The position numbers and the translations under genes were made by a program. This document shows, one piece after another, positions 1 through 64,000 of a DNA stretch of 64,000 nt; positions within the stretch are counted from its first letter, which is position 1, and each line of letters opens with the position of its first letter. The DNA is from Eledone cirrhosa (lineage: Eukaryota): NCBI GenBank assembly GCA_964016885.1, contig OZ024758.1:11408001-11472000 (forward strand), written 5' to 3'. The notes beneath the pieces were generated by a model. It had not been told where the DNA came from. It made no database searches and saw only the letters and a list, made by a program, of their open reading frames with translations.

Positions 1-480
1 CTTTTATGAAGAATCGAATCTGTTAGATGAAATATTGATTACTTAAGAGGAATATGGTGAATGATGTGATTGATATTTTACATGTTGATTTGTTGTAGAG
101 GTGGTGGTTTTGTTGTGGTTGGTGATGGTGGTGTTGTTGTGGTGGTGTTGTTGTGGTAGTGGTGGTGGTTTTGTTGTGGTGGTGGTGTTGTTGTGGTGGC
201 GGTGTTTTTGTGGTTGAGATCGTGGTGTTGTAGTGGTGGTGGTTTTGATGTGATTGGTGTTGTTGTTGTTGTGGTGGTGGTTTTAATGTGGTTGGTGGTG
301 GTGTTGTGGTTGGTGGTGTTGTTGTGGTGGTGCTTTTGTTGTTGTAGTGGTAGTGGTTTAGATGTGGTTGGTGGTGGTGTTGTTGTTGTTGTAATAGTAG
401 TTGTGGTGTTAGTGGTTTAAGTAGAACTATTACATTTGAAGAGAGAATTAAAGGTATACATAATAAAATATTTGCTTGGA

Positions 481-870
481 AGACCATGTAATGTAGAGCA
501 TGTAATGTAGAGCATGTAATGTAGAGCATGCAATGTAGAGCATGTAATGTAGAGCGTGTAATGTAGAGCATTTAATGTAGACCATGTGATGTAGACCATG
601 TGATGTAGAGCATGTAATGTAGAGCATGTAATGTAGACCATGTAATGTAGAGCATGTCATGTAGAGCATGTAATGTAGAGCACGTAATGTAGAGCATATA
701 ATGTAGACCACGTAAGGTAGACCATGTAATGTAGAGCATGTAATGTAGACCATGTAATGTAGAGCATGTCATGTAGAGCATGTAATGTAGAGCACGTAAT
801 GTAGACCATGTAATGTAGAGCGTGTAATGTAGAGCGTGTAATGTAGACCATGTAATGTAGAGCGTGTAAT
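481..870. repeat. 14-bp minisatellite (CATGTAATGTAGAG)
   Basis: Direct tandem units with variants. Confidence 0.95.
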
Positions 871-1158
871 GTGATGATGGTGGTGATGATGGTGATGGTG
901 TTGTTGGTGGCGATGCTGTTGATGGTGGTGATGGGGGTGATGGTGTTGTTGGTGTTGTTGGTGTTGTTGGTGTTGTTGGTGTTGTCTCAGCTGGACATCA
1001 ATGATAACAATGTCTAACAGACATACTCTGCTAAGACAGGATTAAAGGGTTAAAACAATAACACCAACATGTTTGTGAAGAATTATTTTCTTTTCATCGG
1101 TTTCACTTCCTGAAGAGAATTTCTGAGAAGTGTCACCATAAATAATAAGTAAGAAGTC

Positions 1159-1557
1159 TGTTAGTGTGGTGTTGTTAGTGTGGTGTTGTTAGTGTGGTGT
1201 TGTTAGTGTGGTGTTGTTAGTGTGGTGTTGTTAGTGTGGTGTTGTTAGTGTGGAGTCGTTAGTGTGGTGTTGTTAGTGTGGAGTTGTTAGTGTGGTGTTG
1301 TTAGTGTGGTGTTGTTAGTGTGGAGTCGTTAGTGTGGTGTTGTAAGTGTGGTGTTGTTAGTGTGGTGTTGTTAGTGTGGTATTGTTAGTGTGGTGTTATT
1401 AGTGTGGTGTTGTTAGTGTGGTGTTGTTAGTGTGGAGTTGTTAGTGTGGTGTTGTTAGTGTGGTGTTGTTAGTGTGGTGTTGTTAGTGGGGTGTTGTTAG
1501 TGTGGTGTTGTTAGTGTGGAGTTGTTAGTATGGTGTTGTTAGTGTGGCGTTGTTAGT
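1159..1557. repeat. 14-bp minisatellite (TTAGTGTGGTGTTG)
   Basis: Direct tandem units. Confidence 0.95.
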
Positions 1558-1639
1558 GATACTTAGTGTAAAACATTGTTTAAAGAAGCGGTGTGAGAAT
1601 ATCTGTAGGAAGGTCAAAAGGTGATTGAGAGAAATAGGC

Positions 1640-1919
1640 TATGTATGTATGTATGTATGTATGTATGTATGTATGTATGTATGTATGTATGTATGTATGT
1701 ATGTATGTATGTATGTATGTATGTATGTGTGTGTATGTATGTATGTATGTGTGTATGTATGTATGTATGTATGTATGTGTGTGTATGTATGTATGTATGT
1801 GTGTATGTATGTATGTATGTATGTATGTGTGTGTGTGCGTCTGTATGCATGTATGTGAGAGGGATAAAGAGGTGAGGGAGAAAAAGATGAGGACTAAGAG
1901 ATATAGAGATAGATAGAGA

Positions 1920-1999
<80 letters not shown>

Positions 2000-2057
2000 G
2001 AGATGTATGATAATAAAGGTGGTGACATTTTGAGAGAGAGAAGATAGATAGATAGAT

Positions 2058-2148
<91 letters not shown>

Positions 2149-2272
2149 TGGAAATAGAGATAACAGCATCAGAGAGAAAGAGAGAAAGACTGAGAGGAAG
2201 AGAGATAGAGGAAGAGAGAGAGAGAGGGGAGTGTGTGTGTGTGTGTGTGTGAGCGAGAGAGAGAGAGGGAGA

Positions 2273-2324
<52 letters not shown>

Positions 2325-2372
2325 GAGAGAGAGAGAGATAGAAAGAGATAGATAGATAGATAGATAGAGAGA
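1640..2372. repeat. Compound microsatellite (TATG)n, (GA)n, (GT)n
   Basis: Seen directly. Confidence 0.95.
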
Positions 2373-2712
2373 GAAAACTAAGCTGGAAAAAGACAAAAAT
2401 GAAACGACCTTCATACATAGTAGCAGGCAATATTTCTAAAACAATAACTGTTATATACACCAACTTGAGATCAATCTAGAGATTTTATCATCTTCCTCAT
2501 CCTTATCATCTTTATCCTCTTCCTCCACCTCCTCATCTTCCTCCACCGTCACAATATGATTATCTCCCCCTCCCCCTCTAATACTCCGCCTGTCACTTTT
2601 TATTAAATTTTTGTCATTGACGTCACAATCACTGTTCCTCTTTAGAAGTCTATATTTATCGATATCTCACTAACTATAGATTGTTTTCTTTTATTCAATG
2701 TGTGGTATATAG

Positions 2713-2756
<44 letters not shown>

Positions 2757-3091
2757 CTAAATATATATATGTTTTATATATTGCTATATATATTTTATAT
2801 TTTAAGTGATGCATAATTTTGCATCGTTTAATCTGAAATCGTCAATAAAATATGTAGAGTCACAAAAATGTGCATCACTTGTAAACAAACATGGCACATG
2901 TAGCTAAAATAAGATCTGTGATGGCACGGTGGCACGATGGCACATGGGTAAAATATTCCCTCAGTGGTACTTTCATTAAATGCAGACGATATATAGTTTT
3001 ATATTATATAATCCAAAACACATTTGACCTCTAGCATTATTTTTTCAATAATCTTAAATTTCCCAAATCTGGATCCTGTCAAAATACATTG

Positions 3092-3201
<110 letters not shown>

Positions 3202-3788
3202 AGGTATGTACGTATGCATTATGTATGTATGTATAAATATGTGTATGTAATCAATGTTTTACGACATTTATCGATTTTTAAGCTGGACTAATACACTGCT
3301 GTTTTTTAGCCGAGACAACTGCCTCGTAAAGTATTATATGGATGACAAATCATTAAAAATATGTCATAAATAACAGGTGCTTGGCGTTATTTGATTGTCA
3401 AACACAGCTGATAGAAGCACAAGTTTTGTTTATACTCTTGTAATAATATAATCTCTGGCTTTCACAGGATTCCAAAAAGATGAGAGAAGCAAAAAAAAAA
3501 CATGATTAATTAATTTTCTTCCTTAATACATAATAGGCTCTGTGTTAGAGGACATGACAGGTTTCGACTGTCAATTGTCTGAATCAGACGTAAGCAATAT
3601 ATTGGGAGAAATTATTTAGCTTTCTATGGATTGCTGTTGTTGTTGTTGTTGATATTGCATAACACTAGATCATCCCTGATCGAGTTGATCGATCATCGAA
3701 AGTCTTCCAGCCTTGGCAATCCCAGAGATTTTTTGATTTTTTTTACACGTCAAATAGCAAATAGAACCGTGAACACATCTGAACATAG

Positions 3789-3826
<38 letters not shown>

Positions 3827-3924
3827 TAACTCACACCTATGCAGGTTTAGATGGTCTCTTCTAAGGTTGTATCTCGTTGGAGGTGTCTTGGGTGATTTAA
3901 TGATATGGACTCCAGTCCCTATCA

Positions 3925-4070
3925 TCTCATTTCTACAGCTGAGTAAACTGCAGCAACGTGAAATAAAGTGCCTTGCTCAAGAAAACAACACATCACCCGG
4001 TCCGAGAATTGAACTCACAACCTTTCGATTGCGAGCCCAATACTCTAACCACTAAGCCATGCGCCTTCAC
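3925..4070 (-). mobile_element. Second tRNA-derived SINE family (CORE-like central motif)
   Basis: Minus strand shows an A box TGGCTTAGTGG, a B box GAGTTCAATTC, and CTTGAGCAAGGCACTT. Confidence 0.7.
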
Positions 4071-5974
4071 TGAACATAGATACACCTAGAACAAATGCAA
4101 AGTAATCACTGAATGTCTCTAAATAAGACTGTCAAACATCTAAATCTGAACTTAGATATACCTAGAACAAACTTTGGTGAAACAAATCATTAATGATGCC
4201 CGTATACATCGATTTTCCATCGATTACCATAGATTTTCCAAATTTGGTCACGAGTTTGGTAAAACTTAGCGCACGTGACAGTTAACCAAACCGTTGAACA
4301 AACTTGTTGGCAGGCAGAAACACTCTCAGATTTCAAGAACACTCAGGATAATTAAGAGTAGTATATATTTCAATCTATCTATGTTGTTTCATAGATGTGA
4401 GATAAATCTACATTTCAACATGGTGTAAATTTATTGCAAAACCTTATAACAGAAGTTATGGTATATATTTCTAAAATATGTGTGAATTAATACTCAATGG
4501 AGTTATATATAATGCATCGGTCAGGTTACATTACTAAACATCTATAATAGTTCTGTACTTATAATTTATAGCCTAGCAATTCGACACTTCATGCGGCCAT
4601 TTTGATTCTAAGAACAATATGACATAAACGGAAAGCAAGGAATAAAATAAATGAACATGAGATCTCAAAATCAACACAGCTCCCATGTATATACGTAAGC
4701 ATGTATGTATGTATGTATGTATGTATGTATGTATGTATGTATGTATGTATGTATGTATGTATGTATGTATGTATGTATGTATGTATGTATGCATGTATGT
4801 ATGTATGTTTTTTGTGGAGCGAGAGACCCCCTAGTCTTCGTTAAGACATCTCTCTAGGAGGTCACTCTGATATAAAACCTGCGACTTCGTTTGCATCCAA
4901 TGACGTAGACCAGTTCTACGTTTTGGGTAAATGTATTCGGTTTTCAAAAAAAGAAGGATTGGCCTCGTACAAAGCCTTTCCTAATTAAAAAATCTTCAAG
5001 CACAGGGACCGCTTGATATGTGACATTTGTTTGCGAGCATTCACCTACATAACCTTTCAAAGCAAAGAACCAGAATGTCTTTATTACGTGCAGTGTGCAA
5101 TGATCTTAAACATGGTTCAAATTATGGAGATTACTAGAGATTACTAGATATTACTTGAAGGAATGATACTGTTTCTAGTAGTTTCTATTATGTTAACTTT
5201 TCGTGAATGATATCGAATGACAACAATTATCGTTAACAGCCAGCTATATTCATCAACATCATTATTAGAAGCTTTATTTCAACTACTTAAGATAATCGTC
5301 ATCGAACGTAGATTCACCAAATTAAGCCAATGATACGACAGAAATCACAATGAAGTCAACATGAAACAATGACAGAAGATTACACTAATTAAGAGCTTTG
5401 TAGAAATTTTATTCTGGCTTCGGGTACATCGAGAAGACAGCAGCATTCAACAGTGAATACATTCAGCAGTGAATAGATTCTTAAAGAACCGAATCTAAAT
5501 CATAACAAACGCCCTTTCTTTACACCGTTTTCCTACTGTAACTCGTTCCAGTGAAAATTTCTGTATTTCATCGATTGTTTTTTGAAGTAAGTCATGTGAC
5601 TTGTTATCGAAAATAATCAATACGTATTTCATTTTTCCGTATATTTAAGATTTGCTATTTGTTCCTGGAATATCAGAGCCACTTATAGTTTGGCCAATAT
5701 TATTTCTGACAATGGAACATTCGATGTTGTGTTGAAAATAATTATATTCAATAGTGAAAATAAAATATTACAAAGATACTAAAAAATAAAAAAAATAAAA
5801 TAGATTAAATATAATATTTAATATAACATATGTCTAGAAATATGAGTTAATATGTTGGAAAGTATGTTTTGTATGACACTTATTAAAAATATTTAAACCA
5901 GAGAAATTTTAATATTATTGTTAGTAGGGAGAAGGGCAGTGAAATAACACAATCGTCAGTCGTATAAAGACAAA

Positions 5975-6310
5975 TTGTTAGAACGTTAGGTAGGAGACTT
6001 TGCGGTATTCGTTTCGGGCCTCTGTTCTCTGAGCTCAAATCCCACCGAGGTCAACTTTGTCTTTCCTATTTGCGAAATTGATAAAATAAAATTACCCGTC
6101 TAGTACTGGGGTAGATTCTTCTTCTATCTATATCTCTTTCTCACTTCTATTCTCTCTCTCTCTCTCTCTCTCTATCCTTCTCTGGAAGAAATCTACTGTA
6201 TTTAGACCTGGAGAGGAGATGGGCACCGCCAGGCTTTAAAAACAAATACCCTTGAAACTCTGTATGTCAATATGGCGTCCCTTCGACTCCCTTAGAAGTT
6301 ACGGGACCAA
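5975..6310 (+). mobile_element. Old SINE fused to a CT-rich/TGGAAGAAA..GGCGTCCC..AGTTACGGGACCA module
   Basis: The same composite occurs at 27870-28143. The module also occurs at 63020-63287. Confidence 0.6.
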
Positions 6311-6878
6311 ATATACTAAACAATATAAAGATATTTATAGCTGTGTCAGAAGACCCCCCCCAAAAAAAAACAAAACAAAACAAAAAAACTTAGATTAAAT
6401 GTTAAGACGACAAGATCTTAACAGAAATTGATAAACATATTTTCAATGGTTAACACGTCAAAGAATGAATGTTGTTCATTTCAAGAGAGAAAACCATTGT
6501 CTTTCGAATAATTTTGATGCCACATATTTTGGTAACATGGAGAGAGAATATTTCCTCACTCTATTCAATATATAGTGGTGATATTTGAATTCTATTGTTT
6601 GCAGATGTCTTCCTCAACAACATATTCAGTTAATATAGTAACACTGCATTAGAAATCTTGAAGCAACAGTCTATATTGTTAAATACAATATTGATTTGAA
6701 TCCATGTCTGGCTTGTTTCACCTTTCAATTCTTCCTCTCAGTTTCCTCTGTCGGTATTTTCAATGTAATGTCTTTAGAAAAACACATACAGCAACAATAG
6801 CATAATTTACTTCTACTACTACTACTACTACTACTACTGCGGCTGCTGCTGCTGCTGCTGCTGCTACTACTACTACTG

Positions 6879-6926
<48 letters not shown>

Positions 6927-6974
6927 TGTCAATCATCTATTTATCACACACATACATATATATATATATATATA

Positions 6975-7856
<882 letters not shown>

Positions 7857-7874
7857 TCCTTTGTTATATTTCGA

Positions 7875-7932
7875 ATACCTGATGATACCACCGGATTCAT
7901 ACGGAACCCGGTCATTGAAATAATCATAGTAT
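7875..7932 (+). ncRNA. Type I hammerhead ribozyme (probable)
   Basis: ATAC-CTGATGA-..ACCGG..CCGGT..-GAAA-TAATCA-TA-GTAT followed by AATAAA. The insert lies between two (TA)n tracts. Confidence 0.65.
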
Positions 7933-7984
7933 AATAAACCTTTCAAGGATTTACACAAGTCCAGCCTCCTGTTATTTTATTATA

Positions 7985-8048
<64 letters not shown>

Positions 8049-8261
8049 GTAGATAAATCTACCAAGAGTTTACGGTAGTGTCCAATCCGTATGAAGAACT
8101 CAATGTATTCCGGATATCATGGAAAGATAATTTGTATAATTTTGTACATAGATCTGTTGAATATGCATACCAATTCTAACACATATATGTCCTAGAAACG
8201 ATCGTTAAATAATGAACTTTTTTTGTTTAATATAAGGAATTGTTTATTCATTATTTGTTTA

Positions 8262-8322
<61 letters not shown>

Positions 8323-8566
8323 TTTGCTTTGGCCCCACTCGGTCACGAATGACCATGGTTTTGCACGTAGAAGGTTTCCTGGGCTGTTTGTTTTTGTGGA
8401 AGACCAGCAGTCGCCCATACATGCCAGTCTCACCTGTCCACGCCACTGATGTTGTCCAACGGAAAGGCACTGACCGATACAGCTTGGCACCAATGACACA
8501 TATATATATATAATGCATTATCGAAATGTTGCTTAGCTTCCTCGGGTCAGTTCGTCCTTATAGAGC

Positions 8567-8619
<53 letters not shown>

Positions 8620-8973
8620 AGAAGAAGAAGAAGAAGAAGAAGAAGAAGAAGAAGAAGAAGAAGAAGAAGAAGAAGAAGAAGAAGAAGAAGAAGAAGAAGA
8701 AGAAGAGAAACGATGTTTTCTAAGTGACTGAGTTGGAAGTGTTATCAGAAAATATTGATTACACGAGAAACAAAGAAAAGCCGTTGCTGAGGCCGGCAGA
8801 AATGTTTTTGTTATCGCTTAATCAAGCATTAAGTAGTGACATTCTCTGTAGAAAGTTCTAGAAGCTTGGCTGACATTATCTTCACATGTAATTCTATTGT
8901 GGCATGAGTGTCACATGGAATGGTAAGACAACTGGAACCGTAAGACATGAGAAAGGTCTGTGATATAATACAA

Positions 8974-9033
<60 letters not shown>

Positions 9034-9055
9034 CCCCTCTTTATATACACACATA

Positions 9056-9661
9056 CATGGTGGCTGTCAACTCGTTTTCGAGTACGACCACTACTTTATA
9101 TCCATGTAGGAGAACCCCTACCGATGCGCTGAACAAGTGTGACTTTTTAGTCCAGCCAGCGACTTGAAAACTCTCGTACAAACACTACACTTGTGACAAT
9201 TATTGACACATAGTGCTGGGCCCATGGTACCATGTGATGACAAGTGCAGAGAGATCTCCAGATATAAAGCAATGCCTGTGCCGCGAAGCTTTTATAGTGA
9301 GCAAAGGCACTGCACAAAGCCAGCCCCACTCTCTTAACCAAGATGATATTTACCAAAAAGAAGAACAAGTCAACATCATTGGATACCATCAGGGTTGCAG
9401 GTATTATATCAGAGTTTTCCTTCTAGAATTCTGCCTTGACAAAGGCTAAGGGGTCATCTCTCCCGGTGATTTTGGATGGCCATTGACTCTTGAGAGCTCC
9501 TTTGCCCTTTGACAGGTTCTGTTTTTAGTCCTGCAGGATGTCCCAAGTCACCCTCCTCACCAAGAAACCTTGGTGGGTGGCCAGTTTAGTCGCCAACGAC
9601 CCGACCATGGGACAGGTTGTACTGGGATACATGTTACCAGTAGCACCAACTGGTGACCTGA
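9056..9661 (-). mobile_element. ~600-bp non-coding interspersed element with a (TATG)n tail, copy 1
   Basis: Highly similar to 19571-20180, 37754-38354 and 28209-28617. Confidence 0.85.
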
Positions 9662-9957
9662 CATATATATAGATACATACATATATACATACACACACAC
9701 ACATATATATATATGTTTTTTTCTGTTTCACCAACTATATAGTAGTCATAGTTTTACTATAATAAAGATTGCTGTGTAAGTATATGTAGAAGTATGTGTA
9801 TAAGCAAGTAATAAAGATTGTTATGTAAGTATGTGTATAAGTAAGTATGTGTATATATATATATATATTGAAAATATTCAAAACATAAATATGCATCAAC
9901 ATAAATCGTTCAAGATAAAGTAAATAATAAAATTCAAGAAAAGCGATTTTAGAACCC

Positions 9958-10100
9958 CTACAGAACACTGCTTCCCCTCCACTTCTACAGAATACACTGC
10001 CTCTCCACCCGTACAGAACACTGCTTCCCCCCACTTCTACAGAATACACTGCTTCCCCTCCATTTCTACAGAATACCCCCCCCCCCGTACAGAGTACTGC
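9958..10100. repeat. ~25-bp minisatellite (TACAGAATACACTGCTTCCCC..)
   Basis: About 5-6 imperfect units. Confidence 0.75.
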
Positions 10101-10371
10101 ACCCACCGTAAAAACCGAATAAAATCAATAGACATAAAAATATAAATAAAATGGAAGCTGAAGAAAGTGAGACATATGAAAATCCTGAATACTAAAATTT
10201 ATTTTCACGATGAAAATAATTAAAGAGTGAAATAGAATAAAAGACATTTGTAAGAACCAACGAAAGTAATTCGAAAAGAAAAGAGATAAAATATCAAATA
10301 AAATAGAATTCTTTCCATAAAAGTCTTAGAAAAAGAGAAGACAAACATGAATATTATCAGATTTAAACAAA

Positions 10372-10418
<47 letters not shown>

Positions 10419-10560
10419 ATATAATATATATATTATCAGATTTAAATAAACTAATATATAAACCAGCCACCGTAATTACAAATAAAACGAGACATTTCTT
10501 CAGACGTATTGATATAGGAATTCTAAACTCTCAGGAAGCAACATGATATGCAAAATATAC

Positions 10561-10646
<86 letters not shown>

Positions 10647-10799
10647 ATAGAAGATATCGTAAAGACCCTAATAAAATTTACAATAAAAGGTACATAAATT
10701 GAATATAGATAGTAATACTTCAGTAATATAATATAAATAAAGATATAGTAATATAATAATATAATAGAGATAAAGATGATAGTACTACTTCAATGTAGA

Positions 10800-11290
10800 T
10801 AAAGATATAGTATTGTAACAGCAATATTATATAGAGATATAGTATTGTAACAGAAATATTATATAGAGATATAGTATTATAATAGCAATATTATATAGAT
10901 AGAGATATAGTATTGTAACAGAAATATTATATAGAGATATAGTATTGTAACAGCAATATTATATAGAGATATAGTATTGTAACAGAAATATTATATAGAG
11001 ATATAATATTATAATAGCAATATTATATAGATATAGATATAGTATTGTAACAGAAATATTATATAGAGATATAATATTATAATAGCAATATTATATAGAT
11101 AGAGATAGAGTATTGTAACAGAAATATTATATAGAGATATAGTATTGTAACAGAAATATTATATAGAGATATAGTATTATGATAGCAATATTATATAGAT
11201 ATAGATATAGATATAGTATTGTAATAGCAATATTATATAGAGATATAGTATTGTAATAGCAATATTATATAGATAGAGATATAGTGTTAT
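10800..11290. repeat. ~32-38-bp AT-rich minisatellite
   Basis: AGAGATATAGTATTGTAACAGAAATATTATAT units. Confidence 0.9.
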
Positions 11291-11933
11291 AAATTATAAA
11301 ATAAAACATGAATTAGCCGGAAAAGCCAATAAAAAAGACTAAATTTTCCAGACGTTACAGAAAAAATGTTCTAAAAATCATGGTTCATGACAAAAGTAGA
11401 AGCAACATCGTAGAAAAAAAATATTTTAACAACACATCTTCAATGATTCAGCTTGAAATATCTACACACCCACACACAAACATACACACACACACAAACA
11501 TACACACACACACAGACAGACACACACACACAGACACACACACACACATGATGGATGATTGCTTCATCTTGTCAGATGATAACCGTCTCATCATCGTTTC
11601 AATCTTCTCCAGGCAAGTTTACAGCTTTCCATATACAGAGAGGTGACTTTTTAATCCACCAACTGATTCACAATGCCCTTGGCACGAGTAATATTCTTAC
11701 ATAGACAAATACTGACAAACACACCTTTCTATACAAACGCACATAAAGGTGTGTTTATAATTGACATCCTATTTTCTTTTCCTTTTATTGCCCTGCAGTT
11801 CTGAATTCAAAGTTTACCATCATTGTATTCTCCACCCACACCAAATTGATTATACCTACATACCAGAACATGTAAAAACATGTTGAAAAATATCTTCACT
11901 TGCATACTAATATACTATTGCACTCACGCATCA

Positions 11934-11980
<47 letters not shown>

Positions 11981-12154
11981 GGGAACAAGTATGACCCCGA
12001 CGGCAGAGCTCAGGCCGTTTCGATGGCTAATTCTGGAAACGGCTTGAGCTCTGCCGTCGGGGTCATACTTGTTCCTAATAACCACTCTACTACCCTAAGT
12101 ATTGAGTACTTTGATGCGTTATGGTCCATCTGGTTCCTTACCACATTTCCCTCG

Positions 12155-12213
<59 letters not shown>

Positions 12214-12444
12214 TATATATATATAATATATATATATATAACGAAGGAAAAGTGGTAAGGAACCAGATGGACCATAACGCACCAAAGTACTCAATACTTA
12301 GGGTAGTAGAGTGGGTAATAGGAAAATGTTTAACCCCGACGGCAGAGCTCAAGCTGTTTCGACGGCTATTTCTGGACTCATATATCTGAGTCCAGAAATA
12401 GCCGTCGAAACAGCTTGAGCTCTGCCGTCGGGGTTAAACATTTT

Positions 12445-12448
<4 letters not shown>
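11981..12448. mobile_element. Palindromic (TA)n-associated repeat family, two tail-to-tail copies each with a fold-back head
   Basis: 12036-12156 is inverted relative to 12239-12370 across (TA)n. There are hairpins at 11982-12076 and 12319-12448. Confidence 0.8.
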
Positions 12449-12494
<46 letters not shown>

Positions 12495-12495
<1 letters not shown>

Positions 12496-12668
12496 GTTCT
12501 TCATCTACGTTTTCCTGAGAGGGCCGTGGCGTGTATATCTATATATCTATTTGTATGTAGTTGATTGTTGAGAGAAAGGAGTACTCAATACCGAGGTAGA
12601 GTTTTAATATTCATTTTATGAATAGTGAGTCTTGTTTCGTCTTCTTATCACAGGGTCATCAGATGTAT
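12495..12668 (-). mobile_element. Degenerate HHR-bearing insert (PLE pLTR-like)
   Basis: Minus strand reads CTGATGACCCTGTGATAAGAAGACGAAAC, related to the 14199 motif, followed by CTCTAC..GTATTGAGTAC and ending in (TA)n. Confidence 0.5.
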
Positions 12669-13914
12669 GCATGTATATTTGTATATATATATTTATGTGT
12701 GCATGTGAGTGTGTGTGTGTGTGTGTAAGTGTATGCGTGTAGGTGTGTGTGTTCTCATAATACACCAAAGGTTATTCCATCGATTCATCTACACCCACTT
12801 ATTCATGTTTACAGAAGCTAAGACAGACTGAACACATTCAGTGTCAGATCAGATATATTGCATTATTTAAACTCCAATATCAAATATGTGATGGAAGATA
12901 AAGCTCGTCTCATGATCAACTCTTCCATCTTTTGTTCATCTGAACCGTTACAAAACACGACTTGTAGTTTGTCATATGTCATCAGTAATGTTGGAGTATA
13001 AACTATGTAGTATGTAACCTGAGCAGGACATGATAAATGGCCTGTCAGAAAGACAGTGATCGATGACCACAAAGTTTAACAATGAATTCGTCTTTTAATA
13101 CATGTAACTTAGAGTAGAATTTCTTTTACTGACTGTGTAAAGCATATCTAAAGTTTAAAGTCTGCTTCGAGCTTAGAGTCTCATTATGTCCGGCGTTTAT
13201 GCCGGTGGCGTTAAGCAACTGAGAGTACAAGAATCTCCCCTGAGCAGGGCACCAGTCTATCACAGGGTTAAACCCTCAGCTATGGCTCCAATATCAGTGA
13301 GTAGGGATGTGGTCTGGTGGCGTTAAGCGACTGAAAGTACAAGGCTCTCCCCTGAACAGAACACCAGTCTATCACAAGGTTAAACCCCCAGCTATTGCTC
13401 CAATATCAGTGAATAGGGATGTGGCCCGGAGGCCAAGAACGCCGGAAGTCTCTACTGCAACTGGCTCACCCACAGACCTATCAAAATCTGGAAGTATTTT
13501 ATAAACAATGGCGCAAAAACTCGCTAAAGGTTAAAAGAGAGTGCCGTCAATCACTTTATCATTCAAACGTCAATGTCTATAATATAAATACACATATCAA
13601 AGTATGGTTCAATTATCTTAATGTAATATATTTCGTTGGTGGTAGATTTATTTGAGATATGTGTAGGAGGTAAACGGTGGATGGTTGAACATGTAATACA
13701 GTCTATAATGAGAATGGCATTCAATAATGGCAAGGCCGCAAATCCAAACAGAGATGGGATGTTACTATAATTGAATGAAATTCTTATATATATATATATA
13801 ATAAATATATTACACAAATAGAAGTGTGTTACAGTTACAAAATTCTCTATTCTTCTTTGAGCTAATATTATTATTATTACTGTGAACTGCGGAATACTCT
13901 TAATTCCGATCCTA

Positions 13915-13964
<50 letters not shown>

Positions 13965-14096
13965 TAAAATAACAGATTAAAGTTTAAGCAAAGAATCGCT
14001 GCTTTCACCCTTAACGGGATCTTCTGAAACTATATTTGATATATATTTATCCTTATCGAGCCCTCTTTGGATTTTAGTCTTCAAATTGATTATTAT

Positions 14097-14198
<102 letters not shown>

Positions 14199-14248
14199 TC
14201 TTGTGTGATGACCCTGTGAAAAACAGGCGAAACACCACAGTAACAAGA
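14199..14248 (+). ncRNA. Hammerhead ribozyme with a C3>G core change
   Basis: TCTTGT-gTGATGA-c-CCTGT-gaaaa-ACAGG-c-GAAAC-accaca-GTA-ACAAGA, lying between microsatellites. Confidence 0.65.
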
Positions 14249-14275
14249 CACACTATTTAGCTTTAATAAAATGAA

Positions 14276-14337
<62 letters not shown>

Positions 14338-15374
14338 CATTTTTAATTTCTTCCACATCTTTCCAGAGAGGTATATATCAAATTATTCGAAAACGTTTGG
14401 GTGAAAATGCTTCAGCCATTCCACCTTACAGGGTCCCCTTTCCCCCTCTTGATGTCCTCTCTACATTGCCCCAGCCTTTCCGCCTTACGGGAGCCACTTT
14501 CCTATTCCTGATGCCCTCCTCATTGCTGTGCCTCAGCCATTCCACCTTATAAAGGACCCTTTCCTACGTCTGATACCCTCCTCTCGATTTGCCGAAAGAC
14601 ACCGTGGATGTCAACAGCGAAAGCAAATTACCTTACCAACTCTATTATACAACAATCTACTTGGACATCCACATCGTTATTAACGGAGTGATGTGTGACG
14701 TGTGCAGCGAAATATCTTTAACTTTAAATCTTGAAAAGTTAATTTACTTTTAGGAGCGGTGAATGGTGAGGTGATTCGACATTAATGTTATTGAAGTATG
14801 CAACAAAAATCAATTCAATTTTATCGGTTGTCAGCACAAAAGAATTAATTAGTGGTGAACTGTTTAAAAGAAAGGAAAGAAAAGTCCTGTGTTTGGCAGA
14901 ATCTAAATACAATCTGAATCTCTTGTTTAAGTTGTGATCTATTGTCTTCTAATATTCATTTTCTGTTTTATAATTAATTTTAGTTTTTTTTAAGTCACCA
15001 CGCTGGTATTGTTGTTACTTAACATCAATTCGGCCCTGATAGGTGATCAAAGGAATTCCATCCATGGAGAGGGTTTCTTGTGATTTCTGAATGCTAAGTA
15101 AGACAGTAGGGTGTATTTTAAGGAAGATTAGATGAGAACGTAGGCAGTCCTTCTAGGGAAGGGGCCCCAGGAGTTGGGGAATTGCCTTTGCGGCCTTGTT
15201 CGCGGGGCGCAGCCCCAACACCGCCGAGCCCTATGCCTAGAGCTCATCACCCTCCCTCTTCCCTCTCCCATTCTTCTGTGACCCTAGAGCCCTAGCCTTT
15301 CCCTTCATTTTCCGTTTTTATATATCTGTAGTGTTGTTACTTGCCATTAGACTGGTATTTCTACCAAATCAAGT

Positions 15375-16015
15375 AATAACTGTTTCTACTTTTGGCACAA
15401 GGCCAGCAATTATCCCAGTACATTACTGGTACTTTATTTTATCGACCCGGTAAGGATGAAAGGCAAAGTTAACCTCAGCGGGATTTGAATAACAGCCACA
15501 CTCTTGCTGGGTCAGTGTTACAATACATCAGCACCAAGATGGTTATAAAAAGGAAAAGCTCAATGGGAAAGTTCATTTAATATGATCAAATATAATCACT
15601 CAGATATTTTTAAAGCCATTTTATTTAAAAGGTTATTCAAAAGAGTAGAACATATATATTTTTTCTTTAGAAGAAACATTTCTAAATTGAACAGCAGAAA
15701 ATTTATTTATATATTTAATTAATTAGATTTATTTATATAATCATTTAATTATTTGAGAGTAAAATATTAAATTAAGAATTTATTTAATAAACTAGTAACA
15801 TGTGACTAAATAAATCAGATCAACTGATTATTGATTAGTGTTCTGTTAAAATAAAACAAAACAAAACAGAACTGTCGTTAATGCCAACGTTCTTTTTATT
15901 TTGTAATTCATAATTGTTTCTACTTTTGGCACAAGGCCAGCAATTACCCAGTGCATTACTGGTACTTTATTTTATCGACCACGTAAGGATGAAAGGCAAA
16001 GTTAACCTCGGCGGG
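15375..16015 (-). mobile_element. Two 5'-truncated SINE copies (15375-15490, 15911-16015)
   Basis: Family core and tail. Confidence 0.75.
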
Positions 16016-16019
16016 GTGG

Positions 16020-16185
16020 TGAGGTCAGGTTTCTGCCTGTTACAGGTACCATGTAACCCAGTATAACCTCCTACATGGTCGAGGGGTCGGAGACTAAACC
16101 AGCTACCCTACAAGACCCTGGTCAGGTCAGGCTTCTACTTGCTACTGGTACCATGTAACTCAGTACAACCTACTTCATGGTTGAG
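16020..16185 (+). mobile_element. Diverged relative of the 5' end of the ~600-bp element, locally duplicated
   Basis: TGCTACTGGTACCATGTAAC.CAGTACAACC..CATGGT and GACTAAAC resemble the element's head. Confidence 0.45.
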
Positions 16186-16729
16186 TACAAGAATGTCTGC
16201 ATGTATATATTTGTCTAAATCACTGTACGTCAGTGTGTATATTTGTGTAAGTTACTGTACGTCTATGTGTATGTATGAGTGTATAATACACACACACATA
16301 TATATATATACATATATATAGAGAGATTTGCATACATTGTTATTGTGTATATATACATTGGGGTATAAATGTGGCATTATTTTTACTCCGTACCGAATGT
16401 ACTACGACTACCACCACCACCACCACCACCACCACCACCACCACCACTGTGATGCTGTTTACCTGATGTTTCTAGATCTCATTTATTTTACGAAGATTCC
16501 ATTTCGTACCTGTTGCTATGCTTACTGCTACTGTCGCTGTTGCTGCTGCCACTTTTACCGTAATTCCTACTACTGCCACTACTACCACCAATACCACCAC
16601 CAATACCACCACCAATACCACAATTATTACCTGTAGTTTTATATTTACCTTTAACCTAATCCCTGTTGTATAACAATGAACCAGTCACCAGTTCTTGCTA
16701 CTTTTATTATAAACCACACTACTGCCCTC

Positions 16730-18282
16730 GCCAGCCACCTTCACCAGCCACCAACACCAGCCATCCTCACCAACTACCATCGTCAGCCACCCTCATCAAC
16801 TACCATAGTCAGCCATCAGTCACTACCACCCTCACCAGCCACCTTCACCAGCCACCCTCACCCACCACCATCGTCAGCCATCAGTCACTACCACCCTCAC
16901 TAGCCACCCTCACCAACCACCATCGTCAGCCGCCCTCACCAGCCACCCCTCACCAGCCATCAGTCACTACCACCCTCACTAGCCACCCTCACCAACCACC
17001 ATCGTCAGCCGCCCTCACCAGCCACCCCTCACCAGCCATCAGTCACTACCACCCTCACTAGCCACCCTCACCAACCACCATCGTCAGCCGCCCTCACCAG
17101 CCACCCTCACCAGCCATCAGTCACTACCACCCTCACTAGCCACCCTCACCAACCACCATCGTCAGTCGCCCTCACCAGCCACCATCCCCACCCACCATCA
17201 CCAGGCACCATCAACAGCCACCATCGTCAGCCATCAGTCACTAGCACTTACCCCCTCACTAACTGTTTTATAATCCTCGATATCATCTAAGAAGTTCCTA
17301 CTTAAACATGTATCGCTGCTACTGCCACAATAGAAATGTTGCGCCTGCTACTTCAATACTCCCTCTTACTACCACTACTGTTGTTACGGCATTAGAGTCA
17401 TCGATTGCCTTGTGACAGCTACTTCTGCTATCGTTACCACTATACTGTCGCTACAACTATACTGTCGTTACAACACCACCACTACCACCACCACCACCAC
17501 CGCAGCCACCACCACTACCACCACCATCACCATCACCATCACCACCACTAACACCACTACCACCACCACCACCACCTCCACTATTACCACCACCGCAGCC
17601 ACCACCACTACTACCATCACCACCAACACCACCACCACCACCACCTCCACTATTACCACCACCGCAGCCACACCACAACCACCACCACCATTACCACCAC
17701 CACCACCACCACCGCAGCCACCACAACCACCACCACCTCCTCCACTATTACCACCACCACAACCACCACCACCACCACCACCACCACCACCTCCTCCACT
17801 ATTGCCACCACCACCACCAACACCACCACAAGCACCACCACCACCACCACCACCACCACCACCACCACCACCACCATCACCACCACCACCACCACCACCT
17901 CCACTATTACCACCACCACCACCACCACCACCACCACCACCACCACCACCACCACCTCCACTATTACCACCACCACAGCCACCACCACAACCACCTCCAC
18001 CACCACCACCACCACCAACACCACCACCACCACCACCACCACCAACACCACCACCACCACCACCACCAACACCACCACCACCACCACCACCTCCACCACA
18101 ACCACCACCACCACCTCCATTATTACCACCACCACCACCACCACCACCTCCACTATTACCACCACCAACCCCATCTCCACTATTACCACCACCACCACCA
18201 CCACCACCTCCACTATTACCACCACCACCACCACCACCTCCACTATTACCACCACCACCACCACCACCACCACCACCACCAT
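16730..18282. repeat. CCA-derived minisatellite (16730-17245) and (CCA)n tract (17470-18282)
   Basis: Seen directly; the source of the poly-Pro/Gly/Val pseudo-ORFs. Confidence 0.9.
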
Positions 18283-18404
18283 GTAAATATGTAAACCATC
18301 CAAAGTTCTGAAATACAGAAATACAAGAATCTCTCACTGAAACAGTTTTTACTGTTCTCTGAACGACATCTTCATTGTCTGGAGTATTCAATATATAAAG
18401 TATT

Positions 18405-18995
<591 letters not shown>

Positions 18996-19087
18996 GTAGG
19001 AGGTGAGTTTTATTGTAGCACAATAAAGCAATGCAAATATCGGATAAGTAGTACTCAACAGTTTATAGGACTGGAGTATAAATAATA

Positions 19088-19398
19088 TAAGATCAAAAGA
19101 TGGTTAAAAGAGTTCCATGTATTTTATTATGCGCATTTCAAAAACAAATATCATCATGGGATGATATCTGCGTTCTCATCATATAAAATAGGGAGACATG
19201 ATATGAAGTTTAAAAAACACTTGCGAGCAGAGAAGTGTATGTAGATTTAAAACTTCACTGCTCGCAAGTGTTTTTTAAACTTCATATCATGTCTCCCTAT
19301 TTTATCTGATGAGAATGCAAGTATCATCCCATGATGATATTTGTTTTTGAAATGCGCATAATAAAATACATGGAACTCTTTTAACCATCTTTTGATCT

Positions 19399-19401
<3 letters not shown>
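19088..19401. repeat. Inverted duplication (~150-bp arms) containing an HHR
   Basis: 19088-19236 mirrors 19252-19401 with a few substitutions. Confidence 0.9.
19298..19368 (+). ncRNA. Type I hammerhead ribozyme
   Basis: TATTTTAT-CTGATGA-..CAAGTATCATC-CCAT-GATGATATTTG..-GAAA-TGCGCA-TA-ATAAAATA. 8-bp stem I, 11-bp stem II core, palindromic stem III. Confidence 0.85.
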
Positions 19402-19472
<71 letters not shown>

Positions 19473-19570
19473 TTTATATATATATATATATACATACACA
19501 CATACATATATATATATACATACATATACACATACATATATACATACATACATACATATATGCATACATA

Positions 19571-20180
19571 CATGGTGGCTGCCAACTTGTTTTCGAGTAT
19601 GGCGACTATTTTATATCCATGTAGGAGAACCCCTACCGATGCGCTGAACGAGTGTGACTTTTTAGTCCAGCCAGCGACTTGAAAACTCTGGTACAAACAC
19701 TACACTTTTGACAATTACTGACACATAGTGCTGGGCCCATGGTACCATGTGACGACAAGTGCAGAGGGATCTCCAGATATAAAGCAATGCCTGTGCCGTG
19801 AAGCTTTTATAGTGAGCAAAGGCACTGCACAAAGCCAGTCCCACTCTCTTAACCAAGATGATATTTACCAAAAAGAAGAACAAGTCAACATCATTGGATA
19901 CCATCAGGGTTGTAGGTGTTATATCAGAGTTTTCCTTCTCCTAGAATTCTGCCTTGATAAAGCCTAAGGGGTCATCTCTCCCGGTGATTTTGGATGGCCA
20001 TTGACTCTTAAGAGCTCCTTTGCCCTTTGACAGGTTTTGTTTTTAGTCCTGCAGGATGTCCAAAGTCACCCTCCTCACCAAGAAACCTTGGTGGGGTTGC
20101 CAGTTTAGTCGCCAACAACCCGACCATGAGACAGGTTGTACTGGGATACATGTTACCAGTAGCACCAACTGATGACCTGA
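19571..20180 (-). mobile_element. ~600-bp element, copy 2
   Basis: Same sequence, with (CATA)n on both sides. Confidence 0.85.
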
Positions 20181-20332
20181 CATAATACATACATACATAC
20201 ATACATATATACACATACATATAAACATACATACATATATACATACATATATAGATACATACATACATACATTTATACATACATATATAGATACATACAT
20301 ATGCATATCTATCTATATATATACAGAGTGCC

Positions 20333-20370
<38 letters not shown>

Positions 20371-20375
<5 letters not shown>

Positions 20376-21530
20376 GATGAAATCGAAAATGCAACTGGAG
20401 ACTTATTTATAAAAAATATATATATTTATTTGGTTCCAATATATATTTTTTTAAAAAATAAGACTCCAGTTGCATTTTCGATTTTATCTTTTTTTCTTTA
20501 TACAAATCCCTCCGAGGTTAACTTTGCCTTTCATTCTTACGGGCTCGATAAAATAAAGTACCAGTAATGCACTGGGTTAATTGCTGGCCTTGTGCCAAAA
20601 GTAGAAACAATTATTTTTCTTTTAACATTTATAATGGCTAAAGCTTATTTCGTTATCGTTATGAAACCTTTCCATCACTATCTCTGTGTCAATTTATCAT
20701 ATTGTGGGTATTACCTGCCCGATACTCAGTGTATAATATATACAAAGTGATTACCACATACTCAGTGTGTATTTAGACAGCCAAACTGGCTCTCCAACGC
20801 TGAATCTCTAAGAGGACATAGATATGCATGCGTTACACTAAAACAATTTACAAACATAATCGAAGACTACATCTTCATCAAATTTACAAATATATATATA
20901 TATATTTAAAAAGATGAAATCGAAAATGCAACTGGAGACTTATTTAAAAAAAATATATATATTTATTTGGTTCCAATATATATTTTTTTTAAAAATAAGA
21001 CTCCAGTTGCATTTTCGATTTTATCTTTTTTTCTTTATACAAATCCCGCCGAGGTTAACTTTGCCTTTCATTCTTACGGGGTCGATAAAATAAAGTACCA
21101 GTAATGCACTGGATTAATTGCTGGCCTTGTGCCAAAAGTAGAAACAATTATTTTTCTTTTAACATTTATAATGGCTAAAGCTTATTTCGTTATCGTCATG
21201 AAACCTTTCCATCACTATCTCTGTGTCAATTTATCATATTATGGGTATTACCTGCCCGATACTCTGTATAATATATACAAAGTGATTACCACATACTCAG
21301 TGTATAATATATACAAAGTGATTACCACATACTCAGTGTATAATATATACAAAGTGATTACGACATACTCAGTGTATAATATATACAAAGTGATTACCAC
21401 ATACTCAGTGTGTATTTAGACGGTAAAACTGGCTCTCCAACGCTGAATCTCTAAGAGGACATAGATATGCATGCGTTACACTAAAACAATTTACAAACAT
21501 AATCGAAGACTACATCTTCATCAAATTTAC
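20371..21530. repeat. Local tandem duplication (~540 bp; second unit expanded by a 36-bp repeat at 21265-21410)
   Basis: 20371-20890 matches 20908-21530. Confidence 0.9.
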
Positions 21531-21748
21531 AGAGGTGATTCCAAAATTATCGATGATTAAATTGCTGCTAAGTTACCCTCCAGAGATAAAATTACCATCC
21601 TTATTTCAATCAGCAAATATTTCTCCCCTGTACTAGATTTCCCTTGCATCTTTCATCATTCCACCATCCGTGTTGCTATTGACTACAACCGCCTTTCTTT
21701 AACCCCTAAACCACTTCCTTGTTTTTAAGTCTTGTTATTCTTTTTTCT

Positions 21749-22257
21749 TGGATTGGCATTAATCGGTAGAGCGTCGGATAACATGCTTTGCAGCATTTCG
21801 TTACGTCCCTTTACGTTCTGAGTTCAAACCTCACCGAAGTTACCTTTGCCTTTCATCTTTACGGGAGTCGATAAAATAAAGTACCAGTAATGTACTTGGG
21901 TAGATTTAATCAATTTTGCCCTTCCCTAAAAATTGCTGGCCTTGTGCCTAAATCAGAAACTATCCTTACGAGGTCGATAAAATAAAGTACCAGTAATGTA
22001 CTGGGGTAGATTTAATCAACTTTGCCCCTCCCCCATAATTGCTGGCCTTGTGCCTAAATCAGAAACTATTCTTACGAGGTCGATAAAATAAAGTACCAGT
22101 AATGTACTGGGGTAAATTTAATCAATTTTGCCCCTCCCCCATAATTGCTCGCCTTGTGCCTAAATCAGAAACTATCCTTACGAGGTCGATACAATAAAGT
22201 ACCAGTAATGTACTGGGTAGATTTAATTGCTGGCCTTGTGCCTAAGTCAGAAAACAT
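21749..22257 (+). mobile_element. SINE with tandemly reiterated 3' half (~4 copies)
   Basis: The head is followed by repeated GTCGATAAAATAAAGTACCAGTAATGTACTGG..CCTTGTGCCTAAATCAGAAAC. Confidence 0.8.
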
Positions 22258-22404
22258 TAGTTTCCCTGTCTTACCGAAACCTTCAGCATTACTTTCTTCT
22301 TACTCTCCTCAACATCCTGTTTCATCAATGTTGATACTTTACCATGGCAACTGTCTTTGATCCTGACCTTGCTTCTGCAGTTTATGTTAGTGCTGCAGCT
22401 ACTC

Positions 22405-22456
<52 letters not shown>

Positions 22457-22595
22457 CTTTACTATACACACCTGTTACTAGCATCATCATCAGCACCATA
22501 ATCAGCACCACTTCACTATCTGCATTGCTACTACGACCATCACCACCACCACCGCCGCCGCCGCCACCGTCACCTCCTCCACCACCACTACTACG

Positions 22596-22690
<95 letters not shown>

Positions 22691-23279
22691 CGACTTAGCT
22701 TCCAAAGATGACAATACTAGCCACGGTGACAACATCAAAGAAGATGACAAGGGTGGTTTAGTTGTTGTTGATGATGATGGTGATGATGATGATGGTGGTG
22801 GTGATGATGGTGATGATGGTGGTCATAGTGATGATGATGATGATGGTGGTGATGATGGTAGTGGTGGTGATGGTGGTGATGATAATGATAGTGGTGGCGG
22901 TGATGATAGTGATGATGATGGTAGTGATGGTGGTGATGATGGTATGTTAGAGTAAATGTTGCTACTGCTGATTGTGCTACATGTGTAATGTAGCTTAAAA
23001 TAGAAGAGATTATGCTTCATGTGGTCTCTGAAAGAAAGACTTAATAAATTTAAAAAAAACATTAGAACAACAACTAAAGTAACGACTGAGTTGTAATAAT
23101 TTTACTTCAACGAATGTTTAAAATGTTTGAATTTGAACGAACCAAGAACCAAGAAGTGGTTTAACTAGAAACCAGAATGCGTCCTTTAGAAGAGTCATGT
23201 ACAATATTTATGAGACATGAATATTGAATTAGATTAGTAAATAGAGCATTCACTCCTAGATATTGTTAGACTTACTCAC

Positions 23280-23500
23280 TCGTCATCATCACTCGTCGAC
23301 TACTGTCGAGATGATGGATCTCACTCTCATGCCCCAGAATCCCCTGTCCCCCATCGCTGCCCCCAGGTCCTGTCTGCTGATTCCCGTATCCCTAGAGATA
23401 ACGTCAGGGAATGACAGCTTCCTACTCCTAGTCAGGCTGGAGTCAGGGTTCCAGAGCAAGAGAGCGGATATGATTTCATTGTTGGCATCATGTCGGTTAA
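23280..23500 (-). mobile_element. LINE (RTE-like) 3' end remnant
   Basis: LLLWNP..RSRKLSFPDVISRDTG..AMGDRGFW C-terminus, followed by a short (TGA)n tail. Confidence 0.6.
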
Positions 23501-23689
23501 TCAATCGAACTTCCTCATATGATACTAGAGTGGTAGACAAAGAACATGAGAAATAGAAAAAAAAATTACTGAAACTTTGAAATAAGAAATGTCGGGTATC
23601 TGGAATTGTCGTAATGTTGTTACCATCCTGATTGTAATAAAAGACTTAGAGACAGTGGAAAGACAATGGAAAGACAATGGTTAGAATAT

Positions 23690-24195
23690 TAAATGGTTTG
23701 GTTAAAGATATGGTTTATAGAATGGTTTGATAAATATATTGTTTATAGAATGATCGGTTAAAATATTGATTATACAATGATTGCTTAAAGATATTGATTA
23801 TAGAATGGTCGGTTAAAGATATTGTTTATAAAATGATGGGTTAAATATATAGTTTAAAGAATGATTGGTTAAAGATATTGTTTATAAAATGATCGGTTAA
23901 ATATATAGTTTAAAGAATGATTGGTTAAAGATATTGTTTATAAAATGATCGGTTAAATATATAATTTAAAGAATGATTGGTTAAAGATATTGTTTATAAA
24001 ATGATGGGTTAAATATATAATTTAAAGAATGATTGGTTAAAGATATTGTTTATAAAATGATGGGTTAAATATATAGTTTAAAGAATGTTTGGTTAAAGAT
24101 ATTGTTTATAAAATGATCGGTTATAGATATTGTTTCTAGAATGATTGGTTATATATATAGTTTATAAAATGGTCGGTTAAAGATATTGTTTATAG
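23690..24195. repeat. 29-bp (58-bp dimer) minisatellite
   Basis: AATGATTGGTTAAAGATATTGTTTATA-type units. Confidence 0.9.
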
Positions 24196-24474
24196 AGGTG
24201 AATATCCTACCGCTTCGTAAATCTTGATTGCTTGGCACACCAAGAATAATTTAGAAAGTGGTAAATATTCCCAATTCTACAGTAACTAGAAGTTTAAATG
24301 ATTGAATGACGATATTGTTTATAGAGGTGAATGTCCTGTATTGTTTGAAGGAGAGAGAAAACAAAAGCATATTTAATGTGTTGGATATTATGGCTACAAG
24401 AGACAACTTTGATCGCTGGCAATTACAAACGTCGGTAGAAAAACAGGAAAATATTGAGCAAAGAAGAGATAATA

Positions 24475-24728
24475 ATTATTTTTATTATAGGCGCAATGCC
24501 AGCAATTTTAGAGGAGGGGAAAGTCGATTAAATCTACACCAGTACATTACTGGTGATTATTTTATCGACCTCGTAAGGATGAAAAGCAGAGCTAACCTCG
24601 GCTGGATTTGAACTCAGATAATTATAGTAATATTAATTTCTAATCTAGGCTTAGGGCAAACAATTTGTGGGGAGGGGAAAGTCGATAATATCAACCCCAG
24701 TGCGTTACTGGTACTTTATTCTATCGTC
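24475..24728 (-). mobile_element. Two SINE fragments
   Basis: Family core on the minus strand. Confidence 0.7.
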
Positions 24729-25029
24729 TCAGAGCCCCATCTGGAATTGCGAGGGTTTCTGGCGTTATGATACAATGTAGAATTCCTGTCAGTGTCGGGC
24801 AGACATATTTTTGCTCTAGTTAACTGATTTAGTATAACTATCTCCTTCAGATGGTGGGTTATTTTAAAAGTAGATTAACTACTAAGATTGTTATTGTTAC
24901 TGCTGTTGATGCTTCTGTTGCTGTTTTTGTTGCTGCTGTTGCTGCTGCAGTCCTTTTTATTATAACTATTATTGTTATTACTTTTTCTTTCTCTGTTTCT
25001 ATTTTCTTGACTTTACAATTTTTATTTTT

Positions 25030-25510
25030 ATTGTTGCTGTTGTTGTTGTTGTTGTTAATACAATTCCTTCCTGTTGTTGTTGTTGTTGTTGTTGTTAATA
25101 CAATTCCTTCCTGTTGCTGTTGTTATTGTTGTTGTTGTAAATACAATTCCTTCCTGCTGTTGTTGTTGTTGTTGTTGTTGTTAATACAATTCCTTCCTGT
25201 TGCTGTTGTTATTGTTGTTGTTGTTGTTGCTGTTGTTGTAGTTAATACCTCTCGTTGTCATGGTGTTTGTTGTTGTTGTTGTTGTTGTTGTAGTTAATAC
25301 CTCTCGTTGTCGTGGTGTTTGTGGTTGTTGTTGTTGTTGTTGTTGTTGTAGTTAATACCTCTCGTTGTCGTGGTGTTTGTGGTTGTTGTTGTTGTTGTTG
25401 TTGTTGTTGTAGTTAATACCTCTCGTTGTCATGGTGTTTGTGGTTGTTGTTGTTGTTGTTGTTGTTCTTGTTGTTGTAGTTAATACCTCTCGTTGTCGTG
25501 GTGTTTGTGG

Positions 25511-25541
<31 letters not shown>

Positions 25542-25575
25542 AGTTAATACCTCCCGTTGTCATGGTGTTTGCGGT
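25030..25575. repeat. (GTT)n-containing minisatellites
   Basis: TAATACAATTCCTTCC and TAGTTAATACCTCTCG spacers recur between GTT runs. Confidence 0.85.
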
Positions 25576-25804
25576 TACCCGTGTTCTTACAATCTACCAG
25601 CTCATGATTGAAGTGTCGTTGCTGTTGTTGTTGCTGCTGTCTGTTGCAATGGCGGTGACAACACCAGAGCGATAATCACTTTTTTTCGTGTCTGGGAGGG
25701 AAAAGGGTGTTGCCATCTTAAAATATTATTTTTTAAGGAAAAATATATATGAAAAAAGACGACGTTTTCAAATTTCTGCTTCGACAAGAAAACGTCTGCT
25801 TTTT

Positions 25805-25930
25805 TTAACGTTTAGTTCAAATCTCGCCGAGGTTAACTTTGCCTTTCATCCTTACGGGGTCGATAAAATAAAGTACCAGTAATACACTGGGATAATTGTT
25901 GGCCTTGTGCCAAAAGTAGAAACAATTATT
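25805..25930 (+). mobile_element. SINE fragment
   Basis: B box, core and tail. Confidence 0.75.
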
Positions 25931-26239
25931 ATTGCAGTAATTCTATAAAAGGGGATTGCTGGCATCTTATCAAAGCCGATTGATTAAGATAGAACATCTC
26001 AAGTGGCACGCGACTATGAATTTTCTATCGACATGACGAAAGATTCTGAATAAACTACTGAAGTATAAATCCAATTCTTTTAATTAAAAATGATCCTGTC
26101 AGAGAATTTCGTTTTATATTTTTGCATCATTTATCTATTTCCTTAAATTATTTTTTTTGCTTAAAACGTGTTAATATGATTCCTTTTAGTGTGGCTAAGC
26201 GTTGCCAAGTGATGTTAAAGAAATATATTCATGTTTAAG

Positions 26240-26430
26240 AATCGCTGGACAGATTTTACGGGCAAAACCAACCGGTAGGGGACCCAAGGGTAGACTTCCG
26301 AGCAAGATGGTTGGATAACATCCATGAGGCTGGTTGGCCTCACTTGGGGATCCAGCCGGATCGATTGGAGACGGTTGCTTCTGACAGGACCCGTTGGAAG
26401 GAGTGTTTAAGGACTCTGCCACTACGACCC
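26240..26430 (+). mobile_element. RTE LINE 3' remnant
   Basis: Frameshifted G.GPKGR..RWLDNI..VASDRTRWK, the typical RTE C-terminus. Confidence 0.7.
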
Positions 26431-26597
26431 TATATAGAGGGAGAATTGACTTCAGTACTAGATTCGTACTTCTTTATCGATGTTGAATGGATGAAAGGCA
26501 AAGTTGATTCCAGTGGGATTTGAACACAGAGTACAGAGAGCCGCAACAAATGTCACCAGGCTTTCTATCAGACATTCTAATGACTCTTCCAAAGCGT

Positions 26598-26689
<92 letters not shown>

Positions 26690-26732
26690 AGTTCAAAATA
26701 TTAATAAATATAGACATTCATGTGATCAAATA

Positions 26733-26798
26733 TATTTTATTATATATATTTCAGAGGTACTGAGCTGTTTCCTCAGTACGTCCTCATCAGATAAAATA
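26733..26798 (-). ncRNA. Type I hammerhead ribozyme
   Basis: Minus strand reads TATTTTAT-CTGATGA-ggac-GTACTGAG-gaaacag-CTCAGTAC-ctct-GAAA-TATATA-TA-ATAAAATA. Confidence 0.85.
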
Positions 26799-27099
26799 AA
26801 TTGATGTCTGACATACCTCAACTGTGCTGATCGTTCAATTCCAGTCTTCATGATCACATGAATGTCTATATTTATTAATATTTTGAATTAATATTAATAA
26901 CTCCAGAAAACTTCTTTGTTGAGTGCTTCTAATCTATTGTAAAACTATATTCATTGATTAATCAATGAACCTTGTTTAACTTTTGGTTATATATATATAT
27001 ATATATATATATATAAGAAAGTAAGTTTTACTATCCACCTCACCCGGGTAAAAATATATAAAACAACGGATACATAGAGAAGTAGAGTGAAATAATGAA

Positions 27100-27290
27100 A
27101 TAATTGTTTCTACTTTTGGAACAAGGCCAGCAATTACCCAGTGCATTACTGGTACTTTATTTTATCGACCCCTAAGGATGAAAGGCAAAGTTAACCTCGG
27201 CGGGATTTGAATTCAGAATGGCAAGGGCCGTAACTCTATGCCTCAAAGCATGGCTTCCGACCCTCTACCGATACTGCCAATTCACCGCCC
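27100..27290 (-). mobile_element. tRNA-derived SINE, full length
   Basis: Same family, with AATAATGAAATAAT repeated on both sides (TSD-like). Confidence 0.85.
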
Positions 27291-27594
27291 TGTAATAATG
27301 AAATAATAATGAAGTAATGAAAGCTTTAAAATGTCAGTAGAAAAATCTGTGTGATTCAGTGTACTTCAGTAGAAATCAATCGATTTTTGATCATAGGCTT
27401 ATAGAAGATTTGTATTGGTGGAAAGCTATATTTCGTCATCAAATCTTTCTTTCTGCGTAGGCGGTTGTATTTGCGTAGTTTTTTGGATCCGTGTCAATCT
27501 TTTTATAGAGTTTTATTGTCTTTTTAATATTGCCACGTTGTTTTTTTCTACACGTATGTATATTTGTGTGCATTCATGTATGACGGCTGTAGTA

Positions 27595-27652
<58 letters not shown>

Positions 27653-28155
27653 CCCACACACGCTCACATACACACATAAACATATATACAGGCACTTGCA
27701 CACACATGCCATTCAACCTTATCTGACCATCACAACAAAACTTCCAATATCATTCTCACACAATCACCTTTTCGTCTTCATTTTCACTTTCCTAACATCA
27801 GAAAATGACATGTGTCCTCTTTTGATTTACACTTCATTTGTATATACACTCTTACTGCTCTACACCTAGTCGTTTGAACGTCGGATAGAATACTTTATGG
27901 TATTTGTACCGACTCTCTGCCCTCTGAGTTCAAATCCTGCCGAGGTCAACTTTGTCTTTCATCCTTTCGAGGTCGATAATAAACTGGGGTCGATATTCTT
28001 CTTCTATATCTCTTTCCAATTTCTTCTCTCTCACTTTCAATCTTTCTCTGGAAGAAACCTGCTGTACTCAGGCTTAAAATGACCAAGACACGCCGTATGT
28101 CAATACAGCCTCCCTTCAACTCGATCCAGAGTTACAGGACCATAAATACATACAC

Positions 28156-28186
<31 letters not shown>

Positions 28187-28208
28187 TGTATGTATGTATG
28201 TATGTATG

Positions 28209-28617
28209 AGAGATGACCCCTTAGCCTTTGTCAAGGCAAAATTCTAGTAGAAGGAAAACTCTGATATAACACCTGCAACCCTGATGGTATCCAATGATGT
28301 TGACTTGTTCTTCCTTTTGGTAAATATCATCTTGGTTAAGAGAGTGGGACTGGCTTTGTGCGGTGCCTTTGCTCACTATAAAAGCTTCACGGCACAGGCA
28401 TTGCTTTATATCTGGAGATCTCTCTGCACTTGTCGTCACATGGTACCATGGGCCCAGCACTATGTGTCAATAATTGTCACAAGTGTAGTGTTTGTACCAG
28501 AGTTTTCATGTCGCAGGCTGGACTAAAAAGTCACACTCGTTCAGCGCATCGGTAGGGGTTCTCCTACATGGATATAAAGTAGTGGTCGTACTCGAAAACG
28601 AATTGGCAGCCACCATG
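28209..28617 (+). mobile_element. ~600-bp element, 5'-truncated copy 3
   Basis: Opposite orientation, with (TATG)n on both sides. Confidence 0.85.
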
Positions 28618-29059
28618 TATGTATGTACGTGTTTCTATATATGTATTTCAAACTTATAGTGGACGATTAAATGCGAACCAACAAAAATATATTAATAAGA
28701 ATTTCCCAACAGTAAATTTAATAATGATAAATATAACCTCACTTAATAGAAAAATAGGAAGTTACCTCCAGGCGTATAAATTATTCCTTTTTATAATAGT
28801 TTAATTAAATCAATTTTGTCTTTGATCACTTTTAAAATACACATCAATGTACAATGTTTGTGGTTAAGATGATTTTGATGGACAAACAAACGCAAGTTTA
28901 GCATTCCCGTTTGATAAAAAGTAATATTTGTTATCTAATAATTTTAATTAAGGTGAGGATAATGAAGACAACGTTGATATTGCTGACGGTGATAATTAAA
29001 GTTATTAAGTTTATTTTGGTTCTAATTATTGCCAATGTTTCACTTATTTTATTGACGAA

Positions 29060-29410
29060 AGACAAGAGGCTGAATTAAATGCAAGTATTGCTGCAGCTGG
29101 CGCAGTAATGCGCCAATTATAAGCACTTGGTCCTCAAAACAAGGGAGGTAGGTGCAAAAGCCAAATTTACTTTCTTCAATTCGGTATCCATGCCAACTCT
29201 TACTTATGCTCATGAATCTTGAGTAATGGCCGAAAGAATACGATCGCGAATACAAGCGCTCGAAGTGTGATACCCACGAAGGGGTCTTTGGAGTAACTTT
29301 ACACGATATCGGGCCTAGCTCAGAGATCAGGGAGTGGAACCAGGTAGAGCCGCTATCTCTGAGTTGAGAGATCACAGCTCCGGTATTATGGACATGTGGT
29401 TAGAATGTCT
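29060..29410 (+). mobile_element. RTE LINE ORF remnant
   Basis: Stop-interrupted PTLTYAHES*..RSRIQALEV..RSQLRYYGHVVRM. Confidence 0.7.
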
Positions 29411-29750
29411 CACTGAGCAGATAACTAAAACCAATACCACAACGTATTCTATCTGATGTTCTAACGACTCTACCAATTCACCAGCTCCCAACAATCTTAG
29501 TTATCAAAATAATGGTGAAATTTCCTCCGGGTTATGATTATGAGTTGTATCAACACTTCATTAGACATTAGTGATGTATAACTGTAACTGTTAATACTTC
29601 AAGTTCTGGGTTTATATCTAGCTAAGATTGAATTTGCTCTTTATCCTTCTGGCGTCGATAAATTAAGTATTTATTTTATACAGAAATTAAATTATTCCAC
29701 TATTCCTTTCTCCCAATATTTCTATTTGAATATTATTATTTTGGTGTAAA

Positions 29751-29945
29751 GGGCGGTGGATTGGCAGTATCGGTAGAGGGTCGGACACCCATGCTTTGCA
29801 GCAAAGAGTTACGGCCCTTTATGGTCTGAGTTCAAATCCCGCCGAGGTTAACTTTGCCTTTCATCCTTATGGGGTCGATAAAATAAAGTACCAGTAATAC
29901 ACTGGGATAATTGCTAGCCTTGTACCAAGAGTAGAAACAATTATT
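29751..29945 (+). mobile_element. tRNA-derived SINE, full length (main family)
   Basis: A box TGGCAGTATCGG, B box GAGTTCAAATCC, core TTTGCCTTTCATCCTTA.GGGGTCGATAAAATAAAGTACCAG, and a tail ending AGAAACAATTATTA. Confidence 0.85.
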
Positions 29946-30060
29946 TTGGTGTAAAGACCACATACTGTTGAAGGTGAAGTATCCATAACCAAAAATATGT
30001 CTAAACAAAAACACATTTCACCAACTCCCAACTTCTTTCACAAATATCTATGATTTAGAT

Positions 30061-30224
30061 CAGGGTTACCCGAACATTTTCAAACGCGGAAGCCTTTTTA
30101 ATTCAGAAACCTTTGTGGGGACCCCAAAGTCTAATACTGTTATATGGTCGTAATACAAATATCTCTACATTCTTTTCACGGAATCCCAGACACTCCTTTG
30201 AGTAACCCGCTTTGGGAACCACTG
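30061..30224. mobile_element. hAT (Charlie-like) MITE
   Basis: Imperfect TIRs CAGGGTTACCCGAAC / CTTTGGGAACCACTG. The 8-bp flanks ATTTAGAT and CTTTAGAT match at 7 of 8 positions. Confidence 0.7.
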
Positions 30225-30707
30225 CTTTAGATTAATAACACAATCCAATCCAATCCAGGACCTTCTCCCCCCCCCCCCTTGGAGGAATCCCTCCCTGGTT
30301 GACCGCTACTTCATCCTGTTTGGTTTTGGTCATGTCAGGGTTGAAGCTGTAATCACCATATTTGACCAGTTATGGGAAGGTGAGGCTATTTAAGCGCATG
30401 GTTAAAGTGGATGGTTGTTGATTCTAAGGAGTTCATCCAACCGTTTTACAGCTCTTGTCTTTTGTGCTGCTGGGGTTCCATTTATCCCCTTCACCAGACC
30501 GAGGACTGGTGGGGGAGTGTGTTTAGTTATTGACCATCTGACCATGATTAACGATACAAATAATAGTAAATGAATGGCTGACCATTCCGAAAATAATTCT
30601 CATATTTGATCTATAGACTCACTCAATCATAGTACACATGACTGAATATTCAACAGACAATTGTAGCTTTAATTCAAGCCCCAAGAGGAATCAGCGTAAC
30701 AAAGTGA

Positions 30708-30762
<55 letters not shown>

Positions 30763-30810
30763 GGAAAAATTTGAACAGGGACAAAACAGAGAGGCAGTAC
30801 AACGAATGTT

Positions 30811-30924
<114 letters not shown>

Positions 30925-31194
30925 CTATGCATTTGTATATACATTTATAATTTATACATAAGTATATGTCCATATGAATTGCAATTAAATTAGATATACA
31001 AGAAAGTGCGTTCACACGAAAGATAAATATAGCATATTGATCGATAAGGAACGGTGGAATCACCCGCAGTAACAAGCTTAGTTATCGAGCCGTAGAGGTA
31101 ATACAATTCTGTTTGCCTGTTATTTAATCGTACACGTTTGTAACAGATAACATATATTGAACTGTAAAGTGTCTTACAATATAATTTACTTATG

Positions 31195-31232
<38 letters not shown>

Positions 31233-31236
<4 letters not shown>

Positions 31237-31797
31237 AATAGAATGAAACGAAATTTCATTTCTCACTCTTAGTACGGCACTTACTCAAATGTATACATGC
31301 TACTGTACGTCTGTATACATATATGTATGTACGTATACATACATACTTCCATTTGAGTAAGTGCCGTACTAAGAGTGAGAAATGAAATTTCGTTTCATTC
31401 TATTCTATTTATCGTTTTCGGTGCGCCTGGCCGACTGAACTCACTCGATATGCAAATTAGGCTGCTCAGCCGTTAATTTTCATAAGGAAAGTATATACTT
31501 TCGAACGTTCAACCATCTGGCAGAAAGGTATACGGTGCTGACGATAGCTAACAAGCTTGAAACTAGTACATCGTTCCTGTGTCAGTGTTGAACAAAAAGG
31601 TGACGTGGTTGCCTGAACATTATACGGCGTAAATCAGGCTGTTCGTTTGTTTACAAACGAACAAAGCGAACATTATAATAAATGTTCGGTAAACTGATAC
31701 GTGCATATATATATGTGTGCCTGTATGTATATATATATATACATGCTACTGTACGTCTGTATACATATATGTATGTACGTATACATACATACTTACA
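31233..31797 (+). mobile_element. PLE-like insert with an inverted 5' segment, a direct terminal repeat and an HHR
   Basis: 31235-31291 is inverted relative to 31350-31406. 31292-31348 is repeated directly at 31738-31795. HHR at 31532. (TA)n on both sides. Confidence 0.7.
31532..31574 (+). ncRNA. Minimal type I hammerhead ribozyme
   Basis: ACGGTG-CTGACGA-t-AGCT-aaca-AGCT-t-GAAA-CTAG-TA-CATCGT. 6-bp stem I, palindromic CTAG loop III, GUA site. Confidence 0.8.
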
Positions 31798-34700
31798 TTA
31801 TATATAAATAGGCATATATATATATAAATATGCCTATATATATATATATATATTATATATATTATATATATATTATATATATATATATAAAAAGATGAAA
31901 TCGAAAATGCAACTGGAGTCTTATTTAAAAAAAATATATATATTTATTTGGTTCCAATATATATTTAAAAAAAAATAAGACTCCAGTTGCATTTTCGATT
32001 TTATCTTTTTTTCTTTATACAAATCCCGCCGAGGTTAACTTTGCCTTTCATCCTTACGGGGTCGATAAAATAAAGTACCAGTGATGCACTGGGATAATTG
32101 CTGGCCTTGTGCCAAAAGTAGAAACAATTATTACCCGCCTTTTGTTTTATTTTATTTAGTTTATGCCAGTAGGTGGAGAGATCAAATACACTTTCTTGTT
32201 TAAATGAGAAAGAGTAGAACACACGTCTTGATCTCTGCCTTACATAAAGTCTTAACACAACTTGATAATTGCCTTACATACATATAATATAAATGAAGTA
32301 TTTCCGTCGGAAAGGTACAGGAAAAAAGAGTGCTCTATGTAGGCTACAGAGCTTATTAGTTATGTAATAAACAACATAAGATAATTATTTCATTTACCAG
32401 TGGTTTCTTAAAGGCAGATGTTGTGTCTGTCTTCAGTCGTCAGAATGAATAAATAACATGGTGTTTTTATTATATATGGATTAGAAAACAAAATTTACGA
32501 AATATGAAAGTGAGGATGAAAAAAACGGGCGAAAAGGAAATAGGCGAAAAATATAAAAAATATATATATAAAAAAATAAATATCCAGAAAATAAACATAC
32601 ACACACTCAACTACGCGCATATACTTAATAGTACGTAGACTTGTTTATTACATTTAATATAATACAGTTTCCATTTAAGAAGTTAGAAGTATTTTATTTA
32701 GTTATATTGTCTCTAGTAACTTGACTGGTACTTATATTATCGATCGTAGAAGGATGAAAGCGAAAATGGATCCGGGGAATTAAATGAAATATTCCAGTGA
32801 CCTTTAATTATTCTAGTTCGTGGTATTAATGTTGCTAGAAGGAGGCGCAGGCAGACCTGCTAATAATTAAAGTAAGATCTGTTCAATTTGAACAGTGTAA
32901 CTTGACTAGTTGTAACATTTCCTTAACTAAAACACGAATACCGTTAATTGGTCCTGTATTATGTGAGGTTAATTAGAGAAGTTGAACAACCTTATGATGT
33001 CTAAGACTTCAATCTCTTTCAAGCAATATTTCCAGAATATATTTTTTGATATTCGACAAATATAAGTTCCCTGTACAGTTCTCTCCCCCTGCTTACTTCA
33101 ACATTACTTTCTCTTTCAATCTGGTTCTTTCTGCCTTCTAATCTTCCAATTTTCCCTCACCCCAGTGTTTTACCTTACTGACCCTCTCACGAATTCTTTC
33201 TGACAGTCTTGTCCCCCCCCCCTTCGATGTCACCCTCCACACCACTCCTTTGTTTTAATTCTTCCATCTTTCCTGCAACTAAAACAACACCATCTCTCTC
33301 TTGCAACACTATTTCTCTCTCTGTTTTAGTTTCTGTATTTCTGTGTCAGTCTCTCTCTCTCTCTCTCTCTCTTCTGTAAGAACCAGAAAAATTAGGTTCT
33401 TCACTTTTCACGGCACTTGAACTCACCGAACTCTTTCCCGACACTACCCCACCCCTCTCACCCGAGAGCTAAGTAAACTACTTTTCTCTGAGACAAAATC
33501 TGACATTTCCAGCAAATATGAAGTTGCTAATAACGAGAAAAATAGTGGAAAATTTCTTTAACTAACGATTTTTTTTTTCTATGTTTCCGAGGCATTTTAC
33601 AAAATTTCTCACACTGGAGAAATATCACAAATTTGTAGTGTAGAAATATATTCGATTTAATCTATTATATCTGGAATTTGTTTTATCGATCGCAGAAAAA
33701 ATTCAAATGAAACTTCGATTTGATTTAAACAGAATAAAAATACCTTAGGATAAAAGACTGGATGTATTTTCTGCCATTCCAATGCCAAACCTTTCTATAA
33801 ATAATGGCTATAAATCTTTGCTGTTTCAGGTTTTTGTGAACTAAGTCAACTCGAATTATTTTATGGATTTCGGAACGATGCAAAGAAAAGAAAAAAAAAA
33901 TCGATCCACGTAAATATCATGATTGATTTTCTCTGTAGCTCTATTTATTTTGTCATTCAACGACCTATTAAAGACTTGCAGAAATAATGCTAACTTTGAA
34001 TACACAGTATTATTTTAATCAATATGTTACTTAATGTACATTAGATTGTTCTTAAGAAAAGATACACAACATCTTTGATACAGACGAACCTTCTGTTCAT
34101 GTCCACGGTCTGGTGATGAAAGGATTGCTAGGACCGCAATGTTAACGAGGGTTAGATCCTTCCTCTAAATCGATAAAAGATAAATCGATCCCTATAATTG
34201 ATACTTTATTTGCTGACTCCAAAATTAAGAAATCTAGTGCTGGTTTCTACGAAACTTGAACCGAGAGCAGAGAGGGACGGAAGAAGTACCGCAAGGTATT
34301 ATATCCGATGTTCTAATGATTACCAATTCATCGTCTGATACAGTTAACAATAGGCGACATATCGATAGAGTCGTTAGAACGTCGGATCGACTGCTACGTA
34401 TTATTCCTCCCGGCGATTCGTCTTTTATATCTCTTTCTCATTACATCTCTCTCTCTCTCTCTCTCTCTCCCCCCCCCCCTCTCTCTCTTGAAAGAAATCG
34501 TCTGTGTTCAGACTCATCAGACTCAGAGAAAGAAGAGGTTTAAAATCTGATCTGTCAAGTTAAAAATGGTCGTGGTATTTATAAACCTGACAGAAATTCG
34601 TGAAATACGTAAGCTAATTCTAGGGAAAAAATTACATAAAGTTTATATTTAAATATTTTTGTGATTTAAATATTGTGCATATATTTCTATGTTGAATGTG

Positions 34701-35159
34701 TAACTATGAAGGTGAGCTGACAATTCATTTCTTTAATAAATAAATTATTAAGAAACAAATCTATGCAAATCTATATCTATTCTTAATACTCTTCTAGTAG
34801 CACGTATCTTATATATTCCGCCCAGTTATAATGAAAATTGAATGCTATGTAACACAGTTTTAATCGAATTTTCACCTGGACAACTAAATTCCTGAAATTT
34901 TTGACACGTATTCAAATACTTCAAATCTTCTTAACTGTTATAAGCACCTAGGAGTTAATATCTTGCAAATTTAATTACATGTAATAAATTATGGAATTTT
35001 ACATGTCTTGTAATTATCAGAATATAAGTGTTATTATAATTAAGTCAAGAGAAGGAACTAACCATGACTTTCGCAGGCGATTCTACACTGAACATCACTG
35101 AACATTGCAAGAAAACCGTTGGCACGGAAAATAAAGCACACCACGCATCTATATGGTGC

Positions 35160-35482
35160 TACTAAGCATGTTGTCCGACGCTCTACCGATACTGCTAATC
35201 TATCACCCACTCTAATATCATTTAATAATTGTTTCTATTTTAGGCACAAGGCCAGCAATTACCCAGTACATTACTGGTACTTTATTTTATCGGTGGATTG
35301 GCAGTATCGGTAGAGGGTCGGACGCCATGCTTTGACGCATAGAGTTACGGCCCTTGCCATTCTGAGGTCAAATCCCGCCGAGGTTAACTCTGCCTTTCAT
35401 CCTTACGGGGTCGATAAAATAAAGTACCAGTAATGCACTGGGATAATTGCTGGCCTTGTGCCAAAAGTAGAAACAATTATTA
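35160..35482. mobile_element. SINE cluster (minus-strand fragments plus a full + copy at 35291-35482)
   Basis: Same family motifs in both orientations. Confidence 0.8.
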
Positions 35483-36971
35483 ATAATAATAATAATTGTG
35501 CTAATTTAAAAGATGAAGAAATAGCAAATTCTTGAAAAGTCTAAAATATAGTTTACTAAGAAACATCAATCTTTAAAGTGGCGAGTGTATATAAACCAGA
35601 GAGTGTATATCAACTATAGGAGGGTGTATATCAAACTACAAAAATATGTTTCTGTCATTTATTTTTTATCGATCTGTGATCTAGATTAGAATGGAAAACT
35701 CCACAACGGTGGAATTTAAAGAAGATAAAACTAAGTTTATATAACAGCTGATGTTTTTCAAGTTAAACACTGAAACTTCAATATATTCTCCAGTTTCCAA
35801 TAATTGTTCCCACCCCCGCTTATTTTTCAGATTTTTCCAACCACACCACTATTATCCCCCCGCCGAACTTATTAACTTATTAAATTTTGCTAAGCTCTCT
35901 CCGGCGAAATTTTGTTTTAAGTGGAAGTATTCGTGCGAAAATTAATATTCTTTAGACATTAAAAAACATTGACATATATTCATCGATAGAATTTTTAATA
36001 TCTAGGCCTCAACAGAATTTCACATACTTTCATTGTATGTTTATTCTTCGGCTGGGGAAACCATTATGAAGACAAATATTTAACAAAGTAACACAAGCTA
36101 AGGTTAGAATCTCTACGTAGTCGTTCCACCTATTAGAAATAGTAGCTATATCTCACTTAAATCACAGTATTCGTTTTAAAAGAAGGTCAAGGTGACATTA
36201 CATAATGGAGTCATAGATATTTCTATAAAAAAACGCAACAAGATAATATTGGTTGGAATACCTTTAATCATATGTATACAGAATCAGCGTTTTCCTGGAA
36301 TTAAAAAGCAGCAACAACAACAGCAACAAATCAACAACAACAGCAGTATCAACAACAACAGACCGTGTTGAAAATGAAATTTAAATTGTGAATAGTGAAA
36401 AATATTTCTTATCTTTTCGTTCAACAGAATTATCGAGCTTCTGTATGTCATTCCTTTTACTAAGAGATTGCAAATCTGTCATAGCTGAATGAAACGAAGC
36501 CTTAAAAGATCTCATTCTGTCACTTCCATCGAATGGTACAGAAGTCAAGAAAGTAATATATACTAAATAGATTATATTCTGTAAAGGGGAAAACTTACAA
36601 CGGAAATTAGAATTAATGAATTAAAACATCACATATCCCCCTTTTTCGCCAGTGATAAACTGATAGAGTTTCGAAAATAAAAATAAAATAAAAAATGAAG
36701 AATGTATAATAGATATTGATAGAAACAATATATAAATGAGAAAGAGAATTAAAGAGAGGATAAATAAATGAAAAATAAATTCTGAAAGAGATATGAAAAG
36801 ATAAGATTTAATTAAACTTCTTGATAATTCTCAGAGTTCGTGATAAACTATATATATATACATATATATATATATTTATATATATAAAAATGAGGTAAAT
36901 ATCTCACTGAGATATATAGGGTGTCTATAATATAATTGTTGTTCTATGGTACTAATTCGAGATACCAGAAC

Positions 36972-37331
36972 TATAAACATTGATGAGCAGAACAAACAAA
37001 CATTAAACAATCCTTTAAATAAATTAAAAAATGATTTAAATATCTACCTGTTCATAATGCTATTACCGGCGGTTTCCATTTACAAAAGATTAGAAATTCG
37101 GAGAATTTCCAACGAGCTGGTAGTTGGCATTATATTTGCAGACCGTGGGACTTAGGTCCTATAGGAGGAAATAGCTATCTGATGAAATTTACTTTCCGTT
37201 GGAAATTCTCCGAATTTCCAATCTTTTGTAAATGGAAACTGCCGGTAATAGCATTATGAACAGGTAGATATTTAAATCATTTTTTAATTTATTTAAAGGA
37301 TTGTTTAATGTTTGTTTGTTCTGCTCATCAA

Positions 37332-37337
<6 letters not shown>
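36972..37337. repeat. Inverted duplication (~140-bp arms) containing an HHR
   Basis: 36972-37112 mirrors 37198-37337. Confidence 0.9.
37174..37252 (+). ncRNA. Type I hammerhead ribozyme
   Basis: GCTAT-CTGATGA-a-ATTTAC..TTGGAAATT..AATTTCCAA..GTAAAT-g-GAAA-CTGCCG-GTA-ATAGC. Confidence 0.8.
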
Positions 37338-37362
<25 letters not shown>

Positions 37363-37753
37363 GTTTGTTTTGGTAATATCTATCTATTTATTTACCTAGC
37401 TATATATCTACATAAAGAAAATGGTGTATTATATACAATATCGGGTTAATAATGCATATCTATATTATCTATAATATATATTTTGAAAAGGCAAAATAAC
37501 AAAATCAAACGAAAGACACAAAACTCCAAGGTCTTCAGCCGTTGAAATGGACTTAGGCAGTTTCGATCACTGCCAACGGTAGTGCTGCTAAAGTAAGGGA
37601 TGTGACATTTAATCTAATATATATTTTTATATATCTATATAACTAAATACAGAGTGATACATATCAATGATGTTAAAAAGTAACACATAGGAATCTATAT
37701 ATATACATACATGCATACATACATACATACATACATACATACATACATACATA

Positions 37754-38354
37754 CATGGTGGCTGCCAACTCGTTTTCGAGTACGGCCACTACTTTATATC
37801 CATGTAGGAGACCCCCTACCGATGCGCTGAACGAGTGTGACTTTTTAGTCCAGCCAGCGACTTGAAAACTCTGGTACAAACACTACACTTGTGACAATTA
37901 TTGACACATAGTGCTGGGTCCATGGTACCATGTGACGACAAGAGCAGAGAGATCTCCAGATATAAAGCAATGCCTGTGCCGTGAAGCTTTTATAGTGAGC
38001 AAAGGCACTGCACTAAGCCAGTCCCACTCTCTTAACCAAGATGATATTTACCAAAAAGAAGAACAAGTCAACATCATTGGATACCATCAGGGTTGCAGGT
38101 GTTATATCAGAGTTTTCCTTCTCCTAGAATTCTGCCTTGACAAAGGCTAAGGGGTCATCTCTCCCGGTGATTTTGGATGGCCATTGACTATTAAGAGCTC
38201 CTTTGCCCTTCGACAGGTTTTGTTTTTTAGTCCTGCAGGATGTCCAAAGTCACCCTCCTCATCAAGAAACCTTGGTGGGGTTGCCAGTTTAGTCGCCAAC
38301 GAGCCGACCATGAGACAGGTTGTACTGGGATACATGTGACCAGTAGCACCAACT
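37754..38354 (-). mobile_element. ~600-bp element, copy 4
   Basis: Same sequence, with (CATA)n flanks. Confidence 0.85.
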
Positions 38355-38396
38355 ATATATATATACATACATACATACATACATACATACATACAT

Positions 38397-38633
<237 letters not shown>

Positions 38634-38791
38634 ATATATATATATATATATATATGCAAAAGTTATATTTAATCTGTTGGGATTCAACAAGCTTAAAAGT
38701 TTTATAACTGATATAAACACTATCCAGAGAACCTTCAACTGTCAAGGTTGTTTTTCTACGGGTATATCAACATTTATAAAACAAATTTTGC

Positions 38792-38855
38792 ATTTTATCT
38801 GATGAAAGTGCACCAAAATTTGCCTTGGTTGCCCTTGAAATATATATAATAAAAT
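38792..38855 (+). ncRNA. Type I hammerhead ribozyme
   Basis: ATTTTAT-CTGATGA-aagt-GCA-CCAA..TTGG-t-TGC-cctt-GAAA-TATATA-TA-ATAAAAT. Confidence 0.75.
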
Positions 38856-39059
38856 AATTATGGTTTTATAAATATAGTTTCCATTTATTAATATATTGAA
38901 TTATATATAACGAATAGTTATATATATATAACGAATAGTTATATATATATAACGAATAGTTATCGAAGAGCAAGAATGAGGGGCTCATTCTACTGCCATG
39001 GCTTAAAAGAGGCTTGAATGAATCGAATATTATTATTAATATTCGAAAAACTTCAGATT

Positions 39060-39127
<68 letters not shown>

Positions 39128-39197
39128 GACGTAAAATAAGAAAATATTTTTTTATAAAAAAATTTTTAAAAAAAATTTTTTTCTTACTTAAATTTTC

Positions 39198-39279
39198 ACT
39201 CCAACTAATTAGTTTCTGCAATGGGATAAAGACAGTTATGTAATCCAACTGTCGAGAATTCATTGCGTCATCAGGAAGT
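39198..39279 (-). ncRNA. Type I hammerhead ribozyme, array copy 1
   Basis: Minus strand reads ACTTC-CTGATGA-c-GCAATG..GACAGT..ACTGTC..CATTGC-a-GAAA-CTAATTAG-TT-GGAGT. Stems I, II and III all pair, stem III is palindromic, and the site is GUU. Confidence 0.8.
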
Positions 39280-39759
39280 CTATTCTCAGTTAAGTCTCCA
39301 GGCAATGCGCGGACACTGGCGGCTCATATAAAAATAATAATAATTCGGTAGATCGAACAGCTTGCGAGGACTGGATTCTATGTACCGAAATTCTCACTGC
39401 TTCAAGTCAAATGGCCGATTCTAAAGAATCAATCACGTGACACAGAGGCTAGTTAGAAGGAATGGGATGGTAAGATGACTGACGCCTACTAACACCCCAA
39501 AAAAAATTTTTTTAGAAGTGGTTTTGACAAGTTTGCTCGACAAATCAGTGATTTGGAGATAAATATAGATAATTTAATATATCAACTAACATAAGCGCAC
39601 AGATGCACGCCCATGCCAGCAAATACACAGGTTATGTCATAGTACCTAGGTGGTTCAATGCAGGAGAATGCAGAACAATAATATAAAGGACGTAAAATAA
39701 GAAAATATTTTTTTTATAAAAAAATTTTTAAAAAAAATTTTTTTCTTACTTAAATTTTC

Positions 39760-39841
39760 ACTCCAACTAATTAGTTTCTGCAATGGGATAAAGACAGTTA
39801 TGTAATCCAACTGTCGAGAATTCATTGCGTCATCAGGAAGT
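39760..39841 (-). ncRNA. Type I hammerhead ribozyme, array copy 2
   Basis: Same sequence as copy 1, 562 bp away. Confidence 0.8.
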
Positions 39842-40320
39842 CTATTCTCAGTTAAGTCTCCAGGCAATGCGCGGACACTGGCGGCTCATATAAAAATAAT
39901 AATAATTCGGTAGATCGAACAGCTTGCGAGGACTGGATTCTATGTACCGAAATTCTCACTGCTTCAAGTCAAATGGCCGATTCTAAAGAATCAATCACGT
40001 GACACAGAGGCTAGTTAGAAGGAATGGGATGGTAAGATGACTGACGCCTACTAACACCCCAAAAAAAATTTTTTTAGAAGTGGTTTTGACAAGTTTGCTC
40101 GACAAATCAGTGATTTGGAGATAAATATAGATAATTTAATATATCAACTAACATAAGCGCACAGATGCACGCCCATGCCAGCAAATACACAGGTTATGTC
40201 ATAGTACCTAGGTGGTTCAATGCAGGAGAATGCAGAACAATAATATAAAGGACGTAAAATAAGAAAATATTTTTTTATAAAAAAATTTTTAAAAAAAATT
40301 TTTTTCTTACTTAAATTTTC

Positions 40321-40402
40321 ACTCCAACTAATTAGTTTCTGCAATGGGATAAAGACAGTTATGTAATCCAACTGTCGAGAATTCATTGCGTCATCAGGAA
40401 GT
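40321..40402 (-). ncRNA. Type I hammerhead ribozyme, array copy 3
   Basis: Same sequence as copies 1 and 2, 561 bp from copy 2. Confidence 0.8.
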
Positions 40403-40559
40403 CTATTCTCAGTTAAGTCTCCAGGCAATGCGCGGACACTGGCGGCTCATATAAAAATAATAATAATTCGGTAGATCGAACAGCTTGCGAGGACTGGATT
40501 CTATGTACCGAAAATATATATATATATAGAGAGAGAGATAGGTAGATAGATAGATAGAT

Positions 40560-40595
<36 letters not shown>

Positions 40596-40919
40596 GGGGG
40601 GAGAGAGAGAGAGATGTGGGTAAACAACATATATCATTTCTTACATTTTTACGAGACCAAAACAAATTGATAAAGAAAGAAGAGCTAATTTGTTTATGCA
40701 GGGAAATCTAATGGGAAAAATACATTAAAAATAAAACTAGGCTTGAAGGAATCTAAAAAGTGAACATGAAGCAGAAATTGTAATTGGTGATATTCTTACT
40801 GGATATATTAGCTTAAGTTTAGTAGGTTTTTTTTTATTATTATTTGAATAGCCATATTTCCAAGCGTGTTCCTTAACGAAATTATAGAAAACACCACTAC
40901 ACTGGAATGGAAGTGATAG

Positions 40920-41085
40920 ACGCTAGCATAATGGCTATGTGGTTAAAATATTTACTTCGTAACCATGGGATTTCTGGTTCAATTCTACTGGAAGCACCTC
41001 AGACAAATGTCTTCGATTATAGACTTGTGTTAACTAATGCCACGAGTTAAATATTTCCTAAATGGAAACTCTACGGAGACTATCC
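40920..41085 (+). mobile_element. Degraded tRNA-derived SINE
   Basis: TGGCTATGTGGTTA and GGTTCAATTC boxes. Confidence 0.45.
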
Positions 41086-41795
41086 TATATATATATATAT
41101 AGTGTGGCAGAAACTCGAGTCCGGGAACCTTATAGGCACCCGTTTTACGTGTGTTGTGTTGAGGCAAATAACTATGTGTATACTCTGGTAATGTATCTTA
41201 CATTGCCCATTGAGTGCGCTGAGATACAACCGGTACTGGCATTGATAAATATGGTGGGTCCGTCAACCCTTATTATATATATATATATATATATATACAT
41301 ATATATATAAATGAAAAGTATAGAAATGATTGTAGCAAGAAGCCAACAGTATTCCATAGTATATAAGTGATTATAGCGTCAAAATGGAAAACTAGTTAAC
41401 GTAAGATGTGGGAAAATAATTCAAACTCAATTCCACCACCTCCACTCCACTCTCCACCACCTCCACTCAGCTCTACACCACCTCCACTCCTACTCTACAC
41501 CACCTCCACCACCATACTCCACTCTACACCACCCCCACTCCGCCTTACATCACCACCTCCACTCCTACTCTATACCACCTCCACCACCTCCACTCCACTC
41601 TACACCACCTCCACTCCACTCTACACCCCCCACAATCCACCTTACACCACCACCACCACTCCGCCATCTTCCACCGTTTATAGCTAAGTCGTTATTAAAT
41701 TATATTCCTTATATTAAATTAATTTCCAGAAATAAACCAAGTTTTCTTTTTAAATGTTTTCTGCGCGTATCTGAAATCAACTTTAGTGTCATATA

Positions 41796-41893
41796 CAGTG
41801 TCCCCCCAAAATGTATATACACTTTAATTACCTGTACAGGCAACATTTATTAGAATGCTATTGAAGTATGTATACATTTTGTGGGACACCCTG
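41796..41893. mobile_element. Tc1/mariner-type MITE
   Basis: TA-CAGTGTCCCCCCAAAATGTATA ... TATACATTTTGTGGGACACCCTG-TA. Confidence 0.7.
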
Positions 41894-41991
41894 TATATAT
41901 AAGAGATAGAGAGTGAGGCGGAGAATGAGAGAGAGAATGTATACAGAAGAAAACGAGAGAGTGAAGAAATGTATTAAGAAAGATAGTGATG

Positions 41992-42502
41992 GTGAAGTAT
42001 GTATACATTTTTGGGGGACACTATATTTCACACATTTCCACCACATCGCCGGACAACTGTTGAAGTATCTATACATTTTTGTGGGACACTATATTTCACA
42101 CATTTCCACCACATCACCGGACAACTGTTGAAGTATGTATACATTTTTGTGGGACACTATATTTCACATATTTCCACCACATCACCGGACAACTGTTGAC
42201 GTATGTATACATTTTTGTGGGACACTATATTTCACACATTTCCACCACATCACCGGACAACTGTTGAAGTATGTATACATTTTTGTGGGACACTATATTT
42301 CACATATTTCCACCACATCACCGGACAACTGTTGACGTATGTATACATTTTTGTGGGACACTATATTTCACACATTTCCACCACATCACCGGACAACTGT
42401 TGAAGTATGTATACATTTTTGTGGGACACTATATTTCACACATTTCCACCACATCGCCGGACAACTGTTGAAGTATGTATACATTTTTTGGGGACACTAT
42501 AT
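41992..42502. repeat. 68-bp tandem repeat (~7.5 units)
   Basis: Unit is TGAAGTATGTATACATTTTTGTGGGACACTATATTTCACACATTTCCACCACATCACCGGACAACTGT. Confidence 0.95.
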
Positions 42503-42639
42503 TCGCCCGATGTTGAACAGCCACATATTAAAGATTAACTGATATTTTTGCCTGGAAGCAGTTTTATCAATTAATTTGAACTAGCAAGAAAATATTTATT
42601 TAAATTACAATAACGAAGTAAAACAATAAACATGATAAT

Positions 42640-43340
42640 AATAATTGTTTCTTATATAAGCACACGGCCAGTAATTTTGGGGGAGGGGAAAGTCGATTAA
42701 ATCGACCCCAGTGCGTGACTGGTACTTTATTTATCGACCCCCGTAAGGATGAAAGGCAAAGTTAACCTCGGCGGGATTTGAACTCAGACTGTAAAGGCCA
42801 ATAAATGAAATCATTATTGTTATCATTCAACGTTGACTTTGCCTTTCATCCTTACGGGGTCGATAAAATAAAGTACCAGTAATGCACGCGGTAATTGCTG
42901 GCCTTGTGCCAAAAGTAGGAACAATTATAATTATATATATATATATATATATATATCTTCACTTGAAGTTTCTTGAGTGGGGCAGGCAATTGGATATTGA
43001 TCTTGGAGACATCATTAAATAGCAGTTCAATATCATATAATGATATATAACATAATTATATATCAATTATGTTATATATCCTAACTGTTTTTAATGAATT
43101 ATTGTTTTGCTATTATTAAATAATAACTATGGTGTTGTATCGACAGTAATCGGTAGAGCGTCGGGTAATATGCTTTGCAGTATAGAGTTACGGATCTTTA
43201 CGTTCTGAGTTCAAATCCTACCGAGGTTAGCTTTACTTTTCATATTTCCGGGGTCGATAAATAAAGTACCAATCATATATTGAGGTCGATTTAATCAACT
43301 TTTCCCTCCTCCTACAAATTGTTGGCCTTGTGCCCAAATC
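42640..43340. mobile_element. SINE cluster (- 42640-42800; + 42830-42928; + 43140-43340)
   Basis: Family motifs. Confidence 0.75.
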
Positions 43341-43986
43341 ATATATTATTAAATGAAGACGAACGGAATCTGACCTCTAGATCAAAGTGTGTGTGTGTGT
43401 ATGTGTGTGTATGTGTGTGTATGTGTGTGTATGTGTGTATTTGTGCAGGATTTGTATATGTGTAATTATATAAATAATTTCGAATACATGTTTTCTCCCA
43501 AGTTTCCAACTTAGTATTAACGATCTCCACTCAGGTGTATACAATGCTGGTTTGGATATAACAGGTCAGAGAACAACTACATATTACGAAACATCTTGTT
43601 AGTTTATGATAACGGGCATTTCTTTTTTTCTAACCAAATTCCGTATTACCCATTCCCTGAAGCTAAACCTTCCTCTACAATATCTTTTGAAACATCTGCT
43701 GCAGATTTAAACACACATTCAATGTATTGACAGCTAAATAATTTAACGCTTTTTCATTTATCTGTTAGAATTATATGGAACTGTTCCAAGGAATCTAAAG
43801 CTATTGGAATCAGCCAGGATGAAGAATCTGAACTGAAAGCAAAGAAACTAAATATTGTCATTTGTTTGTTTGTATTCTCTACTTTTTCGGCCATCTTTGC
43901 TGTCTTGTTCATATGCTTGAATGTTTTATATGTATGTGAATATGTGTGGGTTTGGAGATGGTGTATAGGTGTGTGTGTGGAGAGGG

Positions 43987-44082
<96 letters not shown>

Positions 44083-44416
44083 GTTGTGTAGCCATGACAA
44101 CTTTCCCCATGCGTATATCAACATAAATGAAGTTAAATAACTAGAAAATAAAAGCGCACTTTACATTTCCTAGAGTTCCCTCGACTCAGTATAACCACAG
44201 GGTTGTGTATAGTATAGACGTTAGAGGAATATTCACAAATACAAGATGAGAATCATCTTACATAACATCCACTTCTTTAGTGGAGGAAACCAATTACAGT
44301 AAAGCATTCTTAGCACCTTTCAGTATCCTAACTATTTGTCTGTAATACTTAACTGTTTCTACTTTAGGCACAAGGCCAGCATGTAATACTTAACATTGAA
44401 ATATATTATATTATAC

Positions 44417-44589
44417 CAGACCTGTAACTCTCCCCATCCAACGGGGAGATCTCCCATCCACTTTGGGTTGGGTGAGAGATGTCTTCTCTGGTGAAAATAG
44501 GTATAGCTTTCATTATGTAAAATCTCCCCATTTTGGGGCACTTTTTTCATTGTATTCTCCGCTTGGGATTTTAGAGGTTGGCAGGTCTG
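44417..44589. mobile_element. CAGACCTG-TIR MITE copy 1
   Basis: CAGACCTG..CAGGTCTG ends; internal similarity to three other copies. Confidence 0.75.
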
Positions 44590-44700
44590 TTTCTATTAAC
44601 GAGAAATCGTGATCCTATTAACGGCAATATAAATATATAGTTTTACCTATTAATTTTTAGTAGAAAAGCTTTTAAAGGGTATTTTTTAGTTAATTAATGT

Positions 44701-45090
44701 CACATCTGCCATACCTTAAAAACCCAAACGGGGAGAACCATGAAAAAAATGCCCCAAAACGGGAGAAATGGGACAAAATAGGGAGATTTTACATAATTGT
44801 TTCTACTTTTGGCACAAGGCCAGCAATTACCCAGTGTATTACTGGTACTTTATTTTATCGACCCTGTAAGGATGAAAGGCAAAGTTAACCTCGGTGGGAT
44901 TTGAACTCAGACCATAAAAGGCCGTAACTCTTTGCTGCAAAGCATCGCGTCCGACCCTCTACCGATAATGCCAATCCACCGCCCTAACATAATGAAAGCT
45001 TTACCCATTTTCACAAGAGACGACATCTCTCATCCACCCCCAAAGTGGGTGGGAGATCTCCCCGTCGGACGGGGTGTGTTGACAAGTCTG
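44701..45090. mobile_element. CAGACCTG-TIR MITE copy 2 (SINE-interrupted)
   Basis: Flanks are TAATGT and TAATAT. Confidence 0.7.
44794..44985 (-). mobile_element. Full-length SINE nested in a MITE
   Basis: ACATAAT is duplicated at 44791 and 44987. Confidence 0.85.
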
Positions 45091-45648
45091 TAATATATTT
45101 GATATCTCTTCTAACTTATTGCTCTCTTGTATATTTTAATGCAATATGAATCGAAATCTTTAACTTTCTATTTTCTTTTTTTATTCCAGAATGTTGATCC
45201 GCAGTTAATGCTGCCAGTTGATGATAAAACAGTGGGAATTCTCCAGAAAGGGACAACGACCTGATATTTAAATCAGTAAACGGGAGAAAGTTTCCAAAAC
45301 AATCTACCAAAAAGAATATTTTATATATAATACTTCAACAACGCATCTCCATGATCGGAATATTTCAATTGTTAATTTAAATATTTGTTGTTTTCTTCCA
45401 TTAAATACGCTGTCGAATTATACACAAGTATTGCACGGAATATAAATAATCAATTAAAATTTCGTCCTCAATTACCAATATAATTAAAGACACATAATTA
45501 CTTCATTTTACATTTAAATATTTCTCATAGAAAACAGAAAAATACCTCCCAAAATAATCAAGTAAAACAATAAAGAAAAAGAAATAATTTTTTTATTTCA
45601 AATTGCACGTGGTAATATCTTCAACTAATTCTAGTGAATGAACACATT

Positions 45649-45949
45649 ATGGAACGTATTGAAATGAACCATTTGAATATACCAAGCCCACATTCAGATG
45701 AGAATGGCGACGGAAATAGCAACACTTTGTATGGAAGTACAATGACTCTGGGTGCAAGTTCTCCCGGTGTTGGAGCATCCACAGCCAATTTACTGAAGAT
45801 TGATTTAGAGAAAAAAATCGATCGACATACGGGTGAAGAACGAGAAACCTGGGATAATCGTGTCCAATTCATTCTCTCGTTGGCTGGTTTTGCTGTAGGT
45901 CTTGGAAATGTTTGGCGTTTCCCATATCTGACACAGAAAAATGGAGGAG
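45649..45949 (+). CDS. SLC6 family sodium-dependent transporter (SLC6A15/SLC6A17-like), coding exon 1
   Basis: ATG at 45649. Encodes [37 protein letters not shown], the SNF/SLC6 TM1 signature. GTAAGT donor at 45950, phase 1. Confidence 0.95.
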
Positions 45950-46083
45950 GTAAGTTACAGCATTTTATTAGTATTGCAATGGACCAGTGGTTTAGCAGAA
46001 CTAGTAGAGCATCGCACAAAATGTTTGTGGAATGTCTGCCTATTCTGTAATCCTGTTTGGGTTACTTTTGCCTTCAAGGGTTC

Positions 46084-46165
<82 letters not shown>

Positions 46166-47182
46166 GAACCCTTGTTTCGTGTCGATAATTTATTGTAGCA
46201 TCATCAAAAAATGGAGTGTGAGAAGAGCAGAGGTATTAGAAATTCAAATAATAGAAGCAATTAAATAGTGCTTGCTCATATAATCCTTTAAATCTGTTAT
46301 TAGGAAGAATCTCACATCGTCACTTATAATAAATTACCTTAGAGAGAGGAATGCCATGATTATATCGTCGTTATAGAACCAATTACTCTGTAACGAAGAC
46401 AGCTGCAGGCAAACTGATGCTTAAATTTTATTTTATTTTTTGGCTAAACATGATTTGTTTTTACACGAAATAATTTACTCAGTTGTGCAATGTTTCTCCT
46501 TTAATTTTGAGAAAAATAATTTTTCTTTTTAGAAACTATATTGCAAAATTCAAACAATTTATGTTTGATTTGAAAAAAAGATGTGACACAAACTTTTAAG
46601 CCCACCACATGCAAGACTGTGATCCACAACTTGGCACATGTATACATTAAGGCATACATATATAACGTTTATATATTAAGAGGGAAGGTATGATGGGAAG
46701 GGTGACATACAATATATTAAGAACAACAGCTATTATATATATCTTCATATTATATTGTCTAAATGCACTAACATATAATTGGATACTTCAATTAAATAGA
46801 AATTTCCATGTGAAAAATTGTACTAATTTCCGACAAAATTCCACACCATTGTATAGGCAGTAAATTGGTTTAACATATTTGGAGGATCTGGTCTTTTACT
46901 AATTACAATATTTTCTAAAGAAATGTTTGTTACTACTAATGTAAGAATCAACACCTGTAAAATAAAATACCTGGTAAATCCTACTAATCGATATGTTGCT
47001 TAAATGAAATGACGATATATGAATGGTTGAATTCTCGTTGGAGTATATGACATCGTGTGATATCGGTCAACTTCAAGTTTGAACGAAATACATCAATTTG
47101 AATTCGAAATTTCATTTGAGATTCATAATTACTATTTTACCTTTTTAAACCTATTCTTACCTACAGAAAGGTGAGCATATAC

Positions 47183-47353
47183 CAGACCTACCAATCTCTA
47201 AAAACACAAACAGGAAATACCATGACAAATGAGGCAAAATGGTGAGATTTTACATAATGACAGCTATACCCATTTTCACAAGAGTAGACATCTCTCACTC
47301 TGCTCAAAGTGGGTGAGAGATGTCCCCACCGCAAGGGAGAGTTGATAGGTCTG
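47183..47353. mobile_element. CAGACCTG-TIR MITE copy 3
   Basis: CAGACCTA..TAGGTCTG ends; flanks are ATATAC and ATATAA. Confidence 0.7.
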
Positions 47354-47982
47354 ATATAACAAGCAATTGCATTAATTGGAATGAATTTCGTACAGGGTGG
47401 ACCACGTGAAGATTGCCATTTCCCACCCCTTCGCATGTCAGGACTCCATCAATCCCCATTGACAGTACTACATGTTGTTCAGGATTGCCCCCCTCAGACA
47501 TTTTCTTGGGGTCCTGGAGCCTACCCATAACGCTGCAAATGACGCCTGGGTTTGTCTCACAGTTTTCGATCTGCCTTTCTAGCTACTGACATGTCATACG
47601 ACAAGAAGACCATAGTGAAATATTTCACATTAAAAAAATATTAACTTCATTACACCTGAGAAATGTTTGTTTGGCAGAGAATTAGAAAAGAATAGCCTTT
47701 TTCCCACATCCGTGTTTGGTGTAATATTGATTTTTTTACATTGGCAGAATCCTAAACATTTACAGGTCAGGGGTTCACTATATTAGATCGATATCATGAT
47801 ATGATTACTAATCATTATCTCCACCTCAGAAGCATGTATTCGCTCCAGCTCAACTTGAATTTAATTTAAGATATTCACGAGTGAAATATTATTGAAATCT
47901 ATAAGGTCCTTAGTGGAGGGCTTTACAGCTTTTGTTGTTTCACAGCTTGGTTGTTTCTAAAGTTATCATTTCTGCTATATAG

Positions 47983-48125
47983 CAGATCTGACAAATATCC
48001 CCGGCGATGTTTTCTCTTGTGAAAATGGGTATAACTTTCATTATGTAAAATCTCCTCATTTCGTCTCATTTCTCCCCGTTTTTTCATGGTACTCTCCGTT
48101 TGCGTTTTAGAGGTTGGCAGGTCTG
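47983..48125. mobile_element. CAGACCTG-TIR MITE copy 4
   Basis: Exact 6-bp ATATAG duplication on both sides. Confidence 0.7.
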
Positions 48126-48484
48126 ATATAGTGGAATAAACAACTTTTTGCATATCTCTAATGGACGATAAGCAACGATAACATTAAAATAACTCACGAC
48201 AATACTAATTTTATTTCGTTTCATTTGTCCATCTACAACCTAAATGTCTTAAAAGGTGGGCTAATTGTAGCTAACACTTGTTTCACTATTTAGCCTTAGT
48301 TTAGCTTTAATAAGATGAATATTTAGTATTGAGTACTCTTTTCTCTCGGTTGTCGTCTACATAGTTACCAAGCTTGCGGTAGATCCTCTACATTTTCTAC
48401 TTTTACTAATATAACCACCACTCTGCACCATACCATGTATAGAGTACTTCTTTGTTCTTTGATTGGCCCCAGTATCGCAGACTA

Positions 48485-48550
<66 letters not shown>

Positions 48551-48553
<3 letters not shown>

Positions 48554-48758
48554 CAAAGGAATCGTGGTAAGGAACCAGATGGACCATAACGCACCAGAGT
48601 ACTCAATACGTAGGGTAGTAGAGTGGGGAGTGGGAAATAGGAAAAAGTATGACGCCGACGGCAGACCTCAAGCCGTTTCGACGGCTATTTCTGGACTGAG
48701 ACCAGAAATAGCCGTTTAAACGGCTTGAGCTCTGCCGTCGGGGTCATACTTTTTCCTA
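48551..48758. mobile_element. Copy of the 11981 palindromic family
   Basis: Same core, hairpin at 48638-48758, (TA)n flanks. Confidence 0.8.
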
Positions 48759-48797
<39 letters not shown>

Positions 48798-49164
48798 GTG
48801 TATGTGTGTGTGTGTCTATCAGTCTACCAAGTACTAGGTTTCCTTTAGCAATCAATAAAACTTGATGTATTTCATTTCTCTTTTTGTCCAGCAAATCACG
48901 CAACAGATAATATTTCAGGAGGAGGAAGGGGAGGATAGGAAGAAGGGAGGATGGAGAGGAGGAGGAAAAGGAGACATAATTATATCTGCTGACTATTGTG
49001 TCTCGTATTATGCTGCCTCTTTGTTAAATTACTTTAAGCAACATAAGTCACGTGATTCTTACAGAGCCTCGATAGAATATTTATGTATTTAAGTCCACAA
49101 TGAAAACTGAGTCGTTGTGGCTTTCATTTTGGATACTTTCAATAATAGGAAATTGGAAATAATA

Positions 49165-50097
49165 TATATACAACATATACAACATATATACAACATATAT
49201 ACAACTTATATACAACATATATACAACATATACAACATATACAACATATATACAACATATATACAACATATATACAACATATACAACATATATACAACAT
49301 ATATAACATATATACAACATATATACAACATATATACAACATATACAACATATACAACATATATACAACATATATACAACATATACCACATATATACAAC
49401 ATATACAACATATACCACCTATATACAACATATATAACATATATACAACATATATACAACATATATACAACATATACAACATATATACAACATATACAAC
49501 ATATACAACATATATACAACATATATACAACATATATAGAACATATACCACATATATACAACATATACAACATATATACAACATATATACAACATATATA
49601 GAACATATATACAACATATATACAACATATACAACATATACAACATATATACAACATATATACAACATATATACAACATATATACAACATATATACAACA
49701 TATATACAACATATACAACATATATACAACATATACAACATATATACAACATATACAACATATATACAACATATATACAACATATATGCAACATATATAC
49801 AACATATACAACATATACAACATATATACAACATATATACAACATATATACAACATATATAACATATATACAACATATATACAACATATACAACATATAT
49901 ACAACATATACAACATATATACAACATATATACAACATATACAACATATATACAACATATACAACATATACAACATATATATAACATATATACAACATAT
50001 ATACAACATATACAACATATATACAACATATATACAACATATACAACATATATACAAATATACAACATATATACAACATATATACAACATATATACA
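49165..50097. repeat. 9/11-bp satellite (ACAACATAT[AT])
   Basis: About 930 bp of tandem units. Confidence 0.95.
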
Positions 50098-50173
50098 AGG
50101 GTAATCTTATAGAGGTCCTCAGTCATTAGTATTATCAGCTATTAATAACTTGAGCCAATGTTCACTTGATGCT

Positions 50174-50204
<31 letters not shown>

Positions 50205-51284
50205 GGGGGGGGGGAAGCGAGAGAGGCAGAGACAGATGTAAATCCCGACCGCGGCACCAAGCGGTTTCGGGATTTTACAATCTTTATATCAACTCTACAT
50301 CTCCCCATATATCAAGTACTCACATGATTAGTGGTCTCTTCAAAATATCCTTATATAACAAGGGGTAATCTTATACGAAGGGGCGTTCAATAGGCCAGCA
50401 AATACGGTATCCCTATTTGCCACAGTGTAAGTTTAGAACAGCAGGGTAACCACTGATACAACGATGCAGTCTAAGGGTTAAAGGTCGAGGAATTCACTTA
50501 CCTTTCTTAACATATCAATTAAATGTTTCTAAAATGAGTACCAGTAATAGCTGGAGGTTTAACCCTGCGATTGACTAGCGTACTGTCCATGGGGAAGTCT
50601 TTTACTCTCAGTTACCCCCACGTCTTGTACTTCCAGTCGCTTAATACCATAGAAACCCAGATAAACACCAACCTGGTGAGCCTCCGAGCTCGAGAGAGAC
50701 TTTAGACGTTTCAGTAAAGTAGGGTCTATGAATAAAACAAGCTATTAATTTTACTGCAGTTTCATTACTTAATATACGCTGGAATAAGTGATAGAATGGC
50801 AATACATCAGGTGGATTTGATATAAATTAAGATATATATTTGTCTTTTTAATTTCAGAAGAGCTAAGCTTAAGCCTATTCACATGGTAACATATGACGCA
50901 GAGAGACAGTTATAGAAAATTTTTAGCAGGGAGACGTTATTAAAAGCTAACGTTTAACAAAGGGATTTTATATATTGATTCGATGCTAATTATGTTGAGA
51001 AACATGTGCAAAATAACATAGAAATATTAGTTTAATATTTCTGTCACATTGTTGAGACTTTTCCTTGGAATAATAGCATAGCTTTGAGGTAGATTAAACA
51101 ACATGACTATATCTCACAGAAAAAAAACCTCTTGAAGAAAACGTACTCAGAAAACACAGTCGTACAAATAGTTACATATGCCGATATACCCCCTGGTACA
51201 CATGTCAAAACAACTTATACAGATGTGTATAAGGAAAGGATGTTGTTTAATTTCAACGAATCTGTTCAACACTAGTACTATTAG

Positions 51285-51520
51285 CATTGTTCGGAAGAGC
51301 ACCGGACACCATGCTTCGCGGCAAAGTGTTACGTTCTGAGTTCAAATCCCGCCGAGGTTAGCTTTGCCTTTCATCCTTACGGGGTCGATAAAAATAAAGA
51401 ACCAGTCATGCAATGGGGTCGATTTAATCGACTTTCCCTCCTCCCCCAAAATTGCTGGCCTTGTGCCTATATCGGATTGGCAGTATAACCGGTAGAGCAT
51501 CGGACAGCAGGTTTCGCAGA
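51285..51520 (+). mobile_element. SINE copy plus a second head fragment
   Basis: B box, core and tail. Confidence 0.75.
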
Positions 51521-52312
51521 TTTTCCAAATGAAATGACTTGTCTGAATAGTATCTCACAACTGGAATTAATCTCGACTAAACGAGGTGTGTAAATAATTA
51601 CCAGAAATTAAAGGGGGTTTTTGATATTAAAAACTATAGTTCTTACTTATCACACAAAATGCACCCCCCCCCCACAAACACATATATATATAATTCTCTC
51701 TATCTATCATGTGTATATATATTATATATATATTATTTATGTATGAATGTTCGTGTAATATCTATGCTTACATACAGATATATACAGATATGTCTTATAT
51801 TTTGTACTTTTAGTAAGCTGTATGATTGAGAGAGAGAGAGAGAGAGAAGGGGGGAGGGAGAGATAGAGGGCGTTGATGGAGAGCGACAGAGGTCTGTAGA
51901 ATGTAAGAAATGGAGATATGAAAGAAGTGTGATGTATTAAAATAGAAATATAGTGAAACGACACAGCGTGTGACAATAATGAACTCTAAAATAGTAAATG
52001 GTGGTTGTCGTTAAAGTATATAATAGCAACATAGGTGATCATATATATATATATATAGAGAGAGAGAGAGGGAGAAGGGTGTAGAGGTGATACAAATGAG
52101 TGGATACAAGCGAATGGTAATATTTGTGTGCTATGATCTCCAATCTAGGCGAAGTAGTTATGCCGTGTAGGTAGCCTGGTGTCTGTTATTGATTACGGAA
52201 TCTCGGATTCTCTATAAATAGATAGACACAGGACTGTGTCTCTGACAACAGTGGTGCGTGTAATGGCTAATATCTATGAGAAGGTAAACGAAGCGAACAT
52301 ACACACACACAT

Positions 52313-52378
<66 letters not shown>

Positions 52379-52381
<3 letters not shown>

Positions 52382-52532
52382 AACGAGTAGGACCCCGACG
52401 GCTGAGCTCAAGCCGTCGAAACGGCTTGAGCTCAGCAGTCGGGGTCCTACTCGTTCCTATTACCCACTCTACTACCCTAAGTATTGAGTACTTTGGTGCG
52501 TTATGGTCCACCTGGTCCACATTTCCTTCGTT
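52379..52532. mobile_element. Copy of the 11981 palindromic family
   Basis: Hairpin at 52379-52459, then ..GTATTGAGTACTTTGGTGCGTTATGGTCCA.., with (TA)n flanks. Confidence 0.8.
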
Positions 52533-52978
52533 ATATATATATATACGTACATACAGACACACATATATACATATAAATATACATATAAATATATATATAT
52601 CGTTTCTGAATTTGTTTAGCAAGATTCTTATTGGCAACATGACCCTCCCAAAGCATAACAATATATATATGTGACTGTATGTTGTGTGTGTGTTGTGTGT
52701 GCTTATCCAGAGTTCTATCAGGGGTGACCACAGTAAGTTAGGTACTCAATACATAGCAGAATATAAATATTTAATATAGAAATGGCTCCTACAAAAATAG
52801 AACTGTTTCATTCGGGAGAAATCATCATCATATATATATATATATATTATAATAATAATAAATTTGAAGACTAAAATCCAAAGAGGAATCCAGAAATCCA
52901 GAAGATCCCGTTAAGGGTGAAAGCAGCGATTCTTTGCTTAAACTTTAATATGTTATTTAATATATATATATATATATA

Positions 52979-53049
<71 letters not shown>

Positions 53050-54226
53050 AAGACATACATACATGCGTACGTACGTGCATACATACATCTTCTTCGCTCA
53101 CTTATTCCTGAGATAAAATTCCGAAAGAACCGATAAAAATGTTTTAAATGAATATTTGATAGAATATATTAAACGTTGAAAATGTTAAAGTTTAATGTTA
53201 ACTATGAAACTTGTGTCGTTTTACATCTAAATCTTTGCGTTAACTCATCTAATGTACACTTTCTTTTACTTTCTCTCTCTAGTTCATCATTCTCTCTTCC
53301 TTCATTCTAGATTCTCTGTCACCATTTTATTTCTTTAACTCTTTCCCAACATCTTCAGTTCCTACTTATATATACCCAACAATTCTTGTATAAATAAATT
53401 GTAATCTTTGGTAACACTGCTCTGGGAATCACCAAAACTTTGATAAAATGTAAATGCTGATTTTATTTTTTTTATTGGCAAATTTAAACAATTAAACTCT
53501 ACTAGTATATACAATATAAAAATAGAATTAATTAATTTAGAATTAATTCTGGCCCAAGGGAAGAATTGAAATAAAACCTTATGTAATTAAGAATTCTTAT
53601 AATTATTTTAGTTTCCAATTAATGATATTCAAACTCAGATGAAATAATTATATAGTTCTATACTTATTTAACCTATAATCAATATTGATCTCAAGAGTCA
53701 TCAAATAAATATTAAATATGCTGAGAGATAGAAAATATATTATAAAATGTTAACACTCGGCGTAATCTTAAATGAGAACCAATGAAATTTTTTTAAATGC
53801 ATTTAGTTGGTCTCTTTAATACGCTAGACATGCCAGAAGATACTTAAAGAGATGATAATAAAATACAAACAAGAGTAAATATACATGGAAGAAATTTCTT
53901 CCATGCTATAAGCTAGATTTTTCTCTTGAGTACTGTGCATTAGACGAAGGAAAAAATATACTTGATCACTTGATTAATGCAATATAAATTTACAGTCCTC
54001 CTCTAATGAAGTGTTTCTGCGTGATTTCTGTCTGAAACTCATAAAACTAGACTAAACCATAGAAGGGGCTGATAAGGTAAGATGGTGGTAAAAGTTATGA
54101 TGAAGCAAAATATAAAATAAAAAAATAGTGAATAAATAAATGTCGGCGCTGTTGATTAAAACTGCTTACTGTGTAATGCTAGAAATGTAGAAATACTGTT
54201 TCAAAGAGTCTCGTCTAAATACAAAA

Positions 54227-54330
<104 letters not shown>

Positions 54331-54459
54331 AATATGGATTGAGGAAGGCGAGGCTGTGTGGTTACTGAGAACGAGTGTTAGAAGGTAAGGCGACACAAAC
54401 AAGAGGTGGAAAGTTTCCCTTCGTCAGCTGTTTACTACGGATCATGGATGTTTCGGCGC

Positions 54460-54517
<58 letters not shown>

Positions 54518-54564
54518 AAGATAGATAGATAGATAGATAGATACAAAGATATATACACTATTTT

Positions 54565-54637
54565 GCAGTCTGATGAGTTCACGAGAAGGGTTAAATAATC
54601 AAGTGAACATGATCGTCATTGAAATATGTATCACAGC
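54565..54637 (+). ncRNA. Hammerhead-like motif (imperfect), sense within SLC6 intron 1
   Basis: GCAGT-CTGATGA-GTTCAC..GTGAAC-atgatcgtcatt-GAAA-TATGTA-TC-ACAGC, then AATAAA. There is a stem I mismatch and an extra insert. Confidence 0.5.
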
Positions 54638-55965
54638 TTTATTAATAAAGGACTCTTTAATATCCATAACTTCTTATTCTGCTCATTCTCCCCCTCTCTC
54701 TCTCTCTCTAATACTACTGGTTCCTCCAGCCGTTGATTAATAGGGCAACACCTGACATTATATTTCTACTTTGTAAAGGAATAATACTTAAAATAACCTT
54801 TTCAATGAATTATTAATATATTTCTAAAAATAATGACAATCTCAATACATATAAATTCAATACTTGCAGCATTATTGCAAACAGTTCTCACTGTGATTAA
54901 AAATTAATAATTGTAGATCAATCTATTTTCGCTTTATTACTTTAAGTCGATATTTTCTCACGGTGATAACAAATATTTTCAAAATCTAATCAAGAATCAT
55001 TGAAATTCTTACCTCTAAAATGAAGATCATTTAAAGGACGGAATAAATTAATTAAAATACACATATCTGTTAATTAAATTTGACCTTAATACTAATTTAT
55101 AGATCGTACTGCTTAGTGATAATAAAAAGGTTGTAGTTTGCTTGACGCATTGTATATAATATATAATGTGGATATTGATATATGAAAGAAAGGCTAAAAC
55201 AATGTAAAATGGACGGTAAGATGAAGGCTTTGTGTTATCGAGCCCAGAAGGATGAAAGGCAAACATTGACCTTAGTGGGAGTTGAACTCAGAATTTAAAG
55301 AAGCAATGGAAATACCACAATGGAATTTTAAACGACACTCTACCAATTCTTTTAATAAGATATATAAATATTGGTGATCCTTTTAAGAATTAAAATCAAT
55401 GTTATTCCTAGAAAGATTTGAATTCAGAACCTAAAAGACCGAAACTAAATACATCCTTTCTGAGAAGTAAATGGTGATGATGACGATGATGATGATGACG
55501 ATGACGATGATGACGATGACGATGATGGTGAAGAAGATGGTGATGATGACGAGGGAAAAGGGAGGATCTTTTGATGATGATTATTTCAGTTTCAGGAAGA
55601 CATCCATACACCCCGTACATATAAACCAAACTGTCTACAATCTTCCTTTAAAGTATATATATATTCAATGAAATAAGCTTATCTGATTTACCTCTGCAAA
55701 TTTCTTCATTAAATCCCAAACCTCTCGTCTTATACACGAATCATTCACTGTCTCTTTGATTTCCCTTAAACTGTATTACTGTTAAAACTTCAGAGTCTCC
55801 ATCTTAAACATATTCAATTAGATTTTATTTCAATTTATCTTTCTCCTTTGAAAATTATTTGAAAATTGCTTTATATACTTTCTACCCGGAAATAAAACAT
55901 TATACAATAAACTATTTTCATTTAAACTCATCATTCTTAACAAAACAACTGTAATGTTCCTTTCC

Positions 55966-56052
<87 letters not shown>

Positions 56053-56053
56053 C

Positions 56054-56084
<31 letters not shown>

Positions 56085-56372
56085 ATTTTTTTTTTTTTTT
56101 TTTCATAAGGAAGTTTTAAAAAAAATCTTAAAAATCAAAATTAGATGAAAGGAAATGAAGAAATGGTTGGTTGTTTAAAGTATTTAGCATTGAATTGATA
56201 AAATGCCCGACTCTAATATATTTCAAATTCTTTCTTGTAAAATGTCTTGTAATAGGTTATTGATGAGATTTCGTCTGTCAGAACAGATCTGTAAACATGA
56301 AAGTAATAATCGATCAAATAAATCAAAGTATTGTCTTCTTGTTTTTATTACTATATATATATATATATATGA

Positions 56373-56427
<55 letters not shown>

Positions 56428-56911
56428 TGTGTATGTATGCATATATATATATCTCTGTGTGTGTGTGTGTGTATGTGTGTGCATGTATGTATGTGTATGT
56501 ATGTACGTATGTGTGTGGGCGTATGGAAATAAGTATATATTCACCCACGTATACGTATATATATATATATATTATTTCAAGTAATCAATGCTCTAATATG
56601 GTGTAAACAGACATAAGCACTCCACGACATAGGTAACATAAGGTATTACCAATATGATATCAGACGAAGTGTCAGTATTATTACAGACGCAATTTATAAT
56701 CATCTGGCCCTTGAGTCCATTTTCTTAACAGCATTTGGGATATCTCCCAGGGTTCTGGCTTATCTTCTTCCATCTCTCTCATCAGCTTCGAAGTCCCTAA
56801 AAGTACCAATGAGCACTGTTCTTCGCTTCCTCACGAGAGAGAAACAAAAAAGCCCTCATCATTCTCTAATTAACTACGGATAATACATTGGGTCAATTCT
56901 ATAGACTATAC

Positions 56912-57242
56912 ACCTTATTTCTACAAAACTAAACCTTATTTATACAAAAATAAACCTTCTTTATAGAAAACTAAACCTTATTTACACAAAATTAAACCTT
57001 TTTTATACAAAATAAACCCTTATTTATACAAAATAAACCTTATTTATACAAAATAAACCCTTATTTATACAAAAATAAACCTTATTTATACAGAACTAAA
57101 CCTTATTTCTACAAAACTAAACCTTATTTCTACAAAATTAAACCTTATTTATACAAAAATAAACTTCATTTATACAAAAATAAACCTTCTTTATACAAAA
57201 ATAAACCTTATTTATACAAACTAAACCTTATTTACACAAAAT
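56912..57242. repeat. ~20-bp minisatellite (TAAACCTTATTTATACAAAA)
   Basis: Tandem units. Confidence 0.9.
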
Positions 57243-58012
57243 AATGTTGAGGTTTATCTAAAACAACATTAATACACGAAGAATATAGAGATTTAGTTTC
57301 AAAATGATTATGAAACTATCGTAGCGATTGGTGAAATTCTATATCCTTCCATATTCATATAGTGTTCAATAGTGTTCAATTATTTTAGATTATTATTTTC
57401 TTTGAATTATACGATTCCTCTACACAGTGATTATTTTGTTGGAGGTGTCGATTCATAGCAAATATATAATGGATGATATTTTTTCGTTGTCCGCCATTGT
57501 CGTTTCCACATTTACGTATTACTTGCAGCAATTCTCCATTCAGATTATATTTTCTTTGCATTTGATCGATGGATTTTCTAAGTTAACCATAATGCTGTTC
57601 ACTCAGTAGATTTATAATTTCAGCAAAAAAAAAAAACACATAAAAACTCAAAACAAAACAAAACAAAATGAAACAAAAATAAAAGATTCAATGCTGAAAG
57701 AATGAAGATGTTCATGAAAGAAATATGAGATAAAACTCAATAAGATAACTACAAAAGACAAATAAGTTGTAATGAATTGCTTGAAACTAATCTAAATAGT
57801 CCGAATAAAATAGCTAAACAGAGAAATGAAATATTTATATTCAGTTAGGCAATCTTTAGAGTAAAAAAATTACAAGTTTTCTTAAAATATGTTTTATATA
57901 AAATCATGAAAGGAATTTTAAAATATTCCTCTACCAATCATTCTTAACAAAGTTTATCGTTTCTTCTATCTTCTTTCATTAAAAAAAAAATCTCCATTAA
58001 CCCCCCCCCCCC

Positions 58013-58115
<103 letters not shown>

Positions 58116-58285
58116 ACTCTCTCTTGCTACGTATACGTGTGTGTATATGTATGTTTTTTGTGGGAGGGTCAATCTGATGGTATTTAGTTTTGTGAATTCA
58201 AACTGATATTTTAAATGTTTTCACTCCAGAAACCTTTCTTATAAAAAAATATACATTTAATTCATTTTTCTCCTTTTCATTTCAG

Positions 58286-58590
58286 GTGCATTTCTTATAC
58301 CATACGTAGTAATGCTGTTTGTGGAAGGAATTCCTATATTTTATTTGGAATTAGCAATAGGTCAAAGATTACGTAAAGGCGCTATCGGTTGCTGGAATCA
58401 AGTCTCACCCTATCTTGGAGGCGTTGGTATCGCCGCTGCTGTTGTTTCTTTCAATGTGGCGCTGTATTACAATACAATCATGGCCTGGTGTATGTATTAT
58501 CTAGTAGAAAGTTTTCAGAGTCCTCTACCTTGGTCTTCCTGTCCATCTACAACAGTGGGTAATGTTACAACAGTTAATCAGGAATGCGAA
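58286..58590 (+). CDS. SLC6 transporter coding exon 2 (TM2-TM3, start of EL2)
   Basis: Polypyrimidine tract and TTTCAG acceptor. G+GT completes Gly, then AFLIPYVVMLFVEGIPIFYLELAIGQRLRKG...YYNTIMAW...PLPWSSCP...ECE. GTAAGT donor at 58591. Confidence 0.95.
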
Positions 58591-58664
58591 GTAAGTATGA
58601 GAACATTTTATCAAATCATTATAGCATTATTTATATGTTTCTATATTAAATATATAAGACTGCG

Positions 58665-58845
58665 AATTGGCAGAGTCTTTAAAACATAGGGTAGAGTGCC
58701 TTTTGGTATGTCAATCAAATCCCGCCGAGGTTAGCTTTACGGTGGTGATAAAATAAAGTACCAGTAAAATACTAGGGTCGATTTAATTGACTTTCTCCTT
58801 AATACACTCAAATTGGTGGCTTGTGCTTAAATAAGAAACAATTAT
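58665..58845 (+). mobile_element. Degraded SINE
   Basis: Family motifs. Confidence 0.65.
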
Positions 58846-58857
58846 TTATTATAATCA

Positions 58858-58930
<73 letters not shown>

Positions 58931-58986
58931 CCTTACTTACTGTGGTTACCCCCGATTGAACCCGGGATAAGTTATATATATATATT

Positions 58987-59153
58987 TCATTCAGTCCAGA
59001 ATTAGCCGTCGAAACGGCTTGAGCTCAGCCGTCGGGGTCTTACTTGTTCCTATTACCCACTCTACTACCCTAAGTAGTAGAGTGGGTAATAGGAACGAGT
59101 AGGACCCCGACGGCTGAGCTCAAGCAGTTTCGACGGCTAATTCCTACTCGTTC
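58987..59153. mobile_element. Copy of the 11981 palindromic family
   Basis: Inverted pair centred near 59070, with (TA)n flanks. Confidence 0.8.
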
Positions 59154-59226
<73 letters not shown>

Positions 59227-59388
59227 ATATATTCGGAGACGAACTCATATACTAAGCATATCGGACGACCTTTCGATTACAGAGTCAGGTTCGATCTATA
59301 ATAGATCTTGCCTCAAGTTGATCAATTGAGAAACATGTAATATGTTAAATATATTATGATGCAACACTAAATCCTTGTTCTAATCCTT

Positions 59389-59429
<41 letters not shown>

Positions 59430-60571
59430 TATATATATATATATATATATATATATTAAGATGTGCGCTAGCAGCCGAAATGTATGATAAAGCTATATCT
59501 GTATAAATACAGTATTTAACCCAGATTGCAACACATTAGAATCTCAGTTAAACGATGTATATTTATATTATATTATAGACTGTATATTATAGACATTAAT
59601 ATCTCAAACTGGAGTTTATAACTTCAGTTGTATTGATATTATGAAATATTACATTATTTATAACTCTAAGTGTTTCTATTTTACTAATCCATTAGATTTG
59701 TCAATATGTCAGTTTTGACAGAACAATTTCCACGATGCATTTCCCCGAATTCATTGAGTTAACCATAAAATTCGTAGAGAGAATTCACATATTTACTGAA
59801 TAAATTGCTATTCAATCCATGTAGAATCATTTATCGTTCATTTGCTTAATGATCCAGAAACCAGTTTTTAGAACAATCTAGAAACCGTGAAAGGTTACAC
59901 AGCTTTGCATTATTCTAGTCTAAATTTGTGTGTCGTAAAAGCATACTCATTTGACGTATACAATATTTTTACTTTCACAAAACAATTATTTTTGCTGTCA
60001 TTTTCTAATAGGTTATTAAATGTGAGGTGTCCATCTATCTGTGAAAATTATTTACAGAACATAATTAGTTCGGGAGGAAAAAATAGAATCATGAAAGCTT
60101 GCTTTAAGAAATGTCAAATACTCACAACGGCTTTTTTTAAATTCTATATTCTTGTGGCACATCAATAGAAACTTTAACAACTACACTTGACTTGCAGGAA
60201 ATAACAGCTTAATCTAGTTCGAATTACAATCTACTGTTTTAAATTTGAGATGAACACATACTGTTTAGAACGATGGAAAGAATGCATGATTTTTTTTTGG
60301 GGGGGAGGGGTCTCTTTATATACCAGGGTCGATAAATAAAGTACTTGTCCATTACTTGGATCAATTCTTCTCTTTCTCACATTTTTCGGTAGGAAAACAG
60401 GTGTGTTCTTTCTGTTGTTCTTTCTATCTCTCTATCTCTCTCTGTCCTTTTCCTTCCCTACCCCCCACCTTTCTGCCTCTTCTCTTCCTTATTCCAATCT
60501 CTCTGTCTCTTTCCTTCCCTTTTTTCACCTGTCTGCATTTCCATCTTTTTTAAAAAATAGTTTTAACTCTC

Positions 60572-60614
<43 letters not shown>

Positions 60615-60626
60615 ATAGATCGCATA

Positions 60627-60730
<104 letters not shown>

Positions 60731-60732
60731 TA

Positions 60733-61236
<504 letters not shown>

Positions 61237-61349
61237 TATAATAACTTGTGTGTTACACCTCTATTCTTTTAACTATATATATATATATATTTCTTGTTTT
61301 AATCGAAACTTATTTTCATGTTTTTCTCTCTTTCATGTTCTTTTACAAG

Positions 61350-61511
61350 AAAAGTGGTTCGACAACCTATTTCTGGTTCCGGGTCGCCCTCAACAGTGCA
61401 CCTGCGATTGATTCTACACCTGTAATAAGCTGGAAGATATCGGCCGCATTAATATGTGCTTGGATATTGGTTTTCTGTTGTATGATCAAAGGAATCAAAT
61501 CTTCCGGAAAG
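61350..61511 (+). CDS. SLC6 transporter coding exon 3
   Basis: AAG acceptor after a pyrimidine tract. KSGSTTYFWFR...MIKGIKSSGK continues ECE in frame, resembling the ECEKSSATTYFWYR-type motif of B0AT2/NTT4. GTAGGA donor at 61512. Confidence 0.9.
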
Positions 61512-61643
61512 GTAGGATGAAATCTGATGATCGATATATGTTTGAGGTTTAATTAAATAAATAATTATTAGAAAAAAGTTTTATATTTATAATAAAATTA
61601 AATTATTCATGTTTTAATGTTCAAGAACCTTAAGAAGCCATTT

Positions 61644-62265
61644 ATCGGTAGAGGGTCGGACGACATGCTTTGCAGCATAGAGTTACGGCCCTTTATGATT
61701 TGAGTTCAAATCCCGTCGAGGTTAACTTTGCCTTTCATCCTTACGGAGTCGATAAAATAAAGTACCAGTAATACACTGGGTTGATTTAATCGACTTTCCC
61801 CTCCCCCAAAATTACTGGCCTTGTGCCGATACTAGAAATCATTCTTTTAGCCATGATAAACGAATATCTAAACTCTCCTTCGGCATTGAGTACTCTTTTC
61901 TCTCGTCACTCAACTACACACGGACTTCAGCTACGAAAACATCTTTTCTCTCCACCCTCTTGTCTTTATATTGGGTAAAATAAAGTACCAGTAACATACT
62001 GAGGTCGATTTAATCGACTTTCCCCTGCCCCAAATTACTGGCATTATGCCATACTAGAAGTCATTATTATCATTAATAATAATTGTTTCTACTTTTGGCA
62101 CAAGGCCAGCAATTACCCCAGTGTATTACTGGTACTTTATTTTATCGACCCCCGTAAGGATGAAAGGCAAAGTTAACCTCGGCGGGATTTGAACTCAGAA
62201 TGGCAAGGGCCGTAACTCTATGCGTCAAAGCATGGCATCCGACCCTCTACCGATACTGCCAATCA
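61644..62265. mobile_element. Inverted SINE pair (+ 61644-61840; - 62079-62265) plus a fragment
   Basis: Near full-length copies in opposite orientation within SLC6 intron 3. Confidence 0.85.
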
Positions 62266-62788
62266 AACCATCAATACTATTACCATCTTCAAAATTGTGA
62301 AAGCAATATCGATTAAATTCGAGACGTTTATATAACATTACTAAACGTCGGCTTTATCTGATTCTACGTAAACAGTCATCGTTTCTCTAACTCCTCATTG
62401 TAATGTTCCGTCCATTGGATGCTCTTGAGGCCAATATTAGAAACTATCATTACCATCATGTCAGTAATTCTATTTCTATAACGTGCATTCGCAACAAAAA
62501 CCGGTAAATCCATGCGGACTTTAGCTACATGCAAATGTGTAGAGTACGTTCTAATGATGTATTCAGTAGATTATATACGGGAATTTTTACACATTCATCT
62601 GCCTTTTTATTATCGTTTATACAGCATCTATTACTATGGTGATTAAATTCTGTTTGCCAATCCTCCATTCAAAATATTTCCATTTCCAAGTGTTTATATT
62701 TGGATCATACGATTTATATTTAGAAAAGTTGTTTTATTAAACAAATATTTTAAAATCAACTGCACCCTTTATTTTCCTCACCAAACAC

Positions 62789-62837
<49 letters not shown>

Positions 62838-62878
62838 AATTCTGGAAATATTACACAAATATGACCCTCCCCAAGTAT

Positions 62879-62932
<54 letters not shown>

Positions 62933-62971
62933 GATTGTGTTTCTCTCTCAGCTCCCCTCTCTTTCACTTTC

Positions 62972-63002
<31 letters not shown>

Positions 63003-63331
63003 CCCCCCCCCCCCCTCTCTCTCTGGAAGAAATCTGCAGTTTTCAGGCCTGGAAAGAAAATGGAGTCTAAAAGATTCTAAAAAAGATGTCCCAGAAACGC
63101 CGCACTTCAACACGGCGTCCCTACGGCTCCCCAAAGTTTTACGGGTCCATACATACATACACCCATACATCCATCCACCCATACATACTACACCCATCCA
63201 TCCATACACCCATCCATCCATCCATCCATCCATACATACATATCAATATGGCGTCCCTACGACTCCCCTTAGAAGTTAAGTGACCATTCATGTGCTATAT
63301 TTCATCTTCTCTCTTTTCTCTTACATTCCAG

Positions 63332-63442
63332 GTTGTTTATGTCACAGCCACTTTCCCCTATTTTGTTCTGGTCATATTTTTCTTTCGTGGTGTAACTCTC
63401 CATGGATTTGAGGAAGGAATCAAATACTTATTCATTCCAAAG
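63332..63442 (+). CDS. SLC6 transporter coding exon 4 (TM5); gene continues beyond the window
   Basis: TTCCAG acceptor, VVYVTATFPYFVLVIFFFRGVTLHGFEEGIKYLFIPK, GTAAAC donor at 63443. Confidence 0.93.
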
Positions 63443-63569
63443 GTAAACATTTTAATCTTAATTTTGTTTTCACAGACGCATTCAAATTATATCGGTTTCC
63501 CTCTCTACACTGGGGCCGATTTAATCGACTTTCCCCTCCCCCAAAATTGCTGGCCTTGTACCAAAATCA

Positions 63570-63790
63570 GACATTGATCTCACGGCAGTTGCAAATCCTT
63601 TTTGACTCCCACTTTAAATCCTGGTGTCGGTTAATTTTCTCCCTCTCCTTTTCTTGCACTCTCGTGTCAAACGGGTAGACTACATCTACAATCAGGCACG
63701 ATCTTTTTTCCTTGTCAAAAACCACCAGGTCAGGCCTGTTGTGTTCTAATTTCTTATCCGTCTGTATCGCCAAATCCCATATTATTATTG
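63570..63790 (-). mobile_element. R4/Dong-like non-LTR retrotransposon restriction-like endonuclease fragment
   Basis: WDLAIQTDKKLEHNRPDLVVFDKEKRSCLIVDVVYPFD..KEREKINRHQDL, matching the PD..D RLE motif. Confidence 0.85.
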
Positions 63791-64000
63791 GAGACTGGAA
63801 TGTCTTCAGGCGCACACAGCCCTCGACCAATCGGGCAATGTGATCGGTGGAAACTCCACCTTGGCGTTCTATAGAGGATTACATCCTCTGTTTTTGTTTT
63901 TTACACGCAGAAATACCCATTTGTACCGTACTGTATTGTCCTGCACTGTCCTTAATGTCTACTTTATGTAAACCCTTGTGGTTAATAAAGAAAACATTAT

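Follow-up and report, generated by a model that had tools for sequence, protein, structure and literature searches.

A hammerhead-bearing, ORF-less repeat family of Eledone cirrhosa with paired insertion ends, probably a non-LTR retrozyme copied into (TA)n by a Penelope-type enzyme

A short repeat family of Eledone cirrhosa is, in all probability, an ORF-less, hammerhead-bearing non-LTR retrozyme. Its insertion into (TA)n is probably the work of a Penelope-type element (PLE), which would supply the reverse transcriptase-endonuclease and is most likely a Neptune-like one from this genome. The firmest part of this reading, in which we have high confidence, is the retrozyme class together with Penelope-type mobilisation. 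The family was studied from one copy in a window of 64 000 nucleotides (G000:C19:11408001-11472000), which belongs to a genome of 3.0 Gb that is rich in microsatellites. In the literature consulted, the inserting enzyme of animal retrozymes and the form of their template are proposed rather than shown. The present family offers thousands of young insertion scars and a counted rule for the pairing of insertion ends, which is common to an intact Neptune-like element with a 784-aa frame. Together with a 14-nt candidate recognition motif, these make the donor, the start sites and the choice between circle and multimer testable by the published in vitro PLE assay.

RESULTS AND DISCUSSION

Organization of the element in the window

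In the element (31233-31799), which lies within (TA)n, one unit of 446 bp is preceded by a partial unit of 58 bp and an inverted arm of 59 bp (Table 1). Numbering the unit u1-u446 from 31350 to 31795, the order is (TA)n, inverted u1-u59, u389-u446, the full unit, u1-u4 and a TA-rich run. An initial annotation, made from the window sequence, had described a direct repeat of ∼57 bp at 31292 and 31738 with a period of ∼446 bp, and this was confirmed: the repeat is exact over 57 bp (31292-31348 = 31738-31794, period 446) and extends to 65 nt at 97%. The inverted copy of the element start that it had reported is also present, 31236-31291 being the exact 56-bp reverse complement of 31350-31405. When compared with the majority letters of the family, the inverted copy measures 59 nt and reaches 31233, because the internal copy carries a minority T at unit position 57 (found in 4 of 78 copies). 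It is, however, the fixed tail end of the family and not a random 5' copy. The 14-nt terminal motif of the window copy contains one minority letter.

Table 1. Features of the element and its flanks (window coordinates; u, position in the unit)
Feature	Position	Strand	Remark
Left (TA)n run, likely target site	31195-31232	.	Family ends adjoin (TA)n
Inverted arm, u1-u59 (tail), terminus at fixed site A	31233-31291	-	56-bp exact inversion
Partial upstream unit u389-u446, 5'-truncated start of the main arm and source of the direct repeat	31292-31349	+	57-bp exact repeat
Full non-coding 446-bp unit	31350-31795	+	u1-u386 match dozens of copies in the genome at 96-99% identity
Tail, internal copy (site B to site A), 14-nt motif at its end	31350-31411	+	
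Predicted hairpin with ATGCAAAT octamer at 31450-31457	31449-31484	+	466-bp sister family has the hairpin too
Type I hammerhead motif (activity predicted)	31532-31574	+	
AATAAA within a hairpin loop	31677-31682	+	
Internal TA-rich microsatellite	31703-31745	+	Length differs among copies; draws nested insertions
Fixed site B end, u446/1-4, without tail	31796-31799	+	
Right TA-rich run, likely target site	31800-31889	.	

Both (TA)n flanks are seen as annotated, at 31195-31234 and from ∼31800. The element is indeed devoid of coding capacity: its longest ATG ORF is 39 aa, the longest stop-free stretch of the concatenated unit is 64 aa, and the RT + GIY-YIG ORF of an autonomous EN+ PLE is absent from it. 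The whole unit is strongly self-paired (fold z -6.74). The AATAAA that had been pointed out exists but does not mark an end; we rejected it as a poly(A) signal, since it sits in a hairpin loop, is missing from the L134 subfamily and lies away from the mapped ends. The octamer of the 31449-31484 hairpin, for which a Pol III promoter role might presumably be imagined, is part of a conserved hairpin.

Other repeats share this environment. A second small fold-back (31890-32020) occupies the same TA run, with 29-bp exact arms at 31898-31926 and 31973-32001; it is another TA-targeting repeat, present in at least seven examined loci and also at 20392-21009 of the window. Copies of a third TA-targeting repeat, also common, are found at 52486-52530, 38547 and 12292; its two fixed ends are separated by ∼80 nt. 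Hammerhead-like cores at 7129, 12662 and 26790 (minus strand) are probably the ends of other PLE families.

An abundant family of independent non-coding units

A relaxed pattern of the hammerhead core gave 27,328 matches in the genome and none for the reversed control, which indicates that the core is not a chance occurrence; two exact patterns gave 10,697 and 13,460 matches, again with none for the reversed controls. By similarity search, 2,663 candidates were obtained, and the 40 of them that were scored yielded 104 matches, the full-length ones being 96-99% identical. Mean pairwise identity among 78 distinct full-core copies is 96.5%. The search for further copies that the initial annotation had called for returned thousands. 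They retain the hammerhead, and more-than-unit, tandem and inverted insertions are all represented among them. The window copy is a young, ordinary member of this family. The unit was also found in a few contig records of three other organisms, at a depth of 2-11; these were left out of the analysis.

Besides dispersed single copies there are inversions and tandem arrays, whose units are 420-510 bp long. Between subfamilies, in which unit length ranges from 422 to 508 bp, similarity over the core is 77-99%. The sequence features of non-LTR retrozymes found here are a short non-coding unit, its repetition as dimers to multimers, and a type I hammerhead motif in each unit. Two or more intact cut sites are spanned by 20 of 117 family arms, the window copy having one motif. 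One array comprises ∼30 tandem units (C14:25.12-25.13 Mb). In this region (G000:C14:25115000-25134400; L031, L032), two subfamilies that are ∼93% and 97% like the window unit stand head to head, and the array continues past the left edge of the examined DNA; it is a possible source locus.

Two further hammerhead repeats were encountered. A sister repeat of 466 bp (L193-L212; L157:2500-2900), with copies 98-99% identical, resembles the window family in its octamer hairpin, its palindromic loop 3 and a terminal hairpin. A tandem repeat of 310 bp (L050:1499-4600, L121, L122, L146, L053) also has a 4-bp helix II closed by U.U, but its stem letters differ and its loop 3 reads CGCG. In L050 this repeat is apparently nested within a copy of the window family.

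One might ask whether the unit is merely the pLTR of an autonomous PLE, and the window copy its ordinary truncated end. An inverted arm with a one-sided tail is the standard form of PLE insertions (PMC3846280, PMC8557442), retrozymes are related to pLTRs (bioRxiv 10.64898/2026.07.22.740005), and with 27,000 copies a rare parent element might escape notice. Against this, what lies upstream of a unit is one more such unit, as many as ∼30 forming an array; the 5' ends of insertions fall throughout the unit; and in at least four subfamilies (420-510 bp) the unit evolves as a whole. In addition, the PLE ORFs found near copies are set off from them by TA runs, and no common ORF-bearing upstream neighbour was found among 38 solo arms. 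These observations point to a non-coding unit that is independent and does not form the end of some longer element, and we regard the pLTR explanation as improbable.

The hammerhead motif

The motif has a helix I of 6 bp (31532-37/31569-74), the core CUGACGA (31538-44), a helix II of 4 bp with U.U at its base (31546-49/31554-57), GAAA at 31559-62 and a helix III of 1 bp capped by the palindromic loop CUAG; cleavage is predicted after 31568. The initial annotation was right to place a hammerhead motif here, but the label 'minimal' does not hold. Judged by its sequence, the motif is canonical metazoan type I by the definition of PMC4209133, a build that is expected there to act as a dimer. Minimal motifs of PLEs have a helix II of 7-8 bp and keep G10.1-C11.1 (PMC4209133); neither this nor the helix I of 4-5 bp and the lack of helix III that go with the minimal type are found in the window motif, where U.U occupies the position of G10.1-C11.1. 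In axolotl HHR_Amex2, too, helix II has a U.U pair at its base (PMC7229834).

Among 16 subfamily representatives, helix I is 99% paired and the whole named structure 96%, the invariance of the core being by construction in this set, as loci were chosen by the core pattern. One pair of helix I changes on both sides (G-U in 8, A-U in 4, U-G in 4). The core regex is matched by 69 of the 78 full-core copies. Variation among the 78 copies is 0.9% over positions 171-240 and 2.2-3.0% over 1-130 and 241-350, with positions 131-170 equally low. In a sequencing run, the commonest of the variants listed inside the motif are at core position 7, in loop 2 and at the variable pair of helix I.

The isolated motif folds no better than shuffles (z -0.70), and the hammerhead monomer fold is weak, at -1.1 kcal/mol versus -8.7 for the MFE; a self-duplex of loop 3 gives -4.8 kcal/mol. 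No Rfam hammerhead matched the window at the gathering threshold, and the 83 matches obtained at E values up to 10 were hairpin or microsatellite noise, with no hammerhead among them.

Back-to-back insertions carry one end of each kind

Family insertions stop at two fixed sites with (TA)n beyond them, a setting in which a target-site duplication would be masked. At the unit junction lies site B, where the end has no tail; site A, ∼56 nt further on, gives an end with tail. Many family copies stop at unit positions 56-63 and run into (AT)n. Ends were mapped in 74 regions of contig C1, taken in position order by the core pattern. These contain 51 back-to-back arm pairs, of which 18 have at least one unclassified end and 33 have two classifiable outer ends. 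The latter comprise 32 A+B pairs, one B+B pair, which is probably microsatellite noise, and no A+A pair. With one duplicate locus dropped, 31 of 32 are A+B (binomial P 7.7e-9 against a coin toss). The window copy follows the same rule, its inverted left arm having end A and its right arm end B; the A arm halted at site B, and the B arm measures 508 nt. A retrozyme-like unit with Penelope insertion geometry, as first proposed from this single copy, is borne out by thousands of copies and by A+B ends in 32 of the 33 classifiable pairs.

The rule extends to two other repeats of this genome. In the Neptune-like element, two fixed ends lie 41 bp apart and 10 of 10 pairs detected (29 loci) obey the rule; in the 466-bp sister repeat, the two-end rule holds in all six pairs detected (20 loci). 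These data also bear on a purely DNA-level origin, either as a satellite or as a Helitron-type fold-back element of the HINE/DINE-like kind, with the hammerhead motif as a passenger. The hairpin near one end, the internal microsatellite and the tandem arrays would all suit it. Such an origin is nevertheless disfavoured and seems to us extremely improbable, given variable 5' truncation combined with two fixed 3' ends, an A+B rule common to an RT-encoding PLE, and the covariation in helix I.

In classic L1-type twin priming, the two arms of an inverted insertion derive from non-overlapping parts of one linear RNA. This suits the window copy, but the A arm passes site B in 30 of 32 pairs, so that the arms overlap on the unit, and we rejected twin priming as a general model. 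The overlaps at the arm junction measure 1-35 nt in 12 of 32 pairs. The hammerhead cut site was likewise rejected as an insertion end: 5' ends are scattered through the unit, and one of 81 falls at the cut site versus 2.55 expected. The scattered 5' ends, together with the arms that span two or more intact cut sites, imply a template longer than the cleaved monomer; these counts carry a bias, every locus having been chosen for the presence of one intact core.

The two arms of one insertion resemble each other, with a median quantile of 0.042, 21 of 27 at ≤0.1 and 8 of 27 closest or tied; such likeness could be expected from one RNA, from one source locus or from later gene conversion.

A proposed mechanism and the form of the template

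We propose that a PLE enzyme, perhaps as the dimer modelled in PMC11167929, would nick both strands of a TA run. Site A would serve for priming one nicked strand and site B for priming the other. The template would be an RNA of more than unit length, either a circle formed by re-ligation or a multimer left uncleaved. Both cDNAs would then be joined head to head at their truncated ends through microhomology. As for the hammerhead, it would cut multimers, probably as a dimer, and so give rise to monomers and circles; processing of multimers in this way has been reported in mussel, coral and axolotl (PMC7229834).

The 'one-and-a-bit turns' of the initial annotation, taken as turns of a circle, go too far, since a linear multimer would give the same sequence, and we consider the chances of a circular template to be even. 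A reading that keeps the class and the enzyme, and is thus compatible with our main claim, holds that tandem arrays in the genome are read through into a linear transcript, which serves as the template, and that the hammerhead is dispensable for insertion. We think this plausible, if short of an even chance. Long arrays do exist and could give multimers; hammerhead mutants still inserted, unprocessed RNA being the main substrate (PMC11167929); and eight of nine predicted retrozyme dimers were uncleaved in vitro (bioRxiv 10.64898/2026.07.22.740005). The homogeneity of arrays, too, did not favour a single circle overall, the divergence between array units being lower than that from the nearest outside unit in 7 of 21 comparisons and tied in 4 (P 0.91). 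On the other hand, some multi-unit insertions are near-uniform across both arms and distinct from others, as in one of seven units (0.003 within versus 0.023 outside). The two-sided change that maintains helix I, and the lower variability of positions 171-240, though shared by positions 131-170, also speak against the linear reading.

A more specific version of the circular template is offered tentatively, and we think it rather unlikely as a whole. An enzyme dimer on one RNA circle would prime the two nicked strands, each from its own side of the tail, and copy round the circle, recruitment of the Neptune-like enzyme relying on 14-nt mimicry without pLTR ancestry. If true, this would provide an in vivo rule for how PLEs complete both strands, and a named enzyme-RNA pair with which rolling-circle insertion could be tested.

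A Neptune-like element as candidate enzyme donor

The Neptune-like element has a 4,734-bp unit with a 784-aa RT + GIY-YIG ORF, and many intact, near-identical copies; we assigned the label from its DKG and CX4CxxC motifs with reference to PMC8557442. Its no-tail end shares 13 of 14 letters, a pyrimidine-rich stretch, with site A of the repeat family. At a threshold of at least 12 of 14, this 14-mer was detected in 13 of 16 Neptune-like flanks and 27 of 127 family flanks, and in none of the 4,520 other TA-run flanks of the examined DNA (4,663 flanks overall). Direct scoring of the motif was adopted after clustering of the ends had merged 1,012 of 2,106 flanks into one cluster. Among genome-wide matches to the pattern, the first 100 listed all read, by their matched letters, as Neptune-like or family ends. 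The position of the motif is opposite in the two, at site A in the repeat and at the no-tail site in the autonomous element. Longer similarity between the unit and the Neptune-like element was not found by blastn beyond nested copies, nor did a regex search detect a canonical hammerhead in a young Neptune-like element (L214:3363-8096). That same copy has a further open frame upstream of the 784-aa frame. A head-to-head pair of the Neptune-like 3' end motif at 60869-61208 constitutes a stub of this element family in the window itself.

The shared pairing rule (10 of 10) and the specific 14-nt motif suggest that the Neptune-like element is the likely enzyme donor, a sequence-based assignment that we favour slightly over its negation. 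Another TA-targeting PLE, be it Hydra-like, a Naiad or an unsampled Neptune family, is a credible alternative to which we give less than an even chance; it would leave the class assignment intact. Hydra-like PLE ORFs abound, a single EN query having given 60,656 candidates, and our comparison of ends covered two PLE families. Both Hydra and Naiad elements target (TA)n, and Octopus Naiads are listed (PMC8557442), few Hydra-clade PLEs being reported outside cnidarians in that source. By contrast, the Hydra-like family that we sampled in 30 loci matches the unit in nested copies only, and was rejected as a parent; the terminal motif, scored over 4,663 flanks, proved specific to the Neptune-like end; and in L105 an older Neptune-like end is joined directly, head to head, to a retrozyme arm. 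Several Hydra-clade-like PLE families were seen in the examined loci (L036:2146-7060, L047, L089, L132), as labelled by the motifs of PMC8557442.

The L105 join carries little weight as proof of the donor. Of 38 solo arms, four directly adjoin the end of another family (C1 13733918, 14402206, 14441908 and L105), head to head with the 3' ends of four different TA-targeting families, so that three similar joins involve families other than the Neptune-like one. Two of the four, as read here, violate the A+B rule, which makes a deletion between neighbouring insertions an equally likely origin.

Comparison with known systems

Hammerhead repeats had already been linked to PLEs (PMC4209133). As in the metazoan non-LTR retrozymes of PMC7229834, the window family consists of ORF-less tandem units of a few hundred bases, each with one type I hammerhead and a weak palindromic helix III, and exists in thousands of copies; PLEs were proposed in the same work as mobilisers. 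The units are longer here (420-510 bp) than in mussel retrozymes (350-390 bp). Fixed paired ends, a tail and a named donor are not described for retrozymes in the consulted part of PMC7229834.

A recent preprint (bioRxiv 10.64898/2026.07.22.740005) treats animal retrozymes as non-autonomous PLE derivatives that co-occur with PLEs and are proposed to use their enzyme. Monomers, dimers and multimers belong to one family there, as they do here. The link to PLEs rests on pLTR homology in Xenopus in the preprint and on insertion geometry in the present case, where no pLTR homology was found beyond the 14-nt end motif. No mollusc class is among the taxa listed in the portion of the preprint consulted. 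A publication on this family was not found in the literature searched, octopus hammerhead papers included, although supplements may list cephalopod families; in the text of a paper on O. vulgaris repeats (PMC13282606), the words ribozyme, retrozyme and hammerhead have 0 occurrences, and no co-occurrence of 'twin priming' and 'pLTR' was found among the papers listed.

MRC1-like non-autonomous elements of Chlamys (PMC8557442) resemble the window family in being non-coding head-to-tail multicopy insertions. They carry pLTRs and 3' similarity to an autonomous PLE, whereas only 14 nt are common here; Chlamys elements belong to green algae, and their PLE group is described as lacking canonical hammerheads.

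The closest parallel in insertion form is with EN+ PLEs, which, like the present family, show partial tandems, a head-to-head inverted arm, a tail at one end and AT-rich or (TA)n targets (PMC3846280, PMC8557442). Our family differs from them by the lack of an RT or GIY-YIG ORF, by a canonical rather than minimal hammerhead and by a tail of ∼56 nt, compared with 30-40 in EN+ PLE insertions. In vitro, reverse transcription by a PLE protein begins at two internal sites, one on either side of the tail (PMC11167929), to which sites A and B are the counterpart; no strand difference in start site is reported in that study, whereas we count one arm per site. The class, the PLE partnership, the one-sided tail and two-site initiation are thus already published; to these the present analysis adds a rule for the pairing of ends that rests on counts, the observation that an intact PLE obeys it, and one specific motif as a candidate.

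Follow-up and report, generated by a model that had tools for sequence, protein, structure and literature searches.

Two fixed 3' ends in tandem hammerhead arrays of the octopod Eledone cirrhosa: a possible record of rolling-circle, double target-primed reverse transcription

Introduction

How does a short sequence bearing a hammerhead motif come to stand in head-to-tail copies inside a (TA)n microsatellite? The question is raised by a locus in a 64,000-nucleotide stretch of the Eledone cirrhosa genome (contig OZ024758.1, positions 11,408,001 to 11,472,000 of the forward strand), which we refer to as the window. A preliminary description of this DNA proposed a retrozyme-like array whose minus-strand transcripts would self-cleave into monomers. 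It regarded the array as a permuted copy of a circular RNA, reverse transcribed by rolling into a (TA)n target.

Metazoan non-LTR retrozymes have been described as circular RNAs (PMC7229834) and as derivatives of Penelope-like elements (PLEs) (bioRxiv 10.64898/2026.07.22.740005). Retrozyme circles have been reported by northern blotting in coral, mussel and axolotl, and the step from circle to genome is put forward as a hypothesis in the accessible part of PMC7229834. Endonuclease-bearing PLEs are reported as partial tandems, with an inverted 5'-truncated copy and a one-sided tail of 30 to 40 bp (PMC8557442, PMC3846280). The origin of such tandem, inverted and tailed insertions has been called undefined (PMC8557442). 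For PAc, a Poseidon element, both DNA strands were reported to be extended in vitro, two internal start sites define the tail, and a dimer was predicted; insertion did not need hammerhead cleavage, and priming was not homology-based (PMC11167929).

Results

We initially delimited the array in the window (Table 1). Its three head-to-tail units begin at 39124, 39685 and 40247 and measure 561, 562 and at least 267 nt. A single T in a homopolymer is the only difference between units 1 and 2, and the partial unit 3 matches unit 1 exactly. The some 2.5 near-identical units of the preliminary description are thereby borne out, as are its (TA)n on both flanks and its minus-strand monomers of about 561 nt, since the predicted cuts would free monomers of 562 and 561 nt. 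The array is noncoding: the sole overlapping frame is a 100-aa stop-to-stop frame, and a tblastn comparison of the unit with eight PLE ORFs gave no match below E 0.28. The unit has a GC content of 35%, and its predicted fold is more stable than those of shuffled sequences (z -4.5 linear, z -3.7 as a circle). Further copies of the TATA-like element, a candidate promoter judging by its sequence, start at 39884 and 40445. About 5 kb to the right of the array lies the first coding exon of an SLC6 transporter (45652-45951, plus strand), 99% identical to an Argonauta hians protein.

Table 1. Coordinates of the array and its parts within the window (A and B, the two fixed 3' ends; cuts are predicted)
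Feature	Position	Strand	Remark
Single-armed retrozyme insertion, ~2.5 head-to-tail units	39124..40513	-	Minus strand = RNA sense
(TA)n target, element 3' end	39092..39124	.	ATATA microhomology with putative priming site A
Fixed 3' end A (monomer position 83), the end of the window insertion	39120..39136	-	
Type I hammerhead, copy 1	39198..39279	-	Predicted cut 39203/39202, after GUU
Type I hammerhead, copy 2	39760..39841	-	Predicted cut 39765/39764
Type I hammerhead, copy 3	40321..40402	-	Predicted cut 40326/40325
118-nt A-B tail, two conserved hairpins	39563..39680	-	
Second copy of the A-B tail	40125..40242	-	
TATA-like element, ~55 nt upstream of the hammerhead core	39322..39334	-	Assigned from sequence
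5' truncation point, variable in the family (here monomer position 374), abutting (AT)n	40505..40513	-	
(AT)n beyond the 5' end, second half of the microsatellite target	~40514-40528	.	

Each unit carries on its minus strand the same motif, ACUUC CUGAUGA [51 nt] GAAA CUAAUUAG UU GGAGU. It comprises stem I (ACUUC/GGAGU), the CUGAUGA core, a 51-nt stem II domain, GAAA, a palindromic stem III and a GUU site, which agrees with the earlier claim of one type I hammerhead per unit. A scan of the whole window for type I hammerheads, in which G-U pairs were admitted, returned nine motifs, compared to a mean of 0.03 (maximum 1) in 100 block shuffles. The six additional hammerhead-like motifs belong to unrelated repeats and lie at 19306(+), 26790(-), 31538(+), 32443(-), 37179(+) and 38799(+). 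Two of them sit in other tandem units, of ~483 and ~459 nt, seen at loci L099 and L090.

The two computational checks that the preliminary description had suggested for the motif gave less. An Rfam search found no match to a hammerhead in the array, neither at the gathering score nor at E<=10. Folding of the isolated motif yielded an active fold at -15.2 kcal/mol, but the minimum-free-energy structure was an alternative fold at -19.8 kcal/mol. The motif is non-canonical, with an unpaired C and an unpaired A beside stem II, a side hairpin on stem II, and GUU as its site. Its CUGANGA core, GAAA, NUH site (= GUU) and three stems are all present. The extra C follows the core in 336 of 337 copies, the extra A precedes GAAA in 337 of 337, and CUGAUGA is kept in 329 of the 337 copies read, overlapping loci being included in these counts. 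Across subfamilies that are ~68-95% alike, GAAAC...GUU is invariant. When 19 hammerhead variants are aligned, pairing holds in 97% of cells, and the G-C pair at the base of stem II, the candidate for G10.1-C11.1, is kept in 18 of 19. Two stem II pairs show two-sided changes in 18 cells; the sequences are related, and the shuffle control overstates this signal. Together, these patterns support a ribozyme under selection, in which stem II covaries across subfamilies and for which cleavage is predicted. An insertion at position 9/10.1 has been reported for PLE hammerheads (PMC4209133). In other hammerhead families (L092, L093, L097, L099, L100 and L101) a non-pairing U-U stands at the base of stem II, and judging by these sequences such mismatching may characterise the lineage as a whole. 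In one hammerhead family, situated next to PLE ORFs, the site is CUU.

A genome search with the unit returned 551 candidate places. The 40 that were scored hold 231 matches, on many contigs and with differing flanks, and identity is 94-100% among the 150 matches listed. A family-specific 26-mer occurs 1,608 times genome-wide; for a 20-mer that marks the wider lineage the count is at least 9,366 (control, 0). The search for other arrays proposed earlier thus uncovered dispersed relatives, and by these matches the array in the window belongs to a young family with hundreds of near-identical insertions. Near-identical units would also result from tandem duplication at the locus or from an error of assembly. 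Against such an origin stand the scattered matches with their differing flanks, the exact 26-mers, the fixed ends described below and relatives in the sequencing runs of other organisms, and we give it a negligible probability. For the family, the dispersed copies and fixed ends exclude the artefact or single-locus duplication that the preliminary description had kept in view. The family shows the traits of non-LTR retrozymes, namely two or more hammerhead-bearing tandem units that are noncoding and dispersed. It has an older sister family with a 526-nt unit, identical to the 561-nt unit in 390 of 576 columns. Relatives of the unit occur as contigs in three sequencing runs; in one of them, from another organism, they reach very high summed depth and come in many variants, which places the family beyond the Eledone genome. 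At L163-L166, L174, L232 and L236, arrays of different ages adjoin within one TA run, indicating that old insertion sites are reused.

We compared the ends of 76 young-family arrays: the window array, 38 from the listed best matches, and 37 in chromosome order, taken from the first 100 of the 1,608 26-mer matches minus loci already sampled. Dropped before counting were older matches in L049 and L065, separate older arrays in L213, L232 and L236, and one overlapping 76% match in L220; the right end of L068 was taken from a separate analysis of the ends. Monomer numbering starts at the predicted cut site. In 75 of the 76 arrays, the RNA-sense 3' ends lie at nt 83 (site A) or nt 201 (site B). These sites are 118 nt apart, and each ends in TATAT followed by (AT)n. 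Half of the arrays (38/76) are two-armed, with the arms head to head and their 3' ends outward, and in all 38 an A end is paired with a B end (P=4e-13 for independently drawn ends). The single-armed arrays (n=38) comprise 23 that end at A, 14 that end at B and 1 unresolved. Exact B/(TA)n junctions number 800 genome-wide and exact A/(TA)n junctions 298, the latter by a pattern that misses a common older allele. Along one chromosome stretch with 39 A and 100 B junctions, outward pairs were A/B in 25 cases, A/A in none and B/B in none.

The same arrangement was seen in older copies. The sister family has two homologous ends, 120 nt apart, and 11 of its 14 two-armed loci fit the A/B rule, as do 35 of 40 two-armed loci in a mixed, position-ordered older sample counted by eye. 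In the misfits among these older subfamilies (3/14 and 5/40), the second arm ends elsewhere, with no clean A/A or B/B pair. The 5' ends are variable, and the arms meet at microhomology of 1-6 nt in 26 of 38 inversion points; the remaining 12 have gaps, fillers or longer overlaps. Among 13 variants of the A-B tail, a short hairpin is invariant and a long hairpin is kept, with three pairs changed on both sides. From this conservation, the tail hairpins are a candidate protein-binding site.

Two traits of non-autonomous PLEs are thus found. The two-armed arrays (38/38) have the inverted, 5'-truncated arm and the one-sided tail, the window locus being single-armed, and an AT-rich or (TA)n target is present at the sampled 3' junctions. 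Any target-site duplication would merge with the TA repeats on the two flanks. The A/B pairing is the 'tail/inversion' signature of Penelope elements, and double-end priming on one RNA explains it best. That the family is a non-autonomous PLE-type element is very probable, and priming from both target ends is likely. Family search and junctions together bear out the preliminary view of a young, dispersed, hammerhead-bearing tandem retroposon in (TA)n, of the retrozyme/PLE kind. The permuted rolling-circle array fared less well: its (TA)n target stands, but its left end proved to be a fixed priming site shared by the whole family, and the main feature, the two-armed A/B insertions, is absent from that description. 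The array in the window is a lone A arm truncated at nt 374, so that the earlier 'permutation' amounts to a fixed 3' start and a variable 5' stop. Internal copies of site A lie at 39681 and 40243, and site B, at 39563, is not an end at this locus. At 38497-38632, a short insert between TA runs has two outward ends that both read ...TTCCT into (AT)n; it looks like another small two-armed insertion.

Marks carried by the arms bear on the template. SNPs fixed in one arm are shared by the opposite arm in 33 of 33 comparisons, several of them per array and not independent. Both arms of L064, and likewise of L217, share alleles absent from every other sampled array. In L044, each arm has a unit-specific mark three units from its end, and the two arms also keep the same register of unit marks in L035, L042 and L052; it follows that priming at A and at B often began in one and the same unit. 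The arms of L039, L061 and L065 are out of register or unlike in unit marks. Variants are array-wide in 88 cases, confined to a subset of units in 4 and to one unit in 47; eight array-wide SNPs are private, as judged within the family sample. Arms reach 11 units, unit junctions are exact in 279 of 281 cases, and none of the 114 arm 5' ends stops at the predicted cut site. From this absence of cut-site stops and from the array-wide private mutations, a circular template is favoured, the circle itself being predicted. Part of the preliminary proposal of a monomer circle has to be given up, because some templates appear multimeric: unit periods of 2 (L042 and part of L059), 4 (L061) and 5 (L065) point to multimers, which a slow ribozyme may have left uncut. 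A monomer ring does not explain the marks on adjacent units in L034, L039 and L056.

The 5' ends include one cluster, at monomer nt 480-491 (window ~39273-39284), on the 5' edge of the hammerhead. It holds 9 of the 114 ends (P=8e-4, uncorrected), and 6 of 114 are at nt 490-491; in older copies, 6 of 81 contexts also stop at nt 480-491. This cluster could be run-off at the transcription start of a linear RNA. An apparent pile-up just past the cut site was gone once the ends were mapped exactly (nt 1-20, 7/114 versus 4.1 expected, P=0.11), and an excess at nt 21-60 falls within homopolymers, which bias the mapping. Neither site A (5 stops versus 2.2, P=0.07) nor site B (3 versus 2.6) shows a significant excess, and such stops were therefore excluded from the evidence for a ring.

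We searched the genome for an autonomous partner. There are 10,597 candidates with reverse transcriptase (RT) and GIY-YIG domains, some with long open frames, such as L091:1775-5062 (1,096 aa), L089:4809-7622 (938 aa) and L090:2488-5019 (844 aa). Some carry a CxxxxCxxC motif before the nuclease, as described for the Neptune and Nematis clades (PMC8557442), and the elements inspected end in (AT)n. The best matches of the L091 protein are bivalve (residues 560-1096, identity up to 64%), a level high enough to raise the question of horizontal transfer. None of 40 GIY-YIG loci (of 150 scored among the 10,597 candidates) held an autonomous element with the ends of the unit; these loci contained unlinked older retrozyme copies only, and no sequence common to the unit and the pseudo-LTR of an autonomous PLE was seen in these 40. 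The 3' regions of ~8 of 17 listed PLEs had no ends in common with the unit. An RT+GIY-YIG ORF next to the unit, which the preliminary description had proposed to look for, was found neither within nor joined to any array examined. Unit matches of 75-79% in L086 and L096, considered as a link to a partner, turned out to be separate older retrozymes, divided by a TA run from the element that carries the ORF. At L169:1330-1450, a sister-family arm is fused to the 3' end of an L091-type PLE, in a chimeric or nested structure, and might hint at the driver. That this driver is a PLE, we infer.

Discussion

Our reading of these arrays is that a PLE-type RT-endonuclease cuts a TA repeat and uses both of the resulting DNA ends as primers on a single RNA, which is probably circular. 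We consider this explanation probable as a whole; for the template taken separately, a mainly circular form is somewhat favoured. The proposed cycle would begin with transcription of tandem arrays, for which the TATA-like element upstream of the hammerhead could act as promoter. A slow hammerhead, probably dimeric through its palindromic stem III, would free monomers and some multimers, which would circularise. Next, the hairpin pair of the A-B tail would be recognised by a PLE protein acting as a dimer, which would nick each strand of the (TA)n target. Either DNA end would anneal, through TATAT, to its own site, A or B. From there, each end would be extended round the RNA for 0.2-11 units with strand displacement, and the two cDNA ends would be joined by microhomology. 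Loss of one arm would give a single-armed array such as that in the window, which has the A end and is 5' truncated. In its full form, this reading takes the arrays as traces left in the genome by rolling-circle, double target-primed reverse transcription, in which a PLE dimer on the two-hairpin site of a ring of one to five monomers gives each DNA end one fixed start and both polymerases travel round the same ring. This version we hold tentatively, at close to an even chance.

The same double priming by a PLE could act on long, linear, uncleaved read-through transcripts, with array length set by duplication and homogenisation at the DNA level and circles as by-products. Templates were sometimes multimeric with distinguishable units, L034, L039 and L056 carry adjacent-unit marks, and the 5' ends clustered at nt 480-491 may mark a transcription start, all of which a linear template would accommodate. 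Unprocessed RNA was, in addition, the dominant substrate reported in vitro (PMC11167929), and an uncleaved transcript likewise predicts no run-off at the cut site. Copying with 5' truncation can only shorten an array, yet arms reach 11 units; array-wide SNPs outnumber subset SNPs by 88 to 4, private alleles run throughout both inverted arms, and unequal crossover is not readily able to homogenise both. We therefore regard a linear template as unlikely. More improbable still is an inverted arm made by fold-back self-priming, through a cDNA hairpin or an antisense template, after a single target-primed event. This model was put forward for rotifer Penelope elements (PMC3846280). It too predicts shared haplotypes, and 3 of 38 insertions (L068, L214 and L242) do start both arms at one base, one of them at a natural palindrome. 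In 33 of 38, however, the arm starts are more than 6 nt apart on the monomer; either arm may be the longer, by several units, and A and B each serve alone as precise 3' ends in 23 and 14 of the 38 single-armed arrays.

A further question is whether the hammerhead matters to the spread of the family at all. It could be vestigial or protein-dependent, the repeat spreading purely as a SINE-like element derived from a pseudo-LTR. The extra nucleotides on both sides of stem II, the GUU site, the short stem III and the lack of an Rfam match are in keeping with this, and PLE hammerheads have been reported to be weak (PMC4209133) or protein-assisted (PMC11167929). The retention of CUGAUGA in 329 of 337 copies, the invariant GAAAC...GUU and the compensatory stem II changes across subfamilies argue the other way and make this reading improbable.

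Like non-LTR retrozymes, the octopod family consists of noncoding tandem units of low GC with one type I hammerhead each, within the reported length range of 51-972 bp, and it co-occurs with PLEs, whose mobilisation of retrozymes has been proposed. Fixed priming sites, TA targets and inverted two-armed arrays are not described in the available text of PMC7229834 and the preprint; the word 'inverted' is absent from that of PMC7229834, and 'cephalopod' from that of both PMC7229834 and bioRxiv 10.64898/2026.07.22.740005. The octopod unit also differs in its 51-nt branched stem II, its extra C and A, and its GUU site. Circles have been shown for some non-LTR retrozymes; for the octopod family they are predicted from genomic sequence. 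Plant LTR retrozymes have type III hammerheads in LTRs, with a PBS and a PPT; the octopod arrays are of type I and head to tail. In contrast to an autonomous PLE, the arrays have an RT + GIY-YIG ORF neither within nor joined to them.

With endonuclease-bearing PLEs, as far as the accessible accounts go, the family shares inverted head-to-head arms, an extension at one end, (TA)n targets and a hammerhead in the repeated unit. It differs in having no ORF, a tail of 118-120 nt, arms that can both span many units, and a strict split between tailed and tailless arms (38/38). PAc likewise has two internal start sites whose spacing equals the tail, and the extension of both DNA strands and the dimer described for it are also proposed for the octopod family. 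PAc start sites are, in that account, non-homologous to the target and the same for both strands (PMC11167929), whereas each octopod site has a terminal TATAT that matches the target, and a different site serves each target end. The octopod arrays also invite comparison with LINE-1 in the orientation of their arms. Twin priming in LINE-1 likewise gives outward-facing 3' ends and microhomology at the inversion. Its second primer anneals at variable internal sites and its arms do not overlap, whereas the two octopod sites do not vary in position and the stretches copied into the arms overlap. We found no cephalopod retrozyme, double or twin priming in retrozymes, or strict A/B rule in the literature within reach, which left out most subscription papers. 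The family may already be listed in the supplements of PMC7229834 or PMC4209133, the preprint tables, Repbase or Dfam.

Since the kind of element is already known, the value of the family lies in mechanism and not in a new class. It offers hundreds of very young insertions with a near-exceptionless end rule and haplotype marks, together with a short RNA of known sequence, on which both start sites are mapped and the hairpins are candidates for protein binding. With these, the questions of PLE insertion and of the step from circle to genome become testable in the existing in vitro PLE system. The hammerhead variant, with extra nucleotides on both sides of stem II and a GUU site, exists in thousands of copies and is missed by Rfam. 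If rolling-circle double priming is true, it would account for the inverted repeats and the one-sided tail of all endonuclease-bearing Penelope elements, and animal circular ribozyme RNAs would be real templates of transposition.
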